Origin: Alphaproteobacteria bacterium | GTDB lineage: Bacteria > Pseudomonadota > Alphaproteobacteria > RF32 > CAG-239 | Direction: 5' to 3' | Assembly: GCA_015062305.1 (NCBI GenBank) | Contig: SUUX01000005.1 | Span: 21,741-85,740, forward strand | Length of the DNA stretch: 64,000 nt | Part shown: positions 1 to 64,000 of the stretch, piece after piece | Numbering within the stretch: the stretch's first letter is position 1 | How the letters are laid out: each line of letters begins with the position of its first letter | Position numbers and translations under genes: made by a program | The notes under the pieces: generated by a model | What the model was told of the DNA's origin: nothing | Seen by the model: only the letters and a program-made list of their open reading frames with translations | Database searches by the model: none

Positions 1-182
1 AATATTTCGAGGAACATAGTTTCTTTTTTACCACGGCATCTCCAGACTGTAAATTCATTTTCGGCATCTTGATAATTACCAATATCCAGTTCTCCGTAAC
101 ATTTGTATTTGGCAAAAATCCTAATAGCATCAGCTCTGTTATGACACTCTGTTGGATCCGGTGTTAAGTTAATAATTTTCAT
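1..182 (-). CDS. Hypothetical protein, partial (runs off window start)
   Basis: Manual translation from ATG at 182: MKIINLTPDPTECHNRADAIRIFAKYKCYGELDIGNYQDAENEFTVWRCRGKKETMFLEI, open to the window edge; no recognised domain. Confidence 0.5.
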   Translation of the reverse strand, partial: MKIINLTPDPTECHNRADAIRIFAKYKCYGELDIGNYQDAENEFTVWRCRGKKETMFLEI

Positions 183-259
183 AGGCTGTCATTTTTAGAA
201 TAATTTTATTTAGTAGTGAGAGTTTAATCCTTTTGACATATTTTGTCAAATATTTAATC

Positions 260-298
260 AAAAAAAAGAAAGCCCCCTCCCATGATGGTGAGGGGGCT
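260..298 (-). terminator. Intrinsic terminator of the PFOR gene
   Basis: Stem agccccctc (271-279)/gagggggct (290-298) with an A-tract at 260-270 (U-tract on - strand), just past the PFOR stop. Confidence 0.8.
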
Positions 299-321
299 GG
301 TGATAAATCCGAAACTATCGA

Positions 322-3300
322 TTATTCGGCAGTTTTGAATTCAGCCATGTGCTCTAACAAAGAACGTTTTTCTTTGACGTTTTCTTGAGCTTTGTTGAGC
401 AATGTTTCATAACGTTCCGGATTGGCTTTGTTCACAATCTGGAAGCGTGTTTCATTGGCCATGTATTCTGCCAATGGTTTGGTTGGAGCTTTTGAATCCA
501 ACATTAAAGGAGCTTTGCCTTCTTTAATGTTTTCTGGATTATAGCGATACAACGGCCAAGAGCCAGATTCAACAGCGTTTTTCTGGTGTGTTAAGCCATC
601 TGCTAAGTTAAAGCCTTGTGCAATACAGTGAGAGTATGCGATGATGATTGATGGACCATCATAAGCCTCTGCTTCATTCAAAGCTTTGATTACTTGAGCA
701 TCATTGGCGCCGAATGAAACTTGTGCTACATATACATTGCCATAAGACATTGCAATCATGCCCAAGTCTTTTTTCGGAATGGCTTTTCCGGCTGTAGCAA
801 ATTTGGCAGAAGCACCCATTGGAGTAGCTTTTGATTGCTGACCGCCTGTATTTGAATATACGCCAGTATCCATAACCAGAATATTGATGTTTTTGCCGGA
901 AGCAATTGCGTGGTCTAAGCCGCCAAATCCAATATCATAGGCCCAACCGTCACCACCCAAAATCCATACAGATTTTTTGATGAGGTAATCGGCCAATTTA
1001 TCCAAATGTTTGGCTTCTGCAGAATTAATGCCGGCCAATTTGTCACGCAATTGTTTAACCAATGCACGCTGATCTTCAATTTCAATATCTGTAGACTGAG
1101 GATTGTTGAGAATTTTTTCAACCAATTCTGAGCCAATTTTGTCTTTGAGATTTTCGAGCAAGGTTTTTGCAAAATGATTTTGCTGGTCAATAGAGAAACG
1201 CATTCCCAAGCCAAACTCTGCGTTGTCTTCAAACAAAGAGTTTGCCCAAGCAGGACCATGACCTTTTTCATCTTTGGCATAAGGTGTTGTTGGCAAGTTT
1301 CCTGAGTAGATTGATGAGCAACCTGTGGCGTTGGCAACAACCATTCTATCACCAAACAATTGAGTTAACAATTTTACATAAGGTGTTTCACCACAGCCAG
1401 CACAAGCACCAGAGAACTCAAACAAAGGTTGAATCATCTGAGTTGTTTTTGGTGTGTTTTTAACAACTTCTGTACGTTTTACATAAGGTAAGGTCTCAAA
1501 GAAGTTCCAGTTGGCTTTTTCTGCTTCCAAATGGTTTTCAATATGATCCATATTGATTGCTTTGAGCTCTGGATTGGCCTTGTTTTTGGCAGGGCATGCA
1601 GAGGTGCAGATACCGCAACCGGTACAATCTTCCGGAGTGATTTGCAAGATGAACATTTTTCCTGCAAACTCTTTGCCTTTGTATGGAGCATATTTGAGGG
1701 TTGCAGGAGCGTTTTTCAACTCTTCTTCAGTTGCAACTTTCATACGGATAACACCATGTGGGCACACCAGAGAGCACTTGCCACATTGGATACATGTATC
1801 AGAATCCCATACCGGAATTTCTGTAGCAATACAGCGTTTTTCATATTGAGTTGTGCCAGTTGGCCATGTGCCGTCTACAACCTCAGCAAATGCAGAAACA
1901 GGCAATTCGTCTCCACGGTTGGCAATGATTTCTCCTGTAACTTTCTTTACAAATTCTGGAGCATTTGCCGGAACAGGCTGTGCGCGGTGGAAAGTTGATG
2001 TAACTTCTGTCGGATATTCAACTTTGTGCATGTGTGCCAAAGAGGCATCAACGGCAGCAAAGTTCTTTTGAACGATAGCATCACCTTTTTTGCTATAAGT
2101 TTTCTTAATAGCGTTTTTAATTTGCTCAATAGCTTCATCTTTTGGCAAAATGTTAGAAATTGCAAAGAAGCAAGCCTGCATGATGGTGTTAATACGCTGT
2201 CCCATGCCGGTTTCACGAGCAACTTCTACGGCGTTGATGGTGTAGAAGTTGAGTTTTTTCTCGATGATTTCTTGCTGTACTTCAATTGGTAAATGATTCC
2301 ATACTTCATCTGCTTTGTATGGCGCATTTAACAAGAAAGTAGCACCAGGTTTGGCTATCTTTAAGATGTCTACTTTTGCCATGAATGGAAATTGGTGACA
2401 AGCAACAAAATCAGCTTTGTTGATGAGGTAGGCAGCTCTGATGGGGTTGTCTGAAAAACGCAAGTGAGATGTGGTCATAGAACCTGATTTGCGAGAATCA
2501 TATACAAAGTATCCTTGACCATATTTGCCGGCATCTTCAGCAATGATTTTGATGGAGTTTTTGTTGGCTCCAACAGTACCATCGGCACCCAAACCATAGA
2601 ATACGGCACGAACAACATCTTTGCCTTCGGTGTCAATGTCATCGCTGTATGGCAAAGATGTGTGGTTAACGTCATCGTTGATACCAACAGAGAAACCATT
2701 GATCGGTTTGGCAGATGCGCCATTATCGTATACGGCACGAACCATACCAGGAGTGAATTCTTTTGAAGACAAACCATAACGACCGCCAAAAATGCGAGGC
2801 ATTGATGCAATCTCACCATTTGCAAAAGCTTGAGTGAGAGTGGCAACAACATCCAAGTACAGAGGTTCACCAATAGAACCTGATTCTTTGGTGCGATCCA
2901 AAACGTTTACAACTTTGGCAGAAGCTGGCAAAGCTTTTACGAAAGATTTGCTTGGGAAAGGACGGTATAAACGAACTTTCATTAAGCCAACTTTGTAACC
3001 ATTGCTGTTGAGGTAGTCAATTGCTTCTTCAACAGTTTCGGCGCCAGAACCCATGATAACAATAACTTGCTCGGCATCTGCAGGGCCAACATATTCAACA
3101 TTTTTATATGTGCGGCCAGAGATTTTGGCAAATTTATCCATTTCTTCTTGAACGATTTCTTCTACCTTGTTGTAGAATGGGTTTGCTGCCTCACGTCCTT
3201 GGAAGAAGACATCCGGGTTTTGGGCTGTACCGCGCAAAACAGGGGCTTCTGGACGAAGAGCATTTTTAACATTGAATTGGTAGTCAACACCATCTAGCAT

Positions 3301-3882
3301 AGCACGCAAGTCATCATCAGAAAGCAATTTAATTTTTTTGATTTCATGAGATGTGCGGAAGCCATCAAAGAAGTGCATAAATGGAACACGAGAGCGCAAA
3401 GTTGCGGTTTGAGCAATAGCTGCAAAGTCATGAGCCTCTTGTACAGAGTTGGAGCAAAGCATTGCAAAACCAGTCTGGCGGCAAGACATTACGTCGGAGT
3501 GGTCACCAAAAATAGATAAGGCATGATATGCTAAGGAACGAGCTGCAACATGCATTACAAACGGAGATAATTCACCGGCAATTTTGTACATGTTGGGAAT
3601 CATTAGCAATAAACCTTGAGAAGCGGTAAAGGTGGTTGTTAGAGCGCCTGCTTGGATAGAACCATGGCAAGCACCGGCAGCACCAGCTTCTGATTGCATT
3701 TCTTGAACTTCTGGCACAACGCCCCACAAGTTCTTTTGTTTGGCAGCAGACCACGCATCTGCCCATTCACCCATCGGAGAAGATGGGGTGATAGGATAGA
3801 TAACGCAGACTTCATTCATGCGGTGGGCAACGGAAGCGGCGGCTTCGTTACCATCCATCATTTTCATCTTAACGTCAGACAT
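322..3882 (-). CDS. nifJ: Pyruvate:ferredoxin/flavodoxin oxidoreductase (single-chain PFOR)
   Basis: 1186 aa; YPITPS, two ferredoxin CxxCxxCxxxCP motifs (CIQCGKCSLVCP, CTGCGICTSACP), CAGCGE, GDGWAYDIG TPP motif. Confidence 0.97.
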   Translation of the reverse strand: MSDVKMKMMDGNEAAASVAHRMNEVCVIYPITPSSPMGEWADAWSAAKQKNLWGVVPEVQEMQSEAGAAGACHGSIQAGALTTTFTASQGLLLMIPNMYKIAGELSPFVMHVAARSLAYHALSIFGDHSDVMSCRQTGFAMLCSNSVQEAHDFAAIAQTATLRSRVPFMHFFDGFRTSHEIKKIKLLSDDDLRAMLDGVDYQFNVKNALRPEAPVLRGTAQNPDVFFQGREAANPFYNKVEEIVQEEMDKFAKISGRTYKNVEYVGPADAEQVIVIMGSGAETVEEAIDYLNSNGYKVGLMKVRLYRPFPSKSFVKALPASAKVVNVLDRTKESGSIGEPLYLDVVATLTQAFANGEIASMPRIFGGRYGLSSKEFTPGMVRAVYDNGASAKPINGFSVGINDDVNHTSLPYSDDIDTEGKDVVRAVFYGLGADGTVGANKNSIKIIAEDAGKYGQGYFVYDSRKSGSMTTSHLRFSDNPIRAAYLINKADFVACHQFPFMAKVDILKIAKPGATFLLNAPYKADEVWNHLPIEVQQEIIEKKLNFYTINAVEVARETGMGQRINTIMQACFFAISNILPKDEAIEQIKNAIKKTYSKKGDAIVQKNFAAVDASLAHMHKVEYPTEVTSTFHRAQPVPANAPEFVKKVTGEIIANRGDELPVSAFAEVVDGTWPTGTTQYEKRCIATEIPVWDSDTCIQCGKCSLVCPHGVIRMKVATEEELKNAPATLKYAPYKGKEFAGKMFILQITPEDCTGCGICTSACPAKNKANPELKAINMDHIENHLEAEKANWNFFETLPYVKRTEVVKNTPKTTQMIQPLFEFSGACAGCGETPYVKLLTQLFGDRMVVANATGCSSIYSGNLPTTPYAKDEKGHGPAWANSLFEDNAEFGLGMRFSIDQQNHFAKTLLENLKDKIGSELVEKILNNPQSTDIEIEDQRALVKQLRDKLAGINSAEAKHLDKLADYLIKKSVWILGGDGWAYDIGFGGLDHAIASGKNINILVMDTGVYSNTGGQQSKATPMGASAKFATAGKAIPKKDLGMIAMSYGNVYVAQVSFGANDAQVIKALNEAEAYDGPSIIIAYSHCIAQGFNLADGLTHQKNAVESGSWPLYRYNPENIKEGKAPLMLDSKAPTKPLAEYMANETRFQIVNKANPERYETLLNKAQENVKEKRSLLEHMAEFKTAE

Positions 3883-4146
3883 ATTTTATCCTTAAAGTTA
3901 ATGTTAGTAAAATAAAAAAAGCCATTAAATTAGACTGTTTTATGCCTAATCTGCCGGCTTTTTGATAAACAGAATCGAATTCCTGTGCGTTTTATAGCAT
4001 TTGATGAGTAAAAAATCCAGTAAAAAATGACTAGCTCTAACAGATAAATTTAGATGTTTTTTTGTGTAAAATTTTTAATTAATATTTGATGTTTGAATGA
4101 CATAACTTAAACTTATATTGATTTTAATGTTAATCGGAGAACTAAT

Positions 4147-4464
4147 ATGAAAAAGTTTTTGACTATATTAGCTGTTGCCTTGATTGCCACATCTGCTAAT
4201 GCGTTGGATATTGCCAGTTTGGCAGGAAAAGTTCAATCGGCAGCAGATAAGGCAAGTGCAAAAATTGAAGAAGCTCAGGCAAAAAATGATGCCAAAACAG
4301 CAGAAACAAAATCTAAACTTGAAAATAAAATTGCTGATTTGAAGGAAAAAATTGCAAAATGGCAATCTTCTGATAATGCAAATTCTGTAGAAACCTTACA
4401 AGCAATTGCTAAGGCTAAAGAGAGTATTGCAAGATTGACTGCTCAGTTGAAGGCTCTGCAGTAA
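4147..4464 (+). CDS. Small secreted coiled-coil protein, unknown function
   Basis: SD (cggaga) upstream; signal peptide MKKFLTILAVALIATSANA; Ala/Lys-rich amphipathic helices. Confidence 0.75.
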   Translation: MKKFLTILAVALIATSANALDIASLAGKVQSAADKASAKIEEAQAKNDAKTAETKSKLENKIADLKEKIAKWQSSDNANSVETLQAIAKAKESIARLTAQLKALQ

Positions 4465-4479
4465 TAATTTGTGTGTTCT

Positions 4480-4531
4480 AGTCATTAGTTGTTAGTCGCT
4501 TGTTATTGGTGACTAGTAACTAATGACTTTT
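4480..4531 (+). terminator. Long hairpin/terminator built from heptamer-like units
   Basis: 21-bp stem 4480-4500/4508-4528 with four G-U pairs on the + strand, followed by a short T run. Confidence 0.55.
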
Positions 4532-4536
4532 GGTAT

Positions 4537-5439
4537 TTGATGATGATTTTTTTGATTGCGTCTTTGTTGTCGGCCGTGTTTTTTGGAGTGGCTGTACTGA
4601 TTGAAAGCCAGCTTTCGAATCGTACTTTTAAGCATCCGACAACTATGATTTTTTATATCTCTCTGATGAATGCGGTGTTTTTGCCGCTGGTGTTGTTTGT
4701 TGGTTTGCCGACGATACCTTCAGTATGGGCTTTTGGTTGCTATGTGATATTGGCGGCGATTGATGTTGTATACTTATATCCTTTTTATATGTCTATGAAA
4801 GTGATTGATACATCTATTGTAGCTGCGTTGTTTTCATTGGGTAAAATTACTATACCGTTTATGACATTTTTGTTGTTGGGCGAAAAATTATTTTTGGAGC
4901 AATATATCGGTTTTGCAATAATTGTTTTGGCATCTGTGGCGCTAAGCATTAAGGGGAATAGAGTACCTAAACTGAACAAGGCGTTTTGGTATATGTTGTT
5001 TGCATCTTTTTTGCGAGCATTTTATGTGGTGTTAGAAAAATATGTATTAGAGATTGATGATAATTGGATAAATATGGTGATTTATCCAAGTGTGATATCT
5101 GGATTGATGCCTTTTGCTTTTTTGTTGTTTGCAAAGTGGAGAAAAGATATTGTTAAAAATTTTCCGCCTTATGTGCATCAGTTTGGGGTTTTTGCTATCA
5201 ATGAATTTTTGTGTTTTATTGGTGGGGTTTGTGTGGTTTATGGGTTGTCCGGTATTTCTGCAGTTGTAAGTACAGCAATAACATCAACGCAGCCGATATT
5301 TATGCTGGCAATAAGTTATTTTTTGTTGAAAAAATATGGCATTCCACTGAAAGAAAAAATATCCGTGCAAGAGTTGGAAAAAAAATTGTTTTGTTTTGTG
5401 CTGATTATTTTGGGCGTAATATTGGTGACTGCGGGATAG
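4537..5439 (+). CDS. DMT/EamA-family membrane transporter
   Basis: 300 aa, about 10 hydrophobic segments, two-repeat EamA layout (FLLLGEKL...YIG; LKEKIS...LIILGVILV). Confidence 0.8.
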   Translation: MMMIFLIASLLSAVFFGVAVLIESQLSNRTFKHPTTMIFYISLMNAVFLPLVLFVGLPTIPSVWAFGCYVILAAIDVVYLYPFYMSMKVIDTSIVAALFSLGKITIPFMTFLLLGEKLFLEQYIGFAIIVLASVALSIKGNRVPKLNKAFWYMLFASFLRAFYVVLEKYVLEIDDNWINMVIYPSVISGLMPFAFLLFAKWRKDIVKNFPPYVHQFGVFAINEFLCFIGGVCVVYGLSGISAVVSTAITSTQPIFMLAISYFLLKKYGIPLKEKISVQELEKKLFCFVLIILGVILVTAG

Positions 5440-5503
5440 TTGATAACAACAAATGTATAAAGTTCTTGCCAAAGGGGGATTTTTGCATTATCTAATCAAG
5501 CAT

Positions 5504-5577
5504 GCAGGTATAATTCAATGGTAGAATGTGAGCTTCCCAAGCTTAATATGCGGGTTCGATTCCCGTTACCTGCTCCA
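5504..5577 (+). tRNA. tRNA-Gly (anticodon CCC)
   Basis: Cloverleaf: GCAGGTA/TACCTGC acceptor, ATTC/GAAT D-stem, TGAGC-TTCCCAA-GCTTA anticodon arm, GCGGG-TTCGATT-CCCGT T-arm, discriminator T, encoded CCA. Confidence 0.95.
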
Positions 5578-5617
5578 ATAAAAAATGCACCATCACGGTG
5601 CATTTTTTATTGGAGCA
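5571..5617. terminator. Bidirectional terminator/inverted repeat between tRNA-Gly and gcrA
   Basis: Perfect 21-bp inverted repeat tgctccaataaaaaatgcacc / ggtgcattttttattggagca. Confidence 0.75.
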
Positions 5618-5655
5618 AAATATTGTGAGCGTATTGCTCGGCAAATAAAACAGAA

Positions 5656-6186
5656 TTATTTTTTATTTGGTTTTACATAGGCTACTGCGGCGTGTTCGTC
5701 GCAATATGTTTGTCCTATGCGAACTTTTTTGCCACAAAAATGAAAGTTTTCATCTTTGGGATCTCCGAGAGGCCAACGGCAAGTATGATTGTCTAAATCG
5801 GTGAGTGACATATTTTCGGGATCACAAGGAGTTGTTTCTGCTTTTATAGCAGGAGTGTATTTGATTTCAGCTTCTTTAATTTGGACAGGTGTTTCTATTT
5901 TTGGGGCTTTTTCTTTAGGTGGTTGCTCTTTTATTGGTTTTGGAGTAGGTGCTTTTGCCGCTTTTTCAGCAGGTTTGGTTGCTGTGACGGGAGTTTTTGC
6001 CGGTTTGCTATTGTCGCTACTATCTTTTCTTTTGATAGGGGAAGGGCGACCGGATAAGCCCAAACGGTGTACTTTGCCAACGATGGAATTTTTAGAAACA
6101 TTGAGGCGGCGGCCAATTTCTCCGGTGGTTAGGCCTTCTTTCCACATCTTTTTAAGATCTTCAACCATTTGTTCGGTCCAAGCCAT
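5656..6186 (-). CDS. gcrA: GcrA cell-cycle regulator
   Basis: N-terminal WT...LKKMWKEGLTTGEIG...SKNSIVGKVHRLGL HTH; C-terminal CRWPLGDP...FHFCG...YCDEH. Confidence 0.95.
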   Translation of the reverse strand: MAWTEQMVEDLKKMWKEGLTTGEIGRRLNVSKNSIVGKVHRLGLSGRPSPIKRKDSSDNSKPAKTPVTATKPAEKAAKAPTPKPIKEQPPKEKAPKIETPVQIKEAEIKYTPAIKAETTPCDPENMSLTDLDNHTCRWPLGDPKDENFHFCGKKVRIGQTYCDEHAAVAYVKPNKK

Positions 6187-6343
6187 GGGGGTCTCCTTTT
6201 GTTTGAGTTAATCTAGCAATATGTCTATGATACTAGGATAATATTTTTTGCGAGTCCAGATATTTTTGAAATATTATTATTTTTTTAGTATTTGTGAGCT
6301 TATTATTAATGTGGTTTAGAGTGTTTTGAGAAAAGAATTTAAA

Positions 6344-7588
6344 ATGTTGAATAAATTTTTGACATTGTGGCTGTGTTTGGGAGTGTTCGGAGTCGATTCT
6401 GCATATGCATCTATGGCTGAGTTTCAAGATGTTTTTGAGGTCAATCTGGAAGAAGATTTGTTGCCGACAATTAGTGAATTGGAAACAGCTGTTGCTGATA
6501 CTGATTTGGCATATGATAGAAAATTTCGAACTATTTGGCAATTGAGAAGTGATTTTGATGAGGAGTTTTATACGCAAATAGCAGTATATGGAGAGCAAGA
6601 AAAACGCATGAAGTGGGCAGATGAAGATGCGTTGCTGGAAATGTTGGGGACTCTTCCGAAGGAAATGTATCAATATATTGGTCCGATGTTGTTTGAAGTT
6701 CCTAGTATGTCGGATAAGATTCTTAATTTGCCAGGGATTAAAGAAACAAAAAATAAATTTCCGACTAGAATTGCAGAACAGTTGAAAGATGTGGAAGATA
6801 TAGAGTTTTTATCTCCGTCTTTGTATTTTATTTTGATGCCGGAGATGTGGCCGGATAGTTGGGATAGATTAGAAACACCAAAGTTTACAAAATATTACCC
6901 GAAGATAAAACATAATCCGGAATTTTATGTTAATTTGAAAAAAATTGTAAAGCCGGAAGATTTTATGCCGGGGGCAAGTCTTGATATGGGGGTAAGGAGT
7001 AAGTTGAGGACATTGAAACCTACAAAAGATACATTAATTACGGCGGCAGATGTTGAGGCGGTAGGGCGAACAATATCTAAATTGGAAAATTGGTATAACA
7101 GTGGTGCAAATAAATATGAGTTGAGCAAAATTTCTACTCTTTGGGCCAATTATGAATATAGTAAAGAACCTCATGTTTTGCCAATGCTTCGGGATATGGT
7201 TAATCCGTGTGCAAGATTGGTGCAAAAGGCAAAAATTTTGGGCAAGGAAAGAGAGTTAGCGTCTTTGGTAGCGAGTGAGGGTTTTACGCTAAATGAGTGG
7301 GCTTATACTTGTGACAAGACAATTAAAGCGTATCGTTTGTCAAAAATTAGCAGAGAGGTTGTTCAAGCCATCAGAACATATAGAATGGGATATTATGACG
7401 AACAGATGAAAATGCTTAGTCCCAAAGCCAGAAAAATTCGTTATGCAACAATGCAAGCCATTATAAAAGCTTATGCAGCTCCGTTGGCAGATGTTTTGGA
7501 AGTTCGTAAAAAACGAGATTTTTTGGAACAAGAGTGGCAAAAATATGGTTTTGATGTGACAGATGTTTCAATCCGAATCGTTGATTAG
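6344..7588 (+). CDS. Hypothetical exported protein
   Basis: Long ORF; probable start ATG 6344 gives a signal peptide (MLNKFLTLWLCLGVFGVDSAYA); no recognised domain. Confidence 0.7.
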   Translation: MLNKFLTLWLCLGVFGVDSAYASMAEFQDVFEVNLEEDLLPTISELETAVADTDLAYDRKFRTIWQLRSDFDEEFYTQIAVYGEQEKRMKWADEDALLEMLGTLPKEMYQYIGPMLFEVPSMSDKILNLPGIKETKNKFPTRIAEQLKDVEDIEFLSPSLYFILMPEMWPDSWDRLETPKFTKYYPKIKHNPEFYVNLKKIVKPEDFMPGASLDMGVRSKLRTLKPTKDTLITAADVEAVGRTISKLENWYNSGANKYELSKISTLWANYEYSKEPHVLPMLRDMVNPCARLVQKAKILGKERELASLVASEGFTLNEWAYTCDKTIKAYRLSKISREVVQAIRTYRMGYYDEQMKMLSPKARKIRYATMQAIIKAYAAPLADVLEVRKKRDFLEQEWQKYGFDVTDVSIRIVD

Positions 7589-7702
7589 AGAGTTTAATCT
7601 GCTGTTTTTGCATTGTTATTTTATTTTTTTGTTGCTTTTTGTGATTTAGTTGGTGTATACCAGTTGCAAATGTTTGTTTAACTATTTTTGAAAGTGAAAA
7701 TT

Positions 7703-8188
7703 ATGGCTCGTGTTACCGTAGAAGATTGTATTGAAAAAATTCCTAATCGTTATGAATTATTAATGGTTGCAGCTCAAAGAGCAAGAGATATATCTGCCGG
7801 AGCTCCGCTGACTTTGGATAGAGATAATGATAAAAATTCTGTAGTTGCTTTGCGTGAAATTGCAGATGAAACTGTGAGCATTGAAGAGTTACAACGTTCT
7901 TTGGTTATGGGATTGCAAAAATTTGTTGAGGTGGAAGAACCTGAGGAAGAAGAGCTTGAGATTTTGGCTGCCGAGAGAGAGTTGGCTGATTTGGATGAGC
8001 AATTTACCGGTTTGCTACCTCAGGCAGAATTGGAAGATAGCATGCAAATTCATGGTGCAGATGATGATGCTCTGGATTTTGATGGTGTTGCTGACGATGG
8101 TATTGATGCAGATGCCGATTTCGGTGATGATGATTTTGGTGCCGAAGATATGTTTGCCGGTGATGATGGATTTGATGACGGCGAATAA
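7703..8188 (+). CDS. rpoZ: RNA polymerase omega subunit with long acidic tail
   Basis: [28 protein letters not shown]...[12 protein letters not shown]. Confidence 0.95.
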
Positions 8189-8300
8189 AGTATTTTTATT
8201 ATAACTGTTGCAAATAGAGTTCCCTGGGTTTAGACTTATTTAATAATATTGTGCTAAACCTTATTATAAGGGAACTCTTTTTTTGTGAAGAAGTATAGAA

Positions 8301-10439
8301 ATGTTAAGGCAATATGAACTAGTTGATTTGGTAAAATCTTATGATCCCAATGCAGATGAAGATGCGTTGAACAAAGCTTATGTGTTTGCTATGAAAAAGC
8401 ACGGAGCTCAACTCAGAACATCTGGTGATCCGTACTATTCACATCCGGTGGAAGTTGCCGGTATTTTGACAAAGTTTAAGTTGGATTCTACATCTATTGT
8501 TGCAGGGCTTTTGCATGATACGGTAGAAGATACCGATACTTCTATAGACGAAATAAAAAAATTGTTTGGTGATCAGGTGGCTCAGATTGTTGATGGGTTG
8601 ACCAAATTGGCAATGATTGAACAAAAATCGGCCAATAATAAACAGGCCGAAAATTTTAGAAAATTGCTTTTGGCAATGTCTGAAGATATTAGGGTTTTGT
8701 TGATTAAATTGGCCGACAGATTGCATAATATGAGAACATTGCATTTTTGTGCCGCAGATAAAAGATCCAGAATAGCCAAAGAAACATTGGATATATATGC
8801 CCCCTTGGCAGAGCGCATTGGTATGCAAGCGGTTAAAACCGAACTGGAGGAGATTGCTTTTAGAGAGCTACATAAAGATGCCTATGATTCAATAAAGGCT
8901 CGTTTGAGCTTTTTGCGTGAACAAGGTAGTAATTTGGTGCCGCAAATTATATCTCAATTAGAAAAAGATATGGCGGAAAATGGTATTAAGGCCGATATAT
9001 CTGGGCGAGAGAAGTCTCCGTATTCTATTTGGCGTAAAATGCAGCAGAAAAATGCTTCTTTTGAGCAGCTTTCTGATATTATGGCTTTTAGAATTATTGT
9101 TGATGATGTGGCTGCATGTTATCAGGCTTTGGGTGTGGTGCATAGTAAATATCATATGGTGCCAAGGCGTTTTAAGGATTACATTTCTACTCCTAAACCT
9201 AATGGATATAAGTCTATTCATACCGGAATCATTGGGCCGGAAAATACTCGTGTTGAGATTCAAATCAGAACCCATGAAATGCATGAAGTGAACGAAAAGG
9301 GTGTGGCTGCGCATTGGGCATATAAGCAAGGTGAACGGGTTGTTGGAAAGAACTTTAGATGGATTAGAGAGTTGTTGGAAATTTTGGAACAAGCATCTAA
9401 TCCGGAAGAGTTTTTGGAGAATACCAAATTAGAAATGTACAATGATCAGGTGTTTTGTTTTACGCCTAAGGGTGATTTGATTGGCTTGCCAATTAATTCT
9501 ACTCCAGTAGATTTTGCCTATGCCGTGCATTCTTCTGTTGGCGATACTTGCGTTGGTGCAAAAATAAACGGAGAAATCAGACCTTTGCGCACAATGTTGC
9601 AAAATGGTGATCAGGTAGAAATATTGACATCTAAAGCGCAACACCCATCTCCGGAGTGGGATCGATTTGTGATTACCGGAAAAGCAAAAGCGGCAATCAG
9701 ACGCTATGTTAGAGCGCATAAGAGAGATCAATTTATTACTCTTGGACAACAATTGTTGGAGCGCACTTTTAAGGGAGAAAGCTTAGATTTTAATGAAAAG
9801 GCGATGGTTAATATATTGCCTAATTTTGAGGCCGAATCGATAGATGATATATATGCCAAAGTAGGAGAGGGATTGGTGACAGCTTGGGATGTGCTGAAGG
9901 CTGTGTATCCCGGTTATAAACAATCTAAAATCGGTAAAGTTGTAAAATCATTTATCAGCAAGTCTCCACGCAAAGATAAATCTAAGTCGGAACCCTTGAA
10001 AATAAAAGGTTTGGTTCCAGGTATGGCGGTACATTTTGCCGGGTGTTGTCATCCTCTGCCCGGAGATAGAATTGTGGGAATTGTTACAACCGGAAAAGGT
10101 GTTGCTGTTCATACTATTGATTGTAAATTGTTGGAGAAATTTGCATCTGAACCGGAGCGGTGGCTTGATATTTCTTGGGGTGATGCCATTGATGATGCGC
10201 CTCATGTCGGTCGATTGAAGTTAATGCTTGCAAACGAACCAGGCAGTCTTGGTGATCTTTCTAATTTGGTAGCCAGAAACAATGGAAATATCTGCAATTT
10301 GAATATTGTAAACAGAACAGTCAGTTATTTTGAACTGTTGGTTGATGTTGAAGTAAAAGATCTTAAACATTTGACCGATATTATTGCTGCGCTAAAAGCG
10401 TCTAAGGTAGTGTCTTATGTTTCTAGATCTATGCAGTAA
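8301..10439 (+). CDS. spoT: Bifunctional (p)ppGpp synthetase/hydrolase (Rel/SpoT)
   Basis: HD motif LLHDTVED, KLADRLHNMRTL, KPNGYKSIHT, EIQIRT, TGS and ACT domains. Confidence 0.96.
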   Translation: MLRQYELVDLVKSYDPNADEDALNKAYVFAMKKHGAQLRTSGDPYYSHPVEVAGILTKFKLDSTSIVAGLLHDTVEDTDTSIDEIKKLFGDQVAQIVDGLTKLAMIEQKSANNKQAENFRKLLLAMSEDIRVLLIKLADRLHNMRTLHFCAADKRSRIAKETLDIYAPLAERIGMQAVKTELEEIAFRELHKDAYDSIKARLSFLREQGSNLVPQIISQLEKDMAENGIKADISGREKSPYSIWRKMQQKNASFEQLSDIMAFRIIVDDVAACYQALGVVHSKYHMVPRRFKDYISTPKPNGYKSIHTGIIGPENTRVEIQIRTHEMHEVNEKGVAAHWAYKQGERVVGKNFRWIRELLEILEQASNPEEFLENTKLEMYNDQVFCFTPKGDLIGLPINSTPVDFAYAVHSSVGDTCVGAKINGEIRPLRTMLQNGDQVEILTSKAQHPSPEWDRFVITGKAKAAIRRYVRAHKRDQFITLGQQLLERTFKGESLDFNEKAMVNILPNFEAESIDDIYAKVGEGLVTAWDVLKAVYPGYKQSKIGKVVKSFISKSPRKDKSKSEPLKIKGLVPGMAVHFAGCCHPLPGDRIVGIVTTGKGVAVHTIDCKLLEKFASEPERWLDISWGDAIDDAPHVGRLKLMLANEPGSLGDLSNLVARNNGNICNLNIVNRTVSYFELLVDVEVKDLKHLTDIIAALKASKVVSYVSRSMQ

Positions 10440-10547
10440 ATTTGTTGGCGATTAAGTTAAAAAATAAACTTCTTTTGTGAATATTTTTTATCTCTCTTTA
10501 TTTCGTTTTTAGCGAGTGTTATATATTTTGAAGAAGAGGGAGAATCG

Positions 10548-11117
10548 ATGTTTAAGCGCCGAAATAAAAAAACTATACTTTCTAAAATAAAAAACAGTTT
10601 GTGGCCAGATGGCGGATGGAAGCGTTATGGTCAATATTTGTTGTTGCGTTTGAGCCGTCTTAAGGGAACTCCCAGTTCTTTAGCTGCAGGGTTGGCTTGT
10701 GGAGTTGCTATTTCTTTTACTCCATTTGTGGGATTTCATTTTGTGTTGGCAGCTTTGACCGCTTTTTTGTTTAGGGGAAATATTTTGGCCAGTGCCTTGG
10801 GTACTGCTGCCGGAAATCCGTGGACTTTTCCGTTTATATGGATGTCGGTTTTTTATACGGGACGCAAGTTTTTGGGAGTATCTGCAGATATGTCTCAGCA
10901 TGTGGATTTTTTGAAATTTTTTGAAAAATCTATGAGGGCGTTGATGACTTTTGATTTTAGCTTGTTTTTTGCAGATATATGGCCTATTCTGTGGCCAATG
11001 ATGATAGGATGCATACCTTTTTATTTAGTATCGTGGTTTTTGACATATTATTTGGTTAAGGGGATGTTGATTAGGTTGAATACAAAGAGTTTTTTGAAAA
11101 AAGAGGAAAAATTATGA
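10548..11117 (+). CDS. DUF2062 membrane protein
   Basis: GxAxGVAISFTPFVGFHF...GNPWTFPFIW motif; usual position after spoT. Confidence 0.85.
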   Translation: MFKRRNKKTILSKIKNSLWPDGGWKRYGQYLLLRLSRLKGTPSSLAAGLACGVAISFTPFVGFHFVLAALTAFLFRGNILASALGTAAGNPWTFPFIWMSVFYTGRKFLGVSADMSQHVDFLKFFEKSMRALMTFDFSLFFADIWPILWPMMIGCIPFYLVSWFLTYYLVKGMLIRLNTKSFLKKEEKL

Positions 11118-11515
11118 TTGTAGGTATTGGCACAGATGTTGTGAATATTGGTAGAATAGAGAGAACGGCAGAACGTTATGGTAAGCGTTTTTGTGAGAAG
11201 ATATTTACAAAGGAAGAGCAAAAGGATATTGCAGAGGCAAAAACAAATTGCTGTGGGTCTCCGGCTAAAATGGCTAAGTTGTTTGCGGCAAAGGAAGCTG
11301 CATCAAAGGCATTGGGTACAGGGTTTCGTGGAGGTATTGTGTGGAGTGATATTGAAGTGTCTCATGACAAGCAAGGACGTCCATTGTTGAAGTTTTATAA
11401 CAAAGCGTTGATGCGAATCAATGAACTATGTGGAAATGGTGAATATGCTGCATGGTTGTCTTTGTCTGATGATTATCCGATAGCACAGGCTGTAGTGGTG
11501 ATTGAGAAGTTATAA
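11114..11515 (+). CDS. acpS: Holo-ACP synthase
   Basis: MIVGIGTDVV...FAAKEAASKALGTG...LSLSDD. Confidence 0.95.
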   Translation: MIVGIGTDVVNIGRIERTAERYGKRFCEKIFTKEEQKDIAEAKTNCCGSPAKMAKLFAAKEAASKALGTGFRGGIVWSDIEVSHDKQGRPLLKFYNKALMRINELCGNGEYAAWLSLSDDYPIAQAVVVIEKL

Positions 11516-11592
11516 AAATTTGTTGTTTTAATTTTAAATATGTATATTATGACAATGATTTGTTAATCTAACATGTTGAAAAGAGGCGTTTT

Positions 11593-12321
11593 ATGGAAAG
11601 GGAAGAAAATTTAGGCGATACAATCAGAACGATTGTTTATGCAATTTTAATTGCAATTGTTATTAGAACACTGTGGTTTGAGCCATTTAAAATTCCTTCC
11701 GGTTCAATGTATCCGACATTACATGTTGGTGATTATTTGTTTGTTTCTAAATATACGTATGGATATTCAAAACATTCATTGCCTTGGAGTATTCCGTTGT
11801 TTGAAGGACGTTTTTGGAAAGATACTCCTAAGCGTGGTGATGTGGTGGTATTTAAATATCCTCGGGATAATAAGACAGATTTTATTAAAAGAGTTATCGG
11901 TTTGCCAGGCGACAAAATAAAATTAGAAAATGGTCGTTTGTATATTAATGGCGAATTGGTAAAACGTGAAAAAATAGATGATTTTGTTATGCGTAGCCCT
12001 AAAGGTGATGCTGAGCGCTATCGTCAATATATAGAAACTTTGCCAGAGGGAAAAGAACATCTGATTTTAGAAATATCTGATGATGAGAATAATGATGAGT
12101 TTTCTGAGGTGGAGGTTCCTCAAGGTATGTATTTTATGATGGGAGATAATAGAGATCGTTCCGATGATAGTCGTGTTAATGTAGGTTTTGTACCAGAAGA
12201 GAATTTGGTAGGAAAAGCTAGAATATTATTCTTTTCGCATAATGATGAAGATGCTTGGTATAAGCCATGGACTTGGCCAAAGAAAATAAGATGGTTGAGA
12301 TTGTTTAACATAATTAAATAA
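11593..12321 (+). CDS. lepB: Signal peptidase I
   Basis: IPSGSMYPTL (Ser), FIKRVIGLPGD (Lys), GDNRDRSDDSR. Confidence 0.96.
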   Translation: MEREENLGDTIRTIVYAILIAIVIRTLWFEPFKIPSGSMYPTLHVGDYLFVSKYTYGYSKHSLPWSIPLFEGRFWKDTPKRGDVVVFKYPRDNKTDFIKRVIGLPGDKIKLENGRLYINGELVKREKIDDFVMRSPKGDAERYRQYIETLPEGKEHLILEISDDENNDEFSEVEVPQGMYFMMGDNRDRSDDSRVNVGFVPEENLVGKARILFFSHNDEDAWYKPWTWPKKIRWLRLFNIIK

Positions 12322-12332
12322 GAGCAAATTTG

Positions 12333-12977
12333 ATGAATATAGAACAAATTCTAAAACATGAATTTAAGAATAAAAATTTGTTAAAAGCTGCATTGACGCA
12401 TGGTTCTGTTAGTTCTTATGTAACCAAAAATTATGAACGTTTGGAATTTTTGGGAGATAGGGTTTTGGGAATGTCGGTTGCGTCGTTGCTGTATAGAAAT
12501 TTTCCTAATGAACCAGAAGGAAATTTATCTCAGCGGTTTACCGGATTAGTGTGCAAAGAAACTGTGGCAGAGGTTGCCCGCGAATTGGGTTTAGGGCGGT
12601 TTATGTTTGTGGCAGAAGATGACATTAGAGAAAATGAAAATGTGTTGTGTGATGTTTGTGAGGCGATTATCGGGGCAATATATATAGACGCCGGTGTGGA
12701 GGTTGCTGTTGATTTTGTAAATGAGCATTGGAGTGATTTGATAGATAAAAAAGTTGCTCCTCCTAAAGATGCAAAAACTGCTTTGCAAGAAATGGCTCAT
12801 GTTAAATCTTTACCTATGCCTAAGTATAAAATTGTGGATAGAAAGGGTCCGGAACATGAGCCTGTGTTTATGGTGGAGGTTTGTTTGGGAAACGAATATG
12901 TGGCAAGAGGCGAAGGGCATAATAAAAAATTGGCAGAATTTGAAGCTGCAAAAAAAATGTTGGAGCTGATTTCTTAA
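12333..12977 (+). CDS. rnc: Ribonuclease III
   Basis: YERLEFLGDRVLG signature, EAIIGAIYID, C-terminal dsRBD (DAKTALQE...GPEHEP). Confidence 0.96.
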   Translation: MNIEQILKHEFKNKNLLKAALTHGSVSSYVTKNYERLEFLGDRVLGMSVASLLYRNFPNEPEGNLSQRFTGLVCKETVAEVARELGLGRFMFVAEDDIRENENVLCDVCEAIIGAIYIDAGVEVAVDFVNEHWSDLIDKKVAPPKDAKTALQEMAHVKSLPMPKYKIVDRKGPEHEPVFMVEVCLGNEYVARGEGHNKKLAEFEAAKKMLELIS

Positions 12978-13876
12978 TGAGCGATGATGTTTCTAGATGT
13001 GGGTTTGTTGCGTTGATTGGCGCTCCTAATGCCGGTAAGTCAACAATTACAAATAATTTTGTAGGGTCTAAAGTATCTATTGTTTCTCCGAAAGTGCAAA
13101 CAACCAGAACAATGGTGAAAGGAATAGGTATTTGGAAAAACACGCAAATAATATTTTTGGATACACCGGGGATATTTAAGCCTAAACGTAGGTTGGACAA
13201 GGCTATGGTAACATCTGCATGGGATGGTGTTGGAGATGCCGATGTTATTGTTTTGGTCGTTGATGCTAAAAGAGGTTTTGATGATGAAACTCGTAGTATT
13301 GTTGCCAAGCTAAAAAAGAAAAAAATTAAAGCTGTTTTGGTGCTAAATAAAATAGATTTATTGTCTAAAGAAAAGTTGCTTAAGCTAAGTCAAGATATAA
13401 ATCAGGAAGGTGATTTTAAAGAGACATTTTTTATTTCGGCTGAAACAGGTGAATGTACAGAAGATTTTTATGATTATCTGGCTGGTGTGTTGCCAGAAAG
13501 TCCTTGGTATTATCCTGAAGATCAGATGTCTGATATGCCATTGAAAATGTTGGCTGCTGAAATTGTGCGAGAAAAACTCTTTTTATATTTGCGTCAAGAA
13601 TTGCCTTATTCTCTAACAGTGGAACCGGAGCTGTGGGAACGCAGAGAAGACCAATCTATTCGAGCAGAAATTACCATATATGTAGAACGAGATAGTCAAA
13701 AGGTTATTGTTTTGGGTAAAGGCGGAAATATGATTAAGCGTATAGGCCAAACCGCTCGTAAAGAAATAGAAAACCTTTTGGAAGAAAAAGTTCATCTGTT
13801 TTTATTTGTTAAAGTTCGCGAGAATTGGCAGGATGATGCAGCTCGTTATGCTGCATGGGGATTAAAGTTTGTATAA
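12977..13876 (+). CDS. era: GTPase Era
   Basis: GAPNAGKST, DTPG, NKID, KH domain (VLGKGG). Confidence 0.96.
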   Translation: MSDDVSRCGFVALIGAPNAGKSTITNNFVGSKVSIVSPKVQTTRTMVKGIGIWKNTQIIFLDTPGIFKPKRRLDKAMVTSAWDGVGDADVIVLVVDAKRGFDDETRSIVAKLKKKKIKAVLVLNKIDLLSKEKLLKLSQDINQEGDFKETFFISAETGECTEDFYDYLAGVLPESPWYYPEDQMSDMPLKMLAAEIVREKLFLYLRQELPYSLTVEPELWERREDQSIRAEITIYVERDSQKVIVLGKGGNMIKRIGQTARKEIENLLEEKVHLFLFVKVRENWQDDAARYAAWGLKFV

Positions 13877-14092
13877 TGGCTTATCTATAGCAATTTATTC
13901 CGGTCAAAAGTGTCCTCACGTACCTTTATGTACGCTCCGGTACTTTTGCCGTTTAAATTACTATATCTAAACCATTCTCCAAACTTTAATTAAGGAGCGC
14001 TTATCTATAGCAATTTATTCCGTTCAAAAGTTTCCTCACGTACCTTTATGTACGCTCCGGTACTTTTGCCGTTTAAATTACTATATCTAAAC
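13861..14092. repeat. Tandem 94-bp palindromic (RPE/REP-like) element, two copies with a 120-bp period
   Basis: 13879-13972 and 13999-14092 differ at 2 positions; each is a nested inverted repeat around cgtac-ctttat-gtacg; outer IR attaaagtttg (13861)/caaactttaat (13980). Confidence 0.85.
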
Positions 14093-14226
14093 AGTTTTTA
14101 AATCTTTTAAAATAATAAAGCTTGTTATGTGACAAAAAGATGACAAAAACAACTTTACAAGTGTTGTTTTTTGTGATACAAAGGGGCAACAGAGTAATTA
14201 TTTATAAACAATTAAATAAAGAGAAT

Positions 14227-14820
14227 ATGAAAAGAGAAAATGGCAGTATTGCGCATGTTCGTGCAGCAAATTCGAATTTTGCTCCTTATGTGAAGGCCGG
14301 AGCAGCAGATCGAAAAAACATTGTCGATATTGTTGCTAATAATGATGGCGACGATATTGTAATGTGTTTGAATCTCGGAGGGTTTGTTGAGGCTATCCGT
14401 CAAGGGATAATCAAGGAGTGCAAGCCTTTTGATGAAAAAACAGCGGATTTATGTTCTCACATGGGGCATTTGACCGTAGATGGCATGACATTGCTGGAAA
14501 TGGTGAAGATTGCATCTAAGATGGTCGGATATCTAGAAGACAAGAGCTTTGGTTTGCTTCTTTGGGGTGCATGGGCTACATTGGTTTTTGAGAGAAACGG
14601 CGAAACAATTTCTTTATCTAGCTTAAATTTTGATGACATTTTGCTTTTTGATTGCGGAACATTCCGTTTTGAGCAGAATGCAACAGGAGAAACTATCTTG
14701 TTTGTAAAAATTGGGGAAAGAGAAGAAATTCGTTGGTGTGGAAGATATCCTGATGCGGTTTTGGCCGACGTTATTATTAGTCAGAACCCTGCCTTTGCGA
14801 TATTTGTCGCAAACCAGTAG
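14227..14820 (+). CDS. Hypothetical protein
   Basis: ORF with probable start ATG 14227 after aagaga; followed by its own terminator; no recognised domain. Confidence 0.6.
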   Translation: MKRENGSIAHVRAANSNFAPYVKAGAADRKNIVDIVANNDGDDIVMCLNLGGFVEAIRQGIIKECKPFDEKTADLCSHMGHLTVDGMTLLEMVKIASKMVGYLEDKSFGLLLWGAWATLVFERNGETISLSSLNFDDILLFDCGTFRFEQNATGETILFVKIGEREEIRWCGRYPDAVLADVIISQNPAFAIFVANQ

Positions 14821-14839
14821 GGTAGCCGTTAGTTTTATT

Positions 14840-14873
14840 AAGACAGTAACTTTTAGGTTGCTGTCTTTTTTTT
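14840..14873 (+). terminator. Intrinsic terminator
   Basis: aagacagtaac/gttgctgtctt stem followed by a T-tract. Confidence 0.75.
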
Positions 14874-14898
14874 GTATTTAAATGACTGTTTAAAAAAT

Positions 14899-14914
14899 TG
14901 GCACGTCTTTTGCA
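14899..14914 (+). promoter_or_regulatory. Sigma-54 (-24/-12) promoter of flgF operon
   Basis: TGGCACG-tctt-TTGCA exactly matches TGGCACG-N4-TTGCW, 48 bp before flgF; flgFGAH is a known sigma54 class III operon in Caulobacter. Confidence 0.88.
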
Positions 14915-14962
14915 TATATGTAGGCAAATGGTTTTAATTATCCAAAAGATTGGGGAAATAAT

Positions 14963-15706
14963 ATGGATAATACTAATTATATAGCTTTATCTAGGCAAAT
15001 GGCTTTATGGAAGCAGATGGATGTGCTTTCTAATAATATGGCCAATATGAATACTTCTGGTTTTAAGCAAGATGAAGCCTTGTTTACTTCTTATTTAGTA
15101 CAGACACCTGAGGCAGAGGGAATTGGAAGTACTCCGTTGTATTTTACTGAAGATTTTGGAACATTTCAGAATTTTGCAGAAGGTGCAATTGTTGAAACAG
15201 GTAATGTTTTTGATTTGGCAATCAAAGGTGATGCTTTTTTCTGTTTGGAAACAAAAGCCGGTGAGATGTATACCAGAAAGGGGCAGTTTTCTCTTAACTC
15301 TGATGGAATGTTGGTGAGTAATGAGGGGGATATTGTTTTATCTGAGAATAATGAACCTTTGATTTTTGCTCCCGGAGAAACAGAAATTACTATTTCTGAG
15401 AGTGGGGACGTAATGACCGAAAACGGATTAATCGGTCGTTTGAAGCTGGTTAGTTTTGAAGATAATCAGAAGTTGCTTAAGGTTGCCGGTACAATGTTTG
15501 AAAACGTGGACGGCAATAATATGCAAGTGGGCAATAATAATGCAATTGTTGCTCAAGGTGCAGTTGAAAAGTCTAATGTAAATGCGATTGAAGAGATGAC
15601 AAGATTGATTAAAGTTCAACGCAGTTATGAATATGTTCAACAAATGATAGATCAAGAGCATGATCGTCTATCAAACACAATTTCAACCTATGCCCAGTTG
15701 GCATAA
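14963..15706 (+). CDS. flgF: Flagellar basal-body rod protein FlgF
   Basis: SNNMANMNTSGFK, TGNVFDLAIKG, YTRKGQF, EKSNVNAIEEM. Confidence 0.93.
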   Translation: MDNTNYIALSRQMALWKQMDVLSNNMANMNTSGFKQDEALFTSYLVQTPEAEGIGSTPLYFTEDFGTFQNFAEGAIVETGNVFDLAIKGDAFFCLETKAGEMYTRKGQFSLNSDGMLVSNEGDIVLSENNEPLIFAPGETEITISESGDVMTENGLIGRLKLVSFEDNQKLLKVAGTMFENVDGNNMQVGNNNAIVAQGAVEKSNVNAIEEMTRLIKVQRSYEYVQQMIDQEHDRLSNTISTYAQLA

Positions 15707-15728
15707 TGATTAAAAGAGGGGAAAGATA

Positions 15729-16517
15729 ATGAGATCTTTACATATTGGGGCAACCGGAATGTTAGCACAACAAACAAATGTTGATGTGATTTCCAACAAT
15801 ATTGCTAATATGAACACAACAGCTTATACAAAACGTAGAGCCGAGTTTAATGATTTGTTGTATCAGAATATTATTCGTCCTGGATCTGCTTCTAGTGCTG
15901 ATAATACAATTGTACCATCTGGTATTCAGCTTGGTTTGGGTGTTAAAACTGCGGCTGTGTATAGGATTACAGATGGTGGCAGTTTGACCAATACGGGAAA
16001 TGACTTGGACTTGGCTATTAAGGGAAGAGGCTATTTTCAAGTTGAGTTGCCAGAAGGTAAAGGTATTGCTTATACAAGAGATGGTGCTTTTCAGCGTAAT
16101 GGTGATGGCGTGATTGTGACGCATGACGGATATGTTGTGCAACCAGAAATTACAATTCCGGAAGATGCGACCGAAGTTTTTGTTAATAGCTCAGGTGAAG
16201 TATGGGTTAAGCAAGATGGTGAAACAGATGAAATAAATGTTGGTCAGCTGGAATTGGCTACTTTTGTGAATGAAGCTGGACTTGAAGCAATGGGTAATAA
16301 TCTGTTTTTAGAAACTCAGGCTTCTGGTGCTCCGGTGTTGGATAATCCTGATAGTGAAGGTTTTGGTGCTGTGTTGCAAGGATATTTGGCAACATCAAAT
16401 GTTAATCCGGTGACGGAAATAACAGAGTTGGTTTCTGCTCAGAGAGCTTATGAAATGAACTCTAAAATTATTTCTACTTCTGATCAAATGCTTAATACTA
16501 TTAATCAGTTGAAGTAA
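15729..16517 (+). CDS. flgG: Flagellar distal rod protein FlgG
   Basis: ISNNIANMNT, FNDLLYQ, GIQLGLGV, YTRDGAF, SNVNPVTE, AQRAYEMNSK. Confidence 0.96.
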   Translation: MRSLHIGATGMLAQQTNVDVISNNIANMNTTAYTKRRAEFNDLLYQNIIRPGSASSADNTIVPSGIQLGLGVKTAAVYRITDGGSLTNTGNDLDLAIKGRGYFQVELPEGKGIAYTRDGAFQRNGDGVIVTHDGYVVQPEITIPEDATEVFVNSSGEVWVKQDGETDEINVGQLELATFVNEAGLEAMGNNLFLETQASGAPVLDNPDSEGFGAVLQGYLATSNVNPVTEITELVSAQRAYEMNSKIISTSDQMLNTINQLK

Positions 16518-17227
16518 TGAAGATGGGTAAGTTGCTGAAAATATTGGCTGTTTTGTTGTTGGTGGCAGATGTTGCTAGAGCAGGGGTGACTTTGCGTGAT
16601 GTGGATTTTGTCACAGCGCTACAAAAGGAATTTGTAGAACAAGGCCGAGATGAAAATGTTGAATTGGAGTTTTTTGGAGGTCAAACATCTTATATGTTTG
16701 ACGATGCACAAAAAGCGAAGATTTTAATCTCTGGTTTGGATATTGATGATGAGCAGGGCAGATTTTTGGCAAAGGCGGAAATTTTTGCCGATGGTAAATT
16801 GGTGGAAACAACGAGTTTGAGTGGACGCTTCTTTGTGTTGGGCGATGTTTTTGTACCGGCAGTGGAGATATCTAAAGGAGAATTGATTTCTGAAGATAAG
16901 CTGGAATTGGCAAGCGTGCGTTTGAATCGTTTGAAAGAAGATGTTGTGGTTGAAAAAGAAAAACTTGTTGGTATGCAGGCAAGAAAAACTTTGAAAGCCG
17001 GAAAAATTATTAATGATAGAGAAATCGGCCCTTATATAATAATAAAAAAAGGAGCTTTGGTTACCTCTATGTATAAGTCTAAGGGATTGTTGATTACGGC
17101 TCAGGCGGTTGCTTTGAGTGATGGAGCAAAAGGACAAACCATAGAATTGGAAAATACAAAAAGCAAGAAGCGTTTTTGGGCAAAAGTTGTTGATGCTGAA
17201 ACAGTAGAAATTGTAGTAGAAGAATAA
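16517..17227 (+). CDS. flgA: P-ring formation chaperone FlgA
   Basis: Signal peptide, SAF-like region, C-terminal ALSDGAKGQTIELENTKSKK; position between flgG and flgH. Confidence 0.88.
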   Translation: MKMGKLLKILAVLLLVADVARAGVTLRDVDFVTALQKEFVEQGRDENVELEFFGGQTSYMFDDAQKAKILISGLDIDDEQGRFLAKAEIFADGKLVETTSLSGRFFVLGDVFVPAVEISKGELISEDKLELASVRLNRLKEDVVVEKEKLVGMQARKTLKAGKIINDREIGPYIIIKKGALVTSMYKSKGLLITAQAVALSDGAKGQTIELENTKSKKRFWAKVVDAETVEIVVEE

Positions 17228-17235
17228 AAGGCGGA

Positions 17236-18006
17236 GTGATGAAAATGTTAAGCATAAATAAAACAGTCAGACAAAGTGTTGTGGCATTAATGTTGGCAAC
17301 ATCGTTGTCCGGATGCGGAATGCTTTCTCGTTTGAGCAGAGTTGGACAAGAGCCGCCACTAACACCAATTACAAATCCGGTAGAAGCCAGAGGATATGAA
17401 CCGGTTTCTATGCCGATGCCTCATACAGAGGAAGCTACTTCTGCAGCAAACTCTTTATGGAAGCGAGGCTCTAGCGGATTCTTTAAGGATCAGAGAGCTT
17501 CTAAGGTGGGGGATATTATTACGGTAAAAGTTTCTGCTAAAGATACGGCATTGATGGAAAATGAAATGGAGCAGAACAGAGATGATAACAGTGATTCTTT
17601 GGGGATAGGCTCGTTCTTTGGATATGAAAGTTATTTGGACAAGATTTTGCCGGGTGCCGCAGATAAGGATAATTTGGTTGATATTAATTCGAATCGGGAA
17701 ATATCTGGTGACGGCAAAATTGATAGAAAAGAAAAAATAGATATGACAATGGCTGCTATCGTAACTCAAGTGTTGCCAAATGGTAATTTGGTGATTGAAG
17801 GAACTCAAGAAATTAGAGTCAGTTATGAAGTGCGCCAGTTGACAGTTCGAGGTGTGATAAGAAGAGCAGATATAACTTCGGATAACACAATAGAATCCAG
17901 CAAAATTGCAGAATTGAGAGTTTCTTATGGCGGAGAGGGTGTGATATCTGATGTTCAGCAACCTCGCTATGGAAGGCAGATATTGGATATTGTTGCTCCG
18001 TTCTAG
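17236..18006 (+). CDS. flgH: Flagellar L-ring lipoprotein FlgH
   Basis: Lipobox LSGC, FFKDQRASKVGDIITV, VLPNGNLVIEG, QQPRYG. Confidence 0.95.
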   Translation: MMKMLSINKTVRQSVVALMLATSLSGCGMLSRLSRVGQEPPLTPITNPVEARGYEPVSMPMPHTEEATSAANSLWKRGSSGFFKDQRASKVGDIITVKVSAKDTALMENEMEQNRDDNSDSLGIGSFFGYESYLDKILPGAADKDNLVDINSNREISGDGKIDRKEKIDMTMAAIVTQVLPNGNLVIEGTQEIRVSYEVRQLTVRGVIRRADITSDNTIESSKIAELRVSYGGEGVISDVQQPRYGRQILDIVAPF

Positions 18007-18009
18007 AGT

Positions 18010-18147
18010 AAGTTTCCCTTATTATTGTGTGTCAGATTTTAAGAAAAAGTCTCCCCAATTTTTTCTTAAATGTATCGGTTCCAGTATGGAACTGAATTTC
18101 CCCAATGATCTGTCCCGAGTTTTCCCCAATCTTCGGGACAGATTTTT
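18010..18147 (+). ncRNA. Candidate 3'-UTR-derived sRNA with three CCCCAAU anti-SD motifs, ending in a terminator
   Basis: Hairpins 18038-18070, 18075-18095 and 18108-18143 plus T-tract; CCCCAAT at 18053, 18100 and 18124 in loops/single-stranded linker. Confidence 0.55.
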
Positions 18148-18234
18148 AAGTGGATGATTTTGGTTTTGATGTTTAAATGAAAAAAATAACTGTTATATTC
18201 GTTGTGATGATAATTCTATTAAAAGGAAGCGTAA

Positions 18235-18903
18235 ATGAATAATATCGATGATCAGATTAGAGATGCTGAAGAAGAAGCAAGCTTGTTGATGGGATTCTCA
18301 AAAGCTTTGACATCTGCTTCTACATGCAATGATAACCATGTGAAATTGATGGCTTTAGATGAGAATCTGAAGTTGTGGGTAGGAATAGAATCATCGCTGA
18401 AAAGCGCAAAGAATTTGCTTCCACAAGAAATTAAGGAAAATTTATTGAAATTGTCTAAGTATGTTGAACGTTTGACCATATCTAAGGGTGTAGATATGAG
18501 CAAGACAGACTTTGATTGCTTGGCTAATATAAATATGCAGATTTCTGAAGGTTTGTTGGCTGTGGTCAGAAACTCTTTGGCAAAAGAAGAAGCTTTTTCT
18601 TTGCTGAAATGTGCTATTGATTTGTCTAATGCTCATGAAAGTAAAAATTCTGGCGATTTGATAAATGCTTTGGATAATAATTTGCAATTGTGGGTGTATA
18701 TTAAGACTTTGGCAAAAAACAAATCTACAGCATTGCCAGAGGAAACAAAGTCAAATTTGATTAAATTGGCTGATTATGTTTCTTCTAAGACATTAGAAGT
18801 AGGAAAGAATTTGGATAAGGTTGACAATGGAACAATTGAAAGCTTTATCAATGCTAATTTGCAAATATCCGAAGGTTTGATTACCAGTCAGAAGATAGCT
18901 TAA
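18235..18903 (+). CDS. flaF: Flagellar regulator FlaF with two tandem FlaF domains
   Basis: Twice repeated EA..L...ALDxNLxLW...LPxExKxNLxKLxxYV...NxQISEGL motif. Confidence 0.8.
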   Translation: MNNIDDQIRDAEEEASLLMGFSKALTSASTCNDNHVKLMALDENLKLWVGIESSLKSAKNLLPQEIKENLLKLSKYVERLTISKGVDMSKTDFDCLANINMQISEGLLAVVRNSLAKEEAFSLLKCAIDLSNAHESKNSGDLINALDNNLQLWVYIKTLAKNKSTALPEETKSNLIKLADYVSSKTLEVGKNLDKVDNGTIESFINANLQISEGLITSQKIA

Positions 18904-18919
18904 TTATTGTATATTTTAT

Positions 18920-18947
18920 AAAAGCCGTCTTAGAGACGGCTTTTTTT
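18920..18947 (+). terminator. Intrinsic terminator
   Basis: aaaagccgtct-tag-agacggctttt plus T-tract. Confidence 0.8.
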
Positions 18948-19028
18948 ATGCACAATAAGCTGTTATCTCTGTTGTAAAAACAGATAAAAAACAATATAAA
19001 TAAACAGATTACAGATGGAGATGAATAT

Positions 19029-20279
19029 ATGTTGTTTTCTAAATTTGAGCGATTGGTGGCAAAAAGGTATTTGCGAGCAAAGAGAAAAGAAGGTTTTATC
19101 TCGGTTATAACAGGGTTTGCTTTTACTGGAATTGCGCTGGGTGTTGCAACTTTGATTATTGTAATGTCGGTAATGAATGGTTTTAGACATGAGTTGCTTG
19201 GTCGCATTTTGGGGATTAACGGCCATATCGGAATAATGTCTCCTCTGGGGTATCCTTTTAATAACTACAAACAAGCTGTTTCTGATTTGGGAGACATCGA
19301 GCATGTTAAGTTAGTGATACCTATGATTGAAAATCAGTTGTTGGTGTCGGCAGGAAAATCTGCTGAAGGGGCTATGGTGAGAGGAGTTTCGGCTGAAGAT
19401 TTGCTTAAAAAACCTATTTTACAAGAAGCTTTTAAGAAAGTTGATATGAAAGATTTTGTTGGGGATAATGTGGTTATGGGCGTGCGTTTGGCAACCAAGA
19501 TGGGAGTTGTGCCAGGCGATAAGGTGACGCTGATATCGCCAAATGGAAAAGTTACAGCATTTGGCACAGTGCCAAGAATGAAGTCGTATCAAGTGATTGG
19601 TGTTTTTGAAGCCGGTATGTATGAATATGATTCCAGTTTTATATTTATGCCTTTGGATACGGCTCAGACATATTTTGGCTTGAAAGGAGCTGTTACACAT
19701 ATTGACGTGACAATAGATGATGAAAAGGTGTTAGCTCCGGTTAGAAGAGGGATAGAACGCAGTGTTAGTGGTGATGGAGCCTATGTCTACGATTGGAAGC
19801 AAACCAATGCAGCGTTTTTTAATGCTATAGATGTTGAAAGAAATGTGATGTTTATAATATTGACACTCATCATATTGGTGGCTGCATTTAATATTATTAC
19901 CGGTCTGATTATGTTGGTAAAAGACAAGGGTAGAGATGTTGCAGTATTGCGAACAATGGGTGCTACTAAAGGTATGGTAATGCGTATATTTTTTATGGAT
20001 GGAGCATTTATTGGTGTTGTGGGAACAACAATAGGTTTGATTTTGGGATTGCTGTTTTGTCATAATATTGAGGCAATTCGTCAGGGGTTGCAGGCCTTGA
20101 TGGGAAGAGATTTGTTTTCGGCAGAAATATATTTCTTATCTAAATTGCCTGCCAAGGTTGATAATATGGAAGTTTTGACTGTTGTGGTGATTTCTTTGTT
20201 GCTGTCTTTTTTGGCAACGTTATATCCGGCATATCGTGCTGCAAAAATGGATCCGGTGGAGGCTTTGCGCTATGAATAA
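19029..20279 (+). CDS. lolE: Lipoprotein-releasing ABC transporter permease LolC/E
   Basis: GIALGVATLIIVMSVMNGF, VAAFNII, LYPAYRAAKMDPVEALRYE. Confidence 0.94.
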   Translation: MLFSKFERLVAKRYLRAKRKEGFISVITGFAFTGIALGVATLIIVMSVMNGFRHELLGRILGINGHIGIMSPLGYPFNNYKQAVSDLGDIEHVKLVIPMIENQLLVSAGKSAEGAMVRGVSAEDLLKKPILQEAFKKVDMKDFVGDNVVMGVRLATKMGVVPGDKVTLISPNGKVTAFGTVPRMKSYQVIGVFEAGMYEYDSSFIFMPLDTAQTYFGLKGAVTHIDVTIDDEKVLAPVRRGIERSVSGDGAYVYDWKQTNAAFFNAIDVERNVMFIILTLIILVAAFNIITGLIMLVKDKGRDVAVLRTMGATKGMVMRIFFMDGAFIGVVGTTIGLILGLLFCHNIEAIRQGLQALMGRDLFSAEIYFLSKLPAKVDNMEVLTVVVISLLLSFLATLYPAYRAAKMDPVEALRYE

Positions 20280-20985
20280 ACAGACACCTACATTAGAATT
20301 GAAAAAATTACATCGCTCTTTTAGGCAAGGAAGCCAGATTGTAGATGTGTTGCGTGGTGTGGACTTGCAAATTGATAAAGGCGAAGTTGTTGCTTTGATT
20401 GGGCCATCCGGAGCCGGAAAATCTACGTTGTTGCAAATAACAGGGTTGCTGGATCAGCCTAGTAAGGGCGAAGTTTATCTAGATGGACTAAAATGCTCTA
20501 AGTTGGGTGATGCAATGAGAACTTCTTTGCGTAGAGATTACTTGGGGTTTGTGTATCAATATCATAATTTGTTGCCAGATTTTGATGCTGTTGAAAATGT
20601 GATGATGCCTCTTTTGATATCAGGGGTAAAGCCTGTGTTGGCTAAAGACAGAGCAGAAAAGTTGCTAAAGCGTTTGGGATTAGAAAAAAGATTTAGACAT
20701 CGCCCCGCAGAACTTTCGGGAGGAGAACAACAGCGAGTGGCTATTGCAAGAGCATTGGCAAATGCTCCAAAACTTTTGTTGGCAGATGAACCTACCGGAA
20801 ATTTGGATCCCAAAACTTCGGAGGCTGTTTTTGCTGAATTGGTTGCAATAGTCAGAGAAACAGGTTTGTCGGCTTTGGTTGCTACTCATAATATGGAGCT
20901 AGCTAAACAAATGGATAGAATTGTTGTTCTGCAAGATGGTAAGCTGATTGAGACTTCGTCATCTATGGATAAGAACTTTTATTAG
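20272..20985 (+). CDS. lolD: Lipoprotein-releasing ABC transporter ATPase
   Basis: GPSGAGKS, LolD motif GFVYQYHNLLPDF, LSGGEQQR, LADEPTGNLD. Confidence 0.94.
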   Translation: MNKQTPTLELKKLHRSFRQGSQIVDVLRGVDLQIDKGEVVALIGPSGAGKSTLLQITGLLDQPSKGEVYLDGLKCSKLGDAMRTSLRRDYLGFVYQYHNLLPDFDAVENVMMPLLISGVKPVLAKDRAEKLLKRLGLEKRFRHRPAELSGGEQQRVAIARALANAPKLLLADEPTGNLDPKTSEAVFAELVAIVRETGLSALVATHNMELAKQMDRIVVLQDGKLIETSSSMDKNFY

Positions 20986-21008
20986 AGTTATTTTTTTGAA
21001 GAAAATGC

Positions 21009-21037
21009 TTGCATTTGCTTTTGTTTCGATGTATAAG
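21009..21037 (+). promoter_or_regulatory. Putative sigma70 promoter of rpmI-rplT-pheST
   Basis: TTGCAT-N17-TATAAG. Confidence 0.5.
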
Positions 21038-21125
21038 ACGCCTTGAACCGAGTGGTGTGGGCTAATCGGCATGCCTTGCGACTCGTTATAAATCCGTAAT
21101 TTATGTAATTTGGAAAGGGATTAAA

Positions 21126-21323
21126 ATGCCTAAAATGAAAACTAAGAGTGCCGTAAAAAAACGCTTTAGCGTTACCGGTACAGGTAAATTGAAAAGAAAC
21201 GCCGCTTATAAAAGACACTTGCTCTTCAATAAGCCTACAAAAATGAAAAGACAGGCTCGTGGTACTGTATTGCTTGACGAGGCTGATGTTAAAATCGTTA
21301 AGAAGTTTTTACCGTATTTGTAA
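21126..21323 (+). CDS. rpmI: 50S ribosomal protein L35
   Basis: [21 protein letters not shown]. Confidence 0.97.
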
Positions 21324-21335
21324 GGGGAAGAAGAG

Positions 21336-21695
21336 ATGTCACGTATTAAAAGAGGTGTTACTGCACACGCACGTCACAAAAAAGTTCTCTCTATGGCCAA
21401 AGGTTACAGAGGACGTAATAAGAATGTATTTAGAGTAGCTGTTGAAAAAGTTGAAAAAGCTTTGCAATATGCTTATCGTGATAGAAGAACCAAAAAGAGA
21501 AATTTCCGTGCTTTGTGGATTCAGCGTATTAATGCTGCTACTCGCTTGCACGATATGACATATTCTCGATTTATGAACGGGCTCGCCAAAGCAGGTATTG
21601 AGCTTGATCGTAAAGTGTTGGCTGATATCGCTGTTAAAGAGCCCGAAACTTTCGCAAAACTGGTTGAACAGGTTAAGGCTTCTTTAAGTAAGTAA
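21336..21695 (+). CDS. rplT: 50S ribosomal protein L20
   Basis: [16 protein letters not shown]...AYRDRR...WIQRINAA. Confidence 0.97.
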
Positions 21696-21776
21696 TTATC
21701 GAAACAAATGTTGATGTTAGAGAGTCTGCTTGAGCAATCAGGTAAGACTCTCTTGCATTTTAAATATGGTGGAAAA

Positions 21777-22880
21777 ATGGAAAATATAGAAAATCTCAAA
21801 GTAAATACGTTGTTAGCAATAAATGATGCTGCTGATTTGAAGATGCTTGATGAAATTAGAGTATCTGTGTTGGGAAAAAAAGGTGCTATTACAGATTTGA
21901 TGAAGGGTTTGGCAACTCTTTCGGTGGATGAAAAGAAAGAGATGGGAAAAACGCTCAATGTGTTGAAGTCTGAAATAGAAGAGGCTATTGAAGCTAAAAA
22001 ACAAATTTTGGCTGAAGCAGAACTTAATGCAAAATTGGCTAAAGAAACAATAGATGTGACATTGCCTATAAGACCAGAGAACCAAGGGCGAATTCATCCG
22101 GTTTCTAAAATTTATGAAGAGGTTGTGGCTATATTTGGCGAAATGGGTTTTGAAGTTGCAGAGGGACCGGATATTGAAGATCAGTTCCATAATTTTAATG
22201 CTTTGAATATGCCGGCAAATCACCCAGCCAGACAAATGCAGGATACTTTTTATGTGCCAAACCCAGATAGTGATGATTTTGATGATAGTTTTGTGGTTAG
22301 AACACATACTTCTCCTGTGCAAATAAGGACTATGGAAAATAAAAAACCTCCAATTAGAATTATTGCTCCGGGGCGTACGTATCGTTCGGATTATGATGCA
22401 ACTCATACACCTATGTTCCACCAGGTTGAGGGATTGGTGATTGATAAAAATATTACAATGGCTCATCTTAAAGGGTGTTTGTATGATTTTGTGAAAGCTT
22501 TTTTTGAGTTAGATGATCTTCCTGTAAGATATCGCCCATCGTATTTTCCTTTTACAGAACCATCTGCTGAGATGGATATCGGTTGTAAAAAAACCAAGAC
22601 AGAGTTGAAAATAGGAGCTGGTACAGATTGGCTTGAAATTTTGGGATGTGGTATGGTGCATCCTAATGTTTTGCGTGCCGGAGGTATTGATCCTAATGAG
22701 TATCAAGGATTTGCTTTTGGTGTGGGAATAGATCGTTTGGCGATGCTAAAGTATGGTATTCCTGATTTGAGGACATTTTTTGAGTCTGATGTTCGTTGGT
22801 TGAAACACTATGGATTTTTGCCACTTGATGAATCTTCAATGACAGGTGGATTGAGTAATAATGGAGGAGCTGCACGATGA
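21777..22880 (+). CDS. pheS: Phenylalanine-tRNA ligase alpha subunit
   Basis: HPARQMQDTF, RTHTSPVQ, FHQVEG, YFPFTEPSAE; start ATG 21777 preferred. Confidence 0.97.
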   Translation: MENIENLKVNTLLAINDAADLKMLDEIRVSVLGKKGAITDLMKGLATLSVDEKKEMGKTLNVLKSEIEEAIEAKKQILAEAELNAKLAKETIDVTLPIRPENQGRIHPVSKIYEEVVAIFGEMGFEVAEGPDIEDQFHNFNALNMPANHPARQMQDTFYVPNPDSDDFDDSFVVRTHTSPVQIRTMENKKPPIRIIAPGRTYRSDYDATHTPMFHQVEGLVIDKNITMAHLKGCLYDFVKAFFELDDLPVRYRPSYFPFTEPSAEMDIGCKKTKTELKIGAGTDWLEILGCGMVHPNVLRAGGIDPNEYQGFAFGVGIDRLAMLKYGIPDLRTFFESDVRWLKHYGFLPLDESSMTGGLSNNGGAAR

Positions 22881-25267
22881 AATTTACGTTATCTTGGTTG
22901 AAAGAGCATTTGGAAACAGAAGCCAGCGTTGATGAGATTGCAGAAACCCTAACAAAAATCGGACTGGAAGTTGAGGAAATAATCAATCCATCCAAAGAGT
23001 TATCTTCATTTGTTACAGCAAAGGTTGAAGATTTACAAAACCACCCAGATTCTGATCATTTGCATATATTGAAGGTTAACACCGGAAAAGAAGTTTTGCA
23101 AATTGTATGCGGTGCTCCAAATGTGGTGAAAGATATGGTTGGTATTTTGGCCCCGGTAGGTACATTAATACCTGCGTTTGGAGAGAAAATACAGGTTGGC
23201 AAAATTCGTGGTGTTGAAAGCTTTGGTATGATGTGTTCTGAAAAAGAACTTGGTATCGGAGAAGATCATAACGGAATTATAAGTTTGCCTGTGGATACTC
23301 CAATAGGTGTTTCTGCAGATAAAATTTTGGCATCAGATCCCGTTATTGAGATAGCTATTACTCCCAATAGAGCAGAGTGCTTAGGGGTTAGAGGTGTTGC
23401 CAGAGATTTGGCTGCCGCCGGGCTGGGACAACTGAAATCTTTAAATATTGCTAGTAAAAACAGCACCTTCAAATCCCCGATTGATGTTAAAGTTGAGGAT
23501 TTTAATGCATGCCCTGTTTATGTCGGAAGATATATTCGAGGTGTTAATAATAAGGCAGAAACACCAAAGTGGATGAAAGATAGGTTGACCGCTATCGGAT
23601 TGCGCTCAATTTCTCCGTTGGTGGATATTACTAACTACATTAATTATGATTTAGCTCGTCCACTCCATGTTTTTGATGCAGATAAAATAAAAGGTGATAT
23701 TTGTGTCAGAATGGCTAAAGATGGAGAAAAATTTGTTTCTTTGGAAGAAAAAGAATATGATTTAGATGATTTGTCTTTGGGTATTTGTGATGATGAAGGA
23801 GTGCAGTGTTTGGGTGGTATTATGGGAGGAGCTGAAAAGGGCTGCTCTGCGGAAACTCAAAATGTTTTTTTGGAATGTGCATTGTTTACTCCGGAATGTA
23901 TTGCAAGAACTGGAAGAAAATATCAGATAGATTCAGATTCTAGGTATCGTTATGAACGTTGGGTTGATCCTAAATCTAATGTCTTGGGTTCTGATTATGC
24001 AACCCAGCTTATTTTGGATATTTGTGGAGGAGAAGTTTCTGAGCAAATTGTGTGTGGAAATGAGGAGTGTGAACCAAGAGTGGCTTATTTGCGCCCTGAA
24101 AGACTCAAATCTTTTGTTGGTATAGATGTTTCTAAAGAAAAGATAATGGAAATTCTTTCAAACTTGGGCTTTGATATTAGCATTGAAGGTGATAAAATAA
24201 AAGCTGTGTCGCCGACGTGGAGAGGAGATATTGAGGGTGAACATGACCTGATAGAAGAGGTTGTCAGAATGGTTGGTTTGGATGCTGTGCCTGCTGAAAC
24301 TTTGCCTTCTAATAGTTTTCCTAAACAAGTGTTGACACCAGCTCAGCGTAGAGTGGTGACAGTCAAGCATGAATTGGCATCCAGAGGTATGATGGAAACT
24401 GTTACGTGGAGTTTTACGGATTCTAAATTGGCAGAGAGCTTTTTAAACGGAAAAGAAAAAGTGGCTTTGTATAATCCGATTACTTCTGAGTTGGATATTA
24501 TGCGTCCTTCTGTGTTGCCAAATTTGTTACAAGGTTTGAAGGCTAATGTTGCCAGAGGATATGGAAATATCTCTTTGTTTGAGGTTGGTCCTGCTTTTTA
24601 TGGACGTAAACCAGGTGAACAAAATATGGTGGCTGCTGGTATTCGTTGTGGTATGACATCTAAAAAACATTGGAGTGCTAATGAAAGAGCCTATGATGTT
24701 TTTGATGCCAAAGCAGATGCAATGGCTGCAATAGCGGCTGCAAATGGTCCATTTGACAATGCTCAGATATCTTTGGATGCTCCGTCTTATTATCATCCGG
24801 GGCGTAGTGGTGCCATGAGATTGGGAAAAAATGTGATAGCTTATTTTGGAGAGTTGCACCCAATGGTGCTGAAACGCTTGGGAATTAAACAGCGGGTGGT
24901 TGCTTTTGAAGTGAATCTGGATAATATTCCTTTGCCCAGAAATATTACAGATAAGGCACGCAAAAGATTGGAATTGTCGGCTTTTCAGTCTGTGGATAAG
25001 GATATGGCCTTTGTAATGGATAAGAGTGTGAAGGCGGCAGATGTTTTGGCTGCTGCTAAGAATGCCGATAGACAACATATTTCTGATGTTAGAATATTTG
25101 ATGTTTATGAAGGTGAAAACTTATCTGAAGGCAAAAAATCTTTGGCATTGGCTTTGACTTTTCAGCCTGTTGAAGGCACTTTTAGTGATGCAGATATAGA
25201 AGTGCTGATGAATAAGGTGGAACAAGCTGTGAAGTCTAAGTTTGGAGCTGAACTCAGAAATTCGTAG
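22877..25267 (+). CDS. pheT: Phenylalanine-tRNA ligase beta subunit
   Basis: MKFTLSWLKEHL, IVCGAPNV, ITPNR, DLIEEVVR, FDX-ACB tail. Confidence 0.97.
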   Translation: MKFTLSWLKEHLETEASVDEIAETLTKIGLEVEEIINPSKELSSFVTAKVEDLQNHPDSDHLHILKVNTGKEVLQIVCGAPNVVKDMVGILAPVGTLIPAFGEKIQVGKIRGVESFGMMCSEKELGIGEDHNGIISLPVDTPIGVSADKILASDPVIEIAITPNRAECLGVRGVARDLAAAGLGQLKSLNIASKNSTFKSPIDVKVEDFNACPVYVGRYIRGVNNKAETPKWMKDRLTAIGLRSISPLVDITNYINYDLARPLHVFDADKIKGDICVRMAKDGEKFVSLEEKEYDLDDLSLGICDDEGVQCLGGIMGGAEKGCSAETQNVFLECALFTPECIARTGRKYQIDSDSRYRYERWVDPKSNVLGSDYATQLILDICGGEVSEQIVCGNEECEPRVAYLRPERLKSFVGIDVSKEKIMEILSNLGFDISIEGDKIKAVSPTWRGDIEGEHDLIEEVVRMVGLDAVPAETLPSNSFPKQVLTPAQRRVVTVKHELASRGMMETVTWSFTDSKLAESFLNGKEKVALYNPITSELDIMRPSVLPNLLQGLKANVARGYGNISLFEVGPAFYGRKPGEQNMVAAGIRCGMTSKKHWSANERAYDVFDAKADAMAAIAAANGPFDNAQISLDAPSYYHPGRSGAMRLGKNVIAYFGELHPMVLKRLGIKQRVVAFEVNLDNIPLPRNITDKARKRLELSAFQSVDKDMAFVMDKSVKAADVLAAAKNADRQHISDVRIFDVYEGENLSEGKKSLALALTFQPVEGTFSDADIEVLMNKVEQAVKSKFGAELRNS

Positions 25268-25281
25268 CTGTATAAGACAAG

Positions 25282-25317
25282 AAAAAACCGCCAATGTAGT
25301 GTTGGCGGTTTTTTTTT
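25282..25317. terminator. Bidirectional intrinsic terminator
   Basis: aaaaaaccgccaat/gttggcggtttttt between convergent genes. Confidence 0.8.
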
Positions 25318-25325
25318 GTTTTTTA

Positions 25326-26246
25326 TTAAGCTGTTGCCGGTTTTAATTTGGGAGCCGGACGTTTAGTTGTTTTTTTGGGGGTCGGTTTTTTAGTTGGCTC
25401 TTTGGTTATTTTGGCCCCTTTTTTGTTTGTTGTAGCTTTTTTGGGTTTATTTACCGGCTCTGCTTGTTTGGTTGGAGCAGGGACGATTGCTTGTTCTTCT
25501 TCTGTTTTGATGGGTAATGGAGTTTTGTTTAGACGATTGGCTTTTATATAGGCAATGTTAAAACAGATGAAGGTCATCATAAACAATGTCACAATAATCA
25601 TATTTGTATATGGGCAAGCAGTAGTCAAATAATGTAATATTACATAAGGTAAGTAAATGAGTAAAGCAACTAAAAGCCATTGACTATATTTGCGTTTTGT
25701 GTAGTTGTTAAACTCTTTGAGAGAGGGGATCTTGTTTTGAATTATCAATGGCAGTATAATATTGAAGCGAGCTATAAATACAAACCCGATGAAAGAATTT
25801 ATCAAAATTGCCAAAGATAAACAAATAAGAGGGTCTAATCCTGTTAGAGATAATAAATATTGGAATAAGAAAATGGGTGCTGTTCCAATAAGCCCGATAG
25901 CTATTTGAGCCAATAAGTAGATGATGTATGCTTGAAGACTGCTGAAAGGATTAATGATGTTGTAGTTAAATAGTCGTCTGTATATGCAAACATCTGTGGC
26001 AGCACTAACAAGAGGTAAAACCAGCATGGCAGCATATACAACATATATTAATCCAGAAACAGGATGCATTATATCATTGAAATATATGTTTAGGGCAGAA
26101 AGAGCCAATAAAGGCAAAGAAATAACTAGCATGAAACGAATGTTTTTGAAAAACATTTTGTATGCATCTATAATTATTTTTAGCATGAGACAACCTCCTA
26201 ATATTGTACTTAGGTATAATTTAGTATTTATATTAGATGTTGTCAA
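25326..26246 (-). CDS. Hypothetical integral membrane protein with Lys/Pro-rich C-terminal tail
   Basis: About 6 hydrophobic segments, then KPKKATTNKKGAKITKEPTKKPTPKKTTKRPAPKLK; exact start uncertain. Confidence 0.7.
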   Translation of the reverse strand: MTTSNINTKLYLSTILGGCLMLKIIIDAYKMFFKNIRFMLVISLPLLALSALNIYFNDIMHPVSGLIYVVYAAMLVLPLVSAATDVCIYRRLFNYNIINPFSSLQAYIIYLLAQIAIGLIGTAPIFLFQYLLSLTGLDPLICLSLAILINSFIGFVFIARFNIILPLIIQNKIPSLKEFNNYTKRKYSQWLLVALLIYLPYVILHYLTTACPYTNMIIVTLFMMTFICFNIAYIKANRLNKTPLPIKTEEEQAIVPAPTKQAEPVNKPKKATTNKKGAKITKEPTKKPTPKKTTKRPAPKLKPATA

Positions 26247-26260
26247 AAAGAAATTTGATG

Positions 26261-27055
26261 TTATGGGCGTAGTTGTTTTTCTATTTCTTTGAAATAACGA
26301 ACAGTATCTGATTTTAGCTCGTTGGTTGCAGGCTCATCACAGATGATGATGCTATGTTCGTGCATTTGTAATATGCTGATTGGCCACATGTGGTTTATGC
26401 TTCCTTCTATGGCGTGATGGATGGCTCTAGCTTTTTTGTCTCCAGTTGCCAGAATCATAACTTCTTCTGAGTCTGTTATGGTGCCAATTCCGACAGTTAA
26501 GACGTTTGTTGGTACTTTGCTTTTGTTGCCGTCAAAAAAACGTGAATTAGCTTCTATTGTTTCGCTAGTAAGTGTTTTTACTCTGGTGCGAGAAGACAAA
26601 GAAGAGCCTGGTTCGTTGAATGCGATATGTCCATCTGAGCCTACTCCACCAATAAATAAATGGATTTTTCCATAACTTTTTATTTGATCTTCATAATTTT
26701 TACATTCTTTGGCATAGTCTTTGGTTAAACCATTTAGCAAATGAATATTGGCCTGAGGAATATTTACATGCTTAAAGAAATTTTCGTGCATAAAATAATG
26801 ATAACTTTGGGCATCTTTGGGACCTAAGCCTATGTATTCATCCATGTTGAATGTGACAACATTTTCGAAAGATATTTTTCCAGCTTTGTACATTTTTATG
26901 AGTTCTTTATACATTCCTAAAGGCGTAGAACCTGTGCAAAGCCCTAAGACAAAAGGTTTTTTTGCAGTCGGACGAAAGGACTTTATGCGGTATGCAACAT
27001 AATTTGCTGCCCAAATTGAACATTGATCATAGTCGTTTTTTATTATTACCCGCAT
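26261..27055 (-). CDS. nagB: Glucosamine-6-phosphate deaminase
   Basis: VLGLCTGSTP, TFNMDEY, GSDGHIAFNEPGSS. Confidence 0.95.
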   Translation of the reverse strand: MRVIIKNDYDQCSIWAANYVAYRIKSFRPTAKKPFVLGLCTGSTPLGMYKELIKMYKAGKISFENVVTFNMDEYIGLGPKDAQSYHYFMHENFFKHVNIPQANIHLLNGLTKDYAKECKNYEDQIKSYGKIHLFIGGVGSDGHIAFNEPGSSLSSRTRVKTLTSETIEANSRFFDGNKSKVPTNVLTVGIGTITDSEEVMILATGDKKARAIHHAIEGSINHMWPISILQMHEHSIIICDEPATNELKSDTVRYFKEIEKQLRP

Positions 27056-27056
27056 A

Positions 27057-28211
27057 TTATTTCTCCTTTATTATTTTTCCGTTTATGATAGTGTGTTTGA
27101 TATTTAGGTCTGCATCCATGACAAGCAAATCTGCTTTTTTCCCCGGTAATATGAGACCGATGTCTGGTTGTTTCATAATCTGAGCAGGGTTAGTGCTTGC
27201 CATTTTGATGATTTTTTCTAGTGGAATTCCATAGGAAATTAGGTTTTGAACACCATCTAACATAGAAATTGCAGAACCATTTATAACATTGTCTTTTTTG
27301 CGATAAAATACCTTGTCCAAATATAGTTCAGAGTCCGGAGATAGTGTTGTTTTGGCTGGAGGCAGAGCATCTGTAATGAGAACAATTTGGTTGAGAGGTT
27401 TGCTTTTCATGAGAAGATGTATTAGATTGGGGTTTACATGAACACCGTCTCCGATTATTTCACATGATATTTCTGGGTGTATTAGTGCAGCACCGACAAC
27501 TCCGGGTTCTCTGTGATGCATAGGGCGCATGGCATCGAACAAGTGGGTTATATGCATGATATTTGCCTGCATACCTTCTATCATTTGGTCGTAGGTTGCA
27601 TTGGTATGTCCGGCTTGTAACACAATACCTTTTTTTATACAATAAAGAGCAAGTTCTCGCATACCTTTGAGTTCTGGAGCAACAGTCATGTTTATGATAT
27701 TTCCTTTGGAGGCTTTCCATAGGCGTCCCATTAAATCCAGATCTACTTTGCTAATGCCATTTAGAGCTTGCGCTCCTATTCTTTCGGGAGATAGAAAAGG
27801 ACCTTCAAGGTGAATACCTAATATTTTGGCTCCTTTTTCATGACCCATAGCTCTGATTATGGATTTTATTTTTTTGATAAGAATATCTTCGGGAGCAGTA
27901 CAACAAGTGGGTATGAATGAGGTTACTCCATATTGAGGCAGTATTTCTGACATTTTTAGTATGGATTTGTAATCGGCATCGTCTGCACCAAAACCACCAA
28001 TACCATGAATATGAGTATCTATAAAACCAGGGAGAATATAGGCACCATTAACATCTATAATTTTAACTTTAGATGAAAATTTTTTGTTGTTAAAACGATG
28101 CTCGTTGTATACCTCTGCAATTTTGTCATTTTTTATGTATACAGCGCATCGTTTCATGACCGATAATCCGGTTAAAACAGTTGCATTATGAAGGCAAATG
28201 GCAGAATTCAT
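27057..28211 (-). CDS. nagA: N-acetylglucosamine-6-phosphate deacetylase
   Basis: PGFIDTHIHG, HLEGPF, AGHTNA, THLFDAM, DGVHV, LITDA; start ATG 28211 preferred. Confidence 0.93.
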   Translation of the reverse strand: MNSAICLHNATVLTGLSVMKRCAVYIKNDKIAEVYNEHRFNNKKFSSKVKIIDVNGAYILPGFIDTHIHGIGGFGADDADYKSILKMSEILPQYGVTSFIPTCCTAPEDILIKKIKSIIRAMGHEKGAKILGIHLEGPFLSPERIGAQALNGISKVDLDLMGRLWKASKGNIINMTVAPELKGMRELALYCIKKGIVLQAGHTNATYDQMIEGMQANIMHITHLFDAMRPMHHREPGVVGAALIHPEISCEIIGDGVHVNPNLIHLLMKSKPLNQIVLITDALPPAKTTLSPDSELYLDKVFYRKKDNVINGSAISMLDGVQNLISYGIPLEKIIKMASTNPAQIMKQPDIGLILPGKKADLLVMDADLNIKHTIINGKIIKEK

Positions 28212-28263
28212 GGCAAACCTCGTTAGAATCAGTTTGCATATATTATCAATATAAAAAGTAAAA

Positions 28264-28734
28264 TTATGGTAAAAGGTGATGTGTTTGAGATTGATGATGT
28301 AACCAATGATGTTGATGATGTTTGGTGGCAGGGTAGAAAGTGTGGGCAAGTTTTACAAATGTGACGATTGGCGATGAGTATTTTTTTAATGAATTTAATT
28401 GTTGAATTTTGTTTAGAGCCAATTCTTTTTGAGAATTATTGGTATAAAAAATGGCAGAGTGAAATTGTGGAGGTTGCTTGTAGTCGGACGGATCGTGGGT
28501 TGTAAAAAATATTTCTAACAATTGAAGATATGATATTTTTGATGAATCAAAAATTATTTCTACAGCGTGTACATGTCCGGTTTTTCCTGATGAAACTTCC
28601 ATATGAGTCGGGTTTGGTACTCTTCCTCCTGTGTACCCACATCTGGTAGAAATTACTCCATTTAGTTTGGTAAAAATTTTTTCTAACTCCCAAAAGCATC
28701 CTGCTGCAAATATAGCACGTGATGTTTTTTTCAT
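28264..28734 (-). CDS. msrA: Divergent peptide-methionine (S)-sulfoxide reductase MsrA-like protein
   Basis: FAAGCFW, GYTGG...NPT, TGH, HDP, SAIFY, FYPA; several active-site residues substituted. Confidence 0.75.
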   Translation of the reverse strand: MKKTSRAIFAAGCFWELEKIFTKLNGVISTRCGYTGGRVPNPTHMEVSSGKTGHVHAVEIIFDSSKISYLQLLEIFFTTHDPSDYKQPPQFHSAIFYTNNSQKELALNKIQQLNSLKKYSSPIVTFVKLAHTFYPATKHHQHHWLHHQSQTHHLLP

Positions 28735-28813
28735 TTTTCCCTCTTTGATGTTTGTTATTGTATTTAAAATGTATTTATTGAAAGGGGGATTTAAAGTTAT
28801 AAAAAAGGATAGG

Positions 28814-31084
28814 TTATACTTTTGTGAGGTATGAGCCTAAAAGTTTTTTTATTTGTCCGTTATCAAAGCAAACTTGGCAGGAGTTTCCATTTATGGCAAC
28901 GATTTTGCCGTAACCAAAGGTTTCGTGATATACTTTGGTGCCTATTAGACTTGCATTACCAGTGCAATAACTATCATGGCTACGGACGTAGCTATAACGA
29001 GGGTCGAGATCATATGTTGTATCCTCCTGGTTGTAATTGTTATATTGTTTAGGTTTGTATGTATTTTCAGCATAATAATTTGTGCTTTTATTGCATATTT
29101 CTATATTTGAAGGGGGCAGTTCATTGATAAAACGAGATGGTAGGTTGTTTTGCCATTGGCCATATACTTTGCGGTTGTGAGCCATGGATATTTGTAGGTG
29201 TTGTTTGGCTCTAGTGATGGCAACGTAAGCCAGACGGCGTTCTTCCTCCAGAGCTTCAGCCCCATTTTCATCAAGACTACGTTGATGAGGAAACAGACCT
29301 TCTTCCCAACCGGGAAGAAAGACAATATCAAACTCAAGTCCTTTGGCAGAGTGTAGAGTTATGAGCATTACTTTATTGTCGGTAGATATATCATCTTTAT
29401 CCATGACAAGACTGACGTGATCCATAAAAGTTGCTAATGATGGATATTTTTCGGTGTCGCTCATAACGTTTATGAGTTCTTTTAGGTTTTCTAGGCGGCC
29501 AGGTGCTTCTACGGATTTATCGGATTTTAGCATATCCAGATATCCGCTGGCCTCTAAAACTTCTGAAGCTATTTCATCTGGAGTTTCGGCGGCAAGCATT
29601 TTTCTCCACTCAGAAAAATTATTTAGCAATTCTTGTAGAGAGTTTTTTAGTTTGCCGCTGACATTATTATTGGCAACCAAATGTTTTATTGCTTGGTACA
29701 TTGAACAGCCTTGATTGCGGGCTTCTGTTTGAAATTTTTCAACAGATTTTGCGCCAATGCCTCTGGCAGGTTTATTGATGATGCGTTCTAAGGCTAAATC
29801 GTCATTAGGTTGCAGAATCACTCGAAAATAAGCTAGCGCATCTCTGATTTCGGCTCGTTCATAAAATTTTAGTCCGCCAATAACTTGATATGGAATTGCT
29901 TCTGCAATAAATTTTTCTTCAAACTCACGGGTTTGGGCAGCGGTTCGGACCAAAATTGCCATTTGAGAGTACTCAAATCCGGAGCGCCTGAAGTCTGAAA
30001 TTTTATTAATAACAAGAGAAGCTTCTTCTTCACCGTTGAAAGTGCTGATGATTTTTATTTTGCTGTTTTCTGTTTTTTGAGCCGGTGAATTTTCGGCAAC
30101 TTTTAGAGTTTTTCCTAAGCGTCCGGTATTGTGGCTGATGAGACAAGATGCTGCTGCTAAAATATTGGCTGTTGAACGATAGTTCCGTTCTAGTCTGATG
30201 GTTATAGCATCACTAAAATCTTTGTTGAAGCGTAATATGTTTTCTATTTCTGCGCCTCGCCAAGAATATATAGATTGGTCATCATCACCAACACAGCATA
30301 GGTTGCGATGTTTTTGTGATAATATTCTGATAAGCATGTATTGACTTACATTGGTATCTTGATATTCATCTACCATAATATATTTGAAACGATTTTGATA
30401 TTTTTCTAAAATATCTTTGTGTTCCATGAGAATTTTTAGAGCTAAAAGGATTATGTCTCCAAAGTCTACACAGTTTAGTTCTTGTAGTCGAGATTGATAT
30501 AATTTGTATATTTGCGTTAATGTATTTTCTTTGAACTCTGTACCTATTTTTTCAACACAAATACCTTTATCTTTCCAGCGGCAAATCTTGTCTAAAACAG
30601 CTTGAGGGGGGTATTTTTTTGTATCAATATTATTAGCTTCCATTAGTTGTTTGATTAGCCGTTTTTGGTCGTCTTCTGATAAAATTGTAAAGTTAGAGCT
30701 TAGTCCGACTAGTTCTGCGTGGTTTCTGAGTATTTTTACACATATACTGTGAAAGGTTCCGAGCCAAACGGAGTTTGCCGAATCTCCGATAAGTTTTTCT
30801 ACTCTTTCTCTCATTTCTCTGGCGGCACGATTGGTAAAGGTAACAACTAAGCACTCCCAAGGGTTTGCCAGATGTTGGGATAATATATATGCTAATCTGG
30901 TGGTGAGAACTTTGGTTTTGCCAGTGCCCGCACCAGAGAGAACCAGGACAGGCCCCTGGGTTGTTTGAACTGCCAGTTTTTGCTCAGGGTTTAGCATATC
31001 TAACCAAGGCCTTGCAGGCATTAGCGCACTAATGTTATCGAAGGTTGGAGCTTCAGATGTTTCTAAATCAAAAATATTATCCAT
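28814..31084 (-). CDS. uvrD: ATP-dependent DNA helicase UvrD/PcrA
   Basis: GAGTGKT, TFTNRAA, DEYQD, VGDDDQSIYSWRGA, TLHSAKGLEF, EERRLAYVAITRA. Confidence 0.95.
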   Translation of the reverse strand: MDNIFDLETSEAPTFDNISALMPARPWLDMLNPEQKLAVQTTQGPVLVLSGAGTGKTKVLTTRLAYILSQHLANPWECLVVTFTNRAAREMRERVEKLIGDSANSVWLGTFHSICVKILRNHAELVGLSSNFTILSEDDQKRLIKQLMEANNIDTKKYPPQAVLDKICRWKDKGICVEKIGTEFKENTLTQIYKLYQSRLQELNCVDFGDIILLALKILMEHKDILEKYQNRFKYIMVDEYQDTNVSQYMLIRILSQKHRNLCCVGDDDQSIYSWRGAEIENILRFNKDFSDAITIRLERNYRSTANILAAASCLISHNTGRLGKTLKVAENSPAQKTENSKIKIISTFNGEEEASLVINKISDFRRSGFEYSQMAILVRTAAQTREFEEKFIAEAIPYQVIGGLKFYERAEIRDALAYFRVILQPNDDLALERIINKPARGIGAKSVEKFQTEARNQGCSMYQAIKHLVANNNVSGKLKNSLQELLNNFSEWRKMLAAETPDEIASEVLEASGYLDMLKSDKSVEAPGRLENLKELINVMSDTEKYPSLATFMDHVSLVMDKDDISTDNKVMLITLHSAKGLEFDIVFLPGWEEGLFPHQRSLDENGAEALEEERRLAYVAITRAKQHLQISMAHNRKVYGQWQNNLPSRFINELPPSNIEICNKSTNYYAENTYKPKQYNNYNQEDTTYDLDPRYSYVRSHDSYCTGNASLIGTKVYHETFGYGKIVAINGNSCQVCFDNGQIKKLLGSYLTKV

Positions 31085-31158
31085 TGCTAATCTTCTTGTT
31101 TTTTTTATTATAAGGCAATATATATATTATTGATGCTGTTGTCAAAAGGAGAATTGTT

Positions 31159-32097
31159 ATGCCTAGAACTATTGGTGGAAAATTTGTTACTCAAGCATCT
31201 TCTGTAGCGCAAGAAGGTGATGATGCATGGCACAATGGTGATTATGATGTTGCTCGTAGTTGTTATGAAAAAGCAGCCGGTTTGTTTGCTGATAGCGGAG
31301 ATGATGAAGGTGAAGCTTTTATCTTATTTAGACTCGGAGATTTAGAGTTAAGCTTGGATAATTTTGACAAAGCTGAGAGTGTGTTAAGAGCTGCTGCAGA
31401 ATTGGTTAAAAATAAAGATTATGCGCAAAGCACATTTGGTGAAATATTAACCAGACTTGCAAAGTTGGAGGCATCTAGAGGAAAACCTCATGAGGCTTTG
31501 CAATATATTAAAGATGCCAGAGGTGTTTTGGAGAGCATTGATAATAAAAATTTGCTCGGAGATGTATATGATTTGGAGGCCTATGTATATTTGTTGGAAG
31601 GGCGAGAAAAAGATGCGTTGAAGACTTATAAAAAAGCAGCTGAGATGTTTAGGTTGGATAATGTTACTCTGAAAGAGGCCTCAGTTTTAAGAGCGATTGC
31701 CAGAATCGAAATGAAAAATAAGAGTTATGATGAAGCTCATGATGTGTTGGAGCGATGTAGAGATTTATATCGAGAGAACGGCGATTTATTAGGAGAAGCT
31801 TCTGCGTTGTCGGCCATCGGATGTTTGCGTTATATCATAAGAGATATTGAAAATGCTCGCAAAGCTTTGATGAAGTCTGTATATTTGTATGGCAAGGTAG
31901 ACCATCATTATGCAGAGGCAGAATCGCTTTTGTATTTGGCTAGAGTTGAGGCTATAGACAAACATTTGGGCGATTTTGAAAGAGCCAAATCTCATTACAA
32001 ACGCTCAATTGAGTTGTTTGATTTTTTGGATAATCAAATGATGAAGAATTCAGTTTTGGAAGAATATAATAATTTTTTGAATCGTTGCATGGGGTAA
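31159..32097 (+). CDS. Tetratricopeptide-repeat protein (about 40-aa helical repeats)
   Basis: Repeated D..GEA..L..LG/A..YxKA..LF units; SD aaggag. Confidence 0.8.
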   Translation: MPRTIGGKFVTQASSVAQEGDDAWHNGDYDVARSCYEKAAGLFADSGDDEGEAFILFRLGDLELSLDNFDKAESVLRAAAELVKNKDYAQSTFGEILTRLAKLEASRGKPHEALQYIKDARGVLESIDNKNLLGDVYDLEAYVYLLEGREKDALKTYKKAAEMFRLDNVTLKEASVLRAIARIEMKNKSYDEAHDVLERCRDLYRENGDLLGEASALSAIGCLRYIIRDIENARKALMKSVYLYGKVDHHYAEAESLLYLARVEAIDKHLGDFERAKSHYKRSIELFDFLDNQMMKNSVLEEYNNFLNRCMG

Positions 32098-32109
32098 AAG
32101 GAGATAATT

Positions 32110-33072
32110 ATGTCGAATGTGCGTGCTAAAATTATAGAACTCAAAAATTTTATGGATGCGAAAATTATCGGTCAACAAGATTTGGTAAATAAATTGATTA
32201 TTACTTTGTTGGCAGATGGAAATGCTTTGGTGGAAGGGGCTCCTGGATTGGCTAAGACAAAGGCGATTAAGACGTTGTCTTCTTCAATTAAGGCTCAATA
32301 TAATCGTATTCAATTTACACCTGACTTGTTACCGTCAGATGTGACAGGAAGTGAGATATATGTTGCTTCTAAAGGTGAGTTCGAATTTAGAAAAGGTCCG
32401 ATTTTTGCTAATTTGATTTTGGCAGATGAAATTAACAGAGCCCCGGCAAAAGTGCAATCTGCTTTGCTGGAAGCAATGGCAGAGAGACAAGTTAGTGTGG
32501 GGGGTAAAAAATATGAATTGCCAGAATTGTTTATGGTGCTGGCAACTCAGAATCCTATTGAGCATGAGGGAACCTATAATTTGCCAGAAGCTCAATTAGA
32601 CAGGTTTTTGATGTATATAAAAATTGACCAGCCGGATGCAGAGTCTGAAAAGAAAATATTGAGATTGGTAAGAGATGAAATATCGTTTGCAAACAAACAA
32701 GTAGCGCCAATGTTGGAAATAGATGATGTACTGAATGCGAGAAAAGATGCTTTGAAAGTGCATATGAGTGAACAAGTTGAAGAGTATTTGGTGCAATTGA
32801 TTATGGCAACCAGACATCCGGAAAAATATGATGCTAAAATGGCCGGATATGTTATGTTTGGAGCAAGCCCCAGAGCAACTTTGGCTTTGGATAGATGTGC
32901 GAAAATCCATGCATGGTTAAGAGAAAAAGATTTTGTTAGTCCTGAAGATATTCAAGCTGTTGTATATGACATATTACGTCATAGAATTATTTTGTCCTTT
33001 GAAGCGCAAGCAGAGGGAGTTACAACAGATGCTGTGATAAGCCGACTGTTAAAGTTGGTGCCTTTGCCGTAG
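32110..33072 (+). CDS. MoxR-family AAA+ ATPase
   Basis: EGAPGLAKT, RIQFTPDLLPSD, LADEINRAPAKVQSALLEAM, ATQNPIE, LPEAQLDRF, GASPRA. Confidence 0.95.
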   Translation: MSNVRAKIIELKNFMDAKIIGQQDLVNKLIITLLADGNALVEGAPGLAKTKAIKTLSSSIKAQYNRIQFTPDLLPSDVTGSEIYVASKGEFEFRKGPIFANLILADEINRAPAKVQSALLEAMAERQVSVGGKKYELPELFMVLATQNPIEHEGTYNLPEAQLDRFLMYIKIDQPDAESEKKILRLVRDEISFANKQVAPMLEIDDVLNARKDALKVHMSEQVEEYLVQLIMATRHPEKYDAKMAGYVMFGASPRATLALDRCAKIHAWLREKDFVSPEDIQAVVYDILRHRIILSFEAQAEGVTTDAVISRLLKLVPLP

Positions 33073-33082
33073 AGGAAATAAG

Positions 33083-34021
33083 ATGGTTTTTAAACGTTGG
33101 TTTGGTCATCGGAAGAATAAAAAAGAAGAAAATGGTTTGAATGCCTCTTTAGATGCATTGATGGCAATGCGTAAATATACTCCTTTTGTGCAAGGTTTTA
33201 ATCGTATGAGGACATTTTCTTGTCAAACAGGTGATATAAAATCGGCTTTTAAGGGAAGAGGAATTGAATTTGAAGAAATCAGAACTTATAATTTTGGTGA
33301 TGATGTCAGAGATATTGATTGGCGTGTTACGGCAAGAAAAGATGTGCCTTATACAAAAGTTTATACCGAAGAAAAAGATCATGAAGTATATGTGTGGTTG
33401 GATTTGTCTGCTCCAATGCTTTTTGGAAGCAAAAAAGAGCTAAAATCTGTGAGCGCATCAAAGTTAGCAGCTCTTTTGGGATGGTTGGCTTTGGAAAATA
33501 AAGATAGATTCGGATGTGTTATTTTTAATGGACGAAGTTCTAGTTTGTTTAAGCCTCAAAATAGCAGAACTCAATTGATGGCAATATTGAAAAAAATGGC
33601 CAAAGAAGGAGTTGAAGTTTTAAAAAATCCGATGTTGGAAGAAAAAGAACTAGTGAAATCCTTGAAATTGTTGGAACAAAATGCCAAAAACAAGGCGACT
33701 GTTTTTATGATAAGTGATTTTATTTCTATGGGAGATGAAGTGGCTAAACAATTGTCATACATAGCAAAAAGAAGCCAATTATATCTTATTAATGTATTTG
33801 ATGCTTTGGAAGAAAATCCGCCTAAGGCAGGAGAATATATGGTAGAATATCTGGGAAAAAGGCTGATATTTGATAGTGCGCCTAAAGGATATAAGCATGA
33901 TTATTTTGCATATTTTGCACAGAAAAGAAAAAAGTTACGAGATTTTTGTCGGCGCTTTAACTGTAGATTGGCTGAATTTAGAACAGATATGGATATTGTA
34001 AAAAATTTGAATTTCATGTAG
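33083..34021 (+). CDS. DUF58 protein (MoxR partner)
   Basis: GRGIEFEEIRTYNFGDDVRDIDWRVTAR, EEKD, DRFG, ISDF. Confidence 0.92.
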   Translation: MVFKRWFGHRKNKKEENGLNASLDALMAMRKYTPFVQGFNRMRTFSCQTGDIKSAFKGRGIEFEEIRTYNFGDDVRDIDWRVTARKDVPYTKVYTEEKDHEVYVWLDLSAPMLFGSKKELKSVSASKLAALLGWLALENKDRFGCVIFNGRSSSLFKPQNSRTQLMAILKKMAKEGVEVLKNPMLEEKELVKSLKLLEQNAKNKATVFMISDFISMGDEVAKQLSYIAKRSQLYLINVFDALEENPPKAGEYMVEYLGKRLIFDSAPKGYKHDYFAYFAQKRKKLRDFCRRFNCRLAEFRTDMDIVKNLNFM

Positions 34022-34103
34022 CAGGAATCTTGACAAAATTTGATTAATATGATAATTTTGGATGTATAATTATTTTGTAACTTATCATAGAGAAGAGAAA
34101 CAC

Positions 34104-35072
34104 ATGGTAAAATCTAACGACAATACATCTTATAAAAGAGGGCAAGAACTGCTTGATCAAGGTATGTACCGAGAAGCGGTGGAACAATTTGACGCAGCAA
34201 TTAAAGAACAGCCAGATTCCTGGAAGTCATTGAATTCTAAAGGGTTTGCATATCAGAAACTCAGCCGTTATACAGAGGCTGTGGAGTGTTTTGATCAGGC
34301 CTTGGTGTTGAACCCTAATTCTGTAGAAGTTTTAAATAACAAAGGTGTAACATTAAGTATGCGCGGATTGTATAAAGATGCAATCCAGTGTTTTAATGAA
34401 GCTTTTGCTTTGGACAAGACTTCTTTGGAAGCATTGAACGGAAAAGCTATTGCGTTGCAGCATATGTTTGCATATAAAGAAGCTTTGGATGTGTTGGAAG
34501 AAGCAATGAAGATAGATAATAAACACGCTCAGACTTTGTTGAGTGTGGCTGTTACATTGCAGAAACTTAAGCAATATGATCGTGCGATCTCTTTCTTTAA
34601 GAAAGTTTTGGCGACAGATAAAAATAATATAAAGGCTTGGAATGGTGTTGGTGTTACATATCAGTTGATGGGGGATAATAACTCAGCCATTAAATGTTTC
34701 ACTAAAATATTGAATATAGATAGCAGAGAAATACAAGCTTGGATTAGTATCGGTTTTGTTTATCAGAAAATGATGAAGTTTAATGATGCGCTTAAATGTT
34801 ACAAAAAAGCGCAGTTGATTATTGGTAGCAGATATCACCATAAATTGTATGATGGTTTGGCTAGTTGCTTGACTAAATTATCAGAATTTGATCAGGCAAT
34901 TGATGTTTATCAGCAGATATTTCAGAGAGAAGAAGGTAAGAAAAAATGGGATGCTCAGCGTTCTATGAAGTTTGTAAATAAGTTGAAGCGCAAAAAAGCA
35001 ATCGGAACGTTGCAGAGTTTGGTGCCGGCTGATGAGCCGTCAGATGAAACAGCAGAAGAACCAACTGAATAG
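34104..35072 (+). CDS. Tetratricopeptide-repeat protein
   Basis: About 8 canonical 34-aa TPRs (KG..YQKL.RY.EA..CFD.AL..NP); start ATG 34104 preferred. Confidence 0.88.
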   Translation: MVKSNDNTSYKRGQELLDQGMYREAVEQFDAAIKEQPDSWKSLNSKGFAYQKLSRYTEAVECFDQALVLNPNSVEVLNNKGVTLSMRGLYKDAIQCFNEAFALDKTSLEALNGKAIALQHMFAYKEALDVLEEAMKIDNKHAQTLLSVAVTLQKLKQYDRAISFFKKVLATDKNNIKAWNGVGVTYQLMGDNNSAIKCFTKILNIDSREIQAWISIGFVYQKMMKFNDALKCYKKAQLIIGSRYHHKLYDGLASCLTKLSEFDQAIDVYQQIFQREEGKKKWDAQRSMKFVNKLKRKKAIGTLQSLVPADEPSDETAEEPTE

Positions 35073-35087
35073 GTGTTTGATTAAATT

Positions 35088-35118
35088 AAAAAGGGCTGCA
35101 TTTGCAGCTCTTTTTTTT
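35088..35118 (+). terminator. Intrinsic terminator
   Basis: aagggctgca-tt-tgcagctctt (one internal mismatch) plus T-tract. Confidence 0.65.
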
Positions 35119-35188
35119 GAGGATTGTTGAAATTTGTACAATTGTGATTATTTGTAAGCTGAGAGTTAATATTTTGGGAGATAAAATT

Positions 35189-35398
35189 ATGGGAACATTT
35201 TTTAAGTATGTATTTTATGCAATATTGCTTGTTGTTCTTTACTTGGTAGGTAAAGGTATTTATGACGGAGCAATTAATGAACAAACAACTGTTGGTGCCG
35301 TGATGGAACAAGTTGGTGATGGAGGAAAACAAATGGCTAAAGATGGAGTAAAAGCAGTTGATAATGCTGTAAATGGTATAGAGAAAAAATCTGAATAG
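35189..35398 (+). CDS. Small membrane-anchored protein
   Basis: SD gggag, MGTFFKYVFYAILLVVLYLVGKG hydrophobic anchor followed by a polar helical tail. Confidence 0.65.
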   Translation: MGTFFKYVFYAILLVVLYLVGKGIYDGAINEQTTVGAVMEQVGDGGKQMAKDGVKAVDNAVNGIEKKSE

Positions 35399-35412
35399 TT
35401 TATAAAAACAAT

Positions 35413-35445
35413 AAAAAACCGAGAGTGTTATGGCTCTCGGTTTTT
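35413..35445. terminator. Bidirectional terminator
   Basis: aaaaaaccgagag/ctctcggttttt between convergent ORFs. Confidence 0.8.
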
Positions 35446-35460
35446 GTGCATTGACATTTG

Positions 35461-35700
35461 TTAGTCAAAAATTTCTTTGATTTCTATGTCTATGACTTCG
35501 GCAGGATCGTATAGTCTTTCTTCTGCACATGGATATAATCCTTGAGCATTTTTGCCGGTGATGTCCACTCCGTTAGGGTTGTATTTGCTACCGGTTAATT
35601 TGTGAATACCATCAGGATTAAATCCTTCATAGTCATCTCCAAAGGGATCTCGTCCATTGGGGCCATAGCCTTCAAAATCTAGAGTTTGTGTTTTATCCAT
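35461..35700 (-). CDS. Small hypothetical protein with G(Y/F)xxxG-type repeats
   Basis: EGYGPNGRD, EGFNPDGIHK, KYNPNGVD; ends at a terminator. Confidence 0.55.
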   Translation of the reverse strand: MDKTQTLDFEGYGPNGRDPFGDDYEGFNPDGIHKLTGSKYNPNGVDITGKNAQGLYPCAEERLYDPAEVIDIEIKEIFD

Positions 35701-35799
35701 AATTGTTTTGTTTAAATAATTGTTATAATATCCTTAGTCTGAGGATATGCTATTATATTTAAAAGGGGATGTAAATATAAAAGTCAGAAAAAAGCGGTA

Positions 35800-36228
35800 T
35801 TATACCAATTTATCAACATCAATTAGATGTTCATTTTTTTCATAGAAGTGTTTTAGATAATTACGTCCAGTTCTTTCCAATTCTTCATCGTGAATAATAG
35901 ATTGGTTGTTGTCATATACACTAACTTTATGACTGGTATGATCGGGAGGTGTTTCTGAATCGAAAACACCACTGGCTGCAAGGGCGCTAATACTATTTTG
36001 GACATAGGCAGATGATGGAGAAAAATCAGAATTTTCTTCTTCGGATTGGTGAGAAGCATAGTATTCCGGCTGTTTGTGATGTTCACCAGCCTCATCTCGC
36101 ACCAAAACATTGTTTTGAGTGTCTATAACCTCTACAAACTGTGTTTTTTGACCATTAGCACTATAACTACGCTCCGTTCTTGGAGAAGATGTAGAAGTGC
36201 CAACTTTTCTGGTGGCTCCTATACTCAT
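35800..36228 (-). CDS. Hypothetical protein
   Basis: 142-aa ORF with SD (ggaga) upstream; no recognised domain. Confidence 0.65.
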   Translation of the reverse strand: MSIGATRKVGTSTSSPRTERSYSANGQKTQFVEVIDTQNNVLVRDEAGEHHKQPEYYASHQSEEENSDFSPSSAYVQNSISALAASGVFDSETPPDHTSHKVSVYDNNQSIIHDEELERTGRNYLKHFYEKNEHLIDVDKLV

Positions 36229-36331
36229 ATGGTTTCTCCATACTAAGAATTGGGCTTTATTCTCTACCCTATTATTTGTATTGTATCACAAAAAAAATAA
36301 ATTTGCAATAAAAACAGAACATTGCATGATT

Positions 36332-37546
36332 TTATGATTTTTTTTGTAAAACAGAAACAAAAAAACCATCTGTGTTTGTTTGGTAGGGAGACATTCTGAG
36401 CATGAATTTGTTGGAAGATGGATATGGAGTTGAAATATGTTTTTTCCATATTTGAGAAATATCTGCTAAGCTAAATTCTGGGTGAACAGATAGGAAATGA
36501 TTTATGATATGCTCATTTTCGGCATCGAGGATAGAGCAAGTTATGTAAATTATACGTCCATTTGTTTTGGTTTTTGTAGTTGCCAGTTCTAGCAGATTTT
36601 TTTGAGTTGTATTAAGGTGTTTGATTTGTGTTGTGTTGAGACGGAATTTGGCATCTGGAGAACGTCTCCATGTTCCGGTGCCGGAGCAGGGTGCGTCTAT
36701 AATAAAGCGATCAAAATCTTTATCAGAATCGGCAATGATGTCTGTTAACTCTATGTTTTTGACATTTAGGCGTGCAATGCGTGGCTTGATCGCATCTAGG
36801 CGTTTGGCATTTATGTCGTGAGCCAATATAGTTCCTTGGTTGTTTAGAATGTGAGAAAGGGCAAGGCTCTTGCCTCCGGCGCCACAGCAATAGTCTATAA
36901 TTTTGTGTTGTGGATGGGCATCACATAAAATGGCAGCAATTTGAGAGGCTTCATCTTGGACTTCCAGTTTTCCTTCTTGAAAAGCAATGCAGTTATTTAT
37001 ATTGATTCTTTCTTTTATTCTGATGCCATAAGGAGAATATGGGGTGGGAGAAGCTTCGATTCCTTCGGCTTTTAATTGTTGTATAATATCTGTGGTTGTC
37101 GAATTATGAACCCTAAAATCAGCGCAAGCCGGTTGATTGAGGCTTTTGAAAAATTCGATGTTAGGGTTTTGTGCGAATATCCATTGTGGACATTCTGCTT
37201 CTATATAATCAGGATAGGGATTGGTGTTTTCGGTAGAAAGCCATTTTTTTTCGGCTTCTGTTAAGGGTGAAATTCCGTATTGAGAACCATCAAACAGGGC
37301 GTGGATGTGTGCTTTGTTATGCCATAGAAGAATTTTACGAGCATCTGTGCTGTTGGTGTCAAACTCTAGTTTGTGTCGATTGCGAATGATGTTCCAGACT
37401 TCTTCTGATATAAAGCGACGGTCTTTGGAACCAATAAATTTGTGTGAACGCATATATTCGTTGATGATGTTGTCGGCAGGTCTTTTGTCTTGAAATATTT
37501 CAGAAAGCAAATCTAAAACGGCTTGATAACGAGCACCAGTTTGCAT
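36332..37546 (-). CDS. RsmB/NOP class I SAM-dependent RNA m5C methyltransferase
   Basis: EVQDEASQ, DYCCGAGGKS, DAPCSGTGTWRR, YITCS, TDGFF. Confidence 0.92.
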   Translation of the reverse strand: MQTGARYQAVLDLLSEIFQDKRPADNIINEYMRSHKFIGSKDRRFISEEVWNIIRNRHKLEFDTNSTDARKILLWHNKAHIHALFDGSQYGISPLTEAEKKWLSTENTNPYPDYIEAECPQWIFAQNPNIEFFKSLNQPACADFRVHNSTTTDIIQQLKAEGIEASPTPYSPYGIRIKERININNCIAFQEGKLEVQDEASQIAAILCDAHPQHKIIDYCCGAGGKSLALSHILNNQGTILAHDINAKRLDAIKPRIARLNVKNIELTDIIADSDKDFDRFIIDAPCSGTGTWRRSPDAKFRLNTTQIKHLNTTQKNLLELATTKTKTNGRIIYITCSILDAENEHIINHFLSVHPEFSLADISQIWKKHISTPYPSSNKFMLRMSPYQTNTDGFFVSVLQKKS

Positions 37547-38244
37547 TATTGTATTCCTTTTTTGTAGCCTTGTGCAACAAGATAAGTCTCAGGTGATGAA
37601 GATCTGCTGGCATCTGGTTTGAAGTGGGTAACTTTGGTAAAATGTTTTTTGGCATCATTAAGAAGAGATGCTTCGGCACCTCCTTGAAAAACTTTAGCTA
37701 TAAATATGCCTCCTTCTGCTAAAACTTCTTTGGCAAATTCATAAGCTGCTTCGACCAAACCAATGGTGCGAAGATGGTCTGTTTGTTGGTGGCCGGTGGT
37801 ATTGGCAGCCATGTCACTCATAACAATGTCTGCTTCTCCGTTGAGGAGTTTTTTTAGGTTGTCGGGAGCGACGGGTAGAGTGAAGTCAAGGCAAATCAAG
37901 CTGGCTCCTTCTATGGGGGCTGTTTCTAAAATATCAATTCCAACTACTTGACCACTACCTTTGTTGCGTTGGACTGCAACTTGTGTCCATCCTCCGGGAG
38001 CACAACCAAGGTCGACAATAGTTTTTCCTTTGCCTAAAAATTTGTATTTTTCATCTAGCTGGATTAGTTTGAATGCGGCACGAGAACGATAACCTAAACG
38101 CTTGGATTCTGCAACGTAGGGGTCATTTAGTTGACGTTCTAACCATTGATTAGATGATTTTTTGCGATATTTTGATGTTTTTACTCTGACAGCCAGTTGA
38201 TGGCGTCCGGTAATTTTTTGAGCTGATTTGGTTAGTTTTTTCAT
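37546..38244 (-). CDS. rlmE: 23S rRNA Um2552 methyltransferase
   Basis: YRSRAAFKL, DLGCAPGGW, SDMAANTTG, KPDASR..SPETY. Confidence 0.95.
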   Translation of the reverse strand: MKKLTKSAQKITGRHQLAVRVKTSKYRKKSSNQWLERQLNDPYVAESKRLGYRSRAAFKLIQLDEKYKFLGKGKTIVDLGCAPGGWTQVAVQRNKGSGQVVGIDILETAPIEGASLICLDFTLPVAPDNLKKLLNGEADIVMSDMAANTTGHQQTDHLRTIGLVEAAYEFAKEVLAEGGIFIAKVFQGGAEASLLNDAKKHFTKVTHFKPDASRSSSPETYLVAQGYKKGIQ

Positions 38245-38249
38245 GGCTA

Positions 38250-39191
38250 TTATTTCTTGTCTTTTTCAATCAGTTCGGCAATTATGCCATCTTTGGCACT
38301 TTTAAGGGAAGCGGTTATATTGTCAACGTCTAATTTTTCGTATATAGTATGAAAAATTATGGCGGCTGCAATAAAAATGTATGATCTTTTGTCTCCGATG
38401 TAGGGATTGTCAGCCATTTCTGCACGACTAGAGGATAAGACACTGTTTATAGCTTTATCCAGATCTTGGCGACTCATTTTTATGCCATCGGCGCGATCTC
38501 TGTCGTATAAACCGAAGTCTTCTATCATGGAAGCTAAGCGCAGAGGAGTGCTGGAGGTAGCGACAAAGCAGACATCATTTTTGTATGTTTCTAAATATGA
38601 TTTTTTTACAAAGCTTTCGGTTCTGGCTCCGATATCTTGCCGGAGGCGTTCGGCATTTTCTTCGTTGTATTCTACCAAATTGAAGGCTTCTGACGCGTTG
38701 CGAGCTCCCCAGGGAATGGAGATCGTATGTAGTATGTGTGGATTTTCGGTGTTTGTGGCTAGCGTTATTTCGGTGGAACCTCCGCCAAGGTCGTATAATA
38801 CAACATATTTGCTTTTGCCACAAACATGACTTAGGGCTCCCTTGAGGTTGAGACGAGCTTCTTCGTATCCGTCAATAACTTCTATTTGAATATGAGATTC
38901 ATTCCATATTTTTTTGATAAACTCATCACTATTAGCGGCCATGCGGCAAGAGGCTGTGGCAATTGCTCTGATGTTTTGTACGTTGTGTTTATCAATTAAT
39001 TGGCGGTATTCGTAAAAACATTTGAGGCCTCTTTCCATGGCTTGAGGTGTAAATACTCCAGATTTGTATAATCCTTCTCCTAATTTGGTGGCTACAGTTT
39101 TTTTACATATTTCTTCGCCATTTTGGTTGCAGATTAAGAGTCGACAAGAGTTAGTTCCAAGGTCTATGGCTGCATAATTTTTTTCTGTCAT
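38250..39191 (-). CDS. Ppx/GppA phosphatase family protein (divergent paralog)
   Basis: AAIDLGTNSCRL, LGEG, ATASCR, EEARL, DLGGGSTE. Confidence 0.88.
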   Translation of the reverse strand: MTEKNYAAIDLGTNSCRLLICNQNGEEICKKTVATKLGEGLYKSGVFTPQAMERGLKCFYEYRQLIDKHNVQNIRAIATASCRMAANSDEFIKKIWNESHIQIEVIDGYEEARLNLKGALSHVCGKSKYVVLYDLGGGSTEITLATNTENPHILHTISIPWGARNASEAFNLVEYNEENAERLRQDIGARTESFVKKSYLETYKNDVCFVATSSTPLRLASMIEDFGLYDRDRADGIKMSRQDLDKAINSVLSSSRAEMADNPYIGDKRSYIFIAAAIIFHTIYEKLDVDNITASLKSAKDGIIAELIEKDKK

Positions 39192-40324
39192 TTGAGGCTC
39201 CTTGGGTTGGAGTGTTGAGATTGGGGGCGATGGTGTTTTCTGTTTCGAGAATAAGGATAACGATTTTTATATTTCTTTTTGTTATTGTCATTTTTACAGG
39301 AGTGCATCAAATCTAGCAATATGCCTTCTCTGATTCCTCTGTCGGCAACTGTTATTTCTGAAATGGGCCAGAATGACGTTAAGGCATCTATAATGGCACA
39401 TCCGGCCATGGTAAGATCTGCTTTGGATGAGCCTATGCATGGGTGTTTTTTACGACCTTCGTCGCCAATGCGTTTGATTTTAGCAATGGTTCTTTCAATA
39501 TCTTGTTTGCTCATTGCAATACCATCTACAGCAGAACGATTATAACGTGGTAGATTTAGATGCACGGCACCTAACACGGTTACGGTTCCAGAGGTTCCAA
39601 TAATTTGAATTTCTTGATTGGCAATGGCGTTCCTGATATGGTGTTTTTCTTCAAATTCAGCCAATATTTTGTGAGTTCGCTCAATGATAGTATCATAGGC
39701 TAATTCTGTCATATCGTGAGAAGGGAAGGCCTCGGAGATAGTGACAACTCCATAAGGTAGAGAGACAAAGCCTTCTATAAAGGTGTTACCTTTGTTGGTG
39801 GTGCGAGCTAATGATATTTCTGTAGAGCCTCCTCCAATATCAAAAACCAGGGCTTGCTTGATGTTGCGTGCCAAAAGTGGAATGCATCCGACTACGGATA
39901 GGCGAGATTCTTCTTGTGGAGATATAATTTCAATATTAAGGCCGGTTTCTTTTTTTACTTGTTCTAAAAAGTGTTTGCAGTTGACAGCTCTTCTGCAGGC
40001 TGCGGTTGCTACAAAGCGAGAACGATATATAGGGGAATATTCTGCCAGCACACCAGAACAAATTTTGAGTGCTCCAATTGTGCGTTTGATGGCTTGTTTT
40101 GACAGTTCATTATTGTTTATGATACCTTCTCCAAGGCGGGTTATTTTGGAGAAGGTTTCTACAATGCGAAAAGATGAAGGTGTCGGAGTGGCTATAACCA
40201 GTCGACAAGAATTTGTTCCCAAATCAATAGCGGCATAATTGGGAATAATGGTTTCGTTTTCTTTGGCTTTGACCGTTTGTTTGGGAAACGGTTGGTTTTG
40301 CCATTTTTGCATTGTTTTGTTCAA
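39188..40324 (-). CDS. Ppx/GppA phosphatase family protein
   Basis: AAIDLGTNSCRL, RLGEG, DIGGGSTE, GTSGT, ADRGIREG. Confidence 0.92.
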   Translation of the reverse strand: MNKTMQKWQNQPFPKQTVKAKENETIIPNYAAIDLGTNSCRLVIATPTPSSFRIVETFSKITRLGEGIINNNELSKQAIKRTIGALKICSGVLAEYSPIYRSRFVATAACRRAVNCKHFLEQVKKETGLNIEIISPQEESRLSVVGCIPLLARNIKQALVFDIGGGSTEISLARTTNKGNTFIEGFVSLPYGVVTISEAFPSHDMTELAYDTIIERTHKILAEFEEKHHIRNAIANQEIQIIGTSGTVTVLGAVHLNLPRYNRSAVDGIAMSKQDIERTIAKIKRIGDEGRKKHPCIGSSKADLTMAGCAIIDALTSFWPISEITVADRGIREGILLDLMHSCKNDNNKKKYKNRYPYSRNRKHHRPQSQHSNPRSLK

Positions 40325-40403
40325 TCACTCTAATTGTTATCTAAACCTACTAAGGTTATAACCCAGAAATAGTTTGTGTACAATATTTTTTTGCATCCAC
40401 AAT

Positions 40404-40437
40404 AAAAAAAACCGGAGGTTTGCTCCGGTTTTTTTTT
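40404..40437 (-). terminator. Intrinsic terminator of pta-ackA
   Basis: aaaaaaaaccggag/ctccggtttttttt. Confidence 0.8.
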
Positions 40438-40449
40438 GATTATGACGAT

Positions 40450-41634
40450 TTATTGGCTAAGACGAACGGTGTCTTTGGCAATCATAAGCTCTTCATCTGT
40501 TGGAATAACAAATGATTTTACGTTAGAATCCGGAGTTGTGATTTCTATTGCAGAACCACGTTTATTGTTGTTTTCTTCATTTACTTTGATACCAAGGTAA
40601 GAAAGTTTGTCCAAGACCATTTTGCGAATTATTGGAGAATTTTCTCCGATACCTGCGGTGAAAACAATGGCGTCTACTCCACCAAGTGCGGCGATATAGC
40701 TACCAATAAATTTAACAATTGTATAGGCGTAGGTTTGTAAAGCTTCTACAGCTTTGGAGTCTCCATCCAGATATTTTGCTTCTACATCGCGCATATCGCT
40801 AAATCCGGATAGCCCCAGCATACCACTTTGTTTGTTTAGAAGTGTGTTTACTTCATCTACAGACTTGCTTTGAGTTTTCATAATGTGGAGAGGAATATAT
40901 GGGTCTATATCTCCACAGCGAGTTCCCATAATTACACCAGCTAAAGGAGTAAACCCCATAGATGTATCTTTGCAACAGCCATTTTCTACAGCAGAAATGG
41001 ATGCCCCATTGCCAAGGTGACAAGTAATGATTTTGCCGGCTTTGCCAATGAGTTTTGCACATTCGTTAGCAACGTATTGGTGAGATGTGCCGTGCATTCC
41101 GTAACGACGAATTTTGTGTTGAGTATATTGCTCCAAAGGTAATCCATAAAGGAAAGCTTCTTTGGGCATTGTTTGATGAAATGCTGTATCAAAAGTAGCC
41201 ACTTGCGGAACATTAGGTAGAGCTTTTTGAACAGCACGTAAACCTAAAACAGCGGCAGGGTTATGCAGAGGAGCGAGAGCAGAAAGCTCTTCTATTGCTT
41301 TGATAACATCTTCGGTTACCAGGGTTGATGTTTTGAATTTTTCGCCACCATGAACAACTCTATGGCCAACAGCGCTGATTTCATCTAGGTTGCTGATTGC
41401 GCCATCAAGTAAAAGATTGAAAACTTCATTGAGGGCTTCATTGTGAGAAGGAAGAGGATTGTTGATGGTTTTTTTGTCTCCATTTGCATATTTGATGCTA
41501 ACCATAGAGCCATCGATACCAATACGTTCTGCTAAACCTTTGGCAATGACATCATACTGATTTCCTTCAACGTTAAATAATTGATATTTTAGAGATGAAG
41601 ATCCTGAATTTAGTACTAAAATTTTCATAATCAT
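40450..41634 (-). CDS. ackA: Acetate kinase
   Basis: VLNSGSSSLK, GHRVVHGG, APLHNP, FDTAFH, HLGNGAS, FTAGIGEN, PTDEE. Confidence 0.97.
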   Translation of the reverse strand: MIMKILVLNSGSSSLKYQLFNVEGNQYDVIAKGLAERIGIDGSMVSIKYANGDKKTINNPLPSHNEALNEVFNLLLDGAISNLDEISAVGHRVVHGGEKFKTSTLVTEDVIKAIEELSALAPLHNPAAVLGLRAVQKALPNVPQVATFDTAFHQTMPKEAFLYGLPLEQYTQHKIRRYGMHGTSHQYVANECAKLIGKAGKIITCHLGNGASISAVENGCCKDTSMGFTPLAGVIMGTRCGDIDPYIPLHIMKTQSKSVDEVNTLLNKQSGMLGLSGFSDMRDVEAKYLDGDSKAVEALQTYAYTIVKFIGSYIAALGGVDAIVFTAGIGENSPIIRKMVLDKLSYLGIKVNEENNNKRGSAIEITTPDSNVKSFVIPTDEELMIAKDTVRLSQ

Positions 41635-41646
41635 TTTCCTTATAAA

Positions 41647-42654
41647 TTATTTTTGAGATTGTAGAGCTGTGATGGCAATAACACCGACAATGTCTTCGGC
41701 AAAACAGCCACGAGAAAGGTCATTAACAGGAGCGTTTAGGCCTTGTAACAGCGGGCCATACATTTCTGCCCCACCAAGGCGTTGGAGCAGTTTGTATCCG
41801 ATGTTGCCGGCTTCTATATTTGGGAATATTAGCACATTTGCGTTTCCGGCCACTTTGGAATCTGGTGCCTTTTTGGCGGCAACGACAGAATCGAGAGCAG
41901 CATCAGCTTGAAGCTCTCCGTCCAAAGAAATTGCTTTGTCGGCATATTCAGGAGCACTTAGAGCGGCTTTGGCTATAGATGTTGCCTCTTTAACCTTATC
42001 TACAGCCTCTCCTTTGCCAGAGCCATAGGTGGAATATGATAACATGGCAATGCGAGGTTCATCACCAAACCGGATAACACTTTCTGCAGAACTTAGCGCT
42101 ATGTCTGCAAGTTCTTTGGCATTGGGGTTGATGTTTATGGCGCAGTCAGATAGGTAGTAGAGTTTTCCTTCTTGAGAGCGCATGATGAATAGGGCAGACA
42201 CACCCCGATCTTTGTGTGCTGATTTGATAATTTGCAAGGCAGGACGGACGGTGTCGGCAGTGGAGTGGTTGGCGCCTGATACCATTCCATCGGCATCACC
42301 AGATTTTATCATGAGCGTACCAAAGTAGTTAGGGTTAAGGGCTAATTTGGCTGCATCTTCTTCGGTCAGACCTTTCTCTTTACGCAAATTGTAGAGGAGG
42401 TTGGTATATTCTGCCAATTTGGGAGAATGAGCCGGATTGATAATCTCTATTCCGTTTAGATCCCAAGATTTAGATGCAAAGTATTGTTTTATTTCATCTT
42501 CATTACCCAAAATGATGATTTTGGCAATGTTTTGAATGGCGGCTTCGTGTGCGGCGATTAGTACACGCTCGTCTTCGCCTTCGGGTAGGACAATGGTTTT
42601 GCCAAGTTTTTGAGCTTTGGCGATTAATGATTGAATATATGGGCTTATTTTCAT
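41647..42654 (-). CDS. pta: Phosphate acetyltransferase
   Basis: IVLPEGEDER, HSTADTVRPALQ, DCAININP, DGELQADAA, NDLSRGC. Confidence 0.96.
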   Translation of the reverse strand: MKISPYIQSLIAKAQKLGKTIVLPEGEDERVLIAAHEAAIQNIAKIIILGNEDEIKQYFASKSWDLNGIEIINPAHSPKLAEYTNLLYNLRKEKGLTEEDAAKLALNPNYFGTLMIKSGDADGMVSGANHSTADTVRPALQIIKSAHKDRGVSALFIMRSQEGKLYYLSDCAININPNAKELADIALSSAESVIRFGDEPRIAMLSYSTYGSGKGEAVDKVKEATSIAKAALSAPEYADKAISLDGELQADAALDSVVAAKKAPDSKVAGNANVLIFPNIEAGNIGYKLLQRLGGAEMYGPLLQGLNAPVNDLSRGCFAEDIVGVIAITALQSQK

Positions 42655-42796
42655 TCGCTTAATCCTTATCTGTTATATGTTTTTTCAATATCTTTACACT
42701 CCTTATCTTCAAAAGTCAAAATATCTTTTGATTATTTGCAGAAAGTATTATATCTTGTTTATGATTTGAATATTTATGTGAAATGGAGTGCCCACT

Positions 42797-43213
42797 ATGG
42801 AAAGAACGTTATCTATAATTAAACCAGATGCTGTTAGTCGTAATATAACAGGAAAAGTCAATGCTATGATAGAAAATGAAGGCTTGAAAATAGTGGCACA
42901 AAAAATGATTTGTCTGACAACAAAGCAGGCTGAGGAATTTTATGCAGAGCACAAAGGTAAGCCTTTTTTTGAGAATTTGGTTGGATTTATGACTTCTGCT
43001 CCGGTGGTTGTACAAGTTTTACAAGGAGAAAATGCGGTTGCTAATTATCGAAAGATTATGGGAGCAACTAATCCGGCTGTTGCTGAAGAGGGTACGATCA
43101 GAAAGACGTTTGCTTTGTCTATAGATAAGAACACAGTTCATGGTTCTGATTCTGTTGATAGTGCCAAGAGAGAAATTGGTTTCTTTTTTAGTGAATTAGA
43201 TATTTGCGAATAG
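42797..43213 (+). CDS. ndk: Nucleoside-diphosphate kinase
   Basis: [31 protein letters not shown]. Confidence 0.96.
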
Positions 43214-43223
43214 GAGTTGTTAG

Positions 43224-44270
43224 GTGTTTAGGTGTGGACTTTTGCTTTTGTTAGCAATGCTGTTGTGGAATGGCCAGGCTTTTGCAGATGAACGCTATGC
43301 AGTAGAAGTTAGTGTAGATGTAACGGATAGTAGTGCAGCGGTGGCACAACAAAGAGCTATGAACGAGGCTTATCGTGCGGCAGTAGTTACAGTTGCCAGA
43401 AAAGTGACAACTCCGGAAGGCGCTGCAAAAATTGCCGCAATGACAAATGAACAGTTGGTGAATTTTATTAAAGAAGTTTCGGTTATTGAAGAAAAGCGTT
43501 CGGCAGTGAGATATATGGCAAAACTAAAGGTGGTTTTGAATGAAGAGATGCTCCGAGAATATATGAAAGAAAGAGATATTCCGGTAATGAAAAATATGTC
43601 TCACAAGGTTTTGGTTGTGCCGGTATTTAGAGAATTTAGCTCGGATGCTCCAATGTTGTGGGAAAGCGCAAATTTGTGGCGTCAAGCATGGGACAAAGTT
43701 GGTGTTGCAGGAATGATAAAAATTGTGCCTTTATCTTCCAGTGGTTTTAATTATGCCGTGATAGATGGTAATAAGGCTTTGGCTATGGATGGTGAAGCCT
43801 TGGATAAATTGATGCGTTTGAATGGGGCAGATGATGTTTATGTGCTAGATGCTATCTATGACGGAATCGAGGGATTGACTGTAAAAGCAACGTCTTATAG
43901 TGGAGATAGAAAAACAATAAAAGTATCTGGCCCCAGAAGTTCGGGAATGGAGTTGTTTGATAAGGCTGTTGCCGAGGTGAAGACCGAACTGGAAAACAGA
44001 ATCGCAAAACAAAGTGTTGCTGAAGCATCTATGGAAGATGTGATTGTTGTGTTATATAACTTTGCACAATTGTCCGATTGGGTAATGACGGAAAATACTT
44101 TGAAAGAAATACCTATAGTGAATAACTTGGAGGTTCAGGCATTGGGTGCCGGCAAGGCTCAGTTTAAATTGGTGTTCAATGGTTCTATGGAAAAACTGAT
44201 ACAGTTGTTGTCTGAAAAGTCTTATCGGTTGGTTGAACATGGAAGTTATTATAGTTTAGAACGCTATTAG
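43224..44270 (+). CDS. DUF2066-like exported protein
   Basis: Signal peptide, V.VDVT..SA..AQQRAM, Y.A.L.V, LWE..N.WRQAW; usual neighbour of the AI-2E gene in alphaproteobacteria. Confidence 0.75.
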   Translation: MFRCGLLLLLAMLLWNGQAFADERYAVEVSVDVTDSSAAVAQQRAMNEAYRAAVVTVARKVTTPEGAAKIAAMTNEQLVNFIKEVSVIEEKRSAVRYMAKLKVVLNEEMLREYMKERDIPVMKNMSHKVLVVPVFREFSSDAPMLWESANLWRQAWDKVGVAGMIKIVPLSSSGFNYAVIDGNKALAMDGEALDKLMRLNGADDVYVLDAIYDGIEGLTVKATSYSGDRKTIKVSGPRSSGMELFDKAVAEVKTELENRIAKQSVAEASMEDVIVVLYNFAQLSDWVMTENTLKEIPIVNNLEVQALGAGKAQFKLVFNGSMEKLIQLLSEKSYRLVEHGSYYSLERY

Positions 44271-44283
44271 GGAGTAAAAATTT

Positions 44284-45342
44284 ATGGTTGTTACAAAAAA
44301 GAATCGGAATGTAATGATCTGGTTGATAATTTTGTTACTTTTTGGAGCAGCTGTTTATGTGTTGCGCTCAGTGTTAATGCCATTTGTGGCCGGAATAATA
44401 ATCGGTTATTTATTAGATCCGTGGGCAAGCAAGTTTGAAAAGTTGGGGATGAATCGAACATGGGCTACAATTTTGACAATGTTTTTGTTGGTTTTGGTTT
44501 TGGTACCGACGCTGGTGGCTTTGTTTGGGGTGATAGATAATCAATTGGGACATTTTTTGAGTGTGTTGCCGGAATATATGTCTGCCTTGATAAAAAAAAT
44601 TGAACCTTTAATTGTTAGTTTGCAAGAGAGATTCCCTGCTATGGAAGCAGACAAAATCAGAGAAGCTATCAGAGGTAATATGGGGAATGCTTTGCGAATG
44701 GCCGGAAATTTGTTGCGAAAGCTGGTTAGTGGCGGTTTTGCTCTGATGAATATTTTATCTTTGATATTGATTACACCTGTTGTGGCTTTTTATATGCTCA
44801 GAGATTGGAAACCTTTTGTGAAGAAGGTTGATGATTTATTGCCTAAGCATTCAAAGAAAAATATTGAAAAACAGGCTAAGGAAATTGATGGAATTTTGTC
44901 TTCTTTTATTAGAGGTCAATTATCTGTTTGCGTGTTACTTGGCACGTTTTATGCTGTGGGGCTTTATTTGGTGGGATTAGATTTGGGAGTGTTGGTAGGT
45001 TTTATTGCAGGTATAATCTCTTTTATTCCATATGTTGGCTCTATTTTTGGTTTTGTAGTTAGTTTGGGAATAGCTTTTGCTCAGTTTGATAGCTTAATGC
45101 CTATAGCTCAAGTTGTTGGAGTGTTTATGATTGGGCAATTTATTGAAGGAAATTTCTTGACGCCAAATTTAGTTGGTGATTCTGTAGGATTGCATCCGGT
45201 TTGGATAATGTTTGCGTTGCTGGCTGGTGGTGTTCTTTTGGGATTTTTGGGGCTAATGGTGGCCGTGCCGGTTGCTGCAATAATCGGCGTTATTGTTAGA
45301 CATGCTATTGATAATTATAAAGAAAGTTCACTATACAAATAA
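44284..45342 (+). CDS. AI-2E/PerM family transporter
   Basis: PVVAFYMLRDW, FIRGQ, FIPYVG, EGNFLTPNLVGDSVGLHP. Confidence 0.93.
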   Translation: MVVTKKNRNVMIWLIILLLFGAAVYVLRSVLMPFVAGIIIGYLLDPWASKFEKLGMNRTWATILTMFLLVLVLVPTLVALFGVIDNQLGHFLSVLPEYMSALIKKIEPLIVSLQERFPAMEADKIREAIRGNMGNALRMAGNLLRKLVSGGFALMNILSLILITPVVAFYMLRDWKPFVKKVDDLLPKHSKKNIEKQAKEIDGILSSFIRGQLSVCVLLGTFYAVGLYLVGLDLGVLVGFIAGIISFIPYVGSIFGFVVSLGIAFAQFDSLMPIAQVVGVFMIGQFIEGNFLTPNLVGDSVGLHPVWIMFALLAGGVLLGFLGLMVAVPVAAIIGVIVRHAIDNYKESSLYK

Positions 45343-45580
45343 AATCAGATAAATGGCATGTCTATTATATGTAATTGTTGTTTAACACCGTCTAAAATAA
45401 CTGCTATACCAAACTTTCAGGCAGACAGAGTTTGTATACCAACTAGCTAATTGCTTGTCTCCCTTCCCCTCCAATACCTTGAGTTTAAAAGATGTTTTTT
45501 GGTGGGTGTTTTAATACTTATTTAATTTTAAGAGATTATCATAACCTCGATTTTATGTATATGCGATTGCGAGGTTTGTT

Positions 45581-46657
45581 ATGTTGCAATATTTGTTTAA
45601 TGTTATTTCTGCTCCTGATTATTTGAATACAGTATATTCTCGCTGTTTTATGGCTTTTTTTGTGGCTTTGATTTTGAGCCTATCTTTTGGTGACAGGTTA
45701 ATTAAATTTTTGCGAGCTCATCAGAAAAAAGGACAGCCAATCAGAGATGATGGTCCTCAATCGCATTTGCTGACCAAAAAAGGAACGCCGACAATGGGAG
45801 GAATCTTGATTTTGGGAAGCTCTATTTTAGCTATGTTGCTGTGTGCTGATTTGACTAATCCTTTAATTTGGGTTTCTATTTTGGTTCTGGTTGTATATGG
45901 CGTTGTGGGAGCTATTGATGATTATACAAAAGTGAAAAAACAATCGGCAAATGCTATGACTGCAAGAATGAAATTGCTTTTGCAATTTTCTACGGCGTTG
46001 ATTGCAGTATTGGTTATATCTTTTGAAATGCCTGAGAAGGATAGATTTGTTTTGACACTGCCATATCTTTGGGACTGGTCTTTGAATTTGTGTTGGTTCT
46101 ATGTGCCTTTTGCAATGGTTGTGATTGCAGGAGCATCTAATGCAGTTAATTTGACAGATGGATTAGATGGTTTGGCTTCGGGTTTGATGGTGATTGCCTT
46201 GCCGGTGTTTATGGTTATAGCTTATATTTGTGGATCTGATTTGGTGAAAGATGTGTATATGATGCCAGTGCCTATGGCGGGAGAAATTGCGGTTAGCTGT
46301 GCGGCTGTGATTGGTGCATGTTTGGGCTTTTTATGGTTTAATGCTGCTCCGGCAAAGGTTTTTATGGGCGATACTGGTTCTTTGGCTTTGGGTGCTTATT
46401 TGGGAACAATATCTGTAATGCTAAAACATGAAATTTTGTTGGCAATTGTGGGGTTTGTATTTGTGGCAGAGGCTTTGTCGGTAATTATGCAAGTGTATTG
46501 GTTTAAGCATACCGGAGGAAAAAGAATATTTAAGATGGCTCCAATACATCATCATTTTGAACAATGTGGATGGCCTGAGACCAGAGTTGTTGTGCGATTT
46601 TGGTTGATAGGTATTGTGTTGGCGGTATTGGGTTTTTTAGCTATTCAATATAAGTAA
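45581..46657 (+). CDS. mraY: Phospho-MurNAc-pentapeptide transferase
   Basis: KKGTPTMGG, IDDY, NAVNLTDGLDGL, FMGDTGS, MAPIHHHFE all intact. Confidence 0.96.
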   Translation: MLQYLFNVISAPDYLNTVYSRCFMAFFVALILSLSFGDRLIKFLRAHQKKGQPIRDDGPQSHLLTKKGTPTMGGILILGSSILAMLLCADLTNPLIWVSILVLVVYGVVGAIDDYTKVKKQSANAMTARMKLLLQFSTALIAVLVISFEMPEKDRFVLTLPYLWDWSLNLCWFYVPFAMVVIAGASNAVNLTDGLDGLASGLMVIALPVFMVIAYICGSDLVKDVYMMPVPMAGEIAVSCAAVIGACLGFLWFNAAPAKVFMGDTGSLALGAYLGTISVMLKHEILLAIVGFVFVAEALSVIMQVYWFKHTGGKRIFKMAPIHHHFEQCGWPETRVVVRFWLIGIVLAVLGFLAIQYK

Positions 46658-46673
46658 AAAGAAGGGGAACGGA

Positions 46674-47804
46674 ATGTTAATTTTTTCCAGAACGAATCGG
46701 GGAATACTTGCCAACTGGTGGTGGACAGTTGATAAACCTTTGTTGACAATGATTTCGACCTTGATTGTTTTGGGTGCTTTTTTGACTTTTTCGGCTTCTC
46801 CTGCCGTGGCCAACAGAATAGGAGAAGGGACGTTTCATTTTATTGCTAAGCAATTTATATTTTTGCCAATTGCAACCGTGGGAATGTTGGTGTTGTCTAT
46901 GCTCAGTTTGAAGCAGATTAGGCGAGTTGCTGTGTTGGGGTATGTGGTGACAATAATTATGATGATTTTGACACTTTTTTGGGGTGTCGAAATTAAAGGT
47001 GCTAAACGTTGGATAGATTTGGGTTTTTTTAGCTTGCAGGCATCTGAATTTGTGAAGCCCACATTTATTATTGCTGCGGCATGGCTTTTTGAAGGGCAAA
47101 AGAAATATACTGATTTTCCTGGAAATTTGCTGTCTATTGGTTTGTATGTTTTTACCTTGGCTTTGTTGTTGTTGCAACCTGATGTTGGTATGTCAATTGT
47201 ATTGACACTAATTTGGGGGTTTCAGTTCTTTTTGGCCGGTTTGCCTTGGATTTTGGTGGGCGGTTTTTTGTTGTTGATTTTGGTGGCTGCCGGAGGTGTG
47301 TATGTGTTTTTTCCGCATGTGCAAGCACGAGTACAACAGTTTTTGGCCGATGGAAATAATTTGAGTTATCAAGTTAAGCGCTCTTTGGAGGCTTTTGAAA
47401 AAGGTGGTTTTTGGGGTGTCGGCCCTGGTGAGGGTGTGGTGAAAATGTATATCCCTGATGCACATACGGATTTTATTTTTGCGGTGGCAGCAGAAGAATA
47501 TGGAATGCTTTTGTGTCTATTGATTGTGGGGTTGTATGCCGGTATTGTGATTAGGTCTTTTATGATATCGGGTAAAGATAATAATTTGTTTATAATATTG
47601 GCAACTTGCGGTTTGGCAGCAAGTTTGGGTTTGCAAGGCATTATTAATATGGCATCTACATTACATTTGGGGCCAACAAAGGGAATGGCTTTGCCTTTTA
47701 TTTCTTATGGCGGGTCTTCTTTGTTGGCAGCTGCAGGTGGAATGGGAATGTTATTGGCTATTACTCGCAAAAATGTGCATGCGGAGGATCAAGATGAAAA
47801 CTGA
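46674..47804 (+). CDS. ftsW: SEDS peptidoglycan polymerase FtsW
   Basis: GAKRWI, QASEFVK, QPDVG, PDAHTDFIF, PFISYGGSS. Confidence 0.95.
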   Translation: MLIFSRTNRGILANWWWTVDKPLLTMISTLIVLGAFLTFSASPAVANRIGEGTFHFIAKQFIFLPIATVGMLVLSMLSLKQIRRVAVLGYVVTIIMMILTLFWGVEIKGAKRWIDLGFFSLQASEFVKPTFIIAAAWLFEGQKKYTDFPGNLLSIGLYVFTLALLLLQPDVGMSIVLTLIWGFQFFLAGLPWILVGGFLLLILVAAGGVYVFFPHVQARVQQFLADGNNLSYQVKRSLEAFEKGGFWGVGPGEGVVKMYIPDAHTDFIFAVAAEEYGMLLCLLIVGLYAGIVIRSFMISGKDNNLFIILATCGLAASLGLQGIINMASTLHLGPTKGMALPFISYGGSSLLAAAGGMGMLLAITRKNVHAEDQDEN

Positions 47805-48897
47805 ACAGAAAAATAAATTAATTGTTTTGACAGCAGGAGGAACAGGAGGTCATGTATATCCTGCAGAAGCATTGGCTGAAGAGTTGGAAAAAAGAGGATA
47901 TGCTTTGATGTTGGTTACGGACAAGCGAGGCAAAAACAATTATAAAGGAAGACTTGGTCAAATGCCAAATGTGGCGGTATTGTCTGGTGGTGTGGTTGGA
48001 AAATCTAAGTTGTTTAAATTACAAAGTTTGCTTAAAACAGCATTGGGAACACTGCAAGCTCTTTGGGTGTTGTATCGAAATAAGCCGGTGTGTGTGGTTG
48101 GGTTTGGCGGATATGCTTCTTTTCCGGCTTCGGTTGCCGCAATTTTGTCGGGAACAGATTTGGTTATTCATGAACAAAATTCTGTAATGAGTAGGACTAA
48201 CAGATTTTTGAGTAAGTATGCAGAAATTGTGGCTCAGAGTTTTAGGAAGGTTAAATATGCTCCATCGGAGGAGAAAACAGTATTGTGTGGTATGCCGGTG
48301 AGAGCTGCAATTGTAGAAGCAGCAAAAAAAGGTTATCCGACATTAAAAGAAAATGATAAATTGCAGATATTGGTGTTGGGCGGAAGTCAAGGAGCTAAAA
48401 TATTTGGCGATGTTATACCTGCTGCAATTGCAAAATTAGGAAAAAAGCAAGCCGCAAAAATTAGGATCTATCAGCAATGCAGAGTTGGACAAGAAAATGA
48501 AATTGCCGCAGCTTATGAGGGAACAGGTGTAGAATTGGTGGTGAAACACTTTTTTGAAAATATGGATGAATTGTATGCCGGTTCTCATATTGTTATATCT
48601 AGAGCAGGTGCTTCTTCGGTGTCTGAAATTGCAGTGGTGGGGGTTCCTTCAATCTTGGTGCCTTTGCCAACGGCAGCAGATGATCATCAGACATCTAATG
48701 CTGTCGAAATTGCAGATGCCGGAGCAGGGATTGTGATTAAACAAAAAGAATTTTCTCCGGATAGATTGAAAAAAGTAATAGAAGAATGGGCAGGGGATTA
48801 TTGTAAACTAAAGTTGATGTCTGAGGCAGCACAGAAGGTTTCGATAAAAGATGCGGCTAAAAGATTGGCAGATGCTATTGAAAAGAAAATAAGTTAG
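47794..48897 (+). CDS. murG: Lipid I GlcNAc transferase
   Basis: GGTGGHVYPA, GFGGY, HEQN, GGSQGA, RAGASS, DDHQTSN; start ATG 47794. Confidence 0.96.
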   Translation: MKTEQKNKLIVLTAGGTGGHVYPAEALAEELEKRGYALMLVTDKRGKNNYKGRLGQMPNVAVLSGGVVGKSKLFKLQSLLKTALGTLQALWVLYRNKPVCVVGFGGYASFPASVAAILSGTDLVIHEQNSVMSRTNRFLSKYAEIVAQSFRKVKYAPSEEKTVLCGMPVRAAIVEAAKKGYPTLKENDKLQILVLGGSQGAKIFGDVIPAAIAKLGKKQAAKIRIYQQCRVGQENEIAAAYEGTGVELVVKHFFENMDELYAGSHIVISRAGASSVSEIAVVGVPSILVPLPTAADDHQTSNAVEIADAGAGIVIKQKEFSPDRLKKVIEEWAGDYCKLKLMSEAAQKVSIKDAAKRLADAIEKKIS

Positions 48898-48913
48898 AAT
48901 TGGGGAGGCTAAA

Positions 48914-49837
48914 ATGTTTGGTTTGGGCAAAAAAAAGAATGACTTGGTGAAGTTGTTGCCAGAAATTAGGGGAAAATATCTGTGCAATGAACCAATGTCT
49001 AAACATACATGGTTTGCAGTTGGGGGACCAGCTGAGGTTATGTTTTGCCCAAAAGATGATGCTGATTTGAGCTGGTTTTTGAAAGCAAAACCATATAATT
49101 TGCCTATTTGTGTGGTTGGCGGTGGTTCTAATTTGTTGGTTAGAGATGGAGGTATTCCCGGAGTTGTGATTAAGTTGGAGGGGAGCTTTTTTAGGCGATG
49201 GAAGCTTGATGACGGATATATTACATGTGGAGCAGGATTGCGGAATGCAGATTTGAAAAAAATTATGTTGGAAAATAAATTGGGGGGACTTGAGTTTTTG
49301 GTTTCTATTCCCGGACATTTGGGGGGAGCTGTTAAAACAAATGCCGGATGTTTTGGAAAAGAACTCAAGGACGTCTTGCTGCGGGCAACTATTATAAACG
49401 GAGAAGGGGAAATCCGTGAAGTGCCCGCAGATGATTTATCTTTATCTTATCGTAGTAGTTTGTTTCCTGATGATTGGATTATTTTGGCTTTGACGCTGAA
49501 GGTGGAAAATAAGGAGCCGGAAGAAACATTAAAAATCTTAAATGAGCAAAAAAATTATCGTTTGAAAAATCAGCCTCATAATGTAAAGACAGCGGGCTCT
49601 ACGTTTAAGAATCCGGAGGGTTTACGTGCGTGGGAATTGATAAAAAAATCAGGATGTGCCGATTTGCATATTAATGGTGCAAAGGTTTCTGAAAAACATT
49701 GTAATTTTTTGGTTAACGCAAATGGGGCAACAGCCGCTGATATTGAGTTGCTGGGTGAAACAATTGTTGCAAAAGTGAAAGAAAAAACTTCTATTGTATT
49801 GGAATGGGAAGTAAAAAGATTGGGTATTAATAAATAA
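48914..49837 (+). CDS. murB: UDP-N-acetylenolpyruvoylglucosamine reductase
   Basis: VGGPA, GGGSNLLVRDGG, IPGxLGGA..NAG, SYR, GSTFKNP, KHCNF, LEWEV. Confidence 0.95.
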   Translation: MFGLGKKKNDLVKLLPEIRGKYLCNEPMSKHTWFAVGGPAEVMFCPKDDADLSWFLKAKPYNLPICVVGGGSNLLVRDGGIPGVVIKLEGSFFRRWKLDDGYITCGAGLRNADLKKIMLENKLGGLEFLVSIPGHLGGAVKTNAGCFGKELKDVLLRATIINGEGEIREVPADDLSLSYRSSLFPDDWIILALTLKVENKEPEETLKILNEQKNYRLKNQPHNVKTAGSTFKNPEGLRAWELIKKSGCADLHINGAKVSEKHCNFLVNANGATAADIELLGETIVAKVKEKTSIVLEWEVKRLGINK

Positions 49838-49846
49838 AAAGATAAC

Positions 49847-50722
49847 ATGACTGATAAAACTGATAATGTAACAAACAAACAAGTAAAGACACCCAAGCTT
49901 CTGAAGCCAGCTAATGAGTGGCCTTTACGCATGGTTGGAACAATTTTAGTATTGTCAGTGATTGTTTTTCTTGCTGGAACAATATTGTTTTTTAAGAATG
50001 ATGTTTTGGGCAAGCAGTTGGACAAGATGATGGTTTCACTGTATGATTGGTGTGGTCAGCAGGGAATGGTTTTGAGTGATGTTGTTGTTTCTGGTCGAGG
50101 GCGAACATCTAAGGAAGATGTTGAAAAAGCCGTGGCGGTGAATCGTGGCGATAACATGCTGAAAATGGATATATATGGCATGAAAACCAGATTGGAAGAA
50201 TTGCCGTGGGTGCAAGAAGCTGTTGTTAGACGAAGTTTTTTTCCAAATGTTTTGAATGTGGAATTGGTGGAAAAACAAGTAAAAGCAATTTGGCAAATTA
50301 ATGAAAAATTTTATCCATTGGATAGTGAGGGAAAGATAATAAATGCAGAATTTAAAATAGATGCACCGATATTGTTGATTGTTGGAGCCGGAGCTCCGGA
50401 TAATTTTAAAAATTTGATGGAGGCTCTCCGGGATGGGGATAAAGATTATATTGAACGAGTAAAGGTGGCTAATTTTATTTCTGGTAGACGTTGGAATTTG
50501 ATACTTGATGATATCAGACATGGTGTAACGATTAAGTTGCCGGAAGAAGATATTGCTAAAGCGTGGAAAAAATTGGTGCATTTAGATGAAAAAAAAGGTA
50601 TCTTTAAGCGTAAATTAACCATCATTGATTTAAGATTACCTAACAAGGTTATTGTAAAACTGCGTAAGGGCGTGGTTGATGATTCTGCAGGACTTGCTGG
50701 TGCTGTGGAACATAGGATATAA
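49847..50722 (+). CDS. ftsQ: Cell division protein FtsQ
   Basis: One TM segment, POTRA (LEELPWV..A.VRR.FP), RRWNL, IDLRLP. Confidence 0.92.
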   Translation: MTDKTDNVTNKQVKTPKLLKPANEWPLRMVGTILVLSVIVFLAGTILFFKNDVLGKQLDKMMVSLYDWCGQQGMVLSDVVVSGRGRTSKEDVEKAVAVNRGDNMLKMDIYGMKTRLEELPWVQEAVVRRSFFPNVLNVELVEKQVKAIWQINEKFYPLDSEGKIINAEFKIDAPILLIVGAGAPDNFKNLMEALRDGDKDYIERVKVANFISGRRWNLILDDIRHGVTIKLPEEDIAKAWKKLVHLDEKKGIFKRKLTIIDLRLPNKVIVKLRKGVVDDSAGLAGAVEHRI

Positions 50723-50731
50723 GAGGAAAAA

Positions 50732-51991
50732 ATGGGAACACATTCGTTTAATAGAGCGACAACCATAGCTGCTTTGGATATTGGATCATCTAAAGTTTGC
50801 TGTGTTATTGCAAAAATAGGTCGTGATAAACGAATTAATGTTGTCGGATATGGGTGCAATGCGGCTAAAGGGATAAAAAATGGAGTGGTTACAGATATTA
50901 ATCAGGCCACAATATCTGTTGGAAACGCTGTTGATGCTGCAGAGCAGATGGCTAATGAAAGAATTAACCGTGTAATTGTTAATGTATCCGGAGATAAAAT
51001 TAAGAGTGTTATTAAAACATCGACAATAGCATTAAGTCGTAATCGTCCTGTAAATGAGGGTGATTTGGTGAAAGTTGTTGATAAGGGAATACATAAAATT
51101 AATGTTGAAGGATGTGAGCTAATTCATTGTTTGCCAACGAATTATCGTTTGGATAGCGGAGAAGATATTAAAGACCCTCGAAATATTTTTGGAGAGAATC
51201 TGTCAGTTGATATTTTGTTGGGTTCTGTGCCGGATATTCAGTATAGAAATGTGTCTAATGTTGTTGGAAATGCAACGTTGGAAATTGCCGGAAAGGCCTT
51301 TTCGTCTTATGCATCAGGATTGGCGTGTTTGGTTGATGACGAGAGAGAGCTTGGCGCTACCGTGATTGATATGGGAGGAGGAACCACCTCAATTGCTTGT
51401 TTTAAGCATGGGTTTCCATTTTATTTTGCGTCATTGCCGGTTGGCGGAAATAATGTTACAAATGATATTGCATATGGTTTGACCACGTCATTTTCTCATG
51501 CAGAGAGGTTGAAAGTTTTGCATGGGTGTGCTTTTTTGAGCAGCCAAGATAATGAAGAAACAATTAATGTGTATCCGGTTGGTGAAGAAGATGATAGTTG
51601 TATAAAACAAATTCCCAGAGCAGAGCTGATTAGTATTATAACACCCCGTATTGAGGAAACTTTTGAAATGGTGAATCGTAAATTGGCAGAAGCTGGTTTG
51701 CAGGATATATCTAGTCATAGAGTTGTTTTGACAGGTGGGGCTTCTCAGTTAGCAGGGGTGCGAGAAATTGCGTCGATTGTTTTGGATAAACAAGTTCGTT
51801 TAGGACGCCCTAAAAATATTTTAAATCTGCCAGATAAATTATGTGGTGCATCTTATTCCACATGCATAGGATTGTTGCTTTTTGCTCTGAATTATACTGA
51901 AAGAAAGCCGGGGAAAGTGGTGAATAAGCCTGTGCGTAATGGTGATAGTGGATTAGGCAAAGTGTTTTCTTGGTTGAAGCAAAATTTTTAG
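50732..51991 (+). CDS. ftsA: Cell division protein FtsA
   Basis: LDIGSSKV, IDMGGGTT, VGGNNVTNDIA, VLTGGASQL. Confidence 0.95.
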   Translation: MGTHSFNRATTIAALDIGSSKVCCVIAKIGRDKRINVVGYGCNAAKGIKNGVVTDINQATISVGNAVDAAEQMANERINRVIVNVSGDKIKSVIKTSTIALSRNRPVNEGDLVKVVDKGIHKINVEGCELIHCLPTNYRLDSGEDIKDPRNIFGENLSVDILLGSVPDIQYRNVSNVVGNATLEIAGKAFSSYASGLACLVDDERELGATVIDMGGGTTSIACFKHGFPFYFASLPVGGNNVTNDIAYGLTTSFSHAERLKVLHGCAFLSSQDNEETINVYPVGEEDDSCIKQIPRAELISIITPRIEETFEMVNRKLAEAGLQDISSHRVVLTGGASQLAGVREIASIVLDKQVRLGRPKNILNLPDKLCGASYSTCIGLLLFALNYTERKPGKVVNKPVRNGDSGLGKVFSWLKQNF

Positions 51992-52090
51992 TTTTTTTCA
52001 AAAAAAAATATGTTGGTAACCAAAACTTAAGGTATTGTGTTTTATCCTAAAGGTAATATGAAATCTTAGGTTTTGGGAGAAATTTATACA

Positions 52091-53773
52091 ATGTCAATTA
52101 AATTAGCTGTTCCAGATAAAAATGTTATGCAATTGAAACCTCGAATCTCTGTTATTGGTGTCGGCGGCGGTGGTGGTAATGCCGTCAATAATATGATATC
52201 TCAAAACTTAGAGGGAATCGATTTTATTGTAGCAAACACAGATGCTCAAGCTTTGGAAAACTCTAAGACGAATCGTAGGATTCAGCTTGGTTTAGAGACA
52301 ACTAAAGGTTTGGGCGCAGGAGCCCGTCCAGAGGTTGGGCGTTTGTCTGCAGAAGAAGCAAGAGAAGAAATTGAGCGTGAGCTTGATGGTGCAAATATGG
52401 TGTTTATTACTGCCGGTATGGGTGGTGGTACAGGTTCCGGTGCTGCTCCTGTTGTAGCAAAAATTGCAAAAGATAAAGGTATACTTACGGTTGGTGTGGT
52501 AACAAAGCCTTTTCAGTTTGAAGGCAAAAAACGTTATGAAACAGCAGAAAAAGCATTAGAAGAGTTTACTAAAGAAGTTGATAGTATCATTGTTATTCCA
52601 AACCAAAATCTATTTAGAATCGCAGATAAAAAAACCACATTGGTAGATGCTTTTGTGATGGCTGATAATGTGTTGTATGCAGGTGTGCGTTCTATTACAG
52701 ATTTGATGATGATGCCTGGTCTTATTAACTTGGACTTTGCCGATATAAAATCTATTATGGAAGATAAAGGTAAAGCAATAATGGGAACAGGAGAGGCCGA
52801 AGGTGAGGATAGAGCTATTAAAGCTGCAGAACAGGCTTTGGCAAATCCTCTATTAGATGATTGTTCTATGCATGGGGCCAAAGGTGTTTTGATAAATATT
52901 ACCGGTGGTTCTGATATTACATTGTTTGAAATTGATGAGGCAGCTAGCAGAATCAAGGAAGAAGTTGATGATGATGCTAATATTATTTTCGGTTCTAGTT
53001 TTGATGACACATTAGATGGTAAAATTAGGGTATCTATTGTTGCTACAGGTATTGAAGGTGAAGGTATTAAAAGAAACCAGTTTTCTCCAGTGTTGAAAAA
53101 ACAAGAAGAGCCTGCGGTTAGAATTGAGCCAGAAGTTGCAGCAACTCCAAGAGAGGTTGTTGCCACCAATTTGGAAACATTTGCAGCTGTTAGGCCAGTA
53201 GATATAGAAAATGTTGTTAATATTATTGAAGAGGCAACGGTAGCTCCTTTGAGTGTGGCTGAAAGTGAGCCGGAAGTTGTTTCTGCCGTATCAAATGAAG
53301 TGCAACCGGTGAAGTTTAATGATTTTGATATGATAGAGAGATCTACTGTATTGGAAGATATGCCAAATGCAACTTCTTTGTTTAAGGCTATTATTAATAA
53401 GTCTGACGACATGAACGAGGTTTCTCAAATGGAAACAGCATTGTCCTCAGCAGAAAATAATTTTAGGCCAAAGAGTTCTCTTCGTGTTGTGGAAGAAGAA
53501 CCTGAATTATTCCCTGAGCATGCTAGTAATGTAGTGTTGCCTAGAAGGCAGGAAGAACCTGAGCAATTGATAAAGAGCTCTGAAGAAGAGGAGGAACATA
53601 TTCCGACTTTTATTGAAAGAGTTACAGGTTTTTCTATCGCTAAAAGAAATCGTAAAAAATTGAAAGAGACTGAACGTGTTCAAGAGCCTGTTTCTTCATC
53701 TTTTGCAAGTGATGATTATGGGACGGAAGATCGCTTGAATTTGGAAATTCCTTCATTTTTACGCCGTAGATAG
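52091..53773 (+). CDS. ftsZ: Cell division protein FtsZ (long alphaproteobacterial linker)
   Basis: [25 protein letters not shown]-terminal LEIPSFLRR; start ATG 52091. Confidence 0.97.
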
Positions 53774-53809
53774 GTTAATACTAGAAGAATTATTATAAGT
53801 ATAAACCAC

Positions 53810-53842
53810 AAAAAGAACCGATGTATGTCGGTTCTTTTTTTT
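53810..53842. terminator. Bidirectional terminator between ftsZ and hdaA
   Basis: aaaaagaaccga/tcggttcttttt. Confidence 0.8.
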
Positions 53843-54577
53843 TTAAAACAAACTACCTTGAAGAGGAGGGGTGTTTAGGGTGGTAAGTGCTTCTTTGACA
53901 ATTGAAATACTAATGGCTCTTTTGCGTGTGAGAGATATATTATCAATTTCTGCAACTAATTTGCGGGCTGTTTCAAAAGAACGTTGCATATTGGCTAGCA
54001 TATAGCTTATTATCTCTGGAGCAGGCATGATTTGTCTGTCTACAAATAGTTTAACTAAAAGTGCAGATAAAAGATCATCATCTGGTTCTTTAATTTCGAT
54101 AGTAGGAACGATGTTCATTCTGGAGCGCAAGTCTGGAAGCTTAAAATTTAGTCTGGCAGGAGGGTTAGATGAGGTAAATAATATGTTGCCTCCTTCGTCT
54201 CTATACATATTGTATAGATGAAACAGAGCTTCTTCGTTGCGCAAGTTTTCTAAATTTTCAATAATTAGACATTTATGCTGTTCAAACAATTTGTGAATTT
54301 TGTTTATGGTTAACTGTTCGGCTCTAATAAATGGTATGCGATACGGAAAATTTGTCAGATTAGAAATATTGTTTGCAAAAACATTTGCCAAATGGGTTTT
54401 TCCGCATCCGGTAGGGCCGTATATGCAGAGAGCAAAATATGACCAATTGGGCCATTGTTCTACCATAGTAACAGCTTGTTTATTGCAAGGAGATACTAAA
54501 AAATCTTCTCTTCCTAAACTGGGAAGATGTGGAAAATCTAGCACTAATTGCATTATGTTTGAATCTTGCTTTGTCAT
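53843..54577 (-). CDS. hdaA: DnaA regulatory inactivator HdaA
   Basis: N-terminal clamp-binding QLVLDF, GPTGCGKTHL, LFHLYN, LPDLRSR. Confidence 0.9.
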   Translation of the reverse strand: MTKQDSNIMQLVLDFPHLPSLGREDFLVSPCNKQAVTMVEQWPNWSYFALCIYGPTGCGKTHLANVFANNISNLTNFPYRIPFIRAEQLTINKIHKLFEQHKCLIIENLENLRNEEALFHLYNMYRDEGGNILFTSSNPPARLNFKLPDLRSRMNIVPTIEIKEPDDDLLSALLVKLFVDRQIMPAPEIISYMLANMQRSFETARKLVAEIDNISLTRKRAISISIVKEALTTLNTPPLQGSLF

Positions 54578-54578
54578 C

Positions 54579-57221
54579 TTAGTTTCTATTTAAGACATCA
54601 AAAACCTTAGCTGTCAAGTCACCTAAGCTATATGGTTTGGTGATAAAATCAAAATCATCAAAATTTTCAAGCTCTTGACGAACAATTTCTTCTGAATATC
54701 CTGAGGCTAAAATTACTTTTAGATGAGGTGTTTGTTCTTTTAGAGTTTTGGTAAGTTCTGCACCACTCATGCCAGGCATTACCATATCTGTAACCATAAG
54801 ATCGAAATGTTCATTATTATTAGTGTGTTCTAAGGCATTTTCAGCAGAGTTACAACCAATTACTTCGTAGCCTTTCTTTTGAAGGGCTCTAACAGCGAAT
54901 GTGCGGACAGAATCTTCATCTTCTACAAATAAAATGCGTGCAGGTTTAGCTGGGGCAGTATGGGTTCTATCGATGGTGTTTGATACGTTTAGCCCAACTA
55001 TTATTTTTTGATTGATATTGACAGGAGGGGCAATTTTTTCTTGTACTTTTAATATAGGGGTGCCGTTATGATCGGTTATAATTTCTTGATTGTCGGATGT
55101 GGAATCTGCATCATTATTGGTTTCAAAACGAGGAAGAAAAATTGAGAAAGTGGTGCCAGTGCCTACGATGCTGGATACTTGTATGAAGCCTTCGGTTTGG
55201 CGAACGATACCATATACCATTGCCAATCCAAGACCTGTACCAGAGCCGACAATGTTTTCCTTGGTGGAGAAAAAGGGGTCAAAAATGCGAGATAAATTCT
55301 CCGGAGGTATTCCACATCCGTTGTCGCTAACATCGATAACAACAAAGTCTCCGGGTTTGATTGTATCTCCTCCAAAACGATGGCTTTCGTGTAAGGTTTC
55401 TGTGCGGGTGCTAATAGTTAGTAAGCCGTTGCCGTTCATGGCATCTTTTGCATTTACGGCCAAATTGATGATTACTTGTGAAAATTGTACCGGATCTACT
55501 TTTATGAAACCAAGCTCACTTCCATGGTGGAATTTTAGGGTTATTTGTTCGCCTAAAATGCGTTTTAGCATATGGCTGAGTTCGGCAAAGTTATCTGTGA
55601 CATCTATGAGTTTGGGTTGTAGGGGTTGCTTGCGAGAAAAGGCTAATAGTTGGCGCACAAGGCCTGCTGCTCTGTTTGCATTTTGTTTTATTTGGATTAG
55701 GTCTGCAAATGAGGGATCTCCAACACCGTGACGCTGCAATAGTAAATCAGTGAAACCGATCATGGCTGTCAGAAGATTGTTGAAGTCATGAGCAACTCCA
55801 CCGGCTAATTGTCCGACTGCTTGCATTTTTTGGGCTTGTGCAAATTGTTGCTCTAAAGATTTTTGACGGGTGGTATCTATGATGTAAACAACAAAGCCAT
55901 TGATGGGAGAATTGTATCCAGCATGAAAGTGTTGCATGGAACTTATATACAATGTAGCTACAGAATTTTGGTTTGTGGTTTTGAGGTGTATGTCCATGGT
56001 TATGCTATTTTGCTGGCGTGTCAAAATGTTGTTTAATCCTTGTGAAAGGTTTGTGATGTCATCTGCTTTTATAAATGTTTGTAGCTGGTGCTGAATAATA
56101 TTGTGAGGAGGTTGTTCTATGAAATCGAAGGCAACTTGGTTACCATCGGTAATAACCCCGTCTGTGTTAAGAAATAATATTCCCACAGGGGCATGGTTGA
56201 ACAGCCAACTGATTTTATCTGATGCGGATGATAGGCGTTGTTTTAGTTCATTTTCTCCGGGGAGTTGGTGTAATACAATGCCTCGCATTTTTATTTTATC
56301 ATTTTGGCGGAAGCTGCTTTGCATGACCAAAGTTTCGTGAACTTGTCCATCTGGAGAAGTAAAAAATACGGTGCCTTTCCATAAATCTTTTCTATCGGGT
56401 AAGGAGGTATTGGTAGCTAAGAATTCAGATAAATTATGATTGTTTATATCTGTTGTTGATAATCCGATAAAATCTGCCATGTTGTGGTTGATGTATTCAA
56501 GATTGTAGTCTTTGTCAACGGTATAGAGACCTATGGGCATATAATCAAGAAAATCATGTAGTAATGACGTTTCTTCTTTGAATACATGCTCCATGTTTTT
56601 TTGAGCGGTTATATTGTTTATGCTCCAATAGAAATATGTTTCTTTTTTGATTTTTTTTATAGAAAAAGCGCCATCAAAAATCTCTGGTTTACGTAAGTAC
56701 ATGGGGCGAATAGATATTTCAAACCATTCTAAGTCATTAAATATAAGGTCTTTGGTTGGGGTAAGGACTAAAGATAAGACAACTTTTTCAGAACGAAGGT
56801 TTTTGTATGCTGTTTGCAAACGGAAGAAAGCGGCTTTGTTTGAGGGACCTTCGGCTAGAAAACGTTCTATAAACTTGAGGGTAGGGGTGTCTTTTAATAA
56901 ATCTTTGGCCGGATCGTTTCTTATGATAATATCTCCATTGGGATTTTCAATTTGTCTGGCTTTGAAGTCATTTTTGATAATTTCGTTGGCGAATCCACCA
57001 TAACTTATAGCAGTTTCTCCGGCATCTAAAGTTTTGATGGCTATCATTAGACAGTAGCTGGTGATGAAAACAGTCAAACTGGTTAGTAATAGGTGATGCT
57101 CCGGGTATAATAGAAATAAGATTATTGAAGTGGTCAAAAGCACTAAAGCAAAAGCCAGTTTAATTAAGTTTGATTGCAAAAGTTTGTCCGGGCGACTATT
57201 GGTTTTTGAGCTGCATAACAT
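54579..57221 (-). CDS. cckA: Hybrid histidine kinase CckA
   Basis: Two TM segments, PAS domains, QKMQAVGQLAGGVAHDFNNLLT, NLAVNAKDAM, GTGLGLA, receiver TDMVMP; located after flhB. Confidence 0.92.
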   Translation of the reverse strand: MLCSSKTNSRPDKLLQSNLIKLAFALVLLTTSIILFLLYPEHHLLLTSLTVFITSYCLMIAIKTLDAGETAISYGGFANEIIKNDFKARQIENPNGDIIIRNDPAKDLLKDTPTLKFIERFLAEGPSNKAAFFRLQTAYKNLRSEKVVLSLVLTPTKDLIFNDLEWFEISIRPMYLRKPEIFDGAFSIKKIKKETYFYWSINNITAQKNMEHVFKEETSLLHDFLDYMPIGLYTVDKDYNLEYINHNMADFIGLSTTDINNHNLSEFLATNTSLPDRKDLWKGTVFFTSPDGQVHETLVMQSSFRQNDKIKMRGIVLHQLPGENELKQRLSSASDKISWLFNHAPVGILFLNTDGVITDGNQVAFDFIEQPPHNIIQHQLQTFIKADDITNLSQGLNNILTRQQNSITMDIHLKTTNQNSVATLYISSMQHFHAGYNSPINGFVVYIIDTTRQKSLEQQFAQAQKMQAVGQLAGGVAHDFNNLLTAMIGFTDLLLQRHGVGDPSFADLIQIKQNANRAAGLVRQLLAFSRKQPLQPKLIDVTDNFAELSHMLKRILGEQITLKFHHGSELGFIKVDPVQFSQVIINLAVNAKDAMNGNGLLTISTRTETLHESHRFGGDTIKPGDFVVIDVSDNGCGIPPENLSRIFDPFFSTKENIVGSGTGLGLAMVYGIVRQTEGFIQVSSIVGTGTTFSIFLPRFETNNDADSTSDNQEIITDHNGTPILKVQEKIAPPVNINQKIIVGLNVSNTIDRTHTAPAKPARILFVEDEDSVRTFAVRALQKKGYEVIGCNSAENALEHTNNNEHFDLMVTDMVMPGMSGAELTKTLKEQTPHLKVILASGYSEEIVRQELENFDDFDFITKPYSLGDLTAKVFDVLNRN

Positions 57222-58263
57222 ATCCTATTACCTCTGCTACGGCTTTGAAGTGTTCTTCTGGTATGGTTTGATCTATTTCGGTTGATGCAAATAATGCACG
57301 AGCCAAAGGAGGGTTTTCTACAATTGGTACTTCATTTTCCTCGGCTATAGCTTTGATTCTTAGAGCAATATTATCTAATCCTTTGGCGGTTACTTTAGGA
57401 GCATCCATTTCTTCCATTTTGTATTCAAGTGCAACTGCGTAGTGCGTTGGGTTTACGATTACAACATCTGCTTTAGGTACTGCTTCCATCATGCGGTGGC
57501 GAGCGCGTTCCATTCTGACTTGTCGGATGCGAGATTTAATGAGAGGGTCACCTTCCATTTGTTTATATTCTTCTTTGACCTCTTGTTTGGTCATACGTAA
57601 TTTTTTGAGGTGAGAATATTTTTGGTATAAATAATCTGCGGCAGCGATAACAAAGACGGCAATAACTACAGTAAATAGTAACAATACCACAATTTTGTGT
57701 ATAAATTCTAATATGCTAATGGTTTCCATTGTGGGCAACAGATCTGCTTTTTTGAGGTATGGTTTTACCACTAAAATAGCGATAAAGGCAATAACGGTTA
57801 TTTTGATAATACCTTTTAAGCTTTCAACAATTTTTTTCATATTTATAAAGTTTGGCAAGGCTGCGAATATGTTTAGCTTATCCCATTTGGGTTCTAGTTT
57901 TTTGGGAGCATAGATAAATCCGGTTTGAGAGATGCTGGCGAATATGCCTAACACAATGAAAATGGCAAAAGGTATGCTTAGTATCTTAAATAATCCTAAA
58001 GATGCATCTTTGAACAAAATTTGAAATGTCTTGGGGGTTACTTGAATTTGTCCGGCATTTTCGATAAAATTGATGCTTAGTTGGTAGTACCATTTGAGCA
58101 TTACAGGCAGAATGAGCCATACGACAAATAACATACCTAAAAGCATGATGAAACTCTTGGTTTCTTGCGAGATGGCAACATCACCTTCTTCTTTGGCCTT
58201 GCTTATTTTGCGTTCGGAAGGTTCTTCGGTTTTGGAGGCTTCATCTTCTTCGGGGGTAACCAT
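57196..58263 (-). CDS. flhB: Flagellar export protein FlhB
   Basis: KTEEPS, KQEVKEEYKQMEGDP, NPTH cleavage motif. Confidence 0.96.
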   Translation of the reverse strand: MVTPEEDEASKTEEPSERKISKAKEEGDVAISQETKSFIMLLGMLFVVWLILPVMLKWYYQLSINFIENAGQIQVTPKTFQILFKDASLGLFKILSIPFAIFIVLGIFASISQTGFIYAPKKLEPKWDKLNIFAALPNFINMKKIVESLKGIIKITVIAFIAILVVKPYLKKADLLPTMETISILEFIHKIVVLLLFTVVIAVFVIAAADYLYQKYSHLKKLRMTKQEVKEEYKQMEGDPLIKSRIRQVRMERARHRMMEAVPKADVVIVNPTHYAVALEYKMEEMDAPKVTAKGLDNIALRIKAIAEENEVPIVENPPLARALFASTEIDQTIPEEHFKAVAEVIGYVMQLKNQ

Positions 58264-58272
58264 ATTGTTCTC

Positions 58273-59043
58273 CTAGTGCAAAAACGGATGAAGCCCCTCA
58301 TCAAAATAATGCATAAACCACATTATAATGATTGGAGTTGTTATAAACAGTAGTCCTAAACCCAAATATATTTGCAAGGGCAAAGAAAGAAAGAAAATAT
58401 TTAATTGTGGCATTAGGCGAGATACTAAACCCATTCCGGTGTAAAAGATGATGGTGAAAGCCACAAAAGGTGATCCTAGTTTGAATCCCATGATGAAAGA
58501 GGCATTTATCATTTTGCTGGTTTGGTTGGCCATATCACCCCATGGCAGAGGTTCTTCTACCGGAAAAAGATAATAGCTATCTACAATGGCCGAAATCATT
58601 AGATGATGAATATCTGTTAGAAAAATAATGGTAATTGCTATGATGCTGAAAAAGGTTTCTACAACAATGCTTTGGGTTTGAGAAGTGGGATCAAAGATCT
58701 GAGCGTTACCAAAGCCAATAGCTTGTCCGGCTAGAGAACCAGCAAGATTTAGTGCATAGTATAGTACTTGCATTATAACTCCTAAGAAAACACCGATAGT
58801 TATTTCTTGCAAAATATAAGTTAACAAGGTGGTGGTGTTTTGAGGCGCTACCGGCAGGCTGGGTGATATAATAGGAATAAGAACAATTGTAAGTGTGAGG
58901 GCTGTGCAGAGCCTAATGTTTATGCTTATGTAAGAACTCATAAATCCCGGCATGAGCATGATTGCAGATCCGAGACGTAAAAACACCATTAGAAATTGGT
59001 ATAAATTTAGGTTTAGAAGTTCTTGCATGAATTTATCCACCAT
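58273..59043 (-). CDS. fliR: Flagellar export protein FliR
   Basis: Hydrophobic; FLRLG, HHLMI, SRLMPQLNIFFLSLP. Confidence 0.93.
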   Translation of the reverse strand: MVDKFMQELLNLNLYQFLMVFLRLGSAIMLMPGFMSSYISINIRLCTALTLTIVLIPIISPSLPVAPQNTTTLLTYILQEITIGVFLGVIMQVLYYALNLAGSLAGQAIGFGNAQIFDPTSQTQSIVVETFFSIIAITIIFLTDIHHLMISAIVDSYYLFPVEEPLPWGDMANQTSKMINASFIMGFKLGSPFVAFTIIFYTGMGLVSRLMPQLNIFFLSLPLQIYLGLGLLFITTPIIIMWFMHYFDEGLHPFLH

Positions 59044-59299
59044 TGGCTATTTTGCTAAACAGTCCTTCGGTAAGAGTTCTCATTTGATTGAGCATAAAGG
59101 GAAAAAGGAGAATGAGAGCAACAAATACACTGATGATTTTGGGAACAAAGGCAAGTGTCATTTCTTGGATTTGGGTAAGTGCTTGGAAGATACCGATTAT
59201 GAGACCGACAAACAGCGCTACCGATAGAATCGGTGTTACTATTTTAAGAAGAGTGAATACGGCGTCTCTGGCTATGTCTAATACTTCTATTTCATTCAT
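59033..59299 (-). CDS. fliQ: Flagellar export protein FliQ
   Basis: GIFQALTQIQEMTLAFVPK. Confidence 0.96.
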   Translation of the reverse strand: MNEIEVLDIARDAVFTLLKIVTPILSVALFVGLIIGIFQALTQIQEMTLAFVPKIISVFVALILLFPFMLNQMRTLTEGLFSKIANGG

Positions 59300-59304
59300 G
59301 ACTG

Positions 59305-60414
59305 TTACTCAAGAGGGGTTTGTTGTTCAAAAAATTTGTGATTTTCTATGCCGGTAAAAAATACTCCGTCATATTTTGACATTATGATATTTTTAAAGTG
59401 TTTGGATAATATTTGTCGCCATTCTTTGCTCCAGTACTCAGCAATATAAGCATTTGGTGTTGTAAATGACGGATGAGCTAACCAATTAGGTGGATTTTCT
59501 TTCCAGTATGGATCCCAAAAAATATCTTGTTCTGATGCTTCAGAGACATTAATATTTGCAATTAATAGGCGCTTTGCTCCATTTTTTTTGTATTTCATTC
59601 TGGCTATGTCTTCGGCAGAAAAAGGGGTGATATTGTGAAATAGGGGGTTGATTACAACAATATCATAGTTGCTATTGGATATTTCATGAACCATTTGTTC
59701 TGCATACAGATAGTGGTTGTCATTTAGAATGAAAGAAATATTTTTGGCTTGCAGAGCATGCTCAATATTACGAGCAGAATCGTTTATAATAGGTTGAGTA
59801 TATGTATTTTGAAAAGATTTGTTTATATCTGTAAAAATGTAAGATGCTTTTTGATCTAAAATAGAACGAGTAATGGCAGCATCTACATCTGCTTTTGAGG
59901 AGCATTGTTCGATACTGAAATGTCCAAGATTATGGTTGATTGTTATGTTGAGTTCTTTACCTTTGCCGCAATATATGTTGTTTAAGACAACAGCATTTAC
60001 GGAGTTGAGATATTTTTGCTCCGGAGATCCGTATGATGGTTCTGTATATTTGTTTTCATCAAAATCAAGAAAAGAAGTGTCATTAACAGATCCGGATTGT
60101 TGTTTTAGTTGGTTGTATTTTTCTTGTGCTTGTTCCCAACCACTTTTGTGTAAAATTTGTTGTCCTTCATGAGTGATAATTTGAAAATTTGGAATATGGC
60201 TTTTGGCATAGTCAATTAGCATTTGCAAATTTGTACGCATTTCTCCTCGATAGTTAATTATTTTATCGGGAAGAAAATTCATATTGATGTTTTGATTATT
60301 GGTGTATGAAGTAGCATTGTTAAAACCATAAAGCCCAATGTCAGCTTGAGCAAGAGAAGCCGACATTAGGATTAGGGTTATTGATGCTAGCTTTGTGAAT
60401 TTAGGTGACAACAT
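59305..60414 (-). CDS. Exported GH114/endo-alpha-1,4-polygalactosaminidase-like protein, probably non-catalytic
   Basis: Signal peptide; YRGEMR...YAK...PNFQII, YDIVVI, KRLLIANINVSEA, W...W....P.WL, YWSKEW, YDGVFF. Confidence 0.6.
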   Translation of the reverse strand: MLSPKFTKLASITLILMSASLAQADIGLYGFNNATSYTNNQNINMNFLPDKIINYRGEMRTNLQMLIDYAKSHIPNFQIITHEGQQILHKSGWEQAQEKYNQLKQQSGSVNDTSFLDFDENKYTEPSYGSPEQKYLNSVNAVVLNNIYCGKGKELNITINHNLGHFSIEQCSSKADVDAAITRSILDQKASYIFTDINKSFQNTYTQPIINDSARNIEHALQAKNISFILNDNHYLYAEQMVHEISNSNYDIVVINPLFHNITPFSAEDIARMKYKKNGAKRLLIANINVSEASEQDIFWDPYWKENPPNWLAHPSFTTPNAYIAEYWSKEWRQILSKHFKNIIMSKYDGVFFTGIENHKFFEQQTPLE

Positions 60415-62020
60415 CTGCTTGGTGTTTTCCTGTTCTTTCGGGAATTTCAGAGATGCTCATAGCAATTTTGAAAATTTCTGTGAGCATTTTAAGTGGATCC
60501 TGTTTAATATCAGAAAGACTGTAGCGTTCCAGATATACACGGATGGTTGCTCCGCTAGAACCAGTGCCTGATAGGCGATATACAATGCGAGAACCATCTG
60601 TAAATTTGACTACTAAGCCATTTTTGGTGGAGCTGAAATCTACAGGGTCATTGTATACAAACGGAAAGGCTTCTGAAACGGTAAATCCTTCTTGAGAATA
60701 CCCTTTGAGTGATGGGAGTTTGTTTTCTATGTTTTCCATAAGTTTGTCGGCAACTGTTGTGTCAACTCCTTCAAAATCAAAGCGAACATAATAGTTACGT
60801 CCGTACTTTTGCCAAAATTCGGTGGTGATGTCTTCTACGGACTTGTTGGTGGCTGCAATGATATTGAGCCAGAATAGTACAGCCCAAATGCCGTCTTTTT
60901 CTCTGATATGAGCCGAACCGGTGCCGAAACTTTCTTCACCACAGAAAGTGATGCGTTTGGAATCCATCAGATTTACAAAATATTTCCATCCGGTAGGTAC
61001 TTCGTAGTATCCGATATTGTGTGCTTGTGCAACTTTTTCTACAGCCGTTGAAGTGGCTGCAGATTTGGCAACACCATAAATGCCATCTTTATAGGCTGGA
61101 ATGTATTTGTAGTTGTCAGTCAAGATTGCTAAGCTGTCACTTGGAGTAACAAAGAATTTTTTGCCCAGAATCATGTTACGATCTCCGTCTCCATCATTGG
61201 CAGCTCCGAAGTCGGCAGCATTATCAGAGAACATAAAGTCTACAAGTTCTTTGGCATATACCATGTTGGGATCTGGGTGGAGACCGCCAAAGTCTGGTAG
61301 GGGTTTGTAGTTTACGACAGAACCTTTGGGAGCTCCTAAAATTTCTTCAAATATGCGCTGAGCATATGGTCCTGTGACAGCGTTCATAGCATCAAAACGC
61401 ATGGTGAAACCAGATTGGAAAAGTTTTTTGATTGAAGCGAAATCAAAAATTTCTTCCATCATTTGAACGTAGTCTTCTACAGGGTCTATGATATCTATAG
61501 ACATACCGCATATCTCCTGATGACCGATTTGTGATAGGTTAATATCTGGTATGTCACAAATTTTATATTCTGATATTTTGGTGGTCTGTTGATATATCGC
61601 ATCACTTACGGAGCTTGGAATCTGGCCGCCGGTATGGTTTGAGTACTTAATGCCAAAATCAGCATTGGGGCCGCCCGGGTTATGTGATGCGGAGAGAATG
61701 AAACCTCCATCTGCCTTGTTTTTGAGGATAATATTAGAGCCAGCAGGGGTCGACATGAAACCATTTTGACCGATTATAAGGTGTGAAACCCCGTTGGCCG
61801 CAGACATCTTGATGATTTTTTGTATTGCAATATCGTTATAAAAGCGGCCATCCCCTCCAACAACAAAAGTTTTGCCGTTAAGATTGCCGATAACATTAAA
61901 AATACTTTGCATAAAATTTTCGACATAGTTGGGTTGCATAACAACCTTTGACTTGCGGCGCAAACCAGCTGTTCCCATCTTTTGGTCTGTGTAAGGGGTG
62001 GTCGAAATTGTTTTTATCAT
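60401..62020 (-). CDS. pgm: Phosphoglucomutase (alpha-D-glucose phosphate-specific)
   Basis: GTAGLR, SASHNPGG, DGDGDR, CGEESFG, RLSGTG. Confidence 0.95.
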   Translation of the reverse strand: MIKTISTTPYTDQKMGTAGLRRKSKVVMQPNYVENFMQSIFNVIGNLNGKTFVVGGDGRFYNDIAIQKIIKMSAANGVSHLIIGQNGFMSTPAGSNIILKNKADGGFILSASHNPGGPNADFGIKYSNHTGGQIPSSVSDAIYQQTTKISEYKICDIPDINLSQIGHQEICGMSIDIIDPVEDYVQMMEEIFDFASIKKLFQSGFTMRFDAMNAVTGPYAQRIFEEILGAPKGSVVNYKPLPDFGGLHPDPNMVYAKELVDFMFSDNAADFGAANDGDGDRNMILGKKFFVTPSDSLAILTDNYKYIPAYKDGIYGVAKSAATSTAVEKVAQAHNIGYYEVPTGWKYFVNLMDSKRITFCGEESFGTGSAHIREKDGIWAVLFWLNIIAATNKSVEDITTEFWQKYGRNYYVRFDFEGVDTTVADKLMENIENKLPSLKGYSQEGFTVSEAFPFVYNDPVDFSSTKNGLVVKFTDGSRIVYRLSGTGSSGATIRVYLERYSLSDIKQDPLKMLTEIFKIAMSISEIPERTGKHQADVVT

Positions 62021-62099
62021 AATAGCTCCTCGATTAAATATTTACTTCAATGTTGCAATTTTAACACTGAAGAGACTAAAAACAAGAACTATTATAAAG

Positions 62100-62900
62100 T
62101 TATGGGCAGATAAACTCAGCTAATTTTTTGATTTCCATTTTTGCGGCAAGGTGAGATATGTTCATCTTGCGGCGTAGTGGTTCTGATTGCATATCTAGGA
62201 CAGTAAGACCGTCTAAAAATAATTCTCTATATATTACACGATCCTTGAGACCTTCGCAAAAACGAAAGCCATATAGCTTGCCCAGTTTTTCTAAGACTTC
62301 AAAAATATAGGCTTTGTTTTTTGATCTGTTAGTCGAGGTCTTGTTGCCACTGATAATCCAGTTGAGGCAAGGTTTGCCTTTGGATGCAAGCTGTTTTTTT
62401 ATTTCCCATACAAATTCTGCATAAGGGCCCGGGGTTTGCAATGCACCACTGGTTGGGTCTATATTGGCAATACTGCTCAAATCGATTAGACTATCTGTTA
62501 TTGGGGTTATTAGAGTATCTGCATATTCATGAGCCGCTTCAAAAAGATAGTTTTTGTGACCGGGAGTGTCAATGATGATAGCATCAACCTTGGGAGCAAT
62601 TTCGTTTATAGTTTCTTTTAATTTTTTTATCTCAGAAGGTATCTGTGAATAATCATTTGTCGGTTCGAATCGGTAATGCAGAGGAATCGGCAAATTAATT
62701 TTGTTGTTGCTGCAGAATTGGCGCCTGTTTTCTATATATTTGGACAAAGATCCTTGGCGTCCATCCAGGTCAATGACAGCAACGGTGTATTTTTCTTGCA
62801 TGAGCTTAACTGCCAAATGCATTGTAAATGTTGATTTTCCTGTGCCACCTTTTTCGTTGCCAATTACAATCATATATGTGGAAGATGTGTTATTTGTCAT
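62100..62900 (-). CDS. mipZ: Division-plane positioning ATPase MipZ
   Basis: GNEKGGTGKST, IDLDGRQ, IDTPG, DRVIYRELFLDGLT. Confidence 0.92.
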   Translation of the reverse strand: MTNNTSSTYMIVIGNEKGGTGKSTFTMHLAVKLMQEKYTVAVIDLDGRQGSLSKYIENRRQFCSNNKINLPIPLHYRFEPTNDYSQIPSEIKKLKETINEIAPKVDAIIIDTPGHKNYLFEAAHEYADTLITPITDSLIDLSSIANIDPTSGALQTPGPYAEFVWEIKKQLASKGKPCLNWIISGNKTSTNRSKNKAYIFEVLEKLGKLYGFRFCEGLKDRVIYRELFLDGLTVLDMQSEPLRRKMNISHLAAKMEIKKLAEFICP

Positions 62901-64000
62901 TGTTTGCTCTCAGCCATTGCTAGTTGTGGAGTTTTTGTCATTGCTACGACTATACAAGATTTGTTTGATCTTTTCAAACTATTACATGTTTTATCCGCTT
63001 CATTTTTTTTGAGGCCTATAATTTTTGAGCGATATATAACTGCGGCACCTTTTTTGGTGGGTTCTATATCTATATCAGCTTGTCTTACAGAGGCAATCTG
63101 AGCTTGTTTGCGGATATTTAGAGCATAAGAACGAGCTTTGGCATAATTGGAGAACGCACCAACTTGAATGCTCCACTTTTTGTTTGCTTGTATTTTTTTG
63201 TTGTGTGTGTGTTGTTTGGGAAGTTCAGCGTAAAGTTTAGGGGCTTCCATTTTGGATGCCAATGTTAGCTTGTTTAAGCCTTTATTCATCATATTGGCAA
63301 TTTGTTTGTCACGACTTTTGATGGTGTTGTGTCCCATGGTTACGGCAATTACGCGATGTCCATTGCGTTGTGCAGATGTGACAATGTTGTAGCCGGCAGC
63401 GTTAGTAAAACCTGTTTTCATGCCATCGGCACCAGCAAAATTTTTGAGCAAGTGATTATGTGTGTAATATGTGCGTCCACCATAAGAAAATTTCTTGGTA
63501 GAAAACAATTTGTAATATTGCGGAAAATGATGATATAGAGCGGCACCTAAAATAGCCATATCTCTTGCGGTGCTTTTTTGTGCTTTGTTGGGCAAGCCAG
63601 AGGCATTTTTGAAAGTCGTACTCTTCATACCGAGTTCTTTTGCCACTTTTGTCATGGTTTGAGCGAATCTTTCTTCGCTGTATCCAAGACCTTCTGCCAA
63701 AACGGTGGCGCAATCATTTGCCGATTTTACAATAAGAGCCATAACAGCATCTTTAACTTTTATTTTTTCTCCGGCTCTAAGACCGAGCTTTGAAGGAGAA
63801 CGATTTGCTGCCGTACGAGAGACTGGCAACATATCTTCCATCTTTATAATGCCTTTATCTAAGGCATTGAAAGTAATATATAGAGTCATCATTTTGGTTA
63901 GAGAAGCAGGATAACGACGTTCATCAGCATTAGATGCGGACAGAACATCTCCTGTTTCGGCATCTATCATTATGGATGATATTGTGCGTTTGGCGGCTTC
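62897..64000 (-). CDS. D-Ala-D-Ala carboxypeptidase (S11) with C-terminal SPOR domain, 5'-truncated by window end
   Basis: PASLTK (SxxK), SAN (SxN), KTG motifs; WSIQVGAF SPOR start; frame open to position 64000. Confidence 0.92.
   Translation of the reverse strand, partial: EAAKRTISSIMIDAETGDVLSASNADERRYPASLTKMMTLYITFNALDKGIIKMEDMLPVSRTAANRSPSKLGLRAGEKIKVKDAVMALIVKSANDCATVLAEGLGYSEERFAQTMTKVAKELGMKSTTFKNASGLPNKAQKSTARDMAILGAALYHHFPQYYKLFSTKKFSYGGRTYYTHNHLLKNFAGADGMKTGFTNAAGYNIVTSAQRNGHRVIAVTMGHNTIKSRDKQIANMMNKGLNKLTLASKMEAPKLYAELPKQHTHNKKIQANKKWSIQVGAFSNYAKARSYALNIRKQAQIASVRQADIDIEPTKKGAAVIYRSKIIGLKKNEADKTCNSLKRSNKSCIVVAMTKTPQLAMAESKQ

Follow-up and report, generated by a model that had tools for sequence, protein, structure and literature searches.

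A dcw gene cluster without Mur ligase genes in an uncultured gut alphaproteobacterium, with the ligases encoded elsewhere in the genome

Few bacterial gene orders are as well conserved as that of the dcw cluster. Here, we describe a dcw locus of an uncultured gut alphaproteobacterium, located in a window of 64,000 nucleotides (the whole stretch of DNA that was analysed), which has kept its membrane-step genes, murB and the genes of the divisome and carries no Mur ligase gene. The ligases lie elsewhere in the genome, on separate contigs, and we consider it highly probable that the whole is best explained as the dispersal of a dcw cluster combined with the non-orthologous replacement of two of its genes. 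The cluster would have been split up in the ancestor of this uncultured gut family, leaving the window locus as a core of membrane-step and divisome genes, and its holes would have arisen in two ways: vertically inherited murE, ddl and probably murF would have moved elsewhere, and murC and murD would have been displaced by non-orthologous copies kept elsewhere, with canonical murC lost and a paralog, here called MurC2, in its place. As the ligases are encoded elsewhere, the gene content suggests that ordinary DAP-type peptidoglycan is made.

The dcw locus and its flanks

Between positions 45581 and 53773 of the window, the list of open reading frames (ORFs) and an NCBIfam scan place mraY, ftsW, murG, murB, ftsQ, ftsA and ftsZ collinearly on one strand (Table 1), and neither a Mur ligase gene nor a relic ORF was found in this interval. 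This agrees with a preliminary description of the same DNA, which had reported the gene order, the short gaps and the lack of relic ORFs, and the motifs that it quoted were all recovered from the translated ORFs: DD at 56 and 113, GDTGS at 263 and HHH at 323 in MraY, and SYR at 178, GSTFKN at 228 and EWE at 297 in MurB. In addition, MurG carries GGTGGH at 44 and FtsZ the GGGTGSG motif. FtsW scores slightly below the TIGR02614 cut-off of 337.5 bits, with TIGR02614 still its top family, and ftsQ, a weak match, keeps its position in the loci of all relatives.

The intergenic gaps measure 16 bp (mraY/ftsW and murG/murB), 9 bp (murB/ftsQ and ftsQ/ftsA) and 81 bp (ftsA/ftsZ), while murG, in its longest ORF, shares 98 nt with ftsW, or only 11 nt if the in-frame ATG at 47794 is used, which is possibly the true start. 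A terminator-like hairpin begins 36 bp past the ftsZ stop. Because the gaps span 9-81 bp and there is one such hairpin, mraY to ftsZ probably form a single transcription unit that ends there. Upstream, 238 bp separate the AI-2E family transporter gene from mraY, and a sigma-70 consensus scan returned 31 sites against 35.3 expected, which is chance level.

The genes murE and murF do not lie directly upstream of mraY. Their place is taken by ndk, an unassigned ORF of 348 aa, for which no match was found among NCBIfam or Pfam models, and the AI-2E gene, which fills the position of murF in canonical clusters and had already been noted there. The same succession (ndk, 348-aa ORF, AI-2E gene, mraY) is found on the same side in 10 of 24 related loci. 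The D,D-carboxypeptidase-SPOR gene of the preliminary description is likewise present, at the far end of the window.

Table 1 Features of the window and ligase genes located on other contigs of the genome.
Feature	Position	Strand	Evidence
ndk, outside dcw	42788..43213	+	NF001908 211 bits
348-aa ORF, conserved, no known family	43224..44270	+	44-66% identity in relatives
AI-2E family transporter	44284..45342	+	AI-2E/YtvI/CxpE models, every score below cut-off
Intergenic region 5' of mraY, 238 bp	45343..45580		presumed promoter region
mraY	45581..46657	+	TIGR00445 373.5 bits, cut-off 192
ftsW (SEDS glycosyltransferase)	46674..47804	+	TIGR02614 320.7 bits
murG	47707..48897	+	TIGR01133 303.8 bits, cut-off 250, match from residue 34
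murB	48914..49837	+	NF010480 337.3 bits, cut-off 259
ftsQ	49847..50722	+	weak FtsQ match, NF008043 37 bits
ftsA	50732..51991	+	TIGR01174 335.6 bits
ftsZ (566 aa, long C-terminal part)	52073..53773	+	TIGR00065 411.1 bits over residues 20-339
Intrinsic-terminator-like hairpin, bidirectional, closes cluster	53810..53839		13-pair stem, then T-run
D,D-carboxypeptidase (S11) + SPOR	62897..64000, runs off window end	-	PF00768 210.5 bits, PF05036
murE	contig C13 (15.8 kb)		NF001124 549.7 bits, cut-off 476
murF	contig C15, between glyA and nrdR		TIGR01143 368.5 bits, cut-off 288.6
murD	contig C4		TIGR01087 284.7 bits, cut-off 211.95
ddl	contig C8		NF002378 366.4 bits, cut-off 243; TIGR01205 283.9 bits, cut-off 245.65
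MurC-family ligase (MurC2)	contig C3		TIGR01082 300.5 bits, cut-off 335.1

Comparison with other dcw clusters

The comparison covered 24 related MAG loci, 19 with all seven genes and 5 interrupted by contig ends. In none of them does a Mur ligase gene occur in the mraY-ftsZ interval, and the 19 further loci examined from the window's family are likewise free of one, and the ligase-free order is common to at least 17 genera. The sister family, of which one genome was sampled, keeps rsmH-ftsI-murE-...-mraY-ftsW-murG-murC-murB-ftsQAZ, and in other families of Alphaproteobacteria, all six loci with full coverage have the order mraZ-rsmH-ftsI-murE-murF-mraY-murD-ftsW-murG-murC-murB-ddl-ftsQ-ftsA, in line with the canonical order that the preliminary description had quoted. 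Relative to the canonical cluster of Alphaproteobacteria and E. coli, the window locus shows no change of order or strand among its remaining genes, which still end with ftsQAZ on the 3' side, and the retained proteins are 42-52% identical to alphaproteobacterial orthologs, but the five genes for ATP-dependent ligases (murE, murF, murD, murC, ddl) are missing from it, as is the mraZ-ftsI module, and its internal junctions, where murD, murC and ddl would be, measure only 9-16 bp.

An artefact, either through mis-joined junctions in the window or through ligase contigs that belong to another organism in the bin, is in our view extremely improbable. The genome (1.47 Mb, 100% complete, 0.12% contamination) is a 19-contig draft with murE on a short contig, but identical junctions recur in the 24 independent MAG loci and the 19 further family genomes, contamination is low, G+C is uniform and the ligase orthologs track genus and family structure. 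The possibility raised earlier, that faulty assembly created the junctions in the window, is rejected.

Conservation of the dcw gene order is, according to one account, lost in non-rod-shaped species (PMC10214165). A Rickettsiaceae MAG (L037) with a rearranged cluster keeps only murE-murF-mraY together, whereas the break-up in the window's family is selective, all ligase genes being gone and the genes for the membrane steps, murB and the divisome remaining packed. No description of such a selective exit of all ligase genes was found in the literature searched. One current idea, as put forward in the same source, is that the dcw order reflects the assembly of Mur ligases into a complex (PMC10214165), and a family with all ligase genes outside the cluster offers a natural counter-example for testing it.

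Ligases and other cell wall genes elsewhere in the genome

In the preliminary description, the empty positions were read as a pathway-level loss or replacement of the ligases. An organism without stem-peptide ligases, with a wall made only from scavenged stems, by a foreign ligase set or as an atypical polymer, would fit the ligase-free cluster, the lack of canonical murC in the genome, the DAP synthesis genes that were not found (DapA, DapF and LysA) and the occurrence of such loss in sister genera. However, a profile search of the contigs returned four Mur_ligase_M matches, classed as MurE, MurF, MurD and MurC-like, and MurD, MurE, MurF and Ddl are intact ORFs above their NCBIfam cut-offs, accompanied by MurI (193.7 bits, cut-off 146.65) and an alanine racemase domain (alr). 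These matches on the genome's own contigs rule out the loss of the ligases here, and the reading as a whole is very unlikely. MurA (573 bits), MurJ and four PBPs are also present.

MurE has a GTNGKT P-loop and, at 394-397, a DNPR motif, which we take to be the mark of a DAP-adding MurE. The ddl gene lies upstream of miaA, a VanX-like dipeptidase gene and mreBCD-pbp2-rodA, with rodA on contig C8 and separate from ftsW, and mraZ-rsmH-ftsL-ftsI form a separate piece on contig C4, although in a draft assembly some of the scattered pieces could be nearer each other than they look. The G+C content of the ligase genes and their contigs is 36-42% compared with 37.8% for the genome, and MurD orthologs with 60-70% identity occur in 18 of 20 further genomes of this genus. 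Contamination as the source of the ligase genes is thereby excluded, and their conservation across the genus and host-like composition also speak against ligase loss.

MurE is 43-51% identical to alphaproteobacterial MurE and 32-34% to that of other phyla, Ddl is 42-51% identical to alphaproteobacterial Ddl, and the corresponding values for MurB, encoded in the window, are 42-50% and 32-34%. By these identities, murE and ddl are vertically inherited genes that have been relocated. In small FastTree trees of 13-15 rows, MurF falls within the alphaproteobacterial clade with weak support (0.57-0.90), and murF has probably been vertically inherited and relocated as well, while MurD of this genome and of the sister family form a clade of their own, apart from that of alphaproteobacterial MurD (split support 0.999). 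On this placement, this order has a murD that is not of the alphaproteobacterial type and represents a replacement. Vertically inherited copies outside the cluster were accordingly found for murE, ddl and, weakly, murF, and not for murC and murD; replacement, as proposed in the preliminary description, holds for these last two of the five ligases and fails for the other three.

The MurC-family ligase

Scores, identities and trees all indicate that canonical dcw murC is absent and that the sole MurC-family ligase of the genome belongs to the paralog clade MurC2. Canonical MurC reaches 393-542 bits with TIGR01082 in 39 of 41 class-level genomes, compared with 300 bits here, and MurC2 of this genome shares only 28-32% identity with canonical MurC, compared with 35-45% with second, MurC-like paralogs that score below the cut-off. 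Both types, such a paralog and canonical MurC, are present together in the sister family and in 4 of 40 other families of Alphaproteobacteria. A quick maximum-likelihood tree sets the paralog clade apart from canonical MurC (SH-aLRT 97), a FastTree tree recovers the clade too, and a long branch (0.58) leads to the own subclade.

MurC2 shares with canonical MurC the three-domain architecture (PF01225, PF08245, PF02875), the P-loop GKT and the EADESD segment, and its best NCBIfam model and best solved structure (9ir5, 179 bits) are MurC, but it scores below the cut-off, forms a separate clade and has three of five binding residues altered. H. influenzae MurC is described as binding its incoming substrate, L-Ala, through Tyr346, His348, His376, Arg377 and Arg380 (PMC3060825); in an alignment to 1gqq, MurC2 has Phe, His, His, Thr and Ser at these sites, and the changes at Tyr346, Arg377 and Arg380 (H. 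influenzae numbering) are, for the residues named in that source, clade-wide. E. coli Mpl also has Phe for Tyr346, lacks the Arg377/Arg380 (HRYxR) motif and has an insertion directly after it, like MurC2. In contrast, MurC2 is far below the cut-off of the Mpl model TIGR01081 (151.1 bits here and 121-172 bits across the clade, cut-off 388.7), constitutes its own clade, and shows no counterpart of the motif (S/T)AFFDKRSK given for Mpl (PMC3060825), an AFFDKRSK-type motif being absent from all 14 MurC2-clade rows displayed and present as CAFFDKRSK in E. coli Mpl.

LdcA of E. coli is reported to stop Mpl from loading tetrapeptides, and Caulobacter, a model alphaproteobacterium, is described in the same paper as having neither LdcA nor Mpl (PMC13046382). 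An LdcA-type S66 gene lies within 1.5 kb of the MurC2 gene in 47 of 71 related genomes, that is, in 44 of 50 outside the own genus and 3 of 21 within it. The genome studied here has no LdcA gene beside MurC2, and differs from the E. coli Mpl/LdcA arrangement in that MurC2 is the only MurC-family enzyme and does not adjoin ldcA.

These observations bear on a reading in which gene order is the sole change and the ligase on contig C3 is a fast-evolving true MurC that adds L-Ala only, which we consider possible, though we lean towards doubting it. It is favoured by MurC being the top NCBIfam model and supplying the top PDB matches, by the retained EADESD segment and absent Mpl insert, by the requirement of MurD and MurE for UDP-MurNAc-L-Ala and by the lack of ldcA linkage as a feature of the own genus, and the long branch could mean re-specialisation towards L-Ala. 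However, the ligase is a paralog rather than an ortholog, from a clade that coexists with canonical MurC elsewhere, its Phe and its loss of HRYxR are shared with E. coli Mpl, an LdcA-type gene is a close neighbour in most genomes outside the genus, and 28 genomes have no Mur-ligase match other than this type of ligase and MurF.

Returning to a dispersed cluster with replacements, MurC2 would have to perform the L-Ala-adding step in this genome because MurD and MurE are retained, and it may in addition load recycled or scavenged tripeptide. Its top model and structure matches to MurC, the missing AFFDKRSK insert and the lack of a neighbouring LdcA gene, a neighbour in just 3 of 21 genomes of the genus, speak against a salvage function here. 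We tentatively suggest, at somewhat less than an even chance, that MurC2 is an unrecognised third MurC/Mpl subfamily that loads whole murein peptides onto UDP-MurNAc, and that the wall of the family is partly built from muropeptides of neighbours. The Mpl-like scavenging of the preliminary description is therefore conceivable as an added capacity, given the Mpl-like features of the peptide-binding domain, rather than as compensation for a lost pathway.

DAP supply and losses in sister genera

DapF was found in none of the 81 sampled genomes of the order, and DapA and LysA in none of five genomes examined, including the one studied here. AmpG and Amidase_2 (AmpD-like) are each present in 80 of 81 and S66/LdcA in 81 of 81 genomes of the order, and the genome itself encodes AmpG, an AmpD-like amidase and three LdcA-type genes. 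Since DapA, DapF and LysA were not found, its DAP would come from outside or from recycled wall.

All three of murD, murE and murI are missing in 30 of the 81 sampled genomes, all of the window's own family, and 28 of these 30 keep only two Mur ligases; a MurC2-type ligase and MurF are their sole Mur-ligase matches, with both identified in 8 of the 28. The loss of stem ligases is thus a fact for sister genera within the family but not for the window's genome, and the family apparently drifts towards muropeptide salvage. If the salvage reading is true, the genome studied here would combine de novo synthesis of stems with salvage and would need outside DAP, the 29 sampled sister genomes with Mur ligases but without murD, murE and murI would be obligate L-Ala-D-Glu-mDAP tripeptide auxotrophs, and the ligase-free dcw core would be the genomic trace of uncoupled cytoplasmic and membrane steps.

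Tannerella forsythia is a host-associated MurNAc auxotroph that lives on wall building blocks from its neighbours. A similar dependence is suspected here, but in T. forsythia it is the sugar part (MurA/MurB) that is missing, whereas the suspected need is for DAP in this genome and for the whole tripeptide in the sister genera. Should MurC2 be a peptide ligase, wall fragments of other bacteria would be a requirement for some common uncultured Alphaproteobacteria of the gut, a dependence that would explain resistance to cultivation, suggest DAP or murein tripeptide as a medium supplement, and bear on which NOD-stimulating muropeptides are cleared from the gut lumen. Three MurC2 relatives are labelled 'hypothetical protein' by NCBI, and the genomes carrying them therefore seem to have no murC.

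Cluster architecture in the window and in related genomes

Seven collinear genes were recovered by ORF calling and an NCBIfam scan, in the ligase-free order mraY-ftsW-murG-murB-ftsQ-ftsA-ftsZ, which confirms in full the gene order of the preliminary description, and every catalytic motif that it quoted was found in the sequence. The gaps at the cluster junctions measure 16, 16, 9, 9 and 81 bp, and the longest ORF of murG starts inside the 3' end of ftsW, with an overlap of like length in the tblastn matches from relatives. On the 5' side lie pta-ackA on the other strand, then ndk, a 348-aa ORF and a gene for an AI-2E-family transporter, and a promoter scan of the region upstream of mraY gave matches at chance level. 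On the 3' side, a 13-pair hairpin with a T-run stands 36 bp from ftsZ, and beyond it come an Hda/DnaA-like gene, a hybrid histidine kinase gene and flagellar export genes on the other strand.

With the window's MraY as query, 24 loci (MraY 56-84% identical) were retrieved from species-representative genomes, all of them in metagenome-assembled genomes (MAGs) of uncultured gut Alphaproteobacteria obtained from gut samples of human, roe deer, rabbit and other origin. The seven genes stand in the window's order in 19 of these loci, the remaining five being cut by contig ends, and no Mur ligase gene lies between mraY and ftsZ in any of the 24. A second set of 20 loci, drawn from one or two genomes apiece of 18 genera in the order, includes 19 from the window's family, and the cluster is free of ligase genes in all 19. 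This recurrence of the ligase-free order across related MAG loci rules out an assembly artefact at the junctions. The complete canonical order (mraZ-rsmH-ftsI-murE-murF-mraY-murD-ftsW-murG-murC-murB-ddl-ftsQ-ftsA) is found in all six fully covered loci from other alphaproteobacterial families and, except for murB, in E. coli. The clusters of six genera are without murG as well and read mraY-ftsW-murB-ftsQAZ; loss of the gene itself was rejected, since a divergent MurG-like gene occurs elsewhere in these genomes (190-229 bits, cut-off 250).

The 348-aa ORF has no family match, is 44-66% identical in relatives, and stays with ndk and the AI-2E gene even where the block is inverted or moved (loci L023 and L029). 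The D,D-carboxypeptidase-SPOR gene (S11) of the preliminary description was located at the right end of the window, with mipZ, encoding an FtsZ-positioning ATPase, directly downstream of it and about 8 kb from ftsZ.

Features of the cluster, of dispersed genes in the same genome (contigs C3 to C15) and of related genomes (G) and loci (L); scores in bits, followed by the model cut-off where one is given
Feature	Location	Strand	Details
Seven-gene cluster	window 45581-53773	+	
mraY		+	TIGR00445, 373.5
ftsW		+	TIGR02614, 320.7, narrowly missing the cut-off of 337.5 but still the top model; true rodA elsewhere in the genome
murG		+	303.8
murB		+	337.3
ftsQ		+	weak match
ftsA		+	335.6
ftsZ		+	411.1
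murG/ftsW overlap	window 47707-47804		98 nt; 11 nt from in-frame ATG 47794
348-aa ORF	window 43224-44270	+	between ndk and AI-2E transporter gene
mipZ	window 62100-64000, together with the D,D-carboxypeptidase-SPOR gene	-	
MurE	C13		NF001124, 549.7, cut-off 476
MurF	C15		TIGR01143, 368.5, cut-off 288.6; glyA/nrdR flanks
MurD	C4		TIGR01087, 284.7, cut-off 212
MurC-like (MurC2)	C3		TIGR01082, 300.5, cut-off 335.1; Mpl model 151.1, cut-off 388.7
Ddl	C8		366.4, cut-off 243
ddl-rodA run	L052:4515-12976 (C8)	-	
murG-less clusters	L078, L080, L087-L090, L093		genera g3, g5, g11, g12, g13, g16
Genomes without MurD, MurE and MurI	L060-L075		G006, G009, G015, G039, G047, G048, G054, G060 and 22 others
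Cluster of G008 (genus g4)	L079:4059-12272		
~280-aa ORF	L003:277-1140	+	
~280-aa ORF	L075:2171-3010		
~280-aa ORF	L096:558-1397		
ddl of G005 (genus g2)	L077:1256-2164		
MurC2 of a roe-deer MAG	L017:10269-11627		

Stem-peptide ligases elsewhere in the genome

The genome (1,466,421 bp in 19 contigs, rated 100% complete with 0.12% contamination) holds four Mur_ligase_M matches, and since there are only these four, no FolC-type protein was detected. MurE, MurF, MurD and Ddl exceed their cut-offs and, together with a MurC-like gene, lie on contigs other than that of the window, which spans positions 21741-85740 of contig C12. The D-Ala-D-Ala ligase has left the division cluster for the elongation cluster, where its gene heads the run ddl-miaA-VanX-like D-Ala-D-Ala dipeptidase-mreB-mreC-mreD-pbp2-rodA and so stands beside a dipeptidase-like gene. 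A separate block, mraZ-rsmH-ftsL-ftsI, lies on C4, with murD about 9 kb off on the other strand. Also encoded are MurA, MurJ, four PBP transpeptidase domains, an alanine racemase domain and MurI (193.7 bits, cut-off 146.65). The UDP-MurNAc-pentapeptide pathway is therefore encoded, and the pathway-level loss of ligases proposed in the preliminary description is ruled out for this genome.

Contamination by the contigs that carry the ligases is ruled out by composition and by conservation across the genus: the G+C content of the ligase genes and their contigs is 36-42% (genome 37.8%), and among the 20 further genomes sampled from the genus, 18 have MurD orthologs that are 60-70% identical. The other two (G033 and G056, loci L114 and L115), with MurD at 35-36%, are without MurI and carry MurC2 twice, one copy grouping with another genus, a pattern that points to genes having been exchanged between members of the family and perhaps to another path to D-Glu.

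The MurE of the genome carries a P-loop and the DNPR motif, which is a mark of enzymes adding diaminopimelate (DAP). A search for DapF in the 81 genomes sampled from the order gave no match (the control search was positive in 9 of 14 reference genomes), and DapA and LysA turned up in none of the five genomes searched, the window's included. Because these three enzymes were not found, the organism is probably unable to make DAP or lysine, and with a DAP-type MurE the cell would have to import DAP or DAP-containing peptides.

Relocation and replacement

MurE is 43-51% identical to that of seven other alphaproteobacterial lineages and 32-34% to that of other phyla, and 51% identical to the in-cluster MurE of the sister family, which is the second family of the order and is represented by one sampled genome, G001. 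Ddl is 42-51% identical to alphaproteobacterial Ddl, and the alphaproteobacterial values are 42-50% versus 32-34% for MurB and 46-52% versus 38-45% for MraY. Judged by these identities, all four proteins look vertically inherited, the genes for MurE and Ddl appearing simply to have moved. MurF is divergent (32-35% versus 24-33%) and falls inside the alphaproteobacterial clade with weak support. MurD of the window's genome shares 24-29% identity with alphaproteobacterial MurD proteins and 36% with that of the sister family, and in a FastTree of 14 rows these two stand outside the alphaproteobacterial MurD clade (split support 0.999). The holes in the cluster are the outcome of both relocation and replacement; the earlier idea of loss or replacement is in essence right for two of the five ligases (MurC and MurD) and for the family, and wrong for the pathway of this organism.

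A distinct clade of MurC paralogs

Of 41 genomes compared, namely the window's own and 40 sampled from other alphaproteobacterial families, 39 have a canonical MurC scoring 393-542 bits, a tally that takes in one unpublished genome (G112) contributing no sequence or other result; the two exceptions are the window's genome (300 bits) and one genome of 0.5 Mb (240 bits). Four of the 40 genomes have a second MurC-like gene besides canonical MurC (261-330 bits), and G001 pairs its in-cluster murC with a further copy on a different contig. The window genome's MurC-like protein is 35-45% identical to these second copies and 28-32% to canonical MurC, including the in-cluster one of G001. In a quick maximum-likelihood tree, the second copies and the MurC-like proteins of the family form one clade (SH-aLRT 97), here called MurC2, apart from the canonical MurC of Alphaproteobacteria and other phyla, and a FastTree that also includes E. 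coli MurC and Mpl shows this same split into three. Co-occurrence and the tree rule out MurC2 as a canonical MurC ortholog, and membership of the Mpl family is ruled out by the model score and by the absence from MurC2 of the (S/T)AFFDKRSK motif, described as Mpl-specific by Das et al. 2011 (PMC3060825). Of the two types, the window's family retains MurC2 alone, the canonical dcw murC having been lost.

Three MurC2 relatives with NCBI names (P0033, P0104 and P0111) are each called 'hypothetical protein', so annotated genomes of the group will appear to lack murC. Titles and abstract openings in the literature yielded nothing on the peptidoglycan genes of these gut Alphaproteobacteria, on genomes with just a MurC-like protein and MurF, or on such a MurC paralog, matches to 'murC2' being from Frankia and Streptococcus.

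Possible function of MurC2

Several features of the window genome's MurC2 count towards MurC: its top model is MurC, its top solved structures are MurCs (9ir5, 179 bits, versus 74 and 51 bits for the Mpl structures 3hn7 and 3eag), and the MurC-type EADESD segment is retained. The residues around the incoming amino acid count against a plain L-Ala ligase. In H. influenzae MurC it is bound by Tyr346, His348, His376, Arg377 and Arg380 (PMC3060825), and alignment to 1gqq places Phe, His, His, Thr and Ser at these five sites. The canonical pattern DDY[GA]HHP ... QPH[RK][YF][ST]R reads DDFAHNP ... QPHGF[SAG]P in MurC2, followed by a 4-residue insertion, and the subclade of the window's genome has diverged further (NDFAHNP ... 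QPHTPFSAVNTG). In E. coli Mpl, too, the Phe is present, the arginine motif is lost and residues are inserted at the same position.

The genome context also points to a role beyond that of a plain L-Ala ligase. LdcA-type S66 carboxypeptidase genes are present in all 81 genomes, and among the 71 with a MurC-like match listed at least 47 have one within 1.5 kb of MurC2 (at least 44 of 50 outside the window's genus and at least 3 of 21 inside), the genomes being a mutually related sample of the order, so that these counts are not independent events. The conserved arrangement is an ORF of about 280 aa, MurC2, LdcA and an M50B-like gene in convergent orientation; around MurC2 in the window's genome the flanks are the same and the LdcA slot is empty, the closest S66 copy of this genome being on C8. 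AmpG exceeds the cut-off in 80 of the 81 genomes and an AmpD-like amidase domain occurs in 80, the window's genome having both. In E. coli, LdcA stops Mpl from loading tetrapeptides, and Caulobacter is described as having neither LdcA nor Mpl (PMC13046382). MurC2 would be a third MurC/Mpl subfamily, probably with a capacity for peptide loading. In the window's genome, MurC2 would have to add at least L-Ala, because MurD and MurE are kept; E. coli Mpl itself is weakly active with L-Ala and, when overexpressed, rescues a murC(ts) mutant (PMC3060825).

In both families the ORF of about 280 aa immediately precedes MurC2; it matches nothing in Pfam or NCBIfam and might be another part of the MurC2-LdcA unit. 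The neighbours of murF and MurC2 in sister genera (an [FeFe] hydrogenase, glyA and a transhydrogenase subunit) were considered as a functional clue and were uninformative.

Sister genera without murD, murE and murI

MurD exceeds the cut-off in 51 of the 81 genomes, and the same 51 were recovered with the window genome's own protein as query. The 30 MurD-less genomes are 99-100% complete and belong to nine genera of the window's family, each genus being all-or-none. MurI is over the cut-off in none of them (39 of 81 overall). Exactly two Mur_ligase_M matches occur in 28 of the 30, three in one and none in one, and in all eight genera examined this pair proved orthologous to MurF (52-64%) and MurC2 (44-52%) of the window's genome. 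Ddl was found in 29 of the 30, MraY in every one (81 of 81 overall), MurG or a MurG-like protein in every one and MurA in all three searched; MurB, FtsW, AmpG and LdcA are otherwise kept. The combination of MurC2 and MurF with LdcA, AmpG and AmpD would fit an obligate salvage of murein tripeptide. The earlier suggestion that stem peptides are scavenged thereby finds a plausible gene set in these relatives, and it does not hold for the window's genome.

In a FastTree of MraY, FtsW, MurB, FtsA and FtsZ, the MurD-less genera take, tentatively, at least three or four separate positions, so the loss was probably repeated, and a single origin of the murD/murE loss tentatively finds no support in this five-protein tree. 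G008, the single sampled genome of genus g4 (1.3 Mb, 99% complete), appears to be without Ddl, MurA, MurI and AmpG and without any M or C domain of a Mur ligase, and it keeps mraY-ftsW-murG-murB-ftsQ-ftsA-ftsZ intact.

Proposed order of events

We infer the following history by parsimony. The cluster of the sister family is already without murD, murF and ddl, and has ftsI-murE upstream and the canonical murC inside; in the lineage of the window's family, murE and the ftsI block would have split off and the canonical murC would have been lost; thereafter, six genera would have swapped the in-cluster murG for a divergent copy elsewhere. The feature as a whole is a variant of known dcw rearrangement together with Mpl-type recycling, and its interest centres on the MurC2 clade and the probably repeated loss of murD, murE and murI around it.

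The dispersed genes occupy different sites in different genera. Genus g2 has its ddl some 2.7 kb downstream of ftsZ and in the same orientation, and in a roe-deer MAG, MurC2 lies just past ftsZ on the opposite strand.
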